Shown here: positions 1 through 64,000 of the stretch, one piece after another
How positions within the stretch are numbered: the first letter of the stretch is position 1
How the letters are laid out: every line of letters starts with the position of its first letter
Source of the DNA: Auanema rhodensis
Lineage: Eukaryota > Animalia > Nematoda
Assembly: GCA_964057225.1 (NCBI GenBank)
Contig: OZ059899.1
Coordinates: 12,586,001-12,650,000 of the forward strand
DNA length: 64,000 bases
Reading direction: 5' to 3'
The notes under the pieces: model-generated
Database searches by the model: none
What the model was told of the DNA's origin: nothing
The model's input: only the letters and a program-made list of their open reading frames with translations
Position numbers and translations under genes: made by a program

Positions 1-52
1 CTTCCGTAAAATGAAAAGTTCGACTTTTTAAATCTAAATGTGAGATGAATAC

Positions 53-326
53 GGAACTTGTTCAGGCACAATGGACAGATCATGTATGCGTGGTTGACCG
101 TGGTTTTGTGTGAAACCAAATATAGCTGTTTCACTCAAAGAAATGAAATGAAATAATAGCAAAAAAAATAATCAAAAAAAAGAAGAAGAAAGCTATGATG
201 AAGACGAAGCTGAAGACAACATCGCAGATGAGGAACAAGCAACTGAATTCTATTTTCCTTTACCACTCTACTTGCGCAACACTTTTACATTTACATGGCG
301 GAGCATTGGTTTGGAAATTATGAATT

Positions 327-373
<47 letters not shown>

Positions 374-833
374 CTATTTTCTGATACTTTTGACTCTCTT
401 ACCACATAATATAACACATATTCATGCGATATGTCACACTGTGTTATACATGTTATATAAGAATTTTGTTAATTTTTGCCCTTTTTTCGCTTCATAAACT
501 CCATGTTCTAATGTATTTTGTTGATATTTACTTGGCTATAATTGACTTTTAAAATTCGATTATCCAGCCGATTGTAGTCGAACGATAAAATGAAAGAACA
601 ACGTAAAAGCGGAATTGGATTTGGAAGAGCAATGTATCTTAACTCCCACCATTTCACGGTCCCTCCCCACCTTAACTCTTCTCCAACTTCCTTTCTCCTT
701 TTCAGCTTTTCTTTTCAATTAAACTTTTCTCCTATATCTTTATCTCTATATGTATCGGTGCTGATGATGTAGAGTACGAAGAACAATCAGACTTACAGAC
801 ACACATACACACTATATTGCGATTTCTGATCAT
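53..833 (-). CDS. Possible 5' exons (833-797, 125-53) of a minus-strand gene continuing left of the window
   Basis: AACCCAG|ATG...GTCT|GTAAGT (37 nt, phase 1) joins AACAG|CTATA...TTCC|GTATTC in an open frame: MIRNRNIVCMCVSIFGFTQNHGQPRIHDLSIVPEQVP. No family recognised. Confidence 0.25.
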
Positions 834-1882
834 CTGGGTTATGAAAACTGCATTCATGCGAGCATGGTTTCATCATTTTTCGAGCATTTTCCCGTTTTTT
901 TATGAAAAAAAGCGGAATATGTGGTCGAGAGAATGCTTTGTTGTGCTAGGAAGTAACATAAAGTCTATATGAATCTTGATAGTTTGGCAATAATTGGTTA
1001 GAGGATAGGACTAGATAGTTAAATGTGAAATTCAGCAGCAAGAAGTGAATTAGCAGTTATGAAACAGATCTCTCAACTCAAAATAACTATTAAATCTCTT
1101 GAATATATGATCAAAAGAATACAGAAAATAAGGTAAAAACTGTATGAAAACATATGTAAAAACATATTTAGTATCTTCACATCACTAGGGAAAAATATTC
1201 ATAAACAGAACATAATATTATAGATTATGGGGTATATATATGCGAAAAATTGATGATAACTATACAAGTCTTCTGCCATTTCTCGAAAAATAACTATATG
1301 GTTAAAGAGAGAGAAAGAGAAAGAGAGAGAGAGAGCGAGAAAGAGGGACGGACGGACGGGCCAATCAGCTGTTTTACTGTTAACTGCAGCACTTTGCGAT
1401 TTAAAGAAAAAAAAAGTAAAAATATATTTTTATAAAATAAAATAAAGAAGCAGTGAAGGACTTGTTCACCTTAAAGATGCTGTTAAGATCTTTCAATTTT
1501 TTTTCTTTTTTTCCCATAAAGAAATGTTGTTAGTAGAACTTGTTGTAAATCGTAATTTTCAAGAAATTGTTCAAATTAATTGATTTAATGTTTGTCGAAT
1601 AGTTCTGGAAGGAGTACAAACTTCTAAACTTTTTCAGCTTTCTGAATTCTAAAGGTCGACGAGAAACTTTATTCTTCTCTTTTCTCTTTCTCTTCCTTTC
1701 TCTCTCTCTCTCTCTCTGGAAATCTAACTCTCTCTTGTTCAATTTTCTAAATTTCTCTCTTTCTTTTTGTTTCTCTTTGTTCAGAAATTTTCAATGTAAA
1801 ACTCAGATATTCAGCTACGTATGGATTTCAAGAATCTTCATTTTCCTTTGAACAAATTGGAGGAGATAGAGATGAAGAAAAC

Positions 1883-1888
1883 GAATAA

Positions 1889-1942
<54 letters not shown>

Positions 1943-2015
1943 GTAGAGAGAGATAGTGAGATAGAGAGAGAGAGGTAGAGAGAGATAGTGAGATAGAGAG
2001 AGAGATAGAGAGAGA
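1883..2015. repeat. Compound (GA)n tract containing a duplicated 32-nt unit
   Basis: aggtagagagagatagtgagatagagagagag occurs twice (1941-1972, 1973-2004). Confidence 0.85.
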
Positions 2016-3186
2016 TAAGGGGTCATGCCGGGTTACTTTCAAGTTAATAGAAGAAGCTATGATTACTGACTTTTCATTATTTTTATCATCAGATACTTAT
2101 CAGTTATTTGTAAATATCCACATATTCTATTCTATATCCCGTTTTTCCTCCAAAAACATTCTTTCATACGTGCCTTCTCCATATTTTTCCCTCTTTCTCG
2201 ATATTCTTCTGCCCTCCTCTCTCTCAATCTCTCTCTCTCTCTCTCTCTCTCTATTTTATTTAGTATATTTCATTGCTAATTGACTGAAAATTGACGAAGA
2301 AGAAGAAGATGAAGCGATAGCCGTCTTCAAGCAATTGATCAAACAGATTCACAAGCCAACGAATATGAAGAAGTCATGCTCATAATCAGAATTCTGTGAC
2401 TGACGACCGCATGTATGGAAGAATACGAACGACCGAATGATTAAATGCCAAAGAAATTTTTTTTGGAAAAAAAAAGAAAAAAAAAAGAAGAAGAAACAAA
2501 GAAAAGAAAAAGAAAATGATGATGCTGATGTAGAGTATACTGAGAAATTTTGAGCAAAAATCAAGAAAACGTGTGTGCACGCATACATTCGAAGAATTTT
2601 TTCTTATAATTTCGAGTTCATTCATTAACAAGCTTGTTTCGAAAAGCATAATCAGGTTTTAAGTTGAAAAAGTTTGAGAAAACAATGCTTTTCTTGTTGT
2701 TATTTTCATCAATCATATCTAACAAAGTACATAAAAAGTTTGAGCTTAATAGATAAGTTCTATAAACACTTTTTACTTCTTTTTCAACATTTTTGCAAAA
2801 ATTCAACAAAGGAACACAGAAATAGGACCAAAAATCACAGAATTATTAGGGTTTTGGGACCGTACCCTGGGACACGATTTGTATCAAACTCAATGACTGC
2901 GTGGGCTTGAATGCTGATAACCGAAATATAGAAAATTTGCTTTAAACAACATACCTTCTGCGATTTTCTGAGCAAAAATCAGATAACTATATTCAACGTA
3001 TACTATATTGAATGGCCTTTGTTTATGCCTGAAATAATAACACAGTTATAAAGCAACATTTGAAGAAATAAAATGAAGAGAGAGAGAGGGAGAGGGAGAG
3101 AGAGAGCTAGAGAGAGCAATGAGCTGAAGATGATAATATCATGGACAATATAAGCTGAAAAGAGAAATTTTAAGAAAAAATCAAAC

Positions 3187-3247
<61 letters not shown>

Positions 3248-3461
3248 ATCATCAGTATGTTATACATTACATACAAAGAAATATGAAAACGAAGAAGCAG
3301 TGAAGAGGAAAAATTATGTTGAATACCCATCATCAAACGGCGATATCATAACATGTTTCACTGATATAAAAGAAATATTGAGAGAAACAGAGAGAAATAG
3401 AGAAAAAGTTGAAATATGAAATATTTCTGAATACAATTTCAAAAAAATGTATATTAGATAC

Positions 3462-3501
<40 letters not shown>

Positions 3502-5106
3502 ATTTCTATAAAAAAATGACAAAAAGGAATATAAGAAGGCAATGTAGATCAATTTTAGTGAGAATATATAAATTGTTTGGAATAAAAAATCGGAAGAAAA
3601 GATAAAACATGGGCCAATATGACCCGTAAGGGTAGAACATGGAAAGAGGAGGGAGAGACAGAGAGAGACAGAGAGAGGGGATAAAGTGAAGGAAAGATGT
3701 TACAGGTAAGAGGAAACTGGAGAGAACGAGACAAATATAAGCTACTTCTAAGTTTTATATACTTTGAATCAAGCTAATAAAGAAAAAAAACTTGAAATAA
3801 AGGGCTGAGCAGAAGGAAAAGTCAGATTGCTTGCAGATGTTGGCAGAAAAGACTTTCTGAGACAGGTAGATTAGTGCATAATCTTGAATTTGTGTATATC
3901 ATGAATCTCCTGATATCTGATATTGAGCAAGTTATTCTGATAGCTATGCGGTAGCTAGTCAGAAGGCTTTCAAGACTTTTCAGAAGCAAAAGCTGGGTAA
4001 GCTGGTAACAACGATATTTGGACGAAGGAACGGGTGCTGGAGAAGTGAAGTGAGGAGAGCTGCGGCTGTGTGGTGCAGCAAAAGCAATGAAACTGTGTGT
4101 GTGTGTGAGTGGTGGTAGTGGTGCTTGTGGTGGAGGAGACGAGAAATGTTCGAGGGAAATAGGTATATATGAGTTGGTAGCAAGTAAGCTGCACATAGCT
4201 TTTAGAGAGAAGCATGTTGTTGAAGATGGTTGTAGGAGTTGCGAGGATGAGAAAGGATGAAAACGAAGAAGGGAGAGATGACGATGAGAACGAAAGACAG
4301 ATGCAAGTGCTGGAGAAGAGGAATGGATCTGAGGCTTGTGGAAGCAAAATAAGCAACTAAAGGATTGATGACTTGTTGCTTTGCGTCTTATTATTGACCT
4401 AATATGGAAGAAGAGACAAACAACAACAACAATACATGTAGCATTATATTGGAGTATGTTAGCATGCTCATGGTAGAAGCCTGAATATGCTTCATATTCA
4501 CATTAGTGTGGATTCCAAGCTGTTTCTTCTTTCGCACTCAGAGCGTGAGACGTGTTATGGGATGGGAATGGATGAGCTGACGGTACAAGAATTCGAACGT
4601 TTTCCTTCATCATCAGCAGTATTCCGATATTGGAGATGCGCTACTACTATTACTTCTATATTGCTACTGAGTTACAAGCTGCAGCCTGAGCAACTTGAGT
4701 AGCTTGAGTAGCTTCATAACGTTCCACAAGGTAAGAAGGGAGGGGGGATGCGAATAAAAAAAACTAAGAAGTGGATCTATAGAGAACAAGCAGAGAAGGG
4801 AGAGATGTAAGGTTAGAAAGAGAGAGATAGATAGATAAAGTAATTTCTGCTCTTCTCTGAAAAAAATAATCGCAAATTTAAGTATTTTTGAAGGTCCAAT
4901 AAAGACAACAATAGTCTGAAATGGACTAAATTAGGTCACCGGAAATTCAAGAGGTAACATTCAGTCAGGTCGTTGACTAAATATACGCATTTAGTGAAAA
5001 GTATGACATTTCACGAGGAAAAAAATTTTTTTTAACTTAGTATAGCTTCTATATATGGCATTACCGAGAGAAATATAGAGAGAAGTATGAAGAGAGAGAG
5101 AGAGAG

Positions 5107-5152
<46 letters not shown>

Positions 5153-5919
5153 AGGAAATAGAAATGTGGAAATGAGTCAAAAGAGTTGAAAAAGTAAGTA
5201 TCAATGACATTTATATCGTTTTAACAGAACATTCATAACATATAAACTATATTTTTACCGAAATTATGTGATAAAATATACATTTAAATTTGAAAAAAAT
5301 ATTAATATGATGCTTCTAGCAAAAAAAATTTTGGAAGGAAAAAGCAAATTCATAAAAGTGTATGAGATTTTGGTGGGCTGTTAGTGTGTTGCTGTTGCGT
5401 GGGCGACGTGAAAAGTACAAATTGTTGACGTGAAATGTACGTGAGCCGACTTTTGTGACTATGATTTACTCATTTGTTAGACATTTTGCCGAATGGTTGT
5501 TTTTGGAAAAAAAAAAAAGAAGAAAAAACTTCTTTTTTTTTTTTTTTTAAGTTAACCCTCTCTTCACGTATGTATGTATGTAGGTATCTATCTTTTAATA
5601 CTTCAAATGACCTTCATTGTTTTAAACATTATTCATTTATATTTAGGTAATAGAAAAATTGTTTTTTATGTTTTCAACAACCGTTCCATAACTTTTTTTT
5701 TAAAACTTTTTCATATTAGACACATCAAATATACATATGAACCTTAAAAATAAATTAATGACGAAGATGAGGAAAGGAGGAAGAGGAAGCAAAAAAATGG
5801 GAAAATTAAAGCGAGATAGGAGGTCTCCTTTAGCTCTACTTCAACAGCCACAAGCAAGCTGTATAATTTTTTGGCAGAACATTCAAATACTTTTCAAACA
5901 GGAAAAAAAACCGAATTCT

Positions 5920-6246
<327 letters not shown>

Positions 6247-6690
6247 GTTCTTTCATTCTACCTATACTAGCAATATTATTTAATTTTTTATATTTATTTA
6301 ATGGAAGAAATATAAATTCTTATTACATTTTATCAGAAAAAACTAAAACACTGGCTTGAAAAGAGAGAATTTCTGAAAAATTAGAAAATGATTGGACAAG
6401 CCTTGATGACCACCAATAATATAACAAAGTAAAAAAAAAGGGAAAAAAATGAAGATGAAACTTGAAGAAAATAAGCTGGTAGTAGCCTTTTGCAGCATGA
6501 ACAGCATACGGGCTAGCACCGTCTGTTCTACTGTCTTGAATACTAGTTATAGGGTAATGCATGAAGAAGCTGGGGTTCCTCAACGAATGCTTTTGAAGAT
6601 TCAAAAACATTATTTTTCTGTCGAAAGGTTTAGAGAGATTGCAATAAATCAAGAGAGCATGAAAAATAATAAGTATAAGAAGGAAAGAGA

Positions 6691-6758
<68 letters not shown>

Positions 6759-8023
6759 CAAGAGAGGGAGCAAGAGAGAGAGAGAGAGAGACAGAAAAAG
6801 AGGGGAGGAGTTAGTTACAGGTGAAAATTACAGTTTTGATAGCAACATGCTGCCTTTCTCTTTGTAATTCTGGCTCATCTACCTAGTATACTATTCTATC
6901 ATCAAGTAAAAAAGAAAAAAAGATCATGTTTCATAAGGGAAAAAGGCAAAGAAAGCTCTTTAGACAGCATAAAGTTTTGTGAAAAATCACAAATTTTTTG
7001 TTGTGAAAAGACAAAAAAAAAAAGAAGAAGAAGAGAATTGTCATCTATATGCTTGAATTGTATAAGATAGCTCGTGACTAAGTAGCTATGTACTCTTCTA
7101 TGTATGAAGGTAGAATTATTATAGATCAATGAACATGTTATATAACCTAGATAAAAAGCTTGAATGGCAAGTTGATGATGAAAAGAAGTCGAAAAAATGA
7201 GAAAAAATCTTTTTTTTTTGTTTTTTTTTTTGAAAAATTGTCTTTGTCGTGACAAACATATAACTTGTCACGGAAATGCATTAGATCATTTCAATTGGTT
7301 TTGTATACAAGAGCTTCTGATGTTGATGATGATGATGACGAGGAAGACGTGGAGAGAAAAAAACGAGGAAGGGGGGGGGGAGAGTAGGAAGGCTGTAGCT
7401 GTGGGGTTGGTCGCAGTGGTTGTGGCTCTCTGTGTGTATGTGGTGTATGTGTGTGTGTGTGTGAGTGTGGGTCGGCTTAAGTTGTAAGCTATTTTCGTCA
7501 TCAAGCTGCTGCTCGAAGTGTAGCATGAGGGTAAATGCTGATGGTTGGGCTGTCGTAGCTCAAGTCGTATGACAAACTGTTACGGAAGTTGAACTGAACT
7601 CCAGGCTTCTGCTCTAGTTCAGCGAGAAAAAAAAGTCTCGGAAACACAAACGAAAAAGAAATAAACGAAATTCAAGAGAATAGAAAAGAGATATATGCGT
7701 ATAGAGAAAGAGAGACAAGAACTAAAACAGAAAAGTAATTTAATCGAATAATGTCAAACGAGAATGAAAGAAAAATAATTTATTGATATTGTTTCTGAAG
7801 CAAATCTTGTATGATTTTCATGGATTTTGAATAACTTTTAAGAAAAAAATGAGAAAAGAAAAACAGAAAAATATGGGAAATATTGTTAACAATGCTTTTG
7901 AAAAAGTTTAAAATGTTCTATCTTCGTTTGGTTTGTCTCTGATCTTGGCTGACAGACAGAGTAAGTTACAAGAATTATGTGAAAGGGTAATGCGAGAAAG
8001 AGAGTGAGAAGATCATATAGAGT

Positions 8024-8055
<32 letters not shown>

Positions 8056-8068
8056 ATAAGATAGAGAG

Positions 8069-8116
<48 letters not shown>

Positions 8117-9623
8117 ACATTAAAAAACATATATCTCGGTATATCTGTTATATGAAACGCGTAGTCCAAAGCTTGAAATATGTTATACTTCTTATGAACA
8201 GCTATGTTGTGAGAGGACAATATGAGTTTAGCTAATTGGTTAAAGGAGCCAACGAGAATTTTTCAAGTTCTTGGCATAGTTATATAGTGAAAATAAAACT
8301 TTATTACATGCATTTTCATCAATTAACATGTAGAAAATCACAATCAAATCAGTATATATTAAGATTTAAACTATATTTATCTATTTATCTCATAATATAC
8401 TATATAGTATATGTATGGATGTATGGATGTATATTCATACAAAGTTACTACTATATGATATAGTTAGAGCTTTTAAGCACATATGGTAACATACATATCC
8501 ATATATAGAAATAGAAAAAGAATACATCTTTACTGTAATTGCATCATATAACATAATCTTCATTACATATAGTATACATCTATCATTCTGACTATAGCTA
8601 TGAAGCAATACACAGACGACGAGAAAAGACAAAATCTCTCTAGTTTTCACACATTTATTCCTTAACCCATCTGTTGTCTTCTATTGTCTCAATCGTTTCG
8701 TTTTCCTTTTTATGGCAATGAGCCACTTGGACTATGGATAGATAGATTTGCATCAGATGAATTGTGTGTTGTGAGAAAGAGGATGTGCATCACATTCAAT
8801 GACAATTTTTAAGATAATACTATATGTATATAGTAAATAGTATATATAAATTTATGAATTTTTATTTATATAACACACAATATTTATATATTAACTACTA
8901 TACTAACTATATATGTATAAAATATAAATTTTTATTATAAAAACAAAGAAGATTTCTTGATTCTATATGTATATTTTATTTTATTTATATTTTATATACA
9001 TATATATATAGTATACAGTCGTGTGCGATGAAAGTGGGACACTCAAAACATCTCTCATATCGTTTGAAACAAACTACACAAAAAATATTATGAGCATTGC
9101 CAAAAACTCTATAGCATAGCAGAACATAAATTAATGTTTTGGGCTCTCTCTCTCTCTCAAGAGGTGTCCCACTTTCATTGCACAGAACAGTATATGAATA
9201 GGTTATACTATTCAATATTATACTAATTAATTGATTAATTGATTATATGTATACTTCATATTTAAAGATTTTGACGTTTAGAACAAGCAGCATATCTTAG
9301 ATAACACGTGAGATATTCACGTATTACGTGGGGCACGTCATACTATCATTATGCTTTACGTGAAATCATTGAACGGTTGTGTAAGTGTATGTAAGTGATT
9401 GAAATGAATGAATGAATGATAAATGATAATATAGATAGATAGATAGATATATCATATAAATTATATAAATTTCTTATAATTAAATAATTTTTTTATATAA
9501 TTAATATATAAATAAGTTATATATAGATATAGATATATATAGAGATAATAGTGATAAGATAATAATAATTACAGTATAAGTTTAGAAGAAAGAATTTAAA
9601 AACTACGAATAAGAGAGTATAAC

Positions 9624-9659
<36 letters not shown>

Positions 9660-10990
9660 AGGATAGAGGGAAACTGAGATTGAATGTTAATGGAAATAAT
9701 AGTATACAATAAATGATAAAGAGTAGACTGAAAACTAAAGGTTAAGTTATTACTTCAAAGTGACGCCATAGTAGAATGGATAGCTACTTTAACTATATGG
9801 CATAAATATATTTTTTAGCTTGTTGTTTGCTTTCCGAAAAAAAAAAATTTTTTTTTTGCTACGCTGTGGGTGCACATAAAGATTTTGTTTTAAAAAATAA
9901 AAAGTTGAATAAAGCATAGGAGAGTATATAAACGGTTAACTGATGTAAGAGGAGAACCCAAACAAGATGGCAGAATTCCTTTTGTTCTATTATGAGATAT
10001 GCGAGAAAACTGATGGATATATGAATCTATGAAACTGAATTGAAGATGAAAGAGATTAGAAAAGCAAACGGTTCATCTTCACATTTTTTCTTCAGTTGCT
10101 TAAGCTTCATCTCTCGAGAGCGTCTCAGAGCTTGTACTTTCGGATATTCATGTACTTCCATAGTTTTGTGTATGCATGTTTTTTCTATTTTTTTAATGAA
10201 AATATGGCAAAAAAACGATGAATCAATCAAGAAGAATGATGAGCTGTATTCATGAGCATCACAAAGTTTTTTGAAGTTTAAAGCTTTAACATGATTTTCA
10301 GAAAATAAATTGGAAGAACATGACTGACGATTCACTTAGTTATGGACTGTTAGATGGAAATGTTTTTGCTATTCACTTCGGCTTAGCTTTGATGAACACA
10401 AAAAGTGGAATATAACGAGTTAGATAACAGCCGAAGGGCATGGAATGAAGCATGTGAATGTTGTGGGTATGTAGAAGATTTCAACGGGAAACCAAGGAAT
10501 AGAAACACACAATCGGAAGGAAAAGCTGGACGAGGACTATAGGAGGACGGGACGAAGGAAGAGATGATGTAGGCTAAAGGAGCAGAAGATGAATTTTGAT
10601 AGAGATTTAGAAGATTCACAGGAAAAAAAAGAACTTTTAGCTGGAAAATGACAAAACGAATGATTGATAGAGATTTAAGAGAGTTGAATTAGAAAATGAG
10701 AGAGAAAGAGAGAGAGAGAGTGGTGTTAAGAACCGTTTGAATTGAGTAGAATTAGAAGAAAGGGGAAAATAAAGCTTAGCAGAAAGGATCAGAATAAGGC
10801 ATACAGAGTGACAGAGAAAGAGAGAGAGAGAAAAATCTCTCTTTGTGAGAACATGAAATAAGGATGAAGCATTGCATGAGATTGAAAGAGGAACATTTGA
10901 CTGAATACCATTTAACTGATGTTACCATTCGCTTTGCTCACATTCTTTCAAATCAAAATGCTTCCTCTAAACAACTAGGTTTGAAGAAAT

Positions 10991-11052
<62 letters not shown>

Positions 11053-13133
11053 TCCAATTAATCAGAAGGAAAATGAGATTTTGAAATTGAGAAATAAATT
11101 TAATTAGTTAAATATTTATATATATATCTATATATCTAGATTAAGATTATCTAATATGTATGTAAGATAACAGGAAAAAGATGGACGGAAGACAAACGAA
11201 CGAAGAAGCTTCGGGACGACGATGCTGCCGAGAGATGTGAAGCCAAAGAACATCGCCGTGAATCGGATACATTACCTTATGTATCATCTCGTGTTAGTCC
11301 ATCTCAAATCTGCATCTGTTTCCGGTATTACAGAAGTCAAAGAACTTTAACTGATGTTATGATCACAAATATGTATCTATTGATAGAAAAAGTTGAAACA
11401 TTTCTTGTTTTTAAAGGAAAAAAGAAAATTGAAAAGTTTAATTCGAACTAAGATTTATAGAAACTTTAAAAAAAATATGTTTATCTATTTCTTTGAATAA
11501 AATACAATTAGAAGAGTGCATCAGTAACTTCTGATACTTTTCTTTAACTTTTTAATTTTTTTTTCAACAAAATAAAGAAAAAAAAGGAAATAGAGAGAAA
11601 AGATATAGAGGAAGAGAAAACAAAAGAAAAGTTCGTCCATATTTGAAAGATGAAAGACAGATTATTCAGAACAAAGCTAAAAGATTAAAGTTGGCAAAAG
11701 GCTTTTTCAATGTGTGTTAATTAGTTTTGACTTCTTTATTGTTTATCAGAGATTTTTTGGATACATTTTAAGAAAATGATATATACTGAATGCCAAAATT
11801 CAAGAAAATACAATTTAATTTGAAAGTAATTTGTATAATTTAAATAAAATTCTTTTTTTTTTTGAAAAAAAAAAAGAAAACATTGAGAGAGGGAGAGCGA
11901 GAGAAAGTGGGGGGGGGGGAGTTGGTTGCAGATTAAGAAAAATTGGGCTAATTTGAGCTGAAAAAAGATGTCAACCTTATACAGAGGGCAGAAGATAATT
12001 CGAAAGTACAACGTAGGGGATCGTACTAAAATGATTTCAGGTTTTGTGATTTGTGTTGCTGTTTAAGCAAGGCAAAAAAACGATCGAAAGAAGGTATAGA
12101 AGCCATGAATATGTGAATATGTGATAACCACCTACGCTTTCATCATCTTCAATTCCTATCTCTCTCCTCTCTCTCTCTATCTCTTTCTATCTCTCTCTCT
12201 CTCTCAATTTCCTCTCTATAGCTGATCTTCTTTTCTATATATCCTTTATCTCTTGATAGGTTTACCAAGAAAATCTTGTTTCATATAGCTCACCTTTGTT
12301 ATCAGAAGCCCTTTTATACTTTCTTGAATGTAATAACCGAATAAGCGAATGAGATATACATAGATCAACAGTTCACGCTGGTATCGAAGCCTCAAAAACT
12401 GCTAATTGATAGCAGTAGAAGCTACATACACATGTTATACCAAAAGACGAATATAAATGTGAATAGTCTATGTAAGCTCAACATAATTTTTGATGTTGAT
12501 GATGATGATGCACCCACATACATGAACATGCACCCAGTTCTTCCTCTTCGTCTTGTTCATGTGCAGGAATGTCATCACATGCTACATACATCTTTCTGAG
12601 CTTCATGTTCATTAAACTGATTTGTATCAAAATAAAGTTTGAGGGAAAGCCATATAACAAGCAATGATGACTTTTTTTGAATTTAAAGGATAAAGATGTA
12701 GGAGTAGAAGAAGAAGAAGTGAGTGATGAAGAAGAGGATGAGAAAGAAGTATTGGCCGAAAAAGATGAAATTAGGAATGTTTTTTAGCCCAAAATTGAAA
12801 TGTTTCCATGAAACTTCTGGTCAATATTAGCATGATTGAAGAAAGAAAATTTCGAAGAGTAATAGAAAATATATTGGAAACGATAACAGAGAAGTTGAAA
12901 AGAAAAAAAAGTTATTTTGTGCCATTTGCACACATAATGAAATCAGATAAAGCTGGGAAGCAGAAAATCCGCTTTCTCAGTTTTGAAATGCAGAAGGCAG
13001 TACTTAGCAAATGGATGAAGCGAAGTTTCAATTCTAATGAAAATTGAGACACAGAACGATTGAGTAGAAGAGAAGCATATACATACATATATGGAGAGAT
13101 GAGTAGAAAATGAGGGAATGAGAGATTGCATAA

Positions 13134-13191
<58 letters not shown>

Positions 13192-13686
13192 TGAATCAGA
13201 GAAAGATAGATAGAAAATGAAGAATTGTAAAGAGAGAGAGACAAGGATAGTGAATAAAGCTTGGAATGGTTCCATATTCACGTTTAGGACTTTGTTAGTA
13301 TAAAGCCATATATCAAATAAGATTGAGTTTTACGTAATCATGTTGAAATTAAATTAGTTAATTCAGTATAAACAAGAACGTTTTTTGTGCTTAAAATTAA
13401 CATTTTAAATGTTATTAAAAGGTTTTTTTTATTTGTAATTATGCCAAAGAATTCTACAGAAGTAGCATAGATATATGAGAGAGAGAGGAAGAGAGAGGGA
13501 GGGAGAGAGAGAGAAATGGCTAGAGAAGAAAAAAGTGGACGGGGGGAAAGAGGTTAATGATGAGAGAGAAGACAAATTTATTTTGAATATCTATGAATAT
13601 TTATCGAAAAACCCATAGTGAAACAGAGATTCAATAATTAATCTTTTAAAATAAAAAAGATATTAATGAGAGAGAGAGAGAACCCT

Positions 13687-13743
<57 letters not shown>

Positions 13744-14537
13744 GGGTAGAGGTGGGCGGGAAGAAGGAACAGAAATAAGTAAAAGAAGAAGAGATGACAC
13801 ACAGAAGTTCATAAGAAGTACAATAAGGAAATGGCAGAGCTATTTGTAGAAAAAAAAGTTTTTTTTCTGTTTTCATTTCACTCATTTTGATCTCAAAATT
13901 GAAGATAATATGCTGATTTGTATTTAAAACATAAGTTTATTTCCTATAAATAGTCTTGAAAAGAAAAAAAAGATATGAAGTGTGATGATGTGAAGTCTAT
14001 AGATTCCACTTGGACGGAAGAATAATTCATGAATTAAGCACGAGGTATGGAGGGTGAAAGAGGAAATATGATGAAATGATAACATAGATGTAGCTTAGAA
14101 CAGTTTTTTTGCAAGAGAAAAGCTCATATTTCACAGCTTTAAAGCATAAACTAGCAATATTATGTGGAATAGTGGATGAAAGTATATCAGACGGATTCAG
14201 ATGCCACGACACCAATATTAGGGAGGAAGGAAAGCTAGACAGCAGCTGATAGATGGAAATGAAGACGACAACGAATGAAGCTAAGAAGAATAAAAATGTG
14301 ACTATCGTTTACTAAAGGGTAAACGGAAAGAAGACGTCTAGAAGAGAAAATAAAGACTTCCTGTCATCCAAATAAGGAATAAGAGAGACAGAATGCTTGA
14401 AAAGACGAAAGAAATTAAAATCTGTCTCTTTCTTTCAACTTATTTGTGCTATTTCATTGTGTTTCATGTTCTTCTCCGCACTTCTTAGTTTTCCATATTT
14501 AAATTTCTCTCTTTCTCTCTCTCTTTCTCCCTCTGCA

Positions 14538-14581
<44 letters not shown>

Positions 14582-14600
14582 GCTCTCTCCCTTTCTCTTT

Positions 14601-14644
14601 CTTCATCTACCTGTTCATCTTTCTTCATCTACCTGTTCATCTTT
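14601..14644. repeat. 22-bp tandem duplication
   Basis: cttcatctacctgttcatcttt occurs twice. Confidence 0.85.
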
Positions 14645-14662
14645 CTACCTCTATACTTCTAA

Positions 14663-14717
<55 letters not shown>

Positions 14718-14976
14718 AGGGTTCTCTCTATAACTTATTTTCATCTGCTATAACTGCCTTGTACCCTATGCGAAGAAGAGGAGTCGTTTTAGTTTTATTT
14801 TCTAGTATTGCTTTAGTTTCTCTTGTTTTTCTTTCTATTATAATTAAACAAATATCTCGATATGCATTTATAATATAATATTATAATAATGTATAGTATA
14901 TAAGATATATACAGATGTATCTAATGTAGATGAAACAATTCTTCTCTCTCCCTCTCTTTATACTCCTTCCCCCCTT

Positions 14977-15019
<43 letters not shown>

Positions 15020-17352
15020 GTATTTCTTTAGAAATTGTTGAAATGAGCTTAGAAGAATGAGATAAAAAAGTAAAAAAAGTTGAAAAGAATGATGAGACAA
15101 GAAGAGGTCGAATACATTCATTCTCTGCTCTTCTTTTCTCTTTTTTTTTCAAAAGTATATTGCTTGAACTGAAAAGAAAAAAAAAGATTTTTGATCATTT
15201 CCTTTTTTTTTCTTTTATTTCTTAAAAATGCATCGCCATGAAAGTAACTTATATCATTACCATTCTACTTTTAAAGTATTCAATGATGAATACCATCACG
15301 ACAGATTACCAAGCGGAAGAAGGTTGATAGAAAAGGAGAAAGAAAGACAGAAAGGAATTGCAGGAGAAGCAATGATAACGATAAAATGTATGTGTCTATA
15401 TGTGAGAGAGAAAGGAAAGAAAGAGAGAAAGAGAGAAAGAGAGAAAGAGAGAAAGAGAGAGACAACCGTTCGTTGTTCTGCTACATCAAGAAATGAGAAA
15501 CTGTTTACGTGAAGCATTGGAATTGCTCACGTAAAATGAGAATATTTATGTAATTAGAATACAAATGAAAATATGTTTTAATCTTTAATATTTTGTTCTT
15601 CTCAAAAGAAAAATATGAATACATACATCTATATGCATATACATACATATAGTATAATATATATATTTGATATATTATAGATGAAGTATTCAACATGAGA
15701 GTATTGTGTTCTAATGCTTTTGTCTTTTTAAAATTTTTCATTATAGAGAGCATTTAAGACTTAAAGTTTAAAAAAAAAGATATAACATCACAAAAACATT
15801 GAAACTATTATCAATTTTTTCAATCAAAGTAACCAACGTAGACATTGTGCTGGAGGTAATTGCTCATTTCTACTTCATATCACGGGGGAGGGGAGGGCGC
15901 AACGCAATGTCCAAAAGCTGCAACTCATTAAGCTTTTGAATATAATCAGATGGTTTCAGCTTCAGGCATTTGAGCTTCAATTGTAGCATACAATCTTTAG
16001 GATCTTTTGAGCAAAATAGAGAAAAAAAGGTTTTTTTTTCTTTTTTTTCCGGTTCTTATTTCATCAATTTCATTTTGTCTTCAGTTCATCTTCAGAGAAG
16101 AACATTTCAGTTGCAGCAGAAGCAGAAGCAGTAGCACAAGCTGAACTAGAAGCAGTAATAGAATAGAATATTCAGGAATGTTCAGTTTTTGTTGGAAAAC
16201 TTACTTCCTGTTCAAAAAAAAGTTTTTTTTTGAATTTGAAAATCTCTGTTAAAACATTAGAAAATCGTAATTGTGATCGTGTTCATTAAACATATTTCAA
16301 TAAAATCATATGTATAACTACTATATAGTAAAAGAATATTTTATTAATTAATTGTACTCAATCAATTTCATTTGTATTTGATTAATTAGCAAAAATTTGA
16401 GATGAAAAGAAGACAAAAAAAAAGAAAAAAAAGATGAAGATGTAGGGATTGAGGTAAAAGACAGAATCTGAAGTTCATTTCTTGATGTAAAAAACCATTT
16501 TCACGCTGTGATTTCATTATATAAATCAAAAAAGCATTAATTTCAACGTTGATTGAGGTATTTCTATACCCCCTCTCTCTTTATCTCTACCTCTCTCTCT
16601 TCCAATCTCTCTCGATCTCAATCTATCTTTCTCTCTCTCGATCCCTCTTTCTCTCTCTCTCTTCTTCAATCTCAATCCCTCCCTCTCAATCTCTCTCTCT
16701 CATAATCTAATTCAAGAAAAGGTATAGATATGAAAAGTATAAAAGGGATTATATGAACTATGCCGATAATAACACTTGATACTTGACTATATGGGTCTGA
16801 TAAGACAAACGGGGAGAGAGTGAGGATCTATGTCTAGTCGGCTATAAGCAAGCATGAATGAAACTGGAAGGTTTCGAAGAGCAATAGCCGTAAAGATAGG
16901 CAACATTCCGAGAGGTTATTTGGTGGTCGCTTGTTCTATTTGGTATATGAAGACTAAAGAGAAAGAGTGGTTATGGTGTTGATGGTGGTGATGGTGGGTG
17001 TAAAAGGGTAGTGCTTTGACTTATATGGTTATGTTTGTGCGCCACTTAACACAAATGCCCTGAGGCGATAAAACGACTGTTGTTAATATAACGAAAGAAG
17101 TATAATGTTTCTTTCAAATATTGAAATTTTGTTTTTTTGTCCAAAAATTCAGGAAAAGCGACCAAATGAATGAATAAAGTATTTGCCAGTTACACTTATT
17201 AATCAATTTCTAATATATTTTAATGGCATAGTTAATAGCCAAAAATAGCAGAAAAATCACATATTTCGTGAAACAATTGCTATTCCAGTTACTACAGGAC
17301 TTCAAGATAATACGTATTATGAGACTTTTTAGTTCTAATTCAGGTGAAAGAG

Positions 17353-17421
<69 letters not shown>

Positions 17422-18242
17422 CGGAGACAGAGAGAGAGACAGAGAATGGATGACGAATTCAAATTGGAAGAAAAAATGAAAAAAAAAGGAACAACGATAA
17501 AAAAAAGAAAGAGAAGAGGAAAAAGACCAGAAAGAAGACGAATTAGAAGCAGCAGGGTTTCATCACAGTCAATCGTGCTCGAAGCTTTTTAAGTTGAATT
17601 TCAAGTTGGGCAAGTTGGATGTTTAACGACGAGCTTTGAGCCGCATTTTTTGAATAAAAAATTTGAGTTGCAAGTCACATACGACTTGTTTCAGAACTGA
17701 ACTTTATATAATTTGAAAGAGATTAAAAGAAGCCAAAAAAAATAGTGAAAGATAGAATAATTTTTATAAAAATAAACAGAAGACATGAGACAATTTGCTG
17801 GTTTTTCGTTAAAATTTTGGTAAAACTGAGCTGCTAGAATGAGATAATGAACCTAATTTAGTTAGTGTTCCAATCCATTCCAATTCAGTGCTTTGGTCCA
17901 ATCCTTCCATATTATGTTTGTATGTCGTTTTTCAAGCCTTATAACATGTAATTGAATTAAAATTTCTTGTAAAACTCATCTGAAACTACTGATTTTCAAC
18001 AAAATTTGTTAGAAACTTTCATTTTTTGCAGCAATAGCAGCATTATATAACCTTATAATGAATATTTGAATACTCTTAATTGGCCTAACCTAGTTCCTTA
18101 TATCGGACTATCCCTCCACCTATTCGTACAGACTCTCAACCTTTCTGACCTTTCAACCTGACCATCATCATCATGTTCAGCAATACTTTTGCTATTAACC
18201 TCTACTGACTCTATTGAAATCCGGTCATTCAAATCAATATTA

Positions 18243-19741
18243 ATGAATGACGTTCCAACGAACATTCCTCAGTTCAACATACACATATCCGACAATTCGG
18301 AAGCTCAGATGTCTAGAAAGAAGAATCTCAATCGATTATCCAGGTTGTTTTTAAGGTTTCTTGAGTCTTTTTTTGGATAAAACTTAAAATTTAGTCTGCA
18401 AGCTCATCTTATTCCCATTTCAAATACAGTAGCAGCTGGTGAGTTATTGCGTTTAGTTGTATTCATTCAACAACCTAATACATCAAACCATGCTTCCATT
18501 GATTCGATAGTTGTTTACTTTTATGGAATTTTGGAATTTTATGATCAGTTTGAGGTAATGTCAAGATTTTTTGTTTTTTCTCTCAAAATTCTCTTGAAAC
18601 TTAAGCATTGTAGGAATTACATATACGCAAAATAGCAGAGGCCACACGTTTTTTATCAATTAATGATTTTTCATCACCAAATAATTCAAAAGAAAAGCAA
18701 ATTAATACAAGGTTTTTCAAACTTTAATCATAAAAACTTATCGATAAAACTTCATGTTCAGCTTGCTTATTCCAACCAATGCTCCAACTATATTTGATAG
18801 TGGTTATACATTCGCTTTAATGAAATCAGTTAATTACTATACAGAGGTTTAGAAATTCTTTTTTTCTTCAGTAATCTTTTGTAAAAGATCAATCAATGTC
18901 TTTCAGATCCAGGTATTAACTGCAGGTGAAACATACACGGATCGCAAGCAAATATACATATTAAAACCAAAATACTCAATATTCACCACATTAGATGTGA
19001 GCTTAGTTGGTATTTGAAGATCTAATAGTAGCATTATAGCAACCTTTTCCAACTTTTCATACTAGCTTAAAAGTAAATAATTTATCTCATCCAAGTGGTA
19101 AGATAGTAGGAACTTTAAAAATTCCCTCGTAAGCATTTCTTCATATTACTTTCCTCCTTTCAAATCAAAATTTCAGCCAAAATGTTAAGTTCGGACAAGT
19201 TTTGCCATGTTCAGTTACAATTTTGAATTGTTTCCGTAAAATTAAAGCTGAACTTCGGCTTGTTGAAAAGGTAGGTAAATCAATTTTGACACGTTTTGAA
19301 AACTAATGTTTGTTTAGATTCTTCGTATAGATGATCGACCTCCAAAATCTCATCTTTTCACAAAAATTGTAATTATATCGAAACGAATAACATCTCAAAA
19401 GGTTTTCATAACCTCCTGTTACATAAGGCGTTTCAGCTTTTCCCTTCTTTTTAGGTAGAGGATACAGCATGGGTTGATGATAATCTGGATATTTGGATTC
19501 CAGATGAATCTTGGCGATACAAGCTACCTGGAACTATAAGTTTAGGAGTATATCTTCAATTGAAGTAATCATAACTACTTGATGAATTTTTAATTTTTTA
19601 ATTTCCAAATTCAGAATACACGTCTTCATGTCATCAAGTACGATCGCTGAATGTCCTGTCTTCCTGCATACACCTGAGAAGATGAGTCATTTGGATCAAG
19701 AAGACATCAGCCATTCAAATCATTCATATGAATTCAAATAA
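18243..19741 (+). CDS. Arrestin-domain (alpha-arrestin/ARRD-like) protein, about 10 short exons
   Basis: Phase-consistent GT-AG splicing gives MNDVPTNIPQ...LQAHLIPISNTVAAGELLRLVVFIQ...IDSIVVYFYG...LLIPTNAPTIFDSG...SVNYYTE (arrestin-N-like), then GKIVGTLKIPSQNVKFGQVLPCSVTILN...AELRLVEK (arrestin-C-like), ending ECPVFLHTPE...YEFK* (TAA 19739-19741). The start codon is uncertain. Confidence 0.7.
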
Positions 19742-20849
19742 TCCAAAGTTTAAGTTTGTAATTCAACTTACAATAAAGAAAAGATTCATTCACTCTCTTC
19801 ATGTCGACCCCTATATTGCTTTCGATTGGCTTTCTCTTTGTTGCGAATACCGGAAGAACAGTTGGCGATGGCCCTGTAAGCTGTCATCTTGTCAGTTTGT
19901 TCTTCAAGCAGTACATCAGAAATCTCGACAATCAGAATGCCGTTTGTGTCTTGTTCGAGATGCTTCAAAAAGACAAAAACGATTCTTGCTATTGTTGCTT
20001 TCGATGAAAAATTGAAACAAACAGTCTGCCGACCATCAGACAACAGTCCATCCGTCAGTCAGCCCATCTACAGAAGTCCAATCTCATGTCCGATGAACAA
20101 AAATATAAATAGAATTGAAATTCTTACATCAACAGGTTACATATATGCATTGTATACAAAGCATAAATCAAATATTGGTCATTGGCGTTTGGAAGAGAAC
20201 AAGAGAAGAAGCTCACTAATCATGCCATTGTCATTTCAACTGTACTTTTCGATTTTTCTCATTGTTTTCAGATTATTTCATCAAGAGTTTTTATACTTAT
20301 AAGAAGAAAAAACTGTTATTTTACAAAAGAAGAAAAGAATAATTGAATAAGTTTAATCTGAAGTCAAATGGTCAAGTATAAAGTTTTTGAAACAGAGTCT
20401 ATATGAGAACACAAAGAACATGAAGCTGTTGACCTAAAACCAGCCCTGCTAGTTCACGTCAAGCAGATCGTTTTTCATCTGAAATTCATTCTGATTCTTG
20501 ATTTAATTATGATAAACAATAAGATTTTAAAACTTTAATTCTCATCATTTTCGTTTGAAAAGCTTTTTTCGTCTTTTTTTTTTTCAAAGTAAAATAGGAT
20601 GAGTTTTGACCTTCAAACATGACATACAGCAGTCTAAGGTTTATAAGATGTGTAACACATGGCTTTCATGTCTCTTTTGGTAATAATAAAAGGTGTGAGA
20701 AAGATCAAAACGTTTAAATCATTGAATATTTGAAAAAAAAATTATATTTAGAGAATAGTTGAAAAGGAATTATATATAGTATTCAATAGATTATTGTATG
20801 AAAATGGATGGAAAATATCTAAAGAGAGAGAGAGAGGGAGAGAGAGATA

Positions 20850-20867
20850 GGGGGGGGGGGGGGGGGG
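20850..20867 (+). repeat. G18 homopolymer, long enough for a G-quadruplex
   Basis: 18 consecutive G. Shorter runs: G10 at 7371, G11 at 11909, C12 at 24104, G14 at 26189. Confidence 0.9.
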
Positions 20868-21813
20868 ATACTGGTCAATAAACAATTGAAAATGAAGTTT
20901 ATTTTTATTATATGTAATATAGTAAAGTATATGAACAAATGTAATTAAAACAAAATTACAGAGAAGAGGGAGGAAGAGAGAGAGAGAGAGAGAGAGAGAG
21001 TGAGAGAGAGAGAAGCGAGTTGTAAGAAGAGAGAGGAAAGAAAGATATAGATTGAAACAACAACCGAAACTTCAGGCCAAAAATTATAAAAAATAACAAC
21101 TTCAAATTGATTTATTAGTTTTGTAAACTAGCGAAATGTTTTAAATTTAAAAAAAAAAAGCATCGTAGACAAGATATTGCTTCGAGGGTGGTCGATTACT
21201 GCATAGTTGTTGCTTGTGTCTTCATTTTCTTTCATCTTTTCCGCTTGCATGATCTTCTTTTTTTATAAAATATACCAATATCTGTAGGTGTCCACTAGCT
21301 TTCGTCGTTACATCAGGCACTACTGTCATCATCATCGTTGTCGTCGTCGTCGCCGTCATCATGTTATAGTCCAATCAACGTACTCATCTCGTCAGAATCC
21401 ATTAATATCCTCAACATTGAGCTAATGTGCCTGTCGTATCGTCATTCATATAGACTATAATTCATTCATCATAGCCATCTTTGGACTTGTTTTGGTGTCG
21501 TCATCAAGCATCTTTCTAACTTTTCACTGATTTCTACCATTTTTATTCGGCTCAATAGGTAATGTCTCGGTTTTTTTCTGCGCTTTTTCAACATTTTCTT
21601 TCAAAAAATTGTCTTTTCCTAATCTTCTACATGCCACATGTCACAAACAGTCTATATAATCTTGTCGATCCAATTAAAAGGATAACGAATACTGGGAAAA
21701 AGTGCGAATTGGATGTGGACAAGACGGGTGCCTAATCTCGTGTCCTTGATAGAATAGTAGAATTTCTGTAATCTGCTGAACGTAAGTTTTCAACTTAATG
21801 AGATATCTATTCT

Positions 21814-21844
<31 letters not shown>

Positions 21845-24800
21845 ATCCAGCTACCTCTCATTGTATTTTCAATCTTAGTAGCAGCATACTCCAACTTGAT
21901 GCTTTTATAACTTTCATCCAAAATTAGGTTTTAGAATTAGTTATAACAGGTGTTTGTACGAAAAAAAAACATTCATTTATCGGATGAATGGATGAATGAA
22001 TGGAAAACGATGTTGTTTGGATTATGATTGGTTATCGTTTTACAACTTTTTTTCTTTAATCTTTCTCTTATTGTAGCTACAGGTTTAAGGCAATTATCAT
22101 CAACTAACCTTTTTTTTGTATTTATGAAAGGCTATTGGTCAGAAGATCTAGCTACAACTGGCATTGATACTACAATGTCTTGTTCAAGTCGTTTTTGCTT
22201 TTAAGTAATTTCATTTAATGGATATCATCTGCGTGTTTCATGTGAAATAAAAAATTTAACAGCTTAAGCTTACAGCTTGATCAAGCTATAATATTGATAT
22301 CCTTGAATCTCGGTCTTTGAATGGCTTTCCCTTTTCGTTCGGTTTCTCCAAAACTGTTTTTAATCGTATCTTCTATTTTCCGTTTAGCCACCCAAAATAC
22401 AACGCCTTAGACAGTTTGTCATGAAGAGAGAAAGTGAATAGAGGAAAAAGGAATAAATCTTATCGCTGATTATCAACCTTCATCTGAAGGCCTGTCGTTC
22501 AGCAAGTAGCAGTAGAAGCAGCAGCAGCAGCAGCAGCAACATCATCGTTGCCGCTGGCGCCGCAGTCGTTGACGCTCCATCACCTGTAAAACAAATCTGG
22601 TTTTTGCCATCAAGATAGTATGTCTTTCGCTCTTACACGCTCTGCCATAACTATCATCCGATCTCAGCTAATCATCTCTTACAGACCTGTAGAATCGTTA
22701 TTCATCAGACAAGCTGTATCTCCTTATCATGTCTCGTCATAAGACATTCAAAAAAAAAAGTTTGTTTGCCCACCCAAAATATCTGAATCTTAGTCCAAAT
22801 CCGCTTTAAGTTTTTAGGTCATTTTCTTCAAAATAATTCAAGCTTTTGCTCTATATATTCTAGAACATCTGTTCAGTCGTTTTATCATGTTATGGTGCTG
22901 TCAAGGTTACATCGTTCTTAACAACTTTTATTTCAAATTTATCATGAAGCTGAAGTCTCAGTTTCTTAAAAAGATTTTGAATCTCAAGACCATTTCATGG
23001 TTATCGCTCAGTTTTTTTGTCAAAATACAACCAAAAACTCTTTTTTTGTTTTGCCCTTTAGGACATGAAACAATTTTGATTGCCATCGATCTAATTTGCC
23101 CCATTCATTCAGCATACCTTGTTATCCAAAAATCTAATCAGATTCTGCAACAAAAAAACTTTTGTCTCATGCTCAGCTTGTAGACAACGACGAGAACGAC
23201 GACGCCGCAAAAGACCTTCATTATCAAGGCGACTTCAAAATGCTCCTCCTTTCTTTTCTTTCGACAACTTCCTCTGTTCTATGCTTCTGTCCTCGTCGTA
23301 TCGGCCAGTCAGGACATCTGACCGGTTTTTCGTCGACGGCGCCTGAAGTTAGATGAGTCTGTTACCGTCGTCGTTGTCATCAAATAGCATGCGCCCAATT
23401 TGGAACCATAAAGCTGCCGAGAAAAAAACGGCTTAACAAGCCAACGGCAGATGATAGTAGAGCTTCTGTCTCTCATGCTTTTCCTCATTTATCTTTTACT
23501 ATCAAGCAATAAAAGTACTAAAATTGCTTCAGTTGGCAATATAGACGCAAATACAGATATAAGACACAAGAATACATCATCAACTGCCATTTTCTCTTTA
23601 ATTCGTCGTCTTTTTTCATTTTACTGTCTTGTCTTCTTCTTCTTCTTCTTTGTCACTTTCAGTTTTTGCTTTTACTTTTTTCAGCTTTTACTAGAGTTCA
23701 CATATACTTTTAAAGATTCTCCGACACATGTCTTCCACCCCGGTCTATTCGAATGTCGTATACCATACTCTCTAGCATCATGTTTCACGAGTTTTTCCTT
23801 TTTTTGGTCGGAAACCCTTTCGCTCCATAAAGGCTTGACATCGCAATTTCACTTTACATATCTATGTTCATGTTTCTCTTGTTATTCCTTTCATCATCTT
23901 CATCACCATCAGTATCCTTCTATCTTTTCCTCTTTTTTATTTTTGTTTACCTTCTATGTATCTCAGATCAACAACTAAGACCATAGATCGTCTTTTCCAA
24001 CTTTTTTCCCTTAAAATGCCACTTGTTGTTCGTTTAATACTGTTATCATTAATATAATAGCCAGAACCTACCCAAATTGGCTTCATCGTCTTCTTTTCCT
24101 AAACCCCCCCCCCCCATCCAACCTTCTCCAGTATTTCATCTATTCTACATAGTTTAATAATAAAAAAACGAACAGTTTCTCTTTGTTGAAATATATTCGA
24201 ATCTATCATCATCAGTAGCAGTAGCAACAGCAGTAGCAGTAGCATCCTCTTTATTCTATATATGTTTTCTTCCAAAAATCTTGAAACCTTCGTTGAAGAT
24301 TTGAGTTCCATTTTTATCCAGACAATTCAGATTTGTGATCGCATTATGCATAATTCTTGACAACGAACTGCAGTGAAACACGCCTCATTGTTCTGAATCC
24401 CATTTGGAAAACGAACAATCTTGTCTGGTTTTTTTCTGTTTCATCATCTTCATAACCGTACTCAATGAGTGTTTCATGCTTCGACAAGAGGTTAAGAATC
24501 TCAGTAAAACCACGAAGCATAACCTCAGAATAGCTTGCCTTCCTGCTTCTCTCTATGACAGATATGGGGGGAAAACAGAAAAAAAAGAAATGAAGTATTC
24601 GTCATATCTAACTTGTCGGTCATACCTAAAGCAATGTTTGTATAAACCATTTATGGTCAATATTCTGAATCTGAATTGATGATCATCACTTTTCTCCTAT
24701 TCTCTTCATATTCCATCCATGTTTTTTGTCTCATTTCACAGCCATTCTGCCCTCTCACTTCATCAGTTTTTACTTTTCGAGACAACGTCTTCTCACTTTC

Positions 24801-25079
24801 ATAAATAAAAGTTTTCGCTCAATATCGTTGACGCCGTCAGCAATTTACTGTTCAAACCATTTTTTTGTCTTCGTCATTCTCCATAAATGGCAACTGTCCA
24901 TTCAGAATAATTCAGTCTCGAGTATTCTCAGACACTTCATTCTTCGTTCTTTCAATCATATTGCGATTTCAAGTTTTATGCTTTAACAAACATTATGAGA
25001 ACTATATTTGTTGGTAACTCAGTCGCCGTCTCTCTCACCTCATTCTCTCCTTCTTTCTCTATAGACGTATCTTCTTAGC

Positions 25080-25133
<54 letters not shown>

Positions 25134-27270
25134 CATCTTAAAGCCTATATATCTCCATATATCTAGTAGATATCTGGACTCTCTCCCTCCCTCTCTAGAA
25201 ATCTTCGATAATCTCTAAATTCTGTTAAAAACTGTTAAAATCTTTGGGTTTTTTTTTCAATATTCACAATTGTCTCACATAATTCTAATTCAATTAGTAA
25301 CTGATTTATGATGAAAATAAGTTGCTTCTATAGGTTTTACACATGTTTTTTAAAAGAAAAACCACGTTTTCTACAGATGAATTGCTGATTCAACTAAGTT
25401 CACTTCAACATCTCATGATCCTAGTTTTTTCAAAGCTTTTGCCATTTTCTTTGATTTCTTCCGACATGACATGTTATTCGTTCATATACACATACCTCTC
25501 TTCATTTTATTCCACATTCATGCCTATATCTATTTCTTTTTCTTCCTCTTTTTCATGTCTGTCTGGCTCTTGTTTAACCATTTCTATAGTCTCTGAATCC
25601 TCAATATGTATGTTGGATGACCATTATCTACAGGCTTAAACAGGTATGTGAATGTTCTAGATGTAGCATAGTTCTTTCAACTTTATTATCTAAATTTCAA
25701 TAAAAGCACCCTTTTCAACTTACAGCATTTTCTTCAAATTTTGATAAAGCTTGAAGTTTATAAAGCCCACTGTTCTTGTATGTGCTACTGTTAATTTACA
25801 AGCTTGCACTTGCCATGTTTCAAACCTTTTTTTTCTTTTTTTGTTCCTTTTTCTCTGAGAATTTCCAACTTTCTTCGATTTACACACACTTTAACGTTTT
25901 TTTGATTGTATTTTCCAACTGATTAAATCTAATCTCACCACATAACAAGCATCCGACAACCTAAAGTAGATGTCTGATATCACTTTTGCCCTTTAAATAT
26001 CTGTTTTCACTTCAGATTTACAACTTAATTAGTCTTTTTCATTTGATAATACAAACGTGTATCATTTCTCTCATTCATATGTTCTTCATCTTTAAATGAA
26101 ATTTTTCAATTTCATTTGATTTTACAGAAATTGAGAGTGTGAGAGATTGATGAGATTGAGAGAGAGAGTCTGTGGGAGAGGGTGAGAAGGGGGGGGGGGG
26201 GGAGAAGCGGATTCAGGATAATGGAACATAGCACCTGTAATGTGTGTTCACTCATAAAATTTCAATTCAGTTTCTTGTGTAGCTATGAAGATAATCAGTA
26301 AAATTACATAAATTAAGTATTCTAGTTCTATTTTGATAGAACAAACTATAACTCAGACAATGAAAATCATTTACAGTTCGATCTCCGATGATTGCAAATG
26401 GTATTATCTATAAACTTCTTATGATGCAAGTTGAATCAGCTAATTATCATGAGTATTAAATCTTTTTCTTTAATCATCTTCTCTTGTACGATTTGCTCCA
26501 CAATGTCTTCCCCCTTTTTCTTTCCTCCTTTTTATTTTAAAATAAGCTCAAGTTATAACTTTTCCAGATATTCATAAATTGGCTTCTGACATGTGTGATG
26601 ATGCTGATGATACGGACGGATGTTGATGATGATGATAAAGCTGAAACGACGGAAATGGCAGTGAAAAACTGAAATATGGCATTGCACCGGAGACAGGCGG
26701 TGAGAGGTTCAACCTTTTCTGCCAGCCTATTCTTGTTCTCTTCTGTTAAAGCTTAAAAGTTCATTTAGGACACATGAGATTGATTGGAAAACTGAAAATC
26801 AGTCTGGATTCAGCTAAGTTGAACAAGTTATACGTGCATGTATCTATGTTACCATGTTGCTGTATGAAATGATTTTGCTACCTCAATCTCATGCAATCCA
26901 GATTTCGGAAACGTTCTTGGGGGAAGCATGCATGCATCTTCTGGGATGTTCTTTTTCTTTTTTTCGATAAAAAAGTTCCAAGCGAACGTCATCGTCCCTG
27001 TTTTATATTTTCTCGGTTGTTGGCTTCGTCATAATCGTTGTGTCGTCGTCATTGTCACATCTCATTCCAGTCTTGTCCTCTCTTGGTCATTCTGAATTTT
27101 TTGTGATTGCTTCGGTTCCACTCTAAGATAAAATAAATTTTATTTATGCCCATCAATATCAATTTACTTCTTTAATTACAATTAACTTTGATTTCTCTTC
27201 GCATATTTTTTTTCTCAAAGTCTTTGTATTTATTCGTTAAGTTTTCATTTCAAGTTGTATGCTTTACAGA

Positions 27271-30200
27271 ATGCGAAGGCTGATATTACTCTGCCTTCTG
27301 TACATCTTAGTACAAGCTGAAGACGTTTGTTCAATGAATTGATTGAATTTAGTTTTAAATTATTTGCTTAAGGATGTAGTTACTAGTTTGGATGTTGAAT
27401 CCTTCCTATCTGCAAACCAACAGCCTCAACAGGCAACGTCTGAACTTCTTCGTCGTTCTTCTGGTATAACACGTCAAGAGAGTGAGAGTTTAGCATCACA
27501 GTAAGTTTATTTTCGTCTTTATATCTCAATTTTAAACTTAATTTCTTTCATCCAGATCTTCTCGTCGTTTCAACGTGCGGATCCCGAAGCAAATCAGCCA
27601 CAGAATTCAAAATCCCCAAAATCTTCAGAGGTCGGAATCACGCTCATCCCGTAAACATACTAATAAGCATGACCAAATGTCTCGAAGTTCCCCAACATTA
27701 GGGACACGCGCATCGTCTGGAGAACCTACGGGCTCCCGTTCAACCTTACTCGGCTTCGGCCAGCAATTCAATCCACCAACCTTACCACAATTAGCTACTT
27801 CTGCACGTCGCCGTCCTATTCATGATAACACAACATCCAGGAAAAAGAGTTCATCAACGTCATCATCTTCTTCATCCAGCCGAGAACAAAGTACTCGTGT
27901 GGCACTTCGAAAACGCTTACGATCTCGTCTATTTTTGAAAAGTGCTTCACTGAATACCACATCCAATACATCCAAAGATAGCAATCGACTAGTTTTTGGA
28001 TCAGCTGATCCAAGAGCGCAAGTGGCAGTACCGTCGCCCAATTTTCAGAACATTGAATCCTCAACATCAACAACAATACCATCTGTATCGGAAGCATTGA
28101 AGGATGCTAACGATAGATTAACCATACTACCAAGCACAAATAATAACAGGTTATTACTAATTTTCTAACAATACCCTCCCTTCCCTCCCAAAGTAAGCAT
28201 GCTATTGGCTATTTTCGCAGTTTGCAGTGATTATACTAACTTTGTACCGTATTTTAACGTTTTTGGGTGTAATATCACAATAATTACTAATTTTCAGCTA
28301 TTATTCAATGTTTTTTTTCAATATATATTCTAAAACTTTAGATTCTTCGCTAAAACCTTGAATCTCACTGATAATAATATTGTTGTTAAGCCAGCTAGAA
28401 GAGGTATGCTTAGATATATCTATGGATCTATTCATAATTTTGAATTTTGAAGTTCCCCTGCCTAGTCAAAATCGTCTTCACCTCGCTTCACGTGAAAGGG
28501 AAATTGAATTTGCTGTTCTGAAAGCTGTACAAGGTATTATCTAGTATCATCTTCGTATACAAATATATGTTCCAGAATTAGAAATGGAGAAAGTTCTTCC
28601 AGACGATCAACAAAGATCCTTCTCAACTACTGGAGCTCCTCCTCCTGTTATCACGTCTACTAGATCACCAGTTCCCACATCGACAATTGGAATTCAGCTA
28701 TTGCTCAACGACAAAGGTATAGTTTTTGAGAGAAGTAGCATCTTAGTAAGATCCATCTGATTCTTATAGATCAACCAATTAATCGACTTCGCTCTCGTTT
28801 ATCCAATAAGCACACTGTTAGTTTTCTTTTCAAAGCATTCTCCAGATTCTTGTCAATGCTCAATAGATGCTCTTCATTTCAATACTTTAGATTCTGATTG
28901 GAGATATTGAGCGAATCCATAACCGCAATGGAACAGCAAGAAAATTCAGAAAGCGACGTCCAACAACAACGACTTCAACATCAACGACAACGACAACGAC
29001 AGCTTTGCCTCCAGTAGTTTTAGATTTCAAACAAGTAATATACATAATTTCTTTGTTTCACTCACAAACTTCAATGCTTTTCTAGATCACCGCACCTTTC
29101 GTAGCTTCTGTAAGTTTAAATTGCATTGATTTGTTGACAAAACTTAAACAAAATTATAATTTTTTCCAAGCTTTCTGTTCAAAAAACTATTTTTCAAGTC
29201 ACGAACACCTATTTTCTTTATTTTTCTTTTCTTCTACAGTCTTCTACGACACGCAGCAGCACGTTTTCTCAAACTTCTACACCCGCTATCCTTACTTCTA
29301 CTTCTACTGAAGTTCCGACTACAACTACTATGTTCTCGACAACCAGGGAGAACGTTATTGAGACTACTACAGATTTACCAACAACAACAACTGAAGCTTC
29401 AACAACAACTTCTACAATACCAACAACTACCACGACCATGACCACGACTATGACTACTACAGTACCAACTACTACAACTACTACGACTTTAGCTCCAACA
29501 ACTACTACAACCGCTAGTACAACTCAGTCTACCACAGTACCAACTACTACAACAACTACGACGTTTACCACAACAACTACCACACCTATTCCAACTACTC
29601 TTCCAACTACTCTTCCAACTACTCTGCCAACAACTCTGCCAACAACTCTGCCAACAACTTTTCCAACTACTCTTCCTACTACAACCGTCTTGATAACGAC
29701 AACACAGATTCCTACGACTACAACAGTACTTCCATCCACAACCACAACCACAACGCAGATTCCTACAACAACAACAACGATGCCAACTACCACTACAACG
29801 CAGATTCCTACAACGACAACTACGATGCCAACTACCACCACAACGCAGATTCCTACAACGACAACGATGATTCCAACTACCACCACAACGCAGATTCCTA
29901 CAACAACTACGACTACTTCAACAACTACAACGTTAACTTCTCCTACTACAACTTCTCCTACAACAACTACAACTACCACCGCATCACCATCTACTACCTT
30001 AGAAACTTCTACAACGACCGTATTTTCCACCACGATTGCCAGCACAACTTCTCCACTTTCTAGCACTCTTTCTTTACCTGTAAGTCACACTATCCTTTCC
30101 TTTTTCAGTTCACTTTTTATTTTATTATTTATTTTATTTATTTATTTATAATTTATCTTTCATATAGATTAATAGAGGGCCTGCTCCTCCTCCTAGACCA

Positions 30201-30622
30201 ACACAACAACCATCTACTGATGATAGTGCAGAAAGAATTGTAAATGAGATTGAAGCTAATCTCGTAAAAGGTAAAGATATTTGAAACCAAAGAAATCAAA
30301 AAATCATTATACTTCCAGAACCACGTGGACCTCCATCTGCCATTCCTCCAGCCGGCCCAGTCGGTCGAGCTCCAGGTATGGCACCTCCAGGAGAGCAGCC
30401 ACCAAACGACAACATCGTCAATGAATTAAACAGTGCAGACGATTTCATGGCGGTAAGCTACTTTTTCGGTAAATGTATCATCTGGAAAACATATTTCAGG
30501 TAGCTCGACGTTTACGTCTGTTCCGACGTAAGGTGTCTCAACGCCGCAGAAGACGAATGGCCGAATACAATCGTGTTGATAACACAGTTATCTCATCACT
30601 TTATCAGCTCTTCTCATTCTAA
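27271..30622 (+). CDS. Secreted Ser/Thr-rich mucin-like protein with basic clusters, multi-exon
   Basis: TTTACAG|AATG start and signal peptide MRRLILLCLLYILVQA. Exons include the ORFs 27575-28168 and 29330-30151 (about 250 aa rich in Thr/Pro), Pro-rich exons, and a last exon VARRLRLFRRKVSQRRRRRMAEYNRVDNTVISSLYQLFSF*. No recognisable folded domain; some middle exons are uncertain. Confidence 0.75.
29591..29905 (+). repeat. Coding tandem repeats: 12-nt (PTTL)n, then a 45-nt unit (TTQIPTTTTTMPTTT)
   Basis: ccaacWactctK repeats about 7 times from 29591. acaacgcagattcctacaac recurs at about 29750, 29795, 29840 and 29885, a period of 45. Confidence 0.85.
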
Positions 30623-32627
30623 TGTACTAGACGAACTGATCATTCATTATTCTAACGACAACAAACAAGAAGCACTAAAGATGTCTCCAGATGTACAAAA
30701 TTCTTTAGATATTAGATGGATTTCTAATATTTTCACTTCTCCTCATACAACAAAAATCTGCCATTCTGATTGCCTTATATATTCAAAACACATTATTCCA
30801 TATCATCTCTCTATTGAATTTTCAAACAAACTACGGGTTTTGATCATATATACATTGATTTATGTGTTGAATTAATTAATCTAATTTGAAAATACTAATA
30901 CAAATTATTTTGTTTTTAATTCTAATACTCTTCTGAAAATCCAAGAAAACGCCTCATTCCAATGAACATAATGTTTTTTCTTACTTCTATGTAATTTTCA
31001 ATGTCATATATTACAATTAATAATAAGATTTAATCTATAATCAACATATGAATTATACAAAAAAATACAAATGAATACAATTGGAAGTAATGAAAAGGCA
31101 AATCAGTTAGTTCAAGACAATTGGTATGAAAAACAAATTAATTCTAAATCCCACTTATGAGCATTGGTATTGTTCTTGAAATTGTCTGAGCAGCTATTTC
31201 AAGAAGAATTGCCTTTGATGACATATAAATAAGCAAAAGAAAATGGCTTTGTTATGATATTTTTGAATAAAAAGAAAAAAATATATTAATATTATTCAAA
31301 TTATACGTGTACGTGACGTATGTATATGTAGAGATGGGAGAAGTGGGAATTTTATGCATGATCAACCGTTTGTTGCGTACTATTTGCACGAAATGAACGG
31401 TGACAGGCCACGTGAATCTCACGTGAAAAGCCAATATAACCTAATTTCGAAAAGAATATAATGTAGAGAGACTTATTAAACACATTTGACCTGTTATTAA
31501 AAATTGCAGAAGACAATGATATCTTCTTTTGACTAGTAAATATTTCTCAAAGCAAATCCACTACATAATAATATAATTAGAAAACAAATGAACTAATTAA
31601 ATACATAATATAAATATATACACATATATATATATATATCTATATATATGTATATATTTATAAATAGAAAGTTTTCACAGAGATCAATAATTTGGTTAAC
31701 GTTTTTGTGTGAAGAAGAGTAGATTTTGGTTCAAAAATCATCAATTTTGTTTCATTTATCTTGAAATAATTGAATTTATTCAATTATTTTGATGTTATGA
31801 AACATATATTGATACCTGAATTATGGAAGACTATGAAAACTATAAAGGAATAATTCCTTTCTTATACTAATAAATGAATTCGTGTATCTATGACTAATAT
31901 CTTGATGTTTCAATAGAAGTCATCCAATTTTTTCTAAATTTTCGCAGCATATTGCAACCTGAAAGCAGCTTAGTTGAAATATTTCATAAAGCAATGTAGG
32001 AAACTCACTTCATTAGACACTTATAATGTTAAAGTCCTTTAATGATTTTACTGAAAATAGATAACAGTTAAAAGTATAATGGAGAGTTCAATCATTTGGT
32101 TTAGAAGGGCTAGGTTATGTCTATATTCTCTTGTTGATTTGAGACCCAATGGCATCTTAGTATCATATAATCTATTAATATTTCTAAAAATGTATTGTCT
32201 TTCTAATCTTTTCCACGACGTTTCATTGTGAATAACCACTTTCTTTTCCTAAAATATTGCAGATTTCTTAAACAGAAATCTGTTTTTCCCAATTCCCGTA
32301 CAGCAAACTTCAAACAGGCACATAGCGAAGGGATTTGATGAGTGATCAAAGTGGTGAAAGGTAAATTTTAAAGCCATGAAATAGATTCTGGAGGGTAATA
32401 ACACTTCAACTGCTTTGTGAAATATTGTTTTGTGATCTAAGCAGCATATATTGCTTGTCAGCCATATCGAATACATACAATTTGCAATACATTATGTATT
32501 TAAGTGCTTGAGACGAACTTAGAAAATCATAAATTCATCTGTGAAAATTCAATGCTTATGGTTATTTTGTCGTGATTTTGGGGAAGGAAAGATGATTTAA
32601 AAAATCTTGGCGGAACTCTGAACAAAC

Positions 32628-35600
32628 CTATAAGTTGTTGTTGGCGCTGTAGATAGCTGGGCTTGCTTGGGCGGTACGGCGAATACTGGGAGTACGTCGC
32701 CAGAGGGAGGAGTCGCGGCTCGTGCGCGATTGCGATTCAGGATCTCCGCGAGGGACCGACCCGCCTCGGAACTCGATTTCGTACTGAAACAAGACATGCA
32801 TGAATTATTTGTTGAAAAGAAAACTATGAAATTGCAGAATATGTGGATATTGGTTTGATCGAGGGACATCATCTAACTCATACACCAACAAGGACATAAG
32901 CACAGCTAAGCTGATGTACGAACAAGATGAGACACAGAAAACAATAATACTGATTGACGTGGAAAAACATGTATGTCAAAGGGATTTTCACAAATTTCAA
33001 GAGTCTACGGTGCTTCAGAGGAAGATGTGCTGATGGAATTGAACATTCACGATCACGGAGCTATCAAAAACAATACACAGGCAAATGATCCAATGATCTA
33101 ATCAACTTGCTATATCAGCATTTTCACAAAAAAACGTCAAAATTACGAAGTATATCAAACTATATAATCTAAGAAATTTGTGTTGAAAATTGAAAATTAT
33201 TGTGAAAATAAGTTGAAATTGTATTAAAATTACTCAATAATCTAAATATTTGTGGAAAACTATGGCTGACTGTGCAGACTAAACACGAGAGTGATTCGAA
33301 AATCACGCAAAGAAACTTACATTTCGACCTTATCAAACTGAAAACAATTAAAACATGGAATATATTAGTATACAAGATATAAATAACATTTAAGATTAAT
33401 AAATTAATTTTTTTTAGAATTACATATATGGCTGACAAATTGGCTTACCTTTGTGGCGCACACGAATGATGCTGTGACAAGTTTTGCTATTTCATTCATG
33501 AGATTTTTAGTTTCTTGAATTACAGAATCAACCTGAAAATTGAAAAAAGTTCCTCAAAATACTTATGAGCTTCGAGAAGCGTGCTATGATTTGCTACGAA
33601 CCTTTCCAAACGTTGCCGTCTTTCCTACGGTAGGACTCTTCACCATTACTTGCAGCTGCTGGCAATGAACGGGAATCCGTTCTAAAATTGCTGATAGCTC
33701 ACTCTTTTCAGCTGATCCCGGAACCTGAAAGCATTTTAACGATGAAATTTGAGCATTTTTTTCTTTCAAAGTACCTCATAACTGAATTCTCGAACAGTTT
33801 TATACATTTTATTTGCTTGTTCGGCAAAGAACTCAGCTTGTGTAAAGAGATCATGTGTCGTTTTGAGAGGTCCATCCCCTCGGGTGAACAGATACATGTT
33901 ATAGGCCATTGAAGACATTGCCTTAATCATACACATAGTTAGAAATATACAAATTAGAGTAAATAAGAACCTTAGCTCGTTTCACTATATCGTTTTCAGC
34001 ATATTCATCCCATTTCTCAGCTTCAGCATCTACTTCCGATGTCAATAACTTCATCTCCAGTCCGACTTTAGCCATCTTCTGCTGGTCCTAAGAAATTAAT
34101 TATTAATAAAAAGCTCTTAGTTTAGAAAAAATGCTTATGTCAAGAAGATATGGCCGTATCGTCTCAGAATTGACAACAAAAAAGTAAAAAGAAGTATCAA
34201 ATACGAACCTCAACATCTAAGGTGATTGGCTTTGATGGTTTATGAGTCGTGCCATGTTTCTGAAACAAGTAAACTTTGATTTTCTGGTTCTGCAAGTTGA
34301 TTGTTTGTTTCAAAGCTAAGGTTTTTATGTTTCTCAACGAAACGATGAAGGATTAACTCAAAGTCATCACAAAAGCCATGCAACATGTCAAACACACTCT
34401 AACTCAAATAGTAATCATGCAATTCAATAAATTTATTAAAATTATAAAAAATTATTATAAGCAGTATAGTTGGAAAGATGAAGAAGCACCAATATATAGT
34501 TAATACTATTAGGGAAAGGCAAAATCCTTTGGCAAAATGCTTGAAATGCTCTGTGAAAATGTATAAAAACTGATAAACACTACAACATCACAATCCAAAT
34601 CTTGATAATTCACAACAAACTCAGCACCAAATTATAAGAGAAAACTAAGAATTAGGATGGAAATCATTGTACACATGCTGTACAGAGGTTAATATGACGT
34701 AAGGTACAGTACCTAAAGAGGAAAATAATGATTTTGTATGAGAAGAGCACAAAACAACAGAAAAAATGCAAAGGGAAGATTTTCTTTGAAGTGTCGTTTA
34801 GTTGTTATTTTCATGTCAAACACACCATTTCAATTATAAAAACACAGCATAAACACAAGATTACATCACTACACATCAAGCTCATGCTTCAAATCATCTT
34901 TAATTCATGGTAATACGTTGTAAATCATCAAGTATCAAGCTGATTCTGTACTCAAATTGTCTTTTCTCATCGCTATTGGTTGTTGAACATATGCTGAGCT
35001 CATCGCCAGCTTGCTGCATGACATTGGCGCCAGCTGGCGCCAACACATTACCATTGTTACCATTTGTTAACAAACGTTCTTGAGATGAAATATATCGATG
35101 AGTAGAACCAGCTGGAGACTGACGATAATTGCCGTTTTCACAAATGGGATGAGTACGATGATTTGAAACATGCGAATTTAAGCTAGGATTCAATGGGTTT
35201 GGCTCGACGTCATCCAGTTGACTCAAACTGCAACTGCTGGCAGTGCTATCACCGTCGCCGTAAAGCGTTGTTGTACGGGTCTGAGACTCAAAACTACGAG
35301 CAAATGGAAGCTTTGAACTTCCGCGCGATGGAGTTGTTGTCGTGCGAGGTGCTCTCATTGCAAGCCCCCCATTAGTCCCTAACGCTACGGACGATGAAGC
35401 ACTGCTGCAGCTACTCGTTTTCCGAGGGGACGTCATGCCTGATGATGTCATAGTGCTCACCCCTGGTCGTGGAAGTGACATGTAAGCCTGCTTCTCAGCC
35501 GCCATACGTCCATTTAGAGCTGCATCGGCGTCTTTCGATAATCTGGACAAATCATTAATCTGAAAAAAGAAATAAGTAAGAAGGCTTAAAATTGATGAAG

Positions 35601-38600
35601 CAGTGAAAAGAAGCAACAAGCACAAGCACATACACATTGTCCCCAAGTATCGCAAAAAACTTCCAAATTTTCTCGGGCAATTCTACTAGATGGATGAACA
35701 CATAAAGACCTTCCAGCTAATAAAGTCTAAAAAGATTTGAAGTTTGAACAAAGATTGCGATGTAAGTTTTCTAACCAATGGAGCAAGATGGCGCATATTC
35801 CGTTCGCAATGCCCTGTCATGACATGTAAAGAATCCGTGATCGAAATATGATGCAACAGACGGCTAACCTAAATTTAAATTATTAAAAACATGAAAATTA
35901 AAGTTTAGTTCAACCTCTTGCATATGTTCAGCATGTTCTCGGAACTTGTCTAAATACTTTTCTACACCATCTATGTCACCAGATACAGCACAAGCTTTTA
36001 CAGAAGACATGAGTACTTGATCTTCGTTGCTTCGTAAGACTTCAGCAAGCTGATCCATAGCTACAATTTGTAACTGCTTAGACAAATCCTTGAGCCGACG
36101 GTTTAATCGTTCCACAGTTACATCTAATCCATCAGTACGTAAAGCATCGGAGCTATCCTAAAGCCACATCAGGTTAACTAAATCTTTCCAAATGTAGCTA
36201 AATACCTCTGGTTGAATCAAGTTAGTCATCTCGAAGCGACATTCTTCCAAAAAATCAAGAACTTGTTCTCGGTGATGATGTGGTGTATATGCCGAATCAG
36301 TGAAATCTTGAGTCATCTCACATAAAGCATCAAGAGCTGATATGAGCCGCTCTCGAACACCAACACCAACACGGGATGTCATGCGGACCATTTCTAACAT
36401 TTCCTAAAAAATTACAAAATTCAGTAACTGAATCACTAATCGGCTAAGCTGTACCGTTAGCTGGCGAGTGGCTGCCGAGGCAGTCAGTTGAATTCCAATA
36501 TCTAAAGGCTCATCACTAGTTGATTGAGCATATCTAGCTGATTCCATGGGAAATACTCCGTCGCATACGCAGATACTGATTAACTGAAGTGCTATCCGAA
36601 TCTGATCGAAAACACCGTCACGGCACTGAGAAGCAGAATCAAGATCCGGGTGGCGTAGCAATGTTTTTGATGATGTCAGAAGAAGCATGGTCAATCGCTC
36701 GAGTAAAGTACGTGCAACAGCCATTTGCGCTCGCCTTTTCTCACTTTTCAAATCATGTTGTCTACAAAATGATGATTTAGATGATATTTATTCCCTTTTC
36801 AACTACTCGTACCTATCTCCAGATCTGTGAGCTAAATCCACCATTTCACCTCCAAATTCGGCAAATATTTTGACGAATTCTGTGAAGTTGCGTGTGGCCT
36901 CTAATCGGTTCAAAGAGTATGCAACCTGAACAGAAGTGCACTATGATTTTTAAACTGAATGTTTGGTCTTTTTAGTTTAAAAAATCAACAAAAGAGTTCA
37001 CGTTTTTCGTCATAAGTCAGGAAACTCCCTAGCAACATGACGAAAGTAACTTGAAATCAGTATCGTCAAGGTTACAACACAAACATATGTATATACATAT
37101 TTGAGAAGAAGAAAAAAATTAATGCTCTAATTGATTTCAAGCGTTGAAAGACATTTTCTTCCCAGATATCTCCATAAATATGTATATGAATCAACATACT
37201 TTGTTTGGCAATACATATGTTTAGATAAGTTAGATTTACATTTGTGAATGCTATTTCGTCGTACAAGGAATTATTTCTCACCTTATCTTCAGCTCGAAGA
37301 ATTTGCTTAACCAACACTCGATCAGCCAAAAGCAAGACCCGTGTGACTGAACTGAGAAGTTGGCGACTAGCCCGTACTAGTACGGCTTTGTCCAAAAGAG
37401 GAGCATCGTCAGTTGACGAGCAACAGGAAAGATTCGCTATGGAAGAGCCTGGAAAAACATAGATTAATAAAAACGAAATGGCATTTGGTATTCTGAAGGA
37501 AATAATCTCATGGACCGCCAGTTGGGGCTCTTTTAAAATGAAAAAGACGCCAAAACATGGGCCAGTAGGATTGTGCGTGAAAATTAGAATAATGATATAC
37601 AAAGTACGCAAACAAGCATCCCGATATCATATTGCCATACTATGTATAGTGGAGCCAATATTTGTGGAAAAAATTAGTTATTTTTGAAGAATATTTCAAA
37701 TGTGTTGCCCCTTTTCTTCAAAATTATAAATGTTTTTCATGGTATAATTGCTAAACGAATAATATGCTTTTATTTCCCATCCATTGCATCTTGAACAGAA
37801 AGTGCATTCGACTTCTCTTCGAATCGTTATTGCACAAAACTAAGGTGTGGGAGATATATAATGCGAGAAAGTGGAAAATCAGTGGAGGTTGTTCAGAACG
37901 GCAGAGAAGATAAAGAGTTTAGGATATTAGAAGAAGCATAGGACCCGGAACAGATGTAAGAATAAGAGCAGTAGATAAAATCTCTGAAGAGATTGCAGGA
38001 GAGTGCTCAAAGAAGAGGGATGGATAATAGATATATGCTCTCAGCTGACACCTGATGTATGTAGATATGCAAGATGGCCAACGAGATTTCATTCAGCTAG
38101 CCAATAGGTGGTGGATATAGGAGTTAAGATTAAAGAGAGTCAGTAAGTGATAGAGATATATAGCAAACGATAGTCGAGATGATATGCCATCCTCGACTCT
38201 GCTTTCAGTTTTACACCAAAGCCAGGAAGCACAAGATGACGATAACCTTTTTGTCATCTCATCATCCATCTCTGAGTAACTTGTGCTGATACTTAACAAC
38301 CTTTATTGCTCACTTCATTATCGTTTATCTCCCTCCCTTCCTCTCTCGTTTCCCCTCTCTCTTTCTCACGTATATCTAAAACTTCCTTAGTATCTATTAT
38401 AGATGGATGAATTTCTTAGTTTGAAGCTCTTCATCTAACATCTAAGAAAGGTGACAGGTGATTAATATAGTTCGTAATGTTTTTATATGACCATAAATAT
38501 TTCATTGAATACTGGCAAAGCAATATTTGCAAACCCCCGCACTAGTCTTCCATCCTTTCTCAAGTTCCAGATAGATCATAAGCTTCATAACAATTTTGTT

Positions 38601-41600
38601 TCCATCCTATAGTCTTTTTCAATTTAACTATGTAAGGAAAACAACTAAATGAGGTCGTTTGAGTTCAATTTTACTCAAATCGATCCTCACATAACTCATG
38701 GTAAAAGGCACAGTAGACAGATGGGCTGAATCGACGATCATGCTTCTGAATTCAGCTATAGAAGATCTCCAATTACGTCTTGCTAAGGAGATAGAGGGAA
38801 AAAGAGGGAAGATGAAGAAAACGAAAGATACTTGTCTCTTGTCTAGATCCATAAACGGAAGAGCAAACAATGAAAAACTAACCAGCTAGTCTGGCCTCAT
38901 GGCATGCGTCGAACATTTCCGGCTGAATATCCGGATTCTCATCGGCTATCGTCTCTCCTACTGCTACAAATCGCTCTATAGCTGCCTCAACAGCACTTCC
39001 AACCTGAATAGAGGCAACGATTAAAAGTTTTTTTTGGTCAAAGGATCAATGTGTCTTACCTTGAGAGCTGCTCGAATTGCCCGTTCTGACTTAGGCCGTC
39101 CATTGTGCAGATAGCTCTCTTTGAAGTTAACTAACGTAGTGATCTGTAATTCACGACCTAGAGTACGCCAATTTATATCTGGCTCTTTGGAAGCAGTAAC
39201 ATTCGCTAAAGCCATAAGAAGCCTTCCCGAATCACCAGGAACGGCTGATTCGGATATTGTGATGGACTGAGGACCAGTAGATGGTAGGCAACAATTCATC
39301 TTTGTATCAGGTGAAGATAGACGTAAAGCCCACGATGATCTAGATTGTGTTAGACCACGGCTATTATGATTCATCATGTTGACCGGCTCTACGCTGCGCC
39401 TCGAAGACACAATATCATATATACTTCGAGGTGAATGATAGCAGTGCGTTAAGTGACCAGTAGCAAGCATATGATTTTGAGCTGGAGAAATAGATTGACG
39501 GCCGTAAAAGGCAGGAATACTAGTCGACCGTTGACGTCGCGCAAAGCTGTATCGACTAGTACCAGAACTATGAGAACTTGCAATGGGCGATATGGAAGCT
39601 GAGCCCACAGAATTCATCCAAAACGTTAAAAGTTTCTGCGGGAATATGGAAATGAGAGCTAAATAAGAGAAGCTGTTATAGGAGGAATAAAAAAATAAAA
39701 GCCAAAGAGAGAAAAAAACGATTTAAGAAACCGACAAGATGTTAGAAGGGTGGGAAACACCAATATGTATGACAAGACAATGGCTCGGACACACTGTGTG
39801 CTGCTCATTAGGTATTCTACGGGATTTAAAAGACACAAGTGTCCGATTTAAAGAGTCTGACGACAACATAGTATGTAGTATTTGCGAACGATTTTCAAAA
39901 AAAAAACTTTTGTTTCTTCATTTTCTCTGCATTTCCTGAATTACACAACATATTGATGTTAAAAAAGACTGAAAGAGGCTCAAAAAAGTAAGAATAGCCG
40001 GAACGAAATTGGAAGTACGGATAATTGGAGAGACAATATCGAAGAAATGCTGAATTAAATGAAAATTATGGAAATAGATGTATGATGAGTGTCGAGTAGG
40101 GCAGAAGGAGAAGGAATAGCAAAACTTAAGACTAATAATAAATGGAAAGGTGAGACGGCAATGCAGAGGCAGCTTAAGGATATAAAATGAAAAAAAGCTT
40201 TCAACTCGCATATGCGCCTCAAACTTTTGATAAAAAAGGCTTATAACGATAATGAAAAACTTGTCAAAGATGTTAGTTAGCATCTCATCAACGAAAGCTA
40301 TCATCTTTTGGCAAAAATATATAGGAAAATACGACAATATTATAATATTTGTTCCGTTAATACACATGCACACATGCAGAGCCTATATAAGGCTTCGCTA
40401 GCAACAAAATATGAAGGGAACTGCCAGCTTCTTAAAGATCGGGAAGGTAAATGTTGATGGCTCAAACACGCCCCTCGTATTCTTCCCCTTTTGTGCCTGC
40501 CTCCCTTTCACTATAATAGCCTATTTAACATAGTTTGATGACAAATATGGGTATAGGTCGTGGCAGAATTTTGAAGAGCAAGTTGCGTATATCTTTGATA
40601 CATTTTGGGAGCTTTTTTCAGCTATTTCGATTATTTCTAATGACATATATGTATATATGTGTATCAAGGACCTGCTCTAGAGATCAGCCACGGAAAGCGG
40701 CGACATCCGGGGCAACGAGGTAGAGCCATTTTCCAAGAGCATAACAGGACATGTGTGTGATGCTCAACTACAACATACGAATCACAAGATGAGGATGCAT
40801 GATGGTTTCTGGATTTCGTGTTGATTGAACTCTGTTTTTCTTGAAATTTGCTATGTAAGGAAATTCTTGAATTTGGAAGTAGAGCCCTTGCAAATAAGAT
40901 CAGAAACTGTTTTTTCCTATGGTTGTCTGCTATGCACTCTGAAGGCTCGAATGAAAAGAAATCCACAAATGGATATTTTTTTCAGTTAAAGATAGTCTTG
41001 GAGCTTAAAAACCCAATGTCAATACTCGTACTCATAGAAGTCGAGAAAGGGCCCACGGCAACTGCTCTTCATTGCCAGTGTCAAGCAATCAGACGGGGCT
41101 GTTCATATCACTCGATAGATAGAGGTAAAACAGAAGAAAAGACACGAAGAAAAGAGTGGGAAGCGAAATTCGAGAACAACTTTGCAATCCTGAAGACTGT
41201 TACGTACATATATCATGATTTTAAACTATAAAAAAGAAATAAAACAAACATGAAGTTCATAAACTACGGATATAAGTTGATAAATGAGAAGCGTTGGTGG
41301 TGAAAATACGAACACTTTTCACCAAAACTATAACGGAATTCCAATGCTTCCGTGTAGTGCAGCAAACATGACCACAAACCCAGGATTTGGCTAGTCTTTG
41401 TCGGAACATTGCTTTTCATTGGCTAATTAAGACAGACAAAAGCTGGCTAGATGATGTTGCTCAGCTGAGCATCAGTTCATCCACATATGGGGCGAATTTG
41501 TATGAATGCTTTTTGGAAATGGAGCATCTAGGGAACGATGTATATTTCCGTCAGTTAAACAATTATTTTTTCTTATTCATCTATAAATTGGTCTTAAAAC

Positions 41601-41907
41601 TAAAGCGGAAAATCCATTTGTAGTTAACAATATGAGTGCTACTAGCGATGTTGCTGCTTCAGACATTGGCCAAAACATAATCTAATAAGCTAAGTTTGTC
41701 TTTCAATCATGTCAACTTACTTAGAAGTCAACAAAGTAAAAAGCAATTGCAGAAAAAGGAAGAATTCAAATTAGACCATACCTGAGAAACTAAGGGAATA
41801 AGAGTCCGTTCTATCGAATTGGTTTTAATTTCCAGATTGCGAGCATCGAAGCCTAATGAGGTACTAGGCGGACCAGTGGAGTCACTTATATAACCCGATA
41901 TGGACAT
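32628..41907 (-). CDS. ctn-1: Alpha-catulin (vinculin/alpha-catenin family)
   Basis: Exon 41782-41907 MSISG...LEIKTNSIERTLIPLVSQ; 39060-39143 ITTLVNFKE...RAALK; then VGSAVEAAIERFVAVGETIADENPDI, LVRASRQLLSSVTRVLLLADRVLVKQ, QDFTDSAYTPHHHRE, LLTSEVDAEAEKWDEYAENDIVKRAK, AMSSMAYNMYLFTRGDGPLKTTHDLFTQAE and VDSVIQETKNLMNEIAKLVTASFVCATK. Last exon YEIEFRGG...NNNL* (TAG 32630-32628). Confidence 0.93.
34900..35460 (-). CDS. ctn-1: Alternative C-terminal read-through extension of ctn-1 (186 aa)
   Basis: The frame stays open past the donor GGG|GTGAGC (35461/35460) as VSTMTSSG...RISLILDDLQRITMN*. Composition is coding-like, and a minus-strand AATAAA lies near 34435. Confidence 0.7.
   Translation of the reverse strand: MSTMTSSGMTSPRKTSSCSSASSSVALGTNGGLAMRAPRTTTTPSRGSSKLPFARSFESQTRTTTLYGDGDSTASSCSLSQLDDVEPNPLNPSLNSHVSNHRTHPICENGNYRQSPAGSTHRYISSQERLLTNGNNGNVLAPAGANVMQQAGDELSICSTTNSDEKRQFEYRISLILDDLQRITMN
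39060..39617 (-). CDS. ctn-1: Alternative first coding exon of ctn-1 (158-aa Ser-rich extension fused to exon 2)
   Basis: The ORF MNSVGSASISP... runs in frame through the internal acceptor TTACAG|ATC (39143) into ITTLVNFKE. A CCCGCAG acceptor lies about 20 nt before its ATG. Confidence 0.7.
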
Positions 41908-43739
41908 TCCCTGAAGACAGAAAAGCTCATAAGATGTTATTTGAATAGACAACGAATACAAAAATGAGATGAAAATGCCGGGAAATCAAAAAATAGTGAG
42001 AAATACATTTTTTAATATCAATATAACGTGAAAAATTACTGAAATCTATAGCACAGAAAGGTTAAATGAATTAATATATCTTCGTTTATTTCTTCTTCAT
42101 TTTTTCGATTTCAATAAAAATAAGAATAAGGAGACGGAAAACAAAATAATAAAACCAAAGAAGGTTACGTATGTAGCTTGCAGCTGCCATGCTGCCTCAC
42201 AGCAGCGATGAAGTAGAAAAAAAACGGAACTGGATACTATATATCTATATTTTGGTCACAATGTTCAGTTAAATAAAGAAAAAATGGCCTGAATTTGAAA
42301 AGAATAACTAAACGTTTGTCAGAAGCTGTTTTCAGGCTCAGAAATTTGTGAACGACAAGCATTCTCCTACGAAAAAAACATATGGAAAACAGCACGACAT
42401 TTATTGAAATGTCACTTAGATTGCTTTTAAGCTTTGCTTTTAATGTTTTGAAACCATAATAACACAAAGTTGCTAAAAATTGCATATTTCCGTTTTAATT
42501 AGTGATAATAGGCCAAGGTAATTAGTGATTAAAGTTGAGATATGGCCTTGAAAACGAGATGCCCGAAAAATAGTAGACGAAACCAATAACATTTCCGTTT
42601 TGGTTTACAAAACGAGAAAAAGAAAGAAAATCAAGAATGAATAAGTATAGAAAGCTTGTTTCAACATGATAAAGTAGTAAATTTATAAAGAAAATCGACG
42701 ATGTTCACTACATTCAGCTCAGAAAGAAGAATTGTAGCTGAATAAATAGAAACATTTGGAATAAAGTTGGTTGGGGGAGGTGAAATATTCACATTGGTGG
42801 TCAATGAGGAATCATGAACGAAACTGAATGGAGGAGAATTGAAATATATCAAGTTACAGGAGTAGCACGCTAAATTACATTACATCAATTCTTCAATGTT
42901 TAATTGTCTAAATATCATTACCTAATACAGAGGAAGAATAGAAAAGAAATCGGGTAAGACTATTGCTTAAAGCTTTACGACGAGATTCAAGAAACAAATT
43001 GAATGTAAGACATGGTGATTGGGTTGAAAGCGAAGGCGTCAAACTGCTTATAGTCATCCATACTAGGCCAAATACACACACAACCACACACCACACATGC
43101 TGGACTTAAACCAAATAGTGAAAGACATATACGATTCTGACCATAAGCAACTAATAAGCTCGTGGTTTTTATTGTTTTTATTCAAAATTTGATGATAAAT
43201 AAAGAAAAAAGAATAGAATATATTTTTCTCTCTATATATATAGTCTAACGATGTTATTGGTTTATTAAACATGTACATATAAGTCAAATAAGAAAGGAAT
43301 ATATCAGTGTAGCATTGAATATACATACAAAATAGCTCAAATACATATTCACACTATTGAAATGTGCAAGATTTAAAAGATGCTGCTTGTAGTTATACAT
43401 CAGTTAAAACACTCTTAAGCTTAAATCTTCATATTAATAGCAGATGTTAGAGGAAAGTTAGTCTGAAACCACCGAAGGAACTTTATGTCCAGGGTCGTTC
43501 TAGTAGAAAGAGAGAGAGAGAGAGCGACATGTGTGTATTGGCGGGGGTGCACCACAATCGATAGCAAACGGACGGACGGGCCCCACCCTCACCAGGGAAT
43601 GAGACCTCAGCAGCACTTGCTGACGGATAAACCTTTTAAGTTTAAATTAGCTATAAGAAAAGTTATTTTATATTGTTGTATTGAAGAGTTAAAAGCTTAA
43701 AAAAATATAGAACTGTCTATTTGCTTGATCAGCTAGTTT

Positions 43740-44490
43740 GTTTGCGTTATGAACGCCGCGGAGCGAAGAGACGCCAATCATCCCGCGAGATTGCCAAGAT
43801 TTGTAGACCTCAAAGGCGCTTTTTCTAAGCGAGACCTATCTCATACTTTGTAACACTTGTGAAAAGAATAATATGTAAATGTTTTTTTTTAAAGTAATTA
43901 TGTAAATTACCATATTATTATAGAATTTCACAATAAGTCAACAGGATAAGTTAATAAAGCGTCTTCAACATAAAAAAATATCTTATCTGCTTTATCTACA
44001 ATTTTCACTCCAAGTTAATATATCTTACCAACTTATCAAACAATTATCAAAGGTCAATCTTGGAAAAAAGTTGTATCCTATATTATTACTTAACGATAAA
44101 TTGATTATTTTTCTTATATTTACTAAAAAAAACTTGATTTTTTTTTATTTTTATCCAACAACCACTCCATATACTAAACTCACAGTTGGATATTTCGTAT
44201 ACAACATACTAACACGGATATAAGGTTGGACTGATCGGAAAACGGTGCCTCAGATTATTGCTACAAAAATTGGTCTCGCACAGATTCGCTGAGTATTTAA
44301 CGCGTTACAAACGTGGCTGTTTAAAAATAGTTCTTATTTGTACTTTGATTTAATTAAATTGATTTTTAAACTGTTTTTTTAAAAGCTCTTACCATAAATA
44401 TATATTGTAAACATCTATGCGCATTAATTTATCCTATTTTTATAATATTCTATATTTAAATAAGTTGCTAATATCACTAACTTTAAGGAA
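43740..44490. promoter_or_regulatory. Promoter region between divergently transcribed ctn-1 and NOP58
   Basis: CpG-enriched patches at 43742-43836 and 44230-44320, an inverted GCGAGACC/GGTCTCGC pair, an AT-rich outron-like stretch and a TTTAAG acceptor 3 nt before the NOP58 ATG. Confidence 0.55.
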
Positions 44491-46395
44491 ATGTTAGTTC
44501 TGTATGAAACAGGAGCGGGTTACGCCATATTTAAAGTAAATGATGAAAAGAAACTTAAAAATGTAGATAATATTTGGGATGAATTTGCCACCGCCAAGAA
44601 AGCTCAAGAACAGTAAGATTTTTTTGAAAATTTCCATTATTTATGTTTATTATTTAGGTTGCAATTGATCTCATTCAAAAAGTTTAAGAGTACTACTGAA
44701 GCTGTTGAAGCTAACACCTCAATTTTTGATGGAAAGATCAATAAGACTCTTAAGAAGCTTATTAAGTCTAAGGTTGAAGAAGGAGAGTCTCTTGCTGTCG
44801 GTGATGCCAAGTTAGGAAATTTAATCAAGGTATTTTTAACTGATATTCTGTTGCTAATATATCTATTATAGGAAAAGTTAGAAGTTAGCTGTGTTCACAA
44901 TGCTGGAATCAATGAGTTAATGAGAGGAATCAGAGCTCATGTCGATTCACTTCTTGGAGAACACAAAACCGAGATGAACGCTATGAATCTTGCCGTTGCT
45001 CACTCTCTTGGAAGATATAAAGTTAAATTCAACCCAGAAAAAATTGATACTATGATCGTCCAGGTTTGCTTTTAACAGATAATTGTTTAAAATTATTTTT
45101 CTTGTTAGGCTGTTTCCCTTCTTGATGATTTGGATAAGGAATTGAACAATTATGTAATGAGATGCAGAGAATGGTACGGATGGCACTTCCCCGAACTTGG
45201 AAAAATTCTCCAAGATCATATGGCTTTTGCTAAGGTTTGGTTCTACTTCAATTTATAGTAGCTATATTTTTTTTTACAGATTGTAAAGGCTATTGGAATG
45301 AGACAAAACGCTATTAATACCGATCTTTCAAGCATTCTTCCAGAAGAACTTGAAGCTAAAGTTAAGGAAGAGGCTGAAATCTCTATGGGTACTGATATTT
45401 CTAAGATTGATTTGATTCACATTTCTGGTCTCTGTGACCAAGTTATTGAGTTAACACAATACAGGTATTCGAAATGCTTCTTTTTTCTGTTTTATAAATT
45501 GTTGTTTCAGAACTCAGCTTTATGATTACCTCAAGAACAGAATGGCTGCTCTTGCTCCTAATCTTACCTGTCTTCTTGGAGAATTAGTTGGAGCTCGTCT
45601 CATCTCTCATGCTGGATCTCTCGTTTCCTTGGCCAAGGCCCCTGCTTCCACTGTTCAGATCCTTGGAGCTGAGAAGGCTAGTATTGGTCACATTGTGACA
45701 TTATTTTCCTTCTATGATTATATTTTTTAATGGGATTTGATTAGTGGTTGTTGTGTGTTAGGTATTTTATGGGGGGATTTTTGCGATCTACGCTTTAGTT
45801 AGTAATATTCTTACTAACATCTAATCTTTCAGGCTCTTTTCCGTGCCCTCAAGACCAAGAAGGACACTCCTAAGTACGGTCTCATCTATCATGCCCAACT
45901 TATCACTCAAGCCCCAGCTAAGCTGAAGGGAAAGGTAAAGCGTCTTAGTAGCAAAATTTTATTTTTCATGTTGTGGTTGTTTAGATGGCCAGAAAGCTCG
46001 CTGCTAAGTGTGCCTTGGCTACCCGTATTGATGCTCTGTCTGACGAAAGCAAGGCTGCTGAAGTCGGTATTGAAAGCAGAGCTGCTTTGGAGAACGTTTT
46101 GAGAAACGAAATGGAGAGAGGACCAAAGAAGATTGGTGGTGCTACTCATAAGCATGAAAAATATCATTTCAAGAGGTAACATTTCAAATCACAGTTTGAT
46201 TTCAATTTTTTTTTCAGTGAAACCTTCGAATATGATGGATCCCATGATGCCCCTAAGCCAAACAAGAAACATAAGTTTGAAGAAGATGATGATGATGAGC
46301 AAAAGCCTGTCGTCAAGAAGCCTAAGGTTGAGGTAGAAGAAGAGGAACAGGAAACCCCCAAGGAAAAGAAGAAGAAGAAGGATAAGTCCCAATAA
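44491..46395 (+). CDS. nol-58: Nucleolar protein 58, box C/D snoRNP core protein
   Basis: [15 protein letters not shown]..., [135 protein letters not shown], and a Lys/Glu tail ending DKSQ*. One intron needs a GC donor. AATAAA at 46477. Confidence 0.96.
45677..45832 (+). other. GC-AG intron of NOP58 (156 nt, structured)
   Basis: The conserved GAEK|ALFRALK is restored only by splicing AAG|GCTAGT to CTTTCAG|GCT. Confidence 0.88.
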
Positions 46396-46612
46396 GACTA
46401 TATATAAGACTAAACATTGTTATTTGTTTTCGTTACTTGTTGTGAAAATTATTTCTTTGTTGACTGTTGAATTCTGAATAAAAGGAATTAGAACTTTAGA
46501 CAATTATGACTACTATCTGTTCGGCGTATTCAATATGCATTGTAAATGAATTCGCGGAATGACTGCTTCGATATTTCATAGGTTTTTAATTTAAAAACAA
46601 TACATATGTATA

Positions 46613-48535
46613 TTACATTATAAGGAATTGATCATTCGGGAATTTTTTCGTTAATTTAAGGTCTTGTTTGGCACGTGTACATCGACCATTAATGCATTTA
46701 GCTTTGTAACAGATTTCAGTTCCTTCAAATCCTTCGCAATTTCCACCTAATTTTACTTTGCTCATGCACATGGGATCCTTGTTCTCAACAGTTCCACAGA
46801 ATAAATATCTGCGAAAAGGTATATCTGATTCAGTTTCTATTCAATTTTTAACTTACGGTGAGCCACAGTCTCGATTTATGGCATTACATGTGGGTCTTGC
46901 GTCGAATTCATACATTTCTTCAGTGTATAAATTGGATAGAGCATTACGATTTGTAAAAGGCTGTAAATGAAGATATATCAGGCTTTAAAGCTTTGAACAA
47001 CTTTTAAAAATGGCATTTTGCTGTCAATAAAATGCCAAGCGGGGAAACATTTAGGATCAGATTTAGGATATTGAGTCTCTCGCTCCTCTTTCGTCTGAAA
47101 TGGTCCAAGGAAACATGCGCCAATTTGATAGGCAAAAACCTGTTTATTTTGCCGCCAGGTTTCAAAGATGAGATCAATCATAGAGTGGTGGTATATGAAA
47201 ATCACGTCATTGGATGAACTATGAGATTGGCCCATATCACCACCTGAAAACGTAATATTTTCTACTTGATTAAGATACATATAAACAAAACTGACTAATG
47301 AAAAAATGAACATAATCATGGGAGTATTCTAACATTCTAGCGTCAAGCGTATGGTTCATGGGACATGTCTGAAAGAAATTATTATATCTTTATATCTAAA
47401 ACCTTTAATACTGTCATAGGTAATGTAGCTCCAAGAACCATATTAATATCATCATTTGTTGTTAACCAGTCAACTCTGGCATGATTTAATAGTTCTCCGG
47501 ATGGGTCATCATGATAAGCTCTTTGGATATGTGGTCGGCCCTGGAACTCATACTACGATGTTTCGTCTCTTCTAGAACAACTCACTTCCATTGTTGTCCA
47601 GTTGGCGTAGGGTCCAGTTATCACATATCCATCCACGTCAACTTCTCCCAAAAAGAGATTTGAAAACATTATAGAATCATAAGGATCAGGTAGGTACGCA
47701 TCTAAAGTGGAATCCCAGTACGGAATTCCCATGTTTACATCTTGATTGTATCGCCGGAGTACAAGTTCAACTCTAAAGAAAAAAAAATGAACTGATCTTT
47801 GCTATGTGTTTTAATAACGAAAGTAAACAAGTAAAAAAAACAGATTTCACTTTGGAATTACGAATGAACCAACCGTTTCAGAAATTCACGATGCCATAAA
47901 GTAAAAGCTGGACCAGAGTGGACTCCAGAATATTTATGAATCCGACTAAGTCTATTGTAAACATTATTGGATTTTAAATAATTTATAGTATACTAAATAG
48001 AAAATAATTCAAAATAGAAATCTTATTTTATATTTTTACCTCAAACAGCCGTCTTTGCTTATCCGATAACATCCGAATCTCAGTTCTTTTAGCTTTTTTA
48101 AGGATCTGCTTATTAGGAAGAACGCATTCATTGTTCTCTATTTTGCCTTTAAATGAATAAGTGCTAGAATATGGTGCTTAGAGCTAATTACCATCAAAGT
48201 AGGGACACACACATTTCCTAGTTAAGCATGGCAAATATTGAGCTTCTTTCCATGTCCAATCTGGAGGAATAAACACATCATCTTCAGGAACTCGATGCTG
48301 TCCGAAACCAGCTCGGTCAGCATCAGCTGGTTCAACCTATGATAGGTAGTGTGTGAAAGCTAGTCACGAGACAATATATTCTTACTCTACGATGATCTTG
48401 ATGGGGAACACGAAACCAAGGCTGTTCGAGAACCGTCGTATATGTATGATTAGCAAGAGTTATCTCCTGCCGAAAAACAAATCCAAATATTGAAAAAAAA
48501 CTAAGAAACAAGCAGCTAAGAAACAACGCGACCAT
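46613..48535 (-). CDS. Secreted tyrosinase (type-3 di-copper), nematode tyr family
   Basis: Signal peptide MVALFLSCLFLSFFSIFG, CLTRKCVCPYFDG, CuA IHKYSGVHSGPAFTLWHREFLKR, GIPYWDSTLD, CuB SHDYVHFFISGDM...NDVIFIYHHSMIDLIFETWRQ, and a Cys-rich tail CMSKVKLGGNCEGFEGTEICY...FLIM*. All six copper-binding His are present. Confidence 0.93.
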
Positions 48536-50948
48536 TTTCAGATAATTCTGAAAACAAATTTGAAAAACACTATTATTCATTCTTATATACTTATAGACAA
48601 TTTTTAAATTTATTTAATTTTGGAAATTGAAAGGGCACCTACAGTATCAGTCCACATGTCGCTGGATGTCGAAATAAGGAGACAAAGAGAGAAACAGAGA
48701 GAGTATTCACTCAGTTCGTGGAATAGGCAAAGAGTGGTTAGCTTTTGAAATAGTTGAAAGACTTTCTCAGCAATTCAATGATAATTTTTCTATCTTTGGC
48801 CAACCAAGACAAAATTGGCCAGGAACGATTGTGAACAGGCTACTTTACAACCACGATTCGACAAATTATTGAGAAAGCGAGAATGTCGTATGAAAAGTTT
48901 TTTAAACATTTGGCATTGTTTTAACAAGAAAAATAACCACATAATGATAAAAACAGGTGAACTTAAAGAGTAAATCATGATTTTTATTGCATACCTTTAA
49001 ATATTCTAAGAGACAGTCCTAGAAGATAACAATCATGAAAATACCAATTCTAAGATGTCCAGCAACAGCAGAATAACTACTAAACTTTGAAATACTAAAT
49101 GATTTTCTGATGTTCTGTTAACAACAGGTTTCCTACCTCATATTATTTATACACATCCAAACATCTGCCATTTCGTTTTTTTAGCTTTTCTTCATGAATC
49201 CTGATTTTCTAGGTCAGATAAAGAAATTAGTCGTCGACGATAGTGTCCAAGGAGAAGGCACTGAAACACACTCACTGCATTTAAGATACAAAGACAAAAC
49301 TATACTAGAAAGTAGAATATAAGATAAGTGAAAACAAAAAAAAATTATTGTTATCGTTAGATAGAATAGCTGATTTTTTTTGCCTAAGATTATATAGTAA
49401 AAGCTGAGACACTGCAAGGTCGTTTCATGATTATAATGTGGTTTTATTAAAAAAATTGTATGATATTAGTAGAACCATTAAACCACATTTTGGTGGGGTT
49501 AAAAACATATTTCAACTATTACAATCTTTAAAAGAACGTTTTTCCTTAATTAAATAAAACTGAACGAGAACGTACCTGTGCTACTTTACTGTAACCGTCG
49601 CCGAGATCATCTAAACGCAACCGCATCACACGTTTTGCAAAATAGAAATAAAATTAACGTCGCGTCAACGGTACTCTTGCTCTTGCTCGTAGTGTAATAA
49701 GTCAATTTAGAAATCATTATATAATTGAAAAATGGCCAAAATAATGTTCTAATACTACAACAACTACTCTCTGCTTACTATTCTTAACGTTATATTGTAC
49801 ACAATCTGTTATATTCACTTATTATTCTTATAGATGCATGTCTCTAACATAAATCAAGTAATTTTTGATATTCAATCGTTAAAAACTGAAAACAAATCAG
49901 CTGAAAGCTTAAAAGAGCCGGCTGTCCCATCTAAATGCCGCTAATTACAAGAAATATTATGAATTTTGAAACTTAAGATGTGCCGCAAATAGTCAAGTCA
50001 CGCCCCTTTTTCCCACGAGGCATTGTGCAAAGTGATGATACGCAGACATTAAAGTAGATCATAAGTTCCCACATATCATGTGGTCTTGATTAAACCATGC
50101 TGCACTTTAAATTACCCATAGTTATAGTATCAAACCATACACACAAGTGGAGCAGTCAGTGGTTGTTGAGAGAATGATCAGAGAAGAAGTGGGAGGTCTC
50201 GACTCGTTTTTCTCTCAATTTGTTAGTCAAATTGATGCCTAAATTGAGCATAATATAACTTTGATTTGAAAATATTCGAATGTATTTTGATTGCAATCGA
50301 ATTAAGTAATAGCTTTGTCATCTTATATAGTAGTTCATTTTGAGAACCTTCTAAGTTTACGACAGCTACTGAATGAAGCATGAAATTGCTGCAGCATTTC
50401 AACATGATTATCCATCCAATCATTAAAGTATTTTTAACCTTTTTCTTTAAATTGTCTATAATAAATAGATTTTAAATCAACATTATTCTGATTTTTAAAA
50501 GGCTTGATGTTCATTAGAATATCGAACTATTCACATGAGTAAGTGCAAACTGATATTTGAATTAGCATATTATCTTCGCAATCTCATGAATCCCGTGTGA
50601 TAAGTTAACTTGATTTGATCTAAAATGGCAAAATGTTTGAACCAAAAATGTATTTTAAAGCTTAAAAACTTGAAAATGTCATGTTTTACTGTGAATTTAT
50701 ATGAAACATGATGACATGCATGATAAAGGACATAAGTTGTCAACGGTAATATGCTCGCATAGACGATTTAAATTGTGTTGGCTTCTTGAAAATCTATGCA
50801 ATCATCATGATTGCGTTTGTTCCACTCAACATAGTCCCCAGACACTGATTTTGTGATTTCATTTGAGCTTCTGGTTGGCTTCAAGCTCCATCTTTGAGAT
50901 GGCTAAATGCTTAGTTGGGAGTAGCGTCTATGAGATGACAGCAAAAAA

Positions 50949-50960
50949 AGGGGCGGGGCT
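50949..50960 (+). promoter_or_regulatory. GC box (Sp/KLF-like) about 100 nt upstream of the homeobox gene
   Basis: GGGGCGGGGC in an AT-rich background. Motif match only. Confidence 0.4.
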
Positions 50961-51060
50961 TAATAGAGTCAACTGACTGCCACTCTACGGTATAGAGCTT
51001 TTCAAAGCTCAATCGTGCTCTCATCAGAAACAGCTGCTTATATCCTTATCTGGCTATCAA

Positions 51061-51821
51061 ATGATGATAACTGATCTACAGTTTCCTGTTGGTTTCATCT
51101 CTCCGTTTGTCGTGCCATATATGCCCTTGTATCCGACAACATCAGCCGCAACTTCCCTGTATCATTCAAGCCTTCATAATCAGAAAAGATTCACTCCATA
51201 TTCGATCAAAGACATACTTGGCTTAGAAGACAATATGGAAAAAATAGTTGGTAAGTATATAAAAACATTTCCATTTTTTAAAATTAGTTGTAAGAAAAAT
51301 CCTTTTAAGTTTTTTAAAAATATTCCAATTAGTAGTATTCTAATATTTCGAAATTATTTAACTGTTTTCAGACAGCATTCATCATCATTTCCCGACGTCA
51401 GCTAGTGCTCCAATGAAGAAGAAAAAACCAAGAACAACTTTTAGTGGACGACAGATATTTGAATTGGAAAAGAGGTAAACTATTAATTATATAAAAACAT
51501 TTAATTATATTCGTCTATCTTAAGATTTGAATCTAAGAAATATCTCTCAAGTGCCGAAAGAAGTGAATTAGCTAAGATGTTGAATGTAACAGAGACCCAG
51601 GTATTCGAATTATAGTTTCATGTCGTAATAACTTATTGATTTGATTACAGGTTAAGATTTGGTTCCAAAATAGACGTACGAAATGGAAAAAAACTGAAGT
51701 GGATTGCAAGAATTCAGAAGAAAATGAGCCATCACCTGCCCTGTTACCAATCTTACCATCTTCTCCCATCACTTCATCTGTAATTTCATCGAATTTTAAC
51801 TCTGAAACAGATATAAAATAA
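51061..51821 (+). CDS. ceh-9: NK-class (NK7-like) homeobox transcription factor, 4 exons
   Basis: eh1 motif YSIKDILG. Spliced homeodomain [58 protein letters not shown]. TAA at 51819-51821. The ceh-9 assignment is from memory of that homeodomain. Confidence 0.88.
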
Positions 51822-54292
51822 ATCTATTACTCTTGTATTTACTTAATGTGGGTTATTTACTGGAGTCAATCTATTCTCAAATTAATTTCGACTGCATCCT
51901 AAGCATGTTTTACCACTACTTTACGATCTTAAAGCTCTTAAATTTGGGTCTTGAGGGGATTCAAACAATAAAGAAAGACTGAAAAAATAGGTGGATCGTA
52001 AGCTTCTAATAAAATAAGGAGATACAGCGCTTTTCGTTCAGTTAAGTATTATGTACTGAATCGTTCAACTATCATTAAATCCTATTCCGATTTGATTCTA
52101 TGACTGAAGAGTGTCGTTTGCGACAAACGAGAGCCCAATTGGATAGCATGCTTTGATGCGAGCTAATGAAATCAAGTTGAGATCCTCCATTCCCGCCTTG
52201 TAATCTGCAATAAGAGCTGTGATATTCTCAATAGATCTCTGGCTATTACAAACGGGTTTTCAATTCAAATTCAAGAAAACGCAACTTCCAACCGTGTAGT
52301 CCAAGAAGAAGCTAATTTTCAATATAGAAAATGAACTTGGAAAACTCTAAGACATCATCTACCTTAGTTACGATACTAATAGAGTAATCGAGTAGATGCT
52401 TTTCCTTTTCCAACTTTTCGAAAAATAGAAAATGAACTTGAACTATTCCATTTAAAACATTAAAACGAATAACATTGATTACAAAACGATCAGCTCATGA
52501 AAGTTCTTCAGAATATACTTCCTGGTGTTCTACAACATATTTAGATTGAAAAGCTCAAATATTTTTTTCCAGAAATTACATTTGACATGTCTCACTAACC
52601 ACACTCTTTCATTGCAGGAAGACGAATACGTCTTCTTGGGAATCCGAAAAAAGTCTGAATCAGAAGATATTTAGTATACTGAACGTTATATTCCTTCATA
52701 TTTAAGAAGCTGATATGGAAAAACTGATAATACATGAAGCCAAGTTGATTAAAGAACAAACATTCATGACGATTAAGAACAGCAGTCACGAAGTATGCTA
52801 AAGCTTCCAGAATTTGTATTAGTCATGGGGAATTTAACAGGTTCACTTACCTTCTTTAGTATACTAAAAAGGTTCAATAGAGCGAACGTCAAACTAGGAA
52901 TACTACATGATTGCTTCAAAATGTTTTGACCTATTACTTTCAGAAAAAAAGGTCAATAGAATAAACCTTACTTACCTCACAATGGAAAGATTTATGAGCA
53001 AAAGCCATATCCTGCAAGTATGCAAACACTGATTTATGAAATAATATGAAAACCAGCTATAACATTTCAATATTAAACTATTTAGAAAGAAAAATTCAAA
53101 GGAATGTTATGAGTAAAGCTATGAATAGCCATAACAGTGCCTAAAATTGAACAACAAATCCTTATAATCAATTGAAGAAATTCAATTTCTTTTTCAGGTT
53201 CAAATTTTAAATTATTTTAATTTAAACAATAAATATAAACTTTGGAATAATATTGATAACCTTTAACAAAGATATCATTATTCTAACTCACTGGGTTAGG
53301 CTATTTCGCAATCATAAATGCCACTGATAGTTTGAACTACAGATCAAATGAGTGAATGAGAAAAAAAAATGTTTGTCGCCAATAAACGCCACCAGTTTAC
53401 GGAAATTGTACTACAAGAAAGTGAAACTTGCATCATTGTTGTTGGTAACCTTTGATTGCCTATTGGTCCGATTTCAGCAATTCGAAGAAATTTCAGAAAA
53501 CTCGACAACAATCTTGTATATCAGAACTAGATATATGAACAAGATATGAACGTATCTGGATACAACAAAGGTAGCGGATCAAATTAGAAGAAAATAGAAA
53601 TACAAACATACAACAAGGTTTAAACGCGTGTTCATAATGCATAGTGATCCTCTTTTAACTTTTCTTTTACCAGCAGATTCTCAACGAACACTATTACTCG
53701 TCGGTTGAGATCATGCTCTATGAGACCCTCCATATGCAACCGCTCAATCTACCTCATGCGCTTTAAATGAAATAGCTTACCAATTCTTTTTTTTATGCTG
53801 TGAATGCTGCTATGCAAAAATTTTTAATTCATTTTTCAACTCATTTGACATTTTATGATTTTTGTTTATTTGTTTTTATCTTTTGGCAAGATCTACATAT
53901 CACTTTTCACTTTTCTTGTCTGTACTCGTAAACTTCGTATTCGCTAATGACATCCTGATGTGTCACTCCAGCTCCACCTTACCATATCGGCCTTCATCGA
54001 AGTGGTTGTCTCGATCTCAACATCATCAACATCGTCACAATTCATTCGAAGATATTTCATTTGCTTTCTATGAACGCGTGTATCTTAAGAATTAAATGAA
54101 AAATTTCAATACACCTCTCCAGAATCTCATAGTCTTCTAATTCTTTTCATTTCTCTCTTAAATTTCTAATTGCATCTCTTTATCTCTTTGTGCCAAACAA
54201 AATCATAGGATCTTCCATTTCGGCTGATAGGCGTTATCAAGGTGATGACCCCCTTTTCCAGAGAAGACACTGCATTATTGCGCGTTCACTCG

Positions 54293-57200
54293 ATGCGTAC
54301 GCCACTTGTTGCTGTTCTACTATCATCGCTGTTTGCTGTTTCGATCGTAGCAGCAGGTAAGCTTTTCACCAGTCATTATATTTTTGTTTTCATTTCGATT
54401 TATCTTACTTTCCATAACTTCATTCCCACCATATCTCTCTCTCGCAAACATCTCATCAAGTTCTTCAAAATGGCATAAAATCATACAGTATCTTACGGCC
54501 AGAGTTGTCTCAACACTTTCCATTACCTTTTTTTTTGAAATTTTTTTTGTTAGAAGTTAATCATTTTTCTAATTTGAGACACGATATGTTCATTAGATCC
54601 TCTAAATTTCCCTTTAAACCAGATGAAGCTTAAGACGTCTTAAAGTTCAGATTTTTATTTTATGATAGATGGATGAACTAACAAGATGATCTCATTCTAG
54701 CTTGTATATTCAGATTAATTTTCAATTAAACTTTTAATTGAGTTGGCAGGTTTGCTGAGTTATCTACAGGATCTCATGCAAGCTTGTTCCTCTTGTTACT
54801 GGTATTACTAATTCGATTTCATCAAGGTGTATAAGGACATTCGATTTAGTACCAGTCATATTGACCTCAATTGATTCAGCACATTTTTTCGCAGTAGTAC
54901 ATAACAGTTTTTGAAACATTAAAAACAAAACATCTACTTTCCAATTCTTCCAAAGATTATAATAATACCATTCGTTTTCATAATCTCTTGTTTTACAGAT
55001 GAGCCAGAGTCGTCGACGGAGCCACAATGGGCACCAACTGGACGATTAAGTCAATTCCGCGGATTCAACACGCCCCGACCTCAGCTTTTACCTGAAAATG
55101 CTCAATTAAGTTGGTCTTTTTGGTATTTACACCATTTTTTTTATCACGGAAACACATCCGATTACAATAGTTTATCAATTAGAAAGACACACATACACAT
55201 CCTCTCTTCAATCACTGCTGACCTCTCTGAATGATTTCTGACTTTATTCTGAATCACAATTAGTAGCCAACTGATGGTGATTAGCGTCATAAACGAGACG
55301 TTCTTACCATTTTTTTCACATTTTCGTAGCGGCGAGACAATGAATGGTTGAACAACATTCGATTATTTATGATGTTCATGTCCATCAAAACGATTTAATT
55401 TTACTAAATTAAGTTAAAAGTAAATGCTAATACATTCATTTTATTGAGATCTTCCGCTAATTTACAGTATTTTCGGCTAAATGCACTAGCAGAATGCGCA
55501 AATGTATTTGCTATTATGGAGATGATTAGTTTCATTTTTACATTTAAGAAACAAAACGTTGAAAGTAAAATATATGACAACGGAATTCAATAATATTCTT
55601 GTTGTTCGATGTCCTATGGATATCTGCATTCAAGAATTTGATTGAAACTTTTCATCTGACCTAGCTTGCGTGCACGAACCTATCACTTTCGGTTCCCCTT
55701 AATGGTGAAATGTTGCGCGATGTCTTCATGACCCACTTCAATTTATCCCATGTTATCATCATCTTCAGCAGAATTGTGAAAGTGATTTTGATGATAGACC
55801 ATAATCATCTTCTTATATTTTATGAAGAGGTTGTTTCAATGAAAAAGCAGAAATGGGGGGGGGGACGCTATTCATTATTATAATCTTTAAGAATTAATTT
55901 TTCCTAATTAGCATAAAGTTATTGATGAACTTTTAAAAGTATACGTTGCTAATAGGGCATACTTCACGTAAAGCAACCGATCATTATGCTAATAAATTTA
56001 AAATAAAACTTAATTATCGATTAGCAACTAATGTATTCAATTAATTTTCAAATTGATTTTTCAAACAAAACAAATGATGAAAACAAACAAAAAATTGTTT
56101 CAGTGTATGCTTCTATTTGGGCTGCTTGGTCAGCATGGTCATTCTGTAGCAATGGAGTTCAGATTCGTGTTCGCGCTTGTAATACCGTTAAGGGATTCAG
56201 CTGTCTTGGGCCAAATCAGGTATATCTTATACTTTCTGATTAGACCTATTTCTTGGATATTTCGAATTGAATAGTCGTTTATGAGCTTACTTATAGGAAA
56301 CAAAACCATGTGACGATTCTCAACCAGTTCATCATTTACACCATCAACAGCTATCTGATTACGATGTAATTGATCCATGGCAGGCTGATCGTGAAGAGGC
56401 ATTGAAACAATTGTATCCTGACGATATGGAGAAGAAACAAAGTGATAACGAGATTCCTAATCCAGGATCTTTCCGTGTTCTCAGTGGTGGAAAAACTCGT
56501 AAGTTTTCAATCACACTAATATATTATCAATTTACGCATTGAATCGTTTATCCAAAAAATTAGCGAACATTTCACTCTTAATACGTGGAATCACAAGTTT
56601 TTTTGATAGTTGAAGTTCCAATGAAAGAAACAAAAAAAAGGAAACAATTTCACTAAATTATTTATGGTAATGCTTATTCAGATCAACCAGAGCCTCCAAC
56701 TTTGTTAAGATCAGTTACACCTGGTCTTGGATTGGAAGATAATGGAGCTCCAGGTAATAGTGAGAAACTCAGAGTAATCAGATTGAATGATTTAAGGAAC
56801 AACACCAGAAAAACTTTTCGGAGTGAAGCAGTTTGCTGCCAAAAATGATAGTCACAAAGAAGTTAAGCATAAAGGATCTGGAATAATTGGAAGTTCAGAA
56901 AAGGTAACTAAAATTAAAAAAAATACTTGAAATACTGTAGAATTTAAGGCTTTGGGAAGTGCTGAGGATATCACCAATGCTAAGTTATTAGATATGCTAC
57001 CAATGTAAGCAGGCTTTTCAAGTTTGTGCATATTAACTTCTAAATTTAGGGAAGAAAAATCATCAGAAACTAAGGAATTAATTGATGAAGATGAAAAATC
57101 AACGGTATAGACTAAAACTATTTCTATGGGCACTAATTCACTTTAGTTATAAGTATTATTCTAATTATACTTCACTTTAATATTTAATAATTAGTTATTA

Positions 57201-59674
57201 TATAATATAATACATTGGTTATGCGTTTAACTCACATGCTGGATATCATACAAATATTTTTCTTTTTTTTTCTTTTTTTAAGTTCAATTTTCTGTTTCTG
57301 TAGCTTCTGTTGTAGTCATTACTTCAATTATACAGATATTGAAAACTACAAGTTCTCCAAGTTTGACAACTACTGCTAGTACAACCACCACTTCAACCAC
57401 ACCATCCACTACTACTACCACTTCTACAGTTGCCACCCCCACCACCACCACAGTTGCTAATGCAACATCTTCTTCCACGACAACTACCACACAATCCACA
57501 ACCACTATTGTCACTAAATCACACAAACATATATCTAAAGAAAAGAATTTGATCAAAAAGAAGGTAAATTTAGATTATCAGTTATATTCATTAGATAGTT
57601 GGATGTTAAAAGTTATTATCACTTCATACATGTAAGCATTCCTGTTCACGTTACACACTACAGGCTGTCAAACTCACCAGCACCGATCTTGAAAATCAAC
57701 GTAAAGCTATAGGAGATAGAATATCTCAATTATTCAGTGTTAGTATATCCACACATTTCCAATTTCTCACTTTTTATGTGATAAGATTCAAGATTTTGAA
57801 AAACATTTTTTTTCAGGGATTAGAACAAAGACTTTTTGCAGCTGAACGAGAAAAAGCCACAGAAGATTCAGAAAAAGCCGTAATTGAAGAAGAGAAGTAA
57901 TGAATATTCAAAAATGTTTCTTATCTAATTTTAATATTTGTCACAGAATTCCATTGTTTGAAGCTGACCTTAGAAATGCTGCTAAACTCAAGACTTTCCA
58001 TATTGATGAAGAAGCTACTATATCTCAGTTAGCACATAAACAAAAGAAAAAAGGTTTTTTATATAGTAAATTTCTTAATTATATATTATTTTTATTATAA
58101 TTTAGGATTTGGATTCACTGGTGTGACTGTAACAAAAACTACTACTACTACTAATACTAATACTGATAACCCACCTGTTACCATTGTTGATAACACACTG
58201 CATACTGGAGAAGTTACAACTACTGGAAGCGCTATGCTTGTAGAAGTCGTACCCGAGGTTATAATTTTTAACGGAACTCCATTTTTTTATTGGCAATTTG
58301 TTATAGGACCAAATTTCTCCTGATACTCTTAGTGTTCTGGATTGGATGCTTAAGAACATGACAAAAGCTGCTTCTGAAGCTCCTCAACAAGAGCCTGAAC
58401 CTGTTTCTCAACCTACTGTTATTGTTCAGTTCGTTTTCGTATTCTTATTGTGCTCCCAACAAAGTACTTCAGTATGCCAACCCAAAATGGTGCCTTTATT
58501 TCCGACGATGGCTCAGTAAAATCTATTTCTCCAATCCTCAATGAACAAACTACTAATTCTGATGCAGAACTTATCGAGCCTGCTAAGCCTGCTCACAAGG
58601 TAGTTTAGATAATTTGCATTCAATGAGAAGCGTAATGAAATATTCAGAGAAAAATAAAGAAACTTCGTAAGAGTCATAAAAATAAGGAGAAAGCACCTAA
58701 ATTACATTTGGGAGATTACAACCCAGCAAACCCTGATCCCTCTAAAATGGTAATTTTAAGTAATTTCATTATCATTCATAAGTTTTTCACAGTTCCCCAA
58801 ATTCAAAGCTAAAGCTGTTGAACAAGCTCGTGCTCGTGCTCTAGGTGTTAGAACTTTCCATAGTGATAAGGATAATGTATGTTTTAGAGCTGATTCATCA
58901 TACCTCAATCCTTCTTTCAGCTCAAAACTCCCGAACATTTCCCATCTGATCAGGAATCAGAAGCTTTGATGAATGAAATCGATCAACTGCAGGTATACAA
59001 GCTTCGAAAGACAGCTTGTACATGTACTTTTCAGAAATTAATGAAAGATATGGATGAGAGAATAGATGTTTTGAATAATCAACAAGCCAAAGTTATGAAT
59101 AGCAATGAAGCTGATCTCGATTTACCTCTTTCTGGATCTGAAACTAACTCAGATTTCATTAGTCAATTTTCGAGTGAAGAAAGAGACAACGGTAGCGTTT
59201 TCAACTGCTTTATCTTCTGAATATTTCATTCTTTTAGAAGGACGGTGGAGCTCCTGGACAGATTGGGGAGTTTGCTTCTGTGAAAAGCAAGTAAGAACAC
59301 GTGTCTGCTCTTATACAACTGGTAGTGTCGGATGTAAAGGTAATTGATAAGCCTAGATGCTTAGCAGCTATTTCGATTGTTGCAGGTAGCTCACACGAAT
59401 CTCGCGATTGTACTGGAGGCATTTGCCCAAAATCAGCAAGTTCCTTTGAAGCAATTGGAGATGCTGACATAGAGCCAACTGTAAGTTCATCTTATCATTA
59501 TTCAATATTTCATTATTTTCAAATATAATATATTCATATACTTGATTTCCAGCCCGTTCGAGTATTCTCATCACTTCGGCGATCATTAAAGCCTGTTCGT
59601 TTACAGCAGGCTGCTCATCTTTGTAAGTTAAAACTCATTTTCTTCTCCTAATATATGCATTTTCAGTGCCTTAA
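54293..59674 (+). CDS. Secreted protein with two thrombospondin type-1 repeats separated by a long low-complexity linker
   Basis: Signal peptide MRTPLVAVLLSSLFAVSIVAA. First TSP1 WAAWSAWSFCSNGVQIRVRACNTVKGFSCLGPNQETKPC (~56105-56312); Thr-rich exon ~57336-57563; second TSP1 WSSWTDWGVCFCEKQVRTRVC...CKGSSHESRDCTGGIC (~59238-59430). Last exon has 8 coding nt (59667-59674). Middle exons are approximate. Confidence 0.82.
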
Positions 59675-61632
59675 TGATCTATCAGATTCAGGTGTAATAT
59701 AGTACATAATTAATTAAGAATATTATAATAATAAACGATAATCGTTAATAAATTTTAAAAAAATTGTAATTATTATTTTTATTCTACAAACTATCCTTTT
59801 CGTTGTTATGTATTTTTTGTCTCCGACTGCATTGAACAGGCATTTTTTATGCCTTCAAAGCATGCATATCTAACGAATTAATCACAAATAATAGCATTTC
59901 TTCCTAATTTAGTCATTTTCGAGAGCATCAACTGCCTGAGTTATGACAATACCCAGATCATCTTTTATCCCATCTGGCCATCTCCGCGGGACGCTTCGAT
60001 GCTTCAGTTTGATTACGAACCGTTTATACCCCTTTATGAGTCGGCTTCCACATCACTGGCACAATGGTGCAGTGTGCTTTAACTTGAAGATAGTTTTTTC
60101 GTCTCTGAAAATAATGACATTCAGTTCAAATTTGTTGAAAAATGTAAGCAAACGGAAGATGTATACCACCAAGTTATAAATGAAATTAGATTTGTACAAT
60201 TTTTCTTAAAAAATCTTTTGCTTTTTTCGGCTGCTGTCGCTTCCTATGTTCCACTTTAACTATATGCTACCTCGTTAAGCTACAAGCAGCCTACTCATTG
60301 AATTAACTTTCGTCAGCTTTTCCTCTGTTCTCGTAACACAGGACGACAATTTGATCTGGTTGCCACTTTTCTGAATACCACTTAACAAACGAATCTGCCC
60401 TCTTCCTCTTTGGCTTTTTTGTCAAGTGGGAAACCCAGTGACAAACTGCTAATATAATTTAGCAGCATTAGCATTAGCATACGGTTAGTAGTAACAAAAA
60501 AACAAAACTTATATATGGAAAGAGAAGTGAACATTCCTTGTTATTCAGTAAAGATTTGCTTTTTTTTGAGATTAGAACAACCGCATTTGCTTCGGCGAAA
60601 TGTGACAATGCTTTTTCCCGTATCACGTGATCTATTACTTATCGAGATTCTGATGTCGTTGCAAAAAGACGTTTACCACCAAAAAAACATAAGTGTGTGC
60701 TTTTGCACCTGTTCTTCGATCAGAATCATTGAAATATGACCGTGAGTTGAAACGATTTATAGTTGTGTGGGTCTGATCGGAGTATCTCAATCTCACTCGC
60801 ATATTTCTTCTGAAAGTGTTTAACGAAAAATTAATTGCTGCTTCTTTCTCAACACTTCTGATCATCATCTGCTGTTTATTTCTGAATAATTTCAGAAGTT
60901 TCAGTTGATGACAACGAAATAGTTCGCGAGAGTTGAGACAAGAACGATAACGTCGCTATTTAAATGCTGATGAATGAGCACTAAAAGATTTTTAACGGGA
61001 AAAAAACAAATAGGATAAAGAAAATGACAGGGGGATCTTTTATGAATTATGGTTTCATTTAGAGTGAGACAACGGCTTCACCTTCATGTTCCTTTCGTCG
61101 CCATATGCTCCGGACCTTGCCTTTGCTTACCGTAGGAATGACAGCTGCCAGAACTCACAAATTTGTTGATGCGAACATTCGAAGTATTCTAGCATTCGTA
61201 ACTCGTAGGCCACGCCCTGCTCTATCAGACTTCCGGAAAACGTCGAGAACTGCCAAACAAGTTCAATAGGGACTGCCCTCTGGGCACTCCCTTCGGGCTT
61301 TTGTCTGTTTTCCACCAGTCTGAGGGAAGCGTTAGATCTCAACGAGACGGCGCTGGCCTAACCCAGTTACCGTAATCCAAACTCCTCATTCGCCTTGTTT
61401 TACATCCTTTCCTGCTATTTTTCCTAAAAAAAAGTTGTTGTTGACGACTTTTTTCTCTCATGATACTTACTTCCAGCGCTGTACTTCTGTTAGACATGAT
61501 TTTTTTTACTTTTGGCAAGAGTCATTACTTGTTTACATATTTACTGGTGTTTATTATTTTTTCTTTTTATTAAAAAAAAGTTTTTTTTTCTGTATATTTC
61601 TGATAATATATTGTGTTGTATAGCTAAGTTAC

Positions 61633-64000
61633 ATGAAGTCGTCTATTTCTATTAATGATGATGTTAAAAGTCCGGTAATTGATCCAGTCGGTGAGGTATG
61701 ATAACATAATTTCATAAGAAATCTTTTATAATTTTTTATAAATTAAAAGATAATATTTTCCTCTTGACGAATAGTTAATTTCAGAATGAACCATCACCTC
61801 TCATCTCTATAAATTCTATTAATACTCCATCTTCTTCTGATCATAATATGGAATGTGTAGTTTGTGGAGATAAGTCTAGTGGTAAGCATTATGGCCAATT
61901 TTCTTGCGAAGGATGTAAAAGCTTTTTCAAAAGGTTCATTAGAAAACTATTAAGGATTTTGTTAATATGCTCATATATCCAGATCTATTCGACGTTCCTT
62001 GAGCTATACGTGTCGGGGCCAGAAAAACTGTCCTGTAGATATACATCATAGAAATCAATGTCAGTTTTGTAGATTAAGGAAATGTGTGAAGATGGGCATG
62101 CGCAAAGAAGGTACGATGTTGATAACCAAAAACATCTTTGATTATCGTTTTTGAAGCAGTTCAGCGAGGCCGTGTTCCACCAGTGACATTATCTCTACCT
62201 TTCACGTCATTTTTTCCTACAACATCGTTGGTCCGACCAACTGTGCCATTTAACAACTTCCTCAACTCTTTCATGCCAAACTTACCGCAGACAGTTGGTG
62301 ATTTGGCCAATAAATCAGGTAGATATATGTAACAAAGTTTTTAAAGTGGTTTCGAAGCTTCAGAATCCTTTCTACTAGAATCTATTGCTGAGTTTGGCGC
62401 TCAACTTCTTTTTGCTATCATCGATTGGACCAAACAACTTCCTTTCTATGCTGAACTAGCACCAACAGATCAGGTAAGTATATGAATTTCTAATTTCTCA
62501 TTGATACTTCATTTGCAGGTTACGTTACTACAGAACAGTTGGAGTCAATTATTCCTCTTATATGTTTCACAATCTTCAATTCCGAATCAAGTTAGAATCA
62601 ATACCTATAGCTGTTCTTCTTAGTATCTGTTATAGATTGTGGGAATTCTTGCTTCCGGTCATACGAACACATCTTTCACTGCCAACGAACTTAAAGACAG
62701 TGCCAACTCTCTTCAGGTTGTCCAAGTTATTCTGACAATTTTCATTTGATTTTTTTAGGTTCAACTTGAATTAATTCGTAGTTTACAGCTTGATATTGCT
62801 GAAATGAATTGTGTAAAAGCTGCAGTCCTGTTCAATCCAGGTATGGTATTTTAAAGAATCAAATACTACTAGTTTCGTACATGTAACTATGTACTTGTCT
62901 GAAATAGATAACTTGTTTGCTTGTTCTCCTAACTTTTTTCATGTCACTTTGGGATTAGAGATAGAGTCAGTGGCAGCCAGGGTCGCTATAGGTCTTGGCG
63001 GCTACCGTATACTCCCGAAGTTCGAGCAATAGCAATGCTCAATACGGGACAGAGAACGGAGGGAGGCGAAGGCATCAAGAAGCTGGTGAATAGAACTAAG
63101 TATGAAGTAGCTTGGATTATTTGGTTTAATAGGTGGCAATCTAAAATGATCTTTTATATGACCAGGATATACTTTAAGAATAGGTTATTAAGCTTTTTTC
63201 TAAGTTGTCATATATACGTCCAATCCTTCCTTTTCCCGTTATGTCATTTTTCTGATCGACCTCTTCACTGATTCCTTTTTACTTCTACTGACTTCATCTG
63301 GTCTTTTCGCTCAATCTCTATTTCGTCCAGTCGTTCTTCAAACTGTCATGTCGTCTTGCTCATCTTGTCAACCCCAACCGACGAGAACGCCAAACTAGAA
63401 GCGAAGGGCAGCCGGGGGACCGGAATCTAAAAATCGGAGAAGTCCAAAGACATTATCGCTTTTATACATCTTGACACCATTCTGAATATCTCTCTCTTTT
63501 CTTTATTTCTTTCATTTTCTCTAACTCTCGTCAGTATTCTCACAAGCATTCCTCTGTTTTTGTTTGTTCCGAGACCTCACTCTTCATGTATCTCGGAACA
63601 GGGCTCAGAAAGAGGAATGGGTTCAGATAGAATGAACCGATTAATTTGCCAACGGATTACTACGACGAGCCCCGAACAAATCCAGCGTATTTGACTGAAT
63701 GACATCGATAGGCCATAGTTATGGGCTTTCAGTCATTTTTCGAAAAAACTAAGCGAAAGCATTTTAAAACGTTCTATTTGTAGATACACAATCACTTCGA
63801 GATCAAACAAAGGTTGAGCTTGTACAAGAAAAAATTCAAGCTTCTCTTGATGATTACTGTCGAATGCATAAATCTCATCAGGTAACCACTACAAACTAGT
63901 GTTATTTCAAACTCACCTGTTCCATTTCAGCCTGGTCGTTTCGGACGAATACTGTTACGTCTGCCAGCATTACAGCTGGTAAATACTTCAGCTGTGGAAA
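61633..64000 (+). CDS. unc-55: COUP-TF/seven-up class (NR2F) nuclear receptor, 3' end beyond the window
   Basis: [81 protein letters not shown] motifs [15 protein letters not shown]...[28 protein letters not shown] and [14 protein letters not shown]. Confidence 0.92.
62884..63721. other. Hairpin-rich insert in the single long unc-55 intron (non-autonomous element or ncRNA)
   Basis: Intron 62842-63783 is 942 nt against about 45-90 nt for its neighbours. It carries terminal inverted repeats TAACTATG/CATAGTTA and several internal stem-loops. Confidence 0.45.

What the first reader, a model, noticed from the sequence alone, without database searches (positions are those of the whole stretch)
45677..45832. 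NOP58 intron looks like a structure-controlled splicing/NMD autoregulatory switch
Seen: (1) The intron is 156 nt, about three times the other NOP58 introns. (2) The only frame-preserving donor is the non-canonical AAG|GCTAGT. (3) A canonical donor TTAG|GTATTT at 45762 would leave a 71-nt intron and keep 85 nt containing an in-frame TAA (45728-45730). The GT at +4 (45681) frameshifts to TAA 45871, and retention also hits the stop. (4) The downstream donor lies in the 3' arm of a G.U-rich stem: 45707-45717 with 45767-45777, 45720-45724 with 45761-45765, 45728-45732 with 45756-45760. (5) The 5' arm carries a C-box-like AUGAUUA (45714-45720), with a second UGAUUA at 45738, but there is no perfect CUGA D box. 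Known: human NOP56 is autoregulated through an intronic C/D element (snoRD86) that switches splice donors, and several C. elegans ribosomal protein genes use alternative donors coupled to NMD. Inference: excess C/D snoRNP proteins remodel the stem, expose the GT donor and send NOP58 mRNA to NMD.
Basis: partly seen in the sequence, partly recalled or inferred. Interest (0 to 1): 0.85.

Follow-up and report, generated by a model that had tools for sequence, protein, structure and literature searches.

The report
Conserved hairpin hiding NOP58's GC splice donor
In a nematode NOP58 gene, the end of exon 6 and the start of a long GC-AG intron form a conserved RNA hairpin that buries the productive splice donor and leaves a downstream stop-causing donor free, so it is probably a dosage-control switch for this snoRNP protein, though no alternative transcript has yet been seen.

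Summary
Intron 6 (45677-45832) is 156 nt against 42-50 nt for the other seven. Its donor is GC, and spliced RNA contigs from four runs skip exactly these 156 nt. The GT at 45762 would give a stop.

New evidence comes from the closest relative found, Auanema sp. JU1783 (89% protein identity, same gene order). It has the same intron, the same GC donor and the same downstream TGTTAG|GTATTTTA. The first 93 intron bases are 83% identical, against 56-59% at neutral sites.

A different structure is. Exon bases 45648-45676 pair with intron bases up to 45747 in a long hairpin that encloses the GC donor (consensus z -4.4; control windows -2.0 to +1.7). All 33 pairs are kept in both species.

This is a k-turn-like layout, found in 0.6% of shuffles.

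Best reading: a lockable hairpin controls the choice between the two donors. The binding factor is unproven and no unproductive isoform was seen. It is not a snoRNA. Scan notes report a GC-AG intron in this genome's NOP56 (unchecked).

The parts
44491..46395 (+). NOP58 coding region. Nine exons: 44491-44612, 44658-44829, 44872-45063, 45109-45234, 45280-45464, 45511-45676, 45833-45934, 45985-46175, 46218-46395. 477 aa.
   Evidence: Spliced translation is open. All 8 joints are seen in RNA contigs. Nop domain match. 89% identity to Auanema sp. JU1783 NOP58.
45677..45832 (+). Intron 6, 156 nt, GC-AG.
   Evidence: The orthologous 153-nt GC-AG intron is in L007 2685-2837.
45645..45750 (+). Conserved long hairpin spanning the exon 6/intron 6 junction. 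Helices: H1 45648-51/45744-47; H2 45655-66/45727-29 plus 45732-40; H3 45669-83/45702-16; H4 45687-90/45696-99.
   Evidence: Both species give the same fold. Consensus energy is -24.9 kcal/mol, column-shuffle z -4.4, 0 of 500 shuffles as good. 34 control windows give z -2.0 to +1.7. All 33 pairs are kept and 5 vary on one side only.
45653..45676 (+). Last 8 codons of exon 6, forming the 5' strand of H2/H3. All third codon positions are identical between the two species.
   Evidence: 8 of 8 here against 33 of 56 across the exon.
45669..45672 (+). CUGA in the exon (codons GCU GAG). This is the D-box-like, non-bulged strand of the k-turn-like motif.
45673..45684 (+). Exon-intron junction GAAG|GCUAGUAU. 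GAAG|G pairs with CCUUC (45708-45712). Intron +4 to +7 (AGUA) pairs with UAUU (45702-45705).
   Evidence: The inner hairpin 45673-45712 folds at -11.9 and -11.2 kcal/mol in the two species.
45687..45699 (+). Apical stem-loop, GUCAC-AUU-GUGAC. It is 5 bp in both species but reached by different pairs.
   Evidence: In L007, changes at alignment columns 42 and 56 create a new A-U pair, while changes at columns 50/51 remove the C-G pair.
45708..45720 (+). CCUUC (C-helix strand), then a 3-nt bulge YAU, then GAUUA. This is the C-box-like bulged strand: G45716 faces A45672, A45717 faces G45671, U45718 faces U45670, and U45719 faces C45669 as a mismatch.
   Evidence: the strict descriptor occurs in 0.63% of 20,000 intron shuffles. 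The segment is invariant in L007 except the first bulge base.
45723..45732 (+). Variable segment. It holds the in-frame TAA at 45728-45730. Bases 45727-45729 pair with exon UGG 45664-45666.
   Evidence: All three changes are wobble-compatible.
45733..45751 (+). 19-nt invariant run (GGATTTGATTAGTGGTTGT).
45756..45769 (+). 14-nt invariant TGTTAG|GTATTTTA. It holds the downstream GT donor (45762) and is also a 3'ss-like YAG placed next to a 5'ss. It lies outside the hairpin and is unpaired in the consensus.
45770..45832 (+). Diverged 3' part of the intron, ending in the acceptor CTTTCAG. It includes a species-specific hairpin at 45798-45819 that holds TACTAAC.
   Evidence: Identity is 55%. Hairpin z is -4.4 with boundaries chosen after the fact, and it is absent from L007.

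Best explanation
Shown:
- Intron 6 of NOP58 is a genuine GC-AG intron.
- About 30 nt of exon 6 and the first roughly 75 nt of the intron form a conserved hairpin of about 100 nt. It base-pairs the whole U1-binding region of the productive GC donor.
- Fifteen nucleotides beyond the hairpin lies an invariant, unpaired GT donor. Its use adds 85 nt and a premature stop.

Inferred:
- The hairpin sets how often the weak GC donor is used rather than the GT donor. Output of NOP58 mRNA is therefore tuned by unproductive splicing followed by nonsense-mediated decay.

More speculative:
- Next to the junction helix is a k-turn-like motif: exon CUGA facing intron AUGAUUA across a 3-nt bulge.
- An L7Ae-family protein such as SNU13, perhaps followed by NOP58 or NOP56, could bind it when in excess.
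- Binding would lock the hairpin and close a negative feedback loop.
For: - GC-AG splicing is seen in RNA contigs of four runs.
- The sister species has the same intron, GC donor and GT donor.
- The block 45677-45769 is 77/93 identical. Fourfold sites are 56% identical and the interiors of the other seven introns 59% (P about 8e-7).
- Seven neighbouring tyrosinase introns are also diverged.
- Changes in the read-through frame are mostly non-synonymous, and both species carry a stop.
- Both species fold the same way, with z -3.1 and -2.4.
- The consensus fold has z -4.1 to -4.4, and 0 of 500 shuffles do as well.
- 34 control windows of the same alignment reach z -2.0 at best.
- All 33 pairs are kept. 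The 5 changes in paired columns are all pair-preserving. Eight changes fall in the 40 unpaired columns.
- Synonymous sites are invariant in the last 8 codons of exon 6.
- The strict k-turn descriptor occurs in 0.63% of shuffles.
- Precedents: NOP56/SNORD86 (PMC7038934, PMC11028025), 15.5K-bound K-loops that repress host-intron splicing (bioRxiv 10.64898/2026.08.03.742641), and archaeal L7Ae (PMC5539422, PMC6298567).
Against: - No contig uses 45762 or retains the intron in any of the four runs.
- No truncated 'GAEKASI...' product is in the protein collection. Contigs and clustering hide rare forms, so this is weak evidence.
- Only two species carry the element, and they are 86% identical here. 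There are no double compensatory changes, so the consensus z-score largely reflects shared sequence.
- On single-sequence stability the region ranks only third of 140 windows in the gene.
- The k-turn lacks the canonical fourth pair (U facing C instead of G-C) and has almost no non-canonical stem beyond U.U.
- Looser k-turn descriptors are common by chance, at 23-43%.
- A very stable hairpin over the donor sits oddly with the GC donor being the main one used.
- Strongylids and C. auriculariae have a plain GT intron at this site without the block.
Confidence: 0.45

Rival explanations
1. The hairpin is a constitutive splicing aid, not a sensor. It is a fixed structural element that helps the weak GC donor work or keeps the nearby GT decoy from being used, with no feedback and no regulated unproductive isoform.
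For: Only the GC-donor product is seen in RNA contigs. Structural splicing enhancers and 'zipper' stems are known in short yeast introns (title and abstract of PMC12311795). The conservation and the fold fit this reading as well.
Against: A helix over positions -4 to +7 of a donor normally lowers U1 access rather than helping it. A single C-to-T change would repair the donor, and loss of the GT would remove the decoy, yet both features are kept across a divergence that has saturated neutral sites.
Confidence: 0.2
2. The intron is two abutting introns, or is removed by recursive splicing. An 85-nt GC...TTAG piece is removed first. This regenerates aag|GTATTT, and the remaining 71-nt GT...AG piece is then removed. 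The invariant TGTTAG|GTATTTTA is a zero-length-exon ratchet site.
For: A 3'ss-like and a 5'ss-like site are juxtaposed and invariant in both species. TGTTAG resembles this gene's own acceptors, and aag|GTATTT is identical to the intron 2 donor. Relatives have a 65-113-nt GT intron at this site, close to the size of the 3' piece.
Against: This does not explain why the 85-nt piece and the preceding exon synonymous sites are conserved or why they fold. Recursive splicing is known for very long introns, not for 156 nt (own knowledge). The final mRNA is the same either way, so nothing here tests it.
Confidence: 0.1
3. The conserved block is an intron-encoded small RNA, such as an atypical snoRNA-like or K-loop-type RNA. 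It is released after splicing and acts elsewhere, and the inner GT is incidental.
For: NOP56 and NOP58 are classic snoRNA host genes (own knowledge; PMC7038934). Scan notes report snoRNAs in this genome's NOP56 introns (s1-419758, s1-419736, unchecked). The block is 85-93 nt long and has invariant UGAU motifs.
Against: - There is no Rfam match even at E = 10 in either species.
- There is no C box/D box pair, terminal stem or H/ACA layout inside the intron.
- The intron alone has no significant consensus fold (z -1.0).
- Conservation starts at intron base +1, reaches into the exon, and ends 8 nt past the GT donor.
- There are no other copies in the window or in metagenomes.
Confidence: 0.1
4. 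One reading: the downstream GT donor is held in a G.U-rich stem (45707-17/45767-77 and so on), which excess C/D snoRNP proteins remodel to expose it.
For: The stem is in the minimum-energy fold of this species' intron. In L007 the GT donor can sit in a different small local hairpin, AGGUA/UACCU, so some masking of the GT donor may exist in both species.
Against: In L007, 10 of the 23 pairs are broken, no better than slid controls. The G-rich 3' arm is absent there. The CCUUC...AUGA strand is used by the conserved junction hairpin instead.
Confidence: 0.07
5. There is no RNA function. The block is conserved as a DNA-level element such as an enhancer, or through a local low mutation rate or recent gene flow between the two lineages.
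For: Only two species were compared, and the result rests on one alignment.
Against: Conservation is sharply bounded, while the flanking intron and synonymous sites are saturated. Substitutions avoid or preserve pairs.
Confidence: 0.05

Closest known systems
Human NOP56 pre-mRNA / SNORD86 switch (Lykke-Andersen et al. 2018, as described in PMC7038934 and PMC11028025)
   Same: The host gene encodes a core box C/D snoRNP protein. An upstream productive donor, an intervening conserved element and a downstream donor are laid out in the same order. Use of the downstream donor gives a premature stop and NMD. Assembly of the element is said to deactivate the upstream donor.
   Different: There the element is a bona fide C/D snoRNA lying wholly in the intron and conserved in eutherians. 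Here there is no snoRNA, half of the structure is exon, the upstream donor is GC, the gene is NOP58, and the element is seen only in the Auanema lineage. No isoform or protein-binding data exist.
Yeast RPL30 autoregulation (own knowledge: L30, an L7Ae-family protein, binds a k-turn formed by exon 1 and the 5' splice-site region of its own pre-mRNA)
   Same: A k-turn-type internal loop sits next to a helix containing the 5' splice site. The structure is built from exon plus intron. The presumed ligand is from the L7Ae/L30e family. The feedback acts on a ribosome-biogenesis gene.
   Different: RPL30 control leads to unspliced RNA, not a switch to a second donor. The protein regulated here would not be the k-turn binder itself unless NOP58 joins the complex.
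15.5K-bound intronic K-loop/K-turn RNAs (klRNAs/ktRNAs) that repress host-intron excision in mammals (bioRxiv 10.64898/2026.08.03.742641)
   Same: C/D-type motifs with U.U at 3b:3n act in cis to lower splicing of the host intron through 15.5K (SNU13).
   Different: By definition klRNAs have a 5' C box and a 3' D box at the ends of a released intronic RNA, and they lack a C-stem. Here the order is D (exon) then C-like (intron), with a 5-bp C-stem that contains the splice junction. No released RNA is expected.
Unproductive splicing of C. elegans rpl-12, rpl-7a and other genes (Mitrovich and Anderson 2000, as cited in PMC5765348)
   Same: This is a nematode case where alternative splice-site use inside an intron gives a PTC-bearing, NMD-degraded mRNA of a ribosome-related gene. 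The alternatively spliced intron region is conserved (own knowledge).
   Different: Those isoforms were demonstrated in smg mutants. No GC donor or junction hairpin has been described for them, to my knowledge.
Regulated GC-AG introns in nematodes (let-2 intron 10; Farrer et al. 2002, as cited in PMC2490688)
   Same: A conserved C at +2 is kept because a weak donor allows regulation. The remaining donor positions are a strong match (here +4 to +8, AGUAU).
   Different: In let-2 the choice is between mutually exclusive exons. In that study most C. elegans GC donors (21 of 26) were not conserved in C. briggsae.
Archaeal L7Ae binding k-turns in 5' leaders of its own mRNA (PMC5539422, PMC6298567)
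   Same: Feedback on the C/D RNP system through a protein-dependent k-turn in an mRNA of the system.
   Different: That control is translational and in prokaryotes, with no splicing involved.

Membership tests
U2-type GC-AG intron | GC at +1/+2, AG at the 3' end, otherwise a good donor match, and removal from mRNA | tested here: met
   aag|GCUAGUAU...uuucag. Positions -2, -1, +1 and +4 to +8 can pair with U1. RNA contigs skip exactly 156 nt, and the only register with a terminal AG is GC..AG.
Box C/D snoRNA | C box RUGAUGA near the 5' end and D box CUGA near the 3' end of a 60-100-nt intronic RNA, joined by a terminal stem | tested here: not met
   The intron holds only AUGAUUA and UGAUUA. There is no CUGA in the conserved intron part, and a CUGA in L007 lies outside the block. 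There is no terminal stem.
Box C/D snoRNA | Match to a curated covariance model | tested here: not met
   No Rfam 15 match at gathering score in the window. None at E up to 10 in 45500-46000. In L007 2600-2900 the only hit is a chance miRNA match of 14.9 bits against a 95-bit threshold.
H/ACA snoRNA | Two hairpins with pockets, an H box, and ACA 3 nt from the 3' end, all conserved | tested here: not met
   The 3' half of the intron, including the ACA at 45817-45819 and its 8-bp hairpin, is not conserved in L007.
Kink-turn (C'/D'-type) | C-helix, 3-nt bulge, tandem G.A/A.G pairs, a -1b:-1n C-G pair, and U.U at 3b:3n | tested here: met
   GAAGG/CCUUC helix, bulge YAU, G45716.A45672, A45717.G45671, U45718.U45670, and -1b:-1n = C45712-G45673. 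The descriptor occurs in 0.63% of shuffles. This is a sequence-level match only.
Kink-turn (C'/D'-type) | Non-canonical stem continued by Watson-Crick pairs (4b:4n G-C in C/D boxes) | tested here: not met
   U45719 faces C45669, and the next positions do not pair.
Kink-turn (C'/D'-type) | Bound by SNU13/15.5K/L7Ae | not testable with these tools
   Needs EMSA or RIP.
NOP56/SNORD86-type autoregulatory switch | Tandem donors flanking a conserved element in a snoRNP core-protein gene, where the downstream donor gives a PTC | tested here: met
   Donors at 45677 (GC) and 45762 (GT). There is a stop in both species. The block is conserved.
NOP56/SNORD86-type autoregulatory switch | The element is a functional C/D snoRNA | tested here: not met
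   See the C/D snoRNA rows above.
NOP56/SNORD86-type autoregulatory switch | The downstream-donor isoform exists, is NMD-sensitive, and responds to snoRNP protein levels | tested here: inconclusive
   The isoform is not present in contigs of four RNA runs or among stored proteins. Contigs drop rare variants, and no raw reads or NMD-deficient data were available.
Recursive splice site | A 3'ss placed directly next to a regenerated 5'ss | tested here: met
   TGTTAG|GTATTTTA is invariant in both species. Joining exon 6 to 45762 gives aag|GTATTT.
Recursive splice site | Splicing intermediates are observed | not testable with these tools
   Needs raw reads or lariat sequencing.
3'-tailed mirtron / miRNA hairpin | A stable hairpin of about 22 bp starting at intron +1 | tested here: not met
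   The intron-only consensus fold is -7.5 kcal/mol with z -1.0.

The most novel reading that the evidence does not exclude
A snoRNA-free sensor: a k-turn built from NOP58's own coding sequence (the CUGA of the invariant Ala-Glu codons) and an intronic C-box-like strand. Free SNU13/NOP proteins would clamp it so that the productive GC donor is hidden and splicing shifts to a poison GT donor. This would be an independent invention, in a nematode lineage, of the snoRNP homeostasis loop that eutherians run through SNORD86 in NOP56. It may be paired with a similar GC-AG device in this genome's NOP56.
Probability: 0.15. Interest if true: 0.85.

Novelty: new variant of a known kind. Interest (0 to 1): 0.64.

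Why it matters
Cells must keep box C/D snoRNP proteins in balance with snoRNAs and ribosome production. So far a splicing-based feedback has been worked out only for mammalian NOP56.

A conserved hairpin that buries the donor of a NOP58 intron, beside a k-turn-like motif and a poison donor, would show three things:
- The same control logic can arise without a snoRNA.
- It can arise in the paralogous gene.
- It can arise in an animal with 45-nt introns.

The model is compact, at about 125 nt. Two Auanema-group species are available for genetics. A synonymous single-base change (GCU to GCC) removes the CUGA. Weak GC donors are suspected to exist because they permit regulation, and this case would make that idea directly testable.

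Tried and rejected
- **Rfam.** Searches of the window, the locus and the sister locus found nothing.
- **Repeats.** The intron has no other copy in the window; only 10-15-nt chance matches appeared.
- **Intron-only folds.** The whole intron gives z -1.45. The intron-only consensus is -7.5 kcal/mol with z -1.0. A helix between the GC donor and 45738-45751 is no better than 18% of random 22-mers.
It was tested on the two-species alignment and is not conserved.
- **K-turn within the intron.** A pairing of AUGA with UGAUUA can be drawn, but it occurs in 43% of shuffles.
- **Coding extension.** The substitutions are mostly non-synonymous and a stop lies in frame.
- **Older origin of the block.** Introns at the same site in Ancylostoma, Haemonchus, Dictyocaulus and C. 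auriculariae show no significant likeness (P 0.09 or higher). Patches that looked similar by eye were chance.
- **Metagenome pattern scan.** Four hits, all chance. One lies inside a bacterial PRPP-synthetase-like ORF.
- **Search for the read-through or truncated product.** Fragments and 177-562-aa proteins were searched and none was found.
- **Exon-3 search of protein representatives.** It gave mostly fragments and one spurious bacterial repeat protein, P0122.
- **Single-sequence stability scan.** The region ranks third of 140 windows, so stability alone is not decisive.
Full report
**The gene and the intron.**
The + strand of 44491-46395 encodes a 477-aa NOP58 in nine exons, with a Nop-domain match. 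Seven introns are 42-50 nt and GT-AG. Intron 6 (45677-45832) is 156 nt, and its only frame-preserving donor is aag|GCTAGT.

Four public runs from one study hold contigs that are 99% or more identical to the window and skip all eight introns, so they are spliced RNA. At intron 6 they skip 156 nt with 5 nt of slack, and GC..AG is the only register with a terminal AG. No contig covers the intron interior or uses another junction.

- GT at 45762 (tag|GTATTT, the same hexamer as the intron 2 donor) keeps 85 nt with TAA at 45728-45730.
- GT at 45681 shifts the frame to a TAA at 45871.

**Relatives.**
An exon-based search and a profile search recovered nematode NOP58 proteins. The closest is Auanema sp. 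JU1783 (P0287), at 89% identity. Its locus L007 has a tyrosinase gene downstream on the opposite strand, as the window does.

L007 has the same intron at the same codon boundary. It is 153 nt long, with the identical donor aag|GCTAGTATT, so the GC is not an assembly error.

The same intron position carries plain GT introns of 65-113 nt in these species:
- Ancylostoma duodenale
- Haemonchus contortus
- Dictyocaulus viviparus
- Caenorhabditis auriculariae

The intron is absent from C. nigoni, Diploscapter pachys, Mesorhabditis belari and several metagenomic nematodes.

**A conserved block.**
In a global alignment of the two genes, the other seven introns are 51-63% identical and the exons 77-89%. 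Other measures:

| Region | Identity |
|---|---|
| Fourfold-degenerate sites | 56% |
| Interiors of the other seven introns | 59% |
| First 93 nt of intron 6 (45677-45769), no gap | 77/93 |
| Last ~60 nt of intron 6 | 55% |

For the 93-nt block the binomial P is about 8e-7. It is 8e-4 if both splice-site motifs are left out.

Conservation stops 8 nt after the inner GT.

In the read-through frame the changes are mostly non-synonymous, and both species hit a stop, so the block is not a coding extension.

All seven introns of the neighbouring tyrosinase gene are GT-AG and diverged.

**What the block is not.**
- It has no Rfam match.
- It has no C/D or H/ACA layout inside the intron.
- It has no repeat elsewhere in the window.
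- It has no homologue in metagenomes; the four hits were chance.
- It has no significant likeness to the introns of more distant species.
- Folding the intron alone gives a weak consensus with z -1.0.

**What it is.**
The last eight codons of exon 6 are identical at every third position, against 33/56 across the exon. I therefore folded the exon end and the intron together.

Window 45645-45772 and the matching L007 stretch give the same long hairpin: -34.2 kcal/mol (z -3.1) and -31.8 kcal/mol (z -2.4). Support for the consensus fold:
- It is -25.35 kcal/mol over 128 nt, with z -4.1 against column shuffles.
- Over 45645-45750 it has z -4.4, and 0 of 500 shuffles do as well.
- Thirty-four control windows of the same length, taken from the exons of the same alignment, span z -2.0 to +1.7.

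All 33 pairs are standard pairs in both species. Of the 13 substitutions in 106 columns:
- Five lie in paired columns, and all five preserve pairing. Three of these are in the otherwise variable segment.
- Eight lie in the 40 unpaired columns.
- Two of those eight create a new apical pair in L007, while another apical pair is lost there.

As a caution, single-sequence stability ranks only third of 140 windows across the gene. There are no double compensatory changes, and there are only two species.

**Anatomy.**
- H3 pairs exon GAAG plus intron G(+1) (45673-45677) with CCUUC (45708-45712). It also pairs intron +4 to +7 (45680-45683) with 45702-45705. The whole U1-binding site of the GC donor is therefore helical.
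- H4 is a small apical stem.
- H2 and H1 pair exon 45648-45666 with the invariant 19-mer region.
- The inner GT donor lies 15 nt past the base of the hairpin and is unpaired in the consensus.

This gives G.A, A.G and U.U pairs and a C-G closing pair, which is a C'/D'-type k-turn layout. A strict descriptor of this layout occurs in 0.63% of 20,000 shuffles of the intron.

The fourth pair is a U-C mismatch where canonical boxes have G-C. Looser descriptors are common by chance. The k-turn is therefore a reasoned lead, not a finding.

**Mechanism.**
- Shown: a real, conserved GC-AG intron; a conserved hairpin over its donor; and a conserved, accessible, stop-causing GT donor.
- Inferred: the hairpin tunes the choice of donor and so the NOP58 output.
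- Speculative: SNU13-type binding at the k-turn locks the hairpin and gives feedback.

The good donor is hidden, rather than the bad donor being uncovered.

That would free the GC donor and cover the GT donor. L007 could cover its GT donor with a different small hairpin. A two-state switch is therefore conceivable but untested.

**Comparison with known systems.**
- The layout matches human NOP56/SNORD86, where the snoRNP conformation deactivates the upstream donor and the downstream donor gives an NMD substrate (PMC7038934, PMC11028025). No snoRNA is present here.
- A k-turn at a 5' splice site bound by an L7Ae-family protein is the logic of yeast RPL30 (own knowledge).
- A 2026 preprint reports that 15.5K-bound intronic K-loops repress host-intron splicing in mammals (10.64898/2026.08.03.742641). 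Those are released RNAs with the C box at the 5' end and the D box at the 3' end, which is the reverse order from here.
- Nematode precedents are the unproductive splicing of rpl-12 and other genes (PMC5765348), and regulated GC donors such as in let-2 (PMC2490688).
- A full-text search found no paper that links NOP58 with unproductive splicing.

**Context from the scan's own notes (unchecked AI notes).**
- GC-AG introns are said to be frequent in this genome (s1-422414, s1-411897). In my window, 1 of 15 introns checked is GC-AG.
- NOP56 is said to have a GC-AG intron with a snoRNA and an immediate stop (s1-419758).
- NVL is said to have a long GC-AG intron with a structure that starts at the donor (s1-391459).

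I could not reach those loci.

Noticed in passing
window 45798-45819: An 8-bp hairpin, GUUAGUAA/UUACUAAC, holds a yeast-type branch sequence UACUAAC (45812-45818) 15 nt before the acceptor. It gives z -4.4 with boundaries chosen after the fact. It is not conserved in Auanema sp. JU1783.
   Followed up: partly
window 45756-45769; L007 2764-2777: TGTTAG|GTATTTTA is at once acceptor-like and donor-like. Joining exon 6 to it regenerates aag|GTATTT, which is identical to the intron 2 donor. This is a possible recursive site or a zero-length exon between two abutting introns.
   Followed up: partly
P0029, P0073 versus P0046: These are genomic ORF fragments of NOP58 from unidentified non-nematode eukaryotes. 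After ...ILGAEK, two read 'AR...' (compatible with a GCAAGR donor) and a close relative reads 'VG...' (a GT donor). GC donors may therefore recur at this ancient intron position. The DNA was not fetched.
   Followed up: no
P0127 (Ditylenchus dipsaci model): The deposited protein model is garbled exactly at this junction. It reads ...VQLLGPRRPFDQ... and lacks the ALFRALK...YHA stretch. This may mean a gene predictor failed on an unusual splice site there.
   Followed up: no
L008 1-252 (Mesorhabditis belari): A 128-aa L7Ae-family gene, the size of SNU13, lies head to head about 750 nt upstream of NOP58. No such gene was seen upstream of NOP58 in the window (ORFs of 41000-44490).
   Followed up: partly
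L010 1787-1864 (C. auriculariae); L009 4058-4170 (Ancylostoma): Both have the exon CUGA followed by a 4-bp helix between the exon end and a U-rich intron stretch, then a bulge and GAUU. These look like miniature versions of the k-turn layout, but such loose matches occur in 23% of shuffles.
   Followed up: yes
window 46600-48030, minus strand: A tyrosinase gene converges on NOP58, and the gene order is shared with Auanema sp. JU1783. Its seven introns seen in the alignment are all GT-AG and diverged.
   Followed up: yes
window 46025-46130 and 46220-46325: These exon 8 and exon 9 windows have single-sequence fold z-scores of -3.3 and -3.1. The exon 8 fold is not supported by the two-species consensus (z -1.1).
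   Followed up: partly
P0316: This nematode-like NOP58 is filed under a penguin assembly (Eudyptes robustus) and marked UNVERIFIED_CONTAM. It is probably parasite or contaminant DNA in that record.
   Followed up: no
PMC5765348: fib-1 (fibrillarin) is among the genes chosen for qPCR follow-up in the C. elegans study of NMD substrates. This hints that other C/D snoRNP genes may be under NMD control in nematodes.
   Followed up: no
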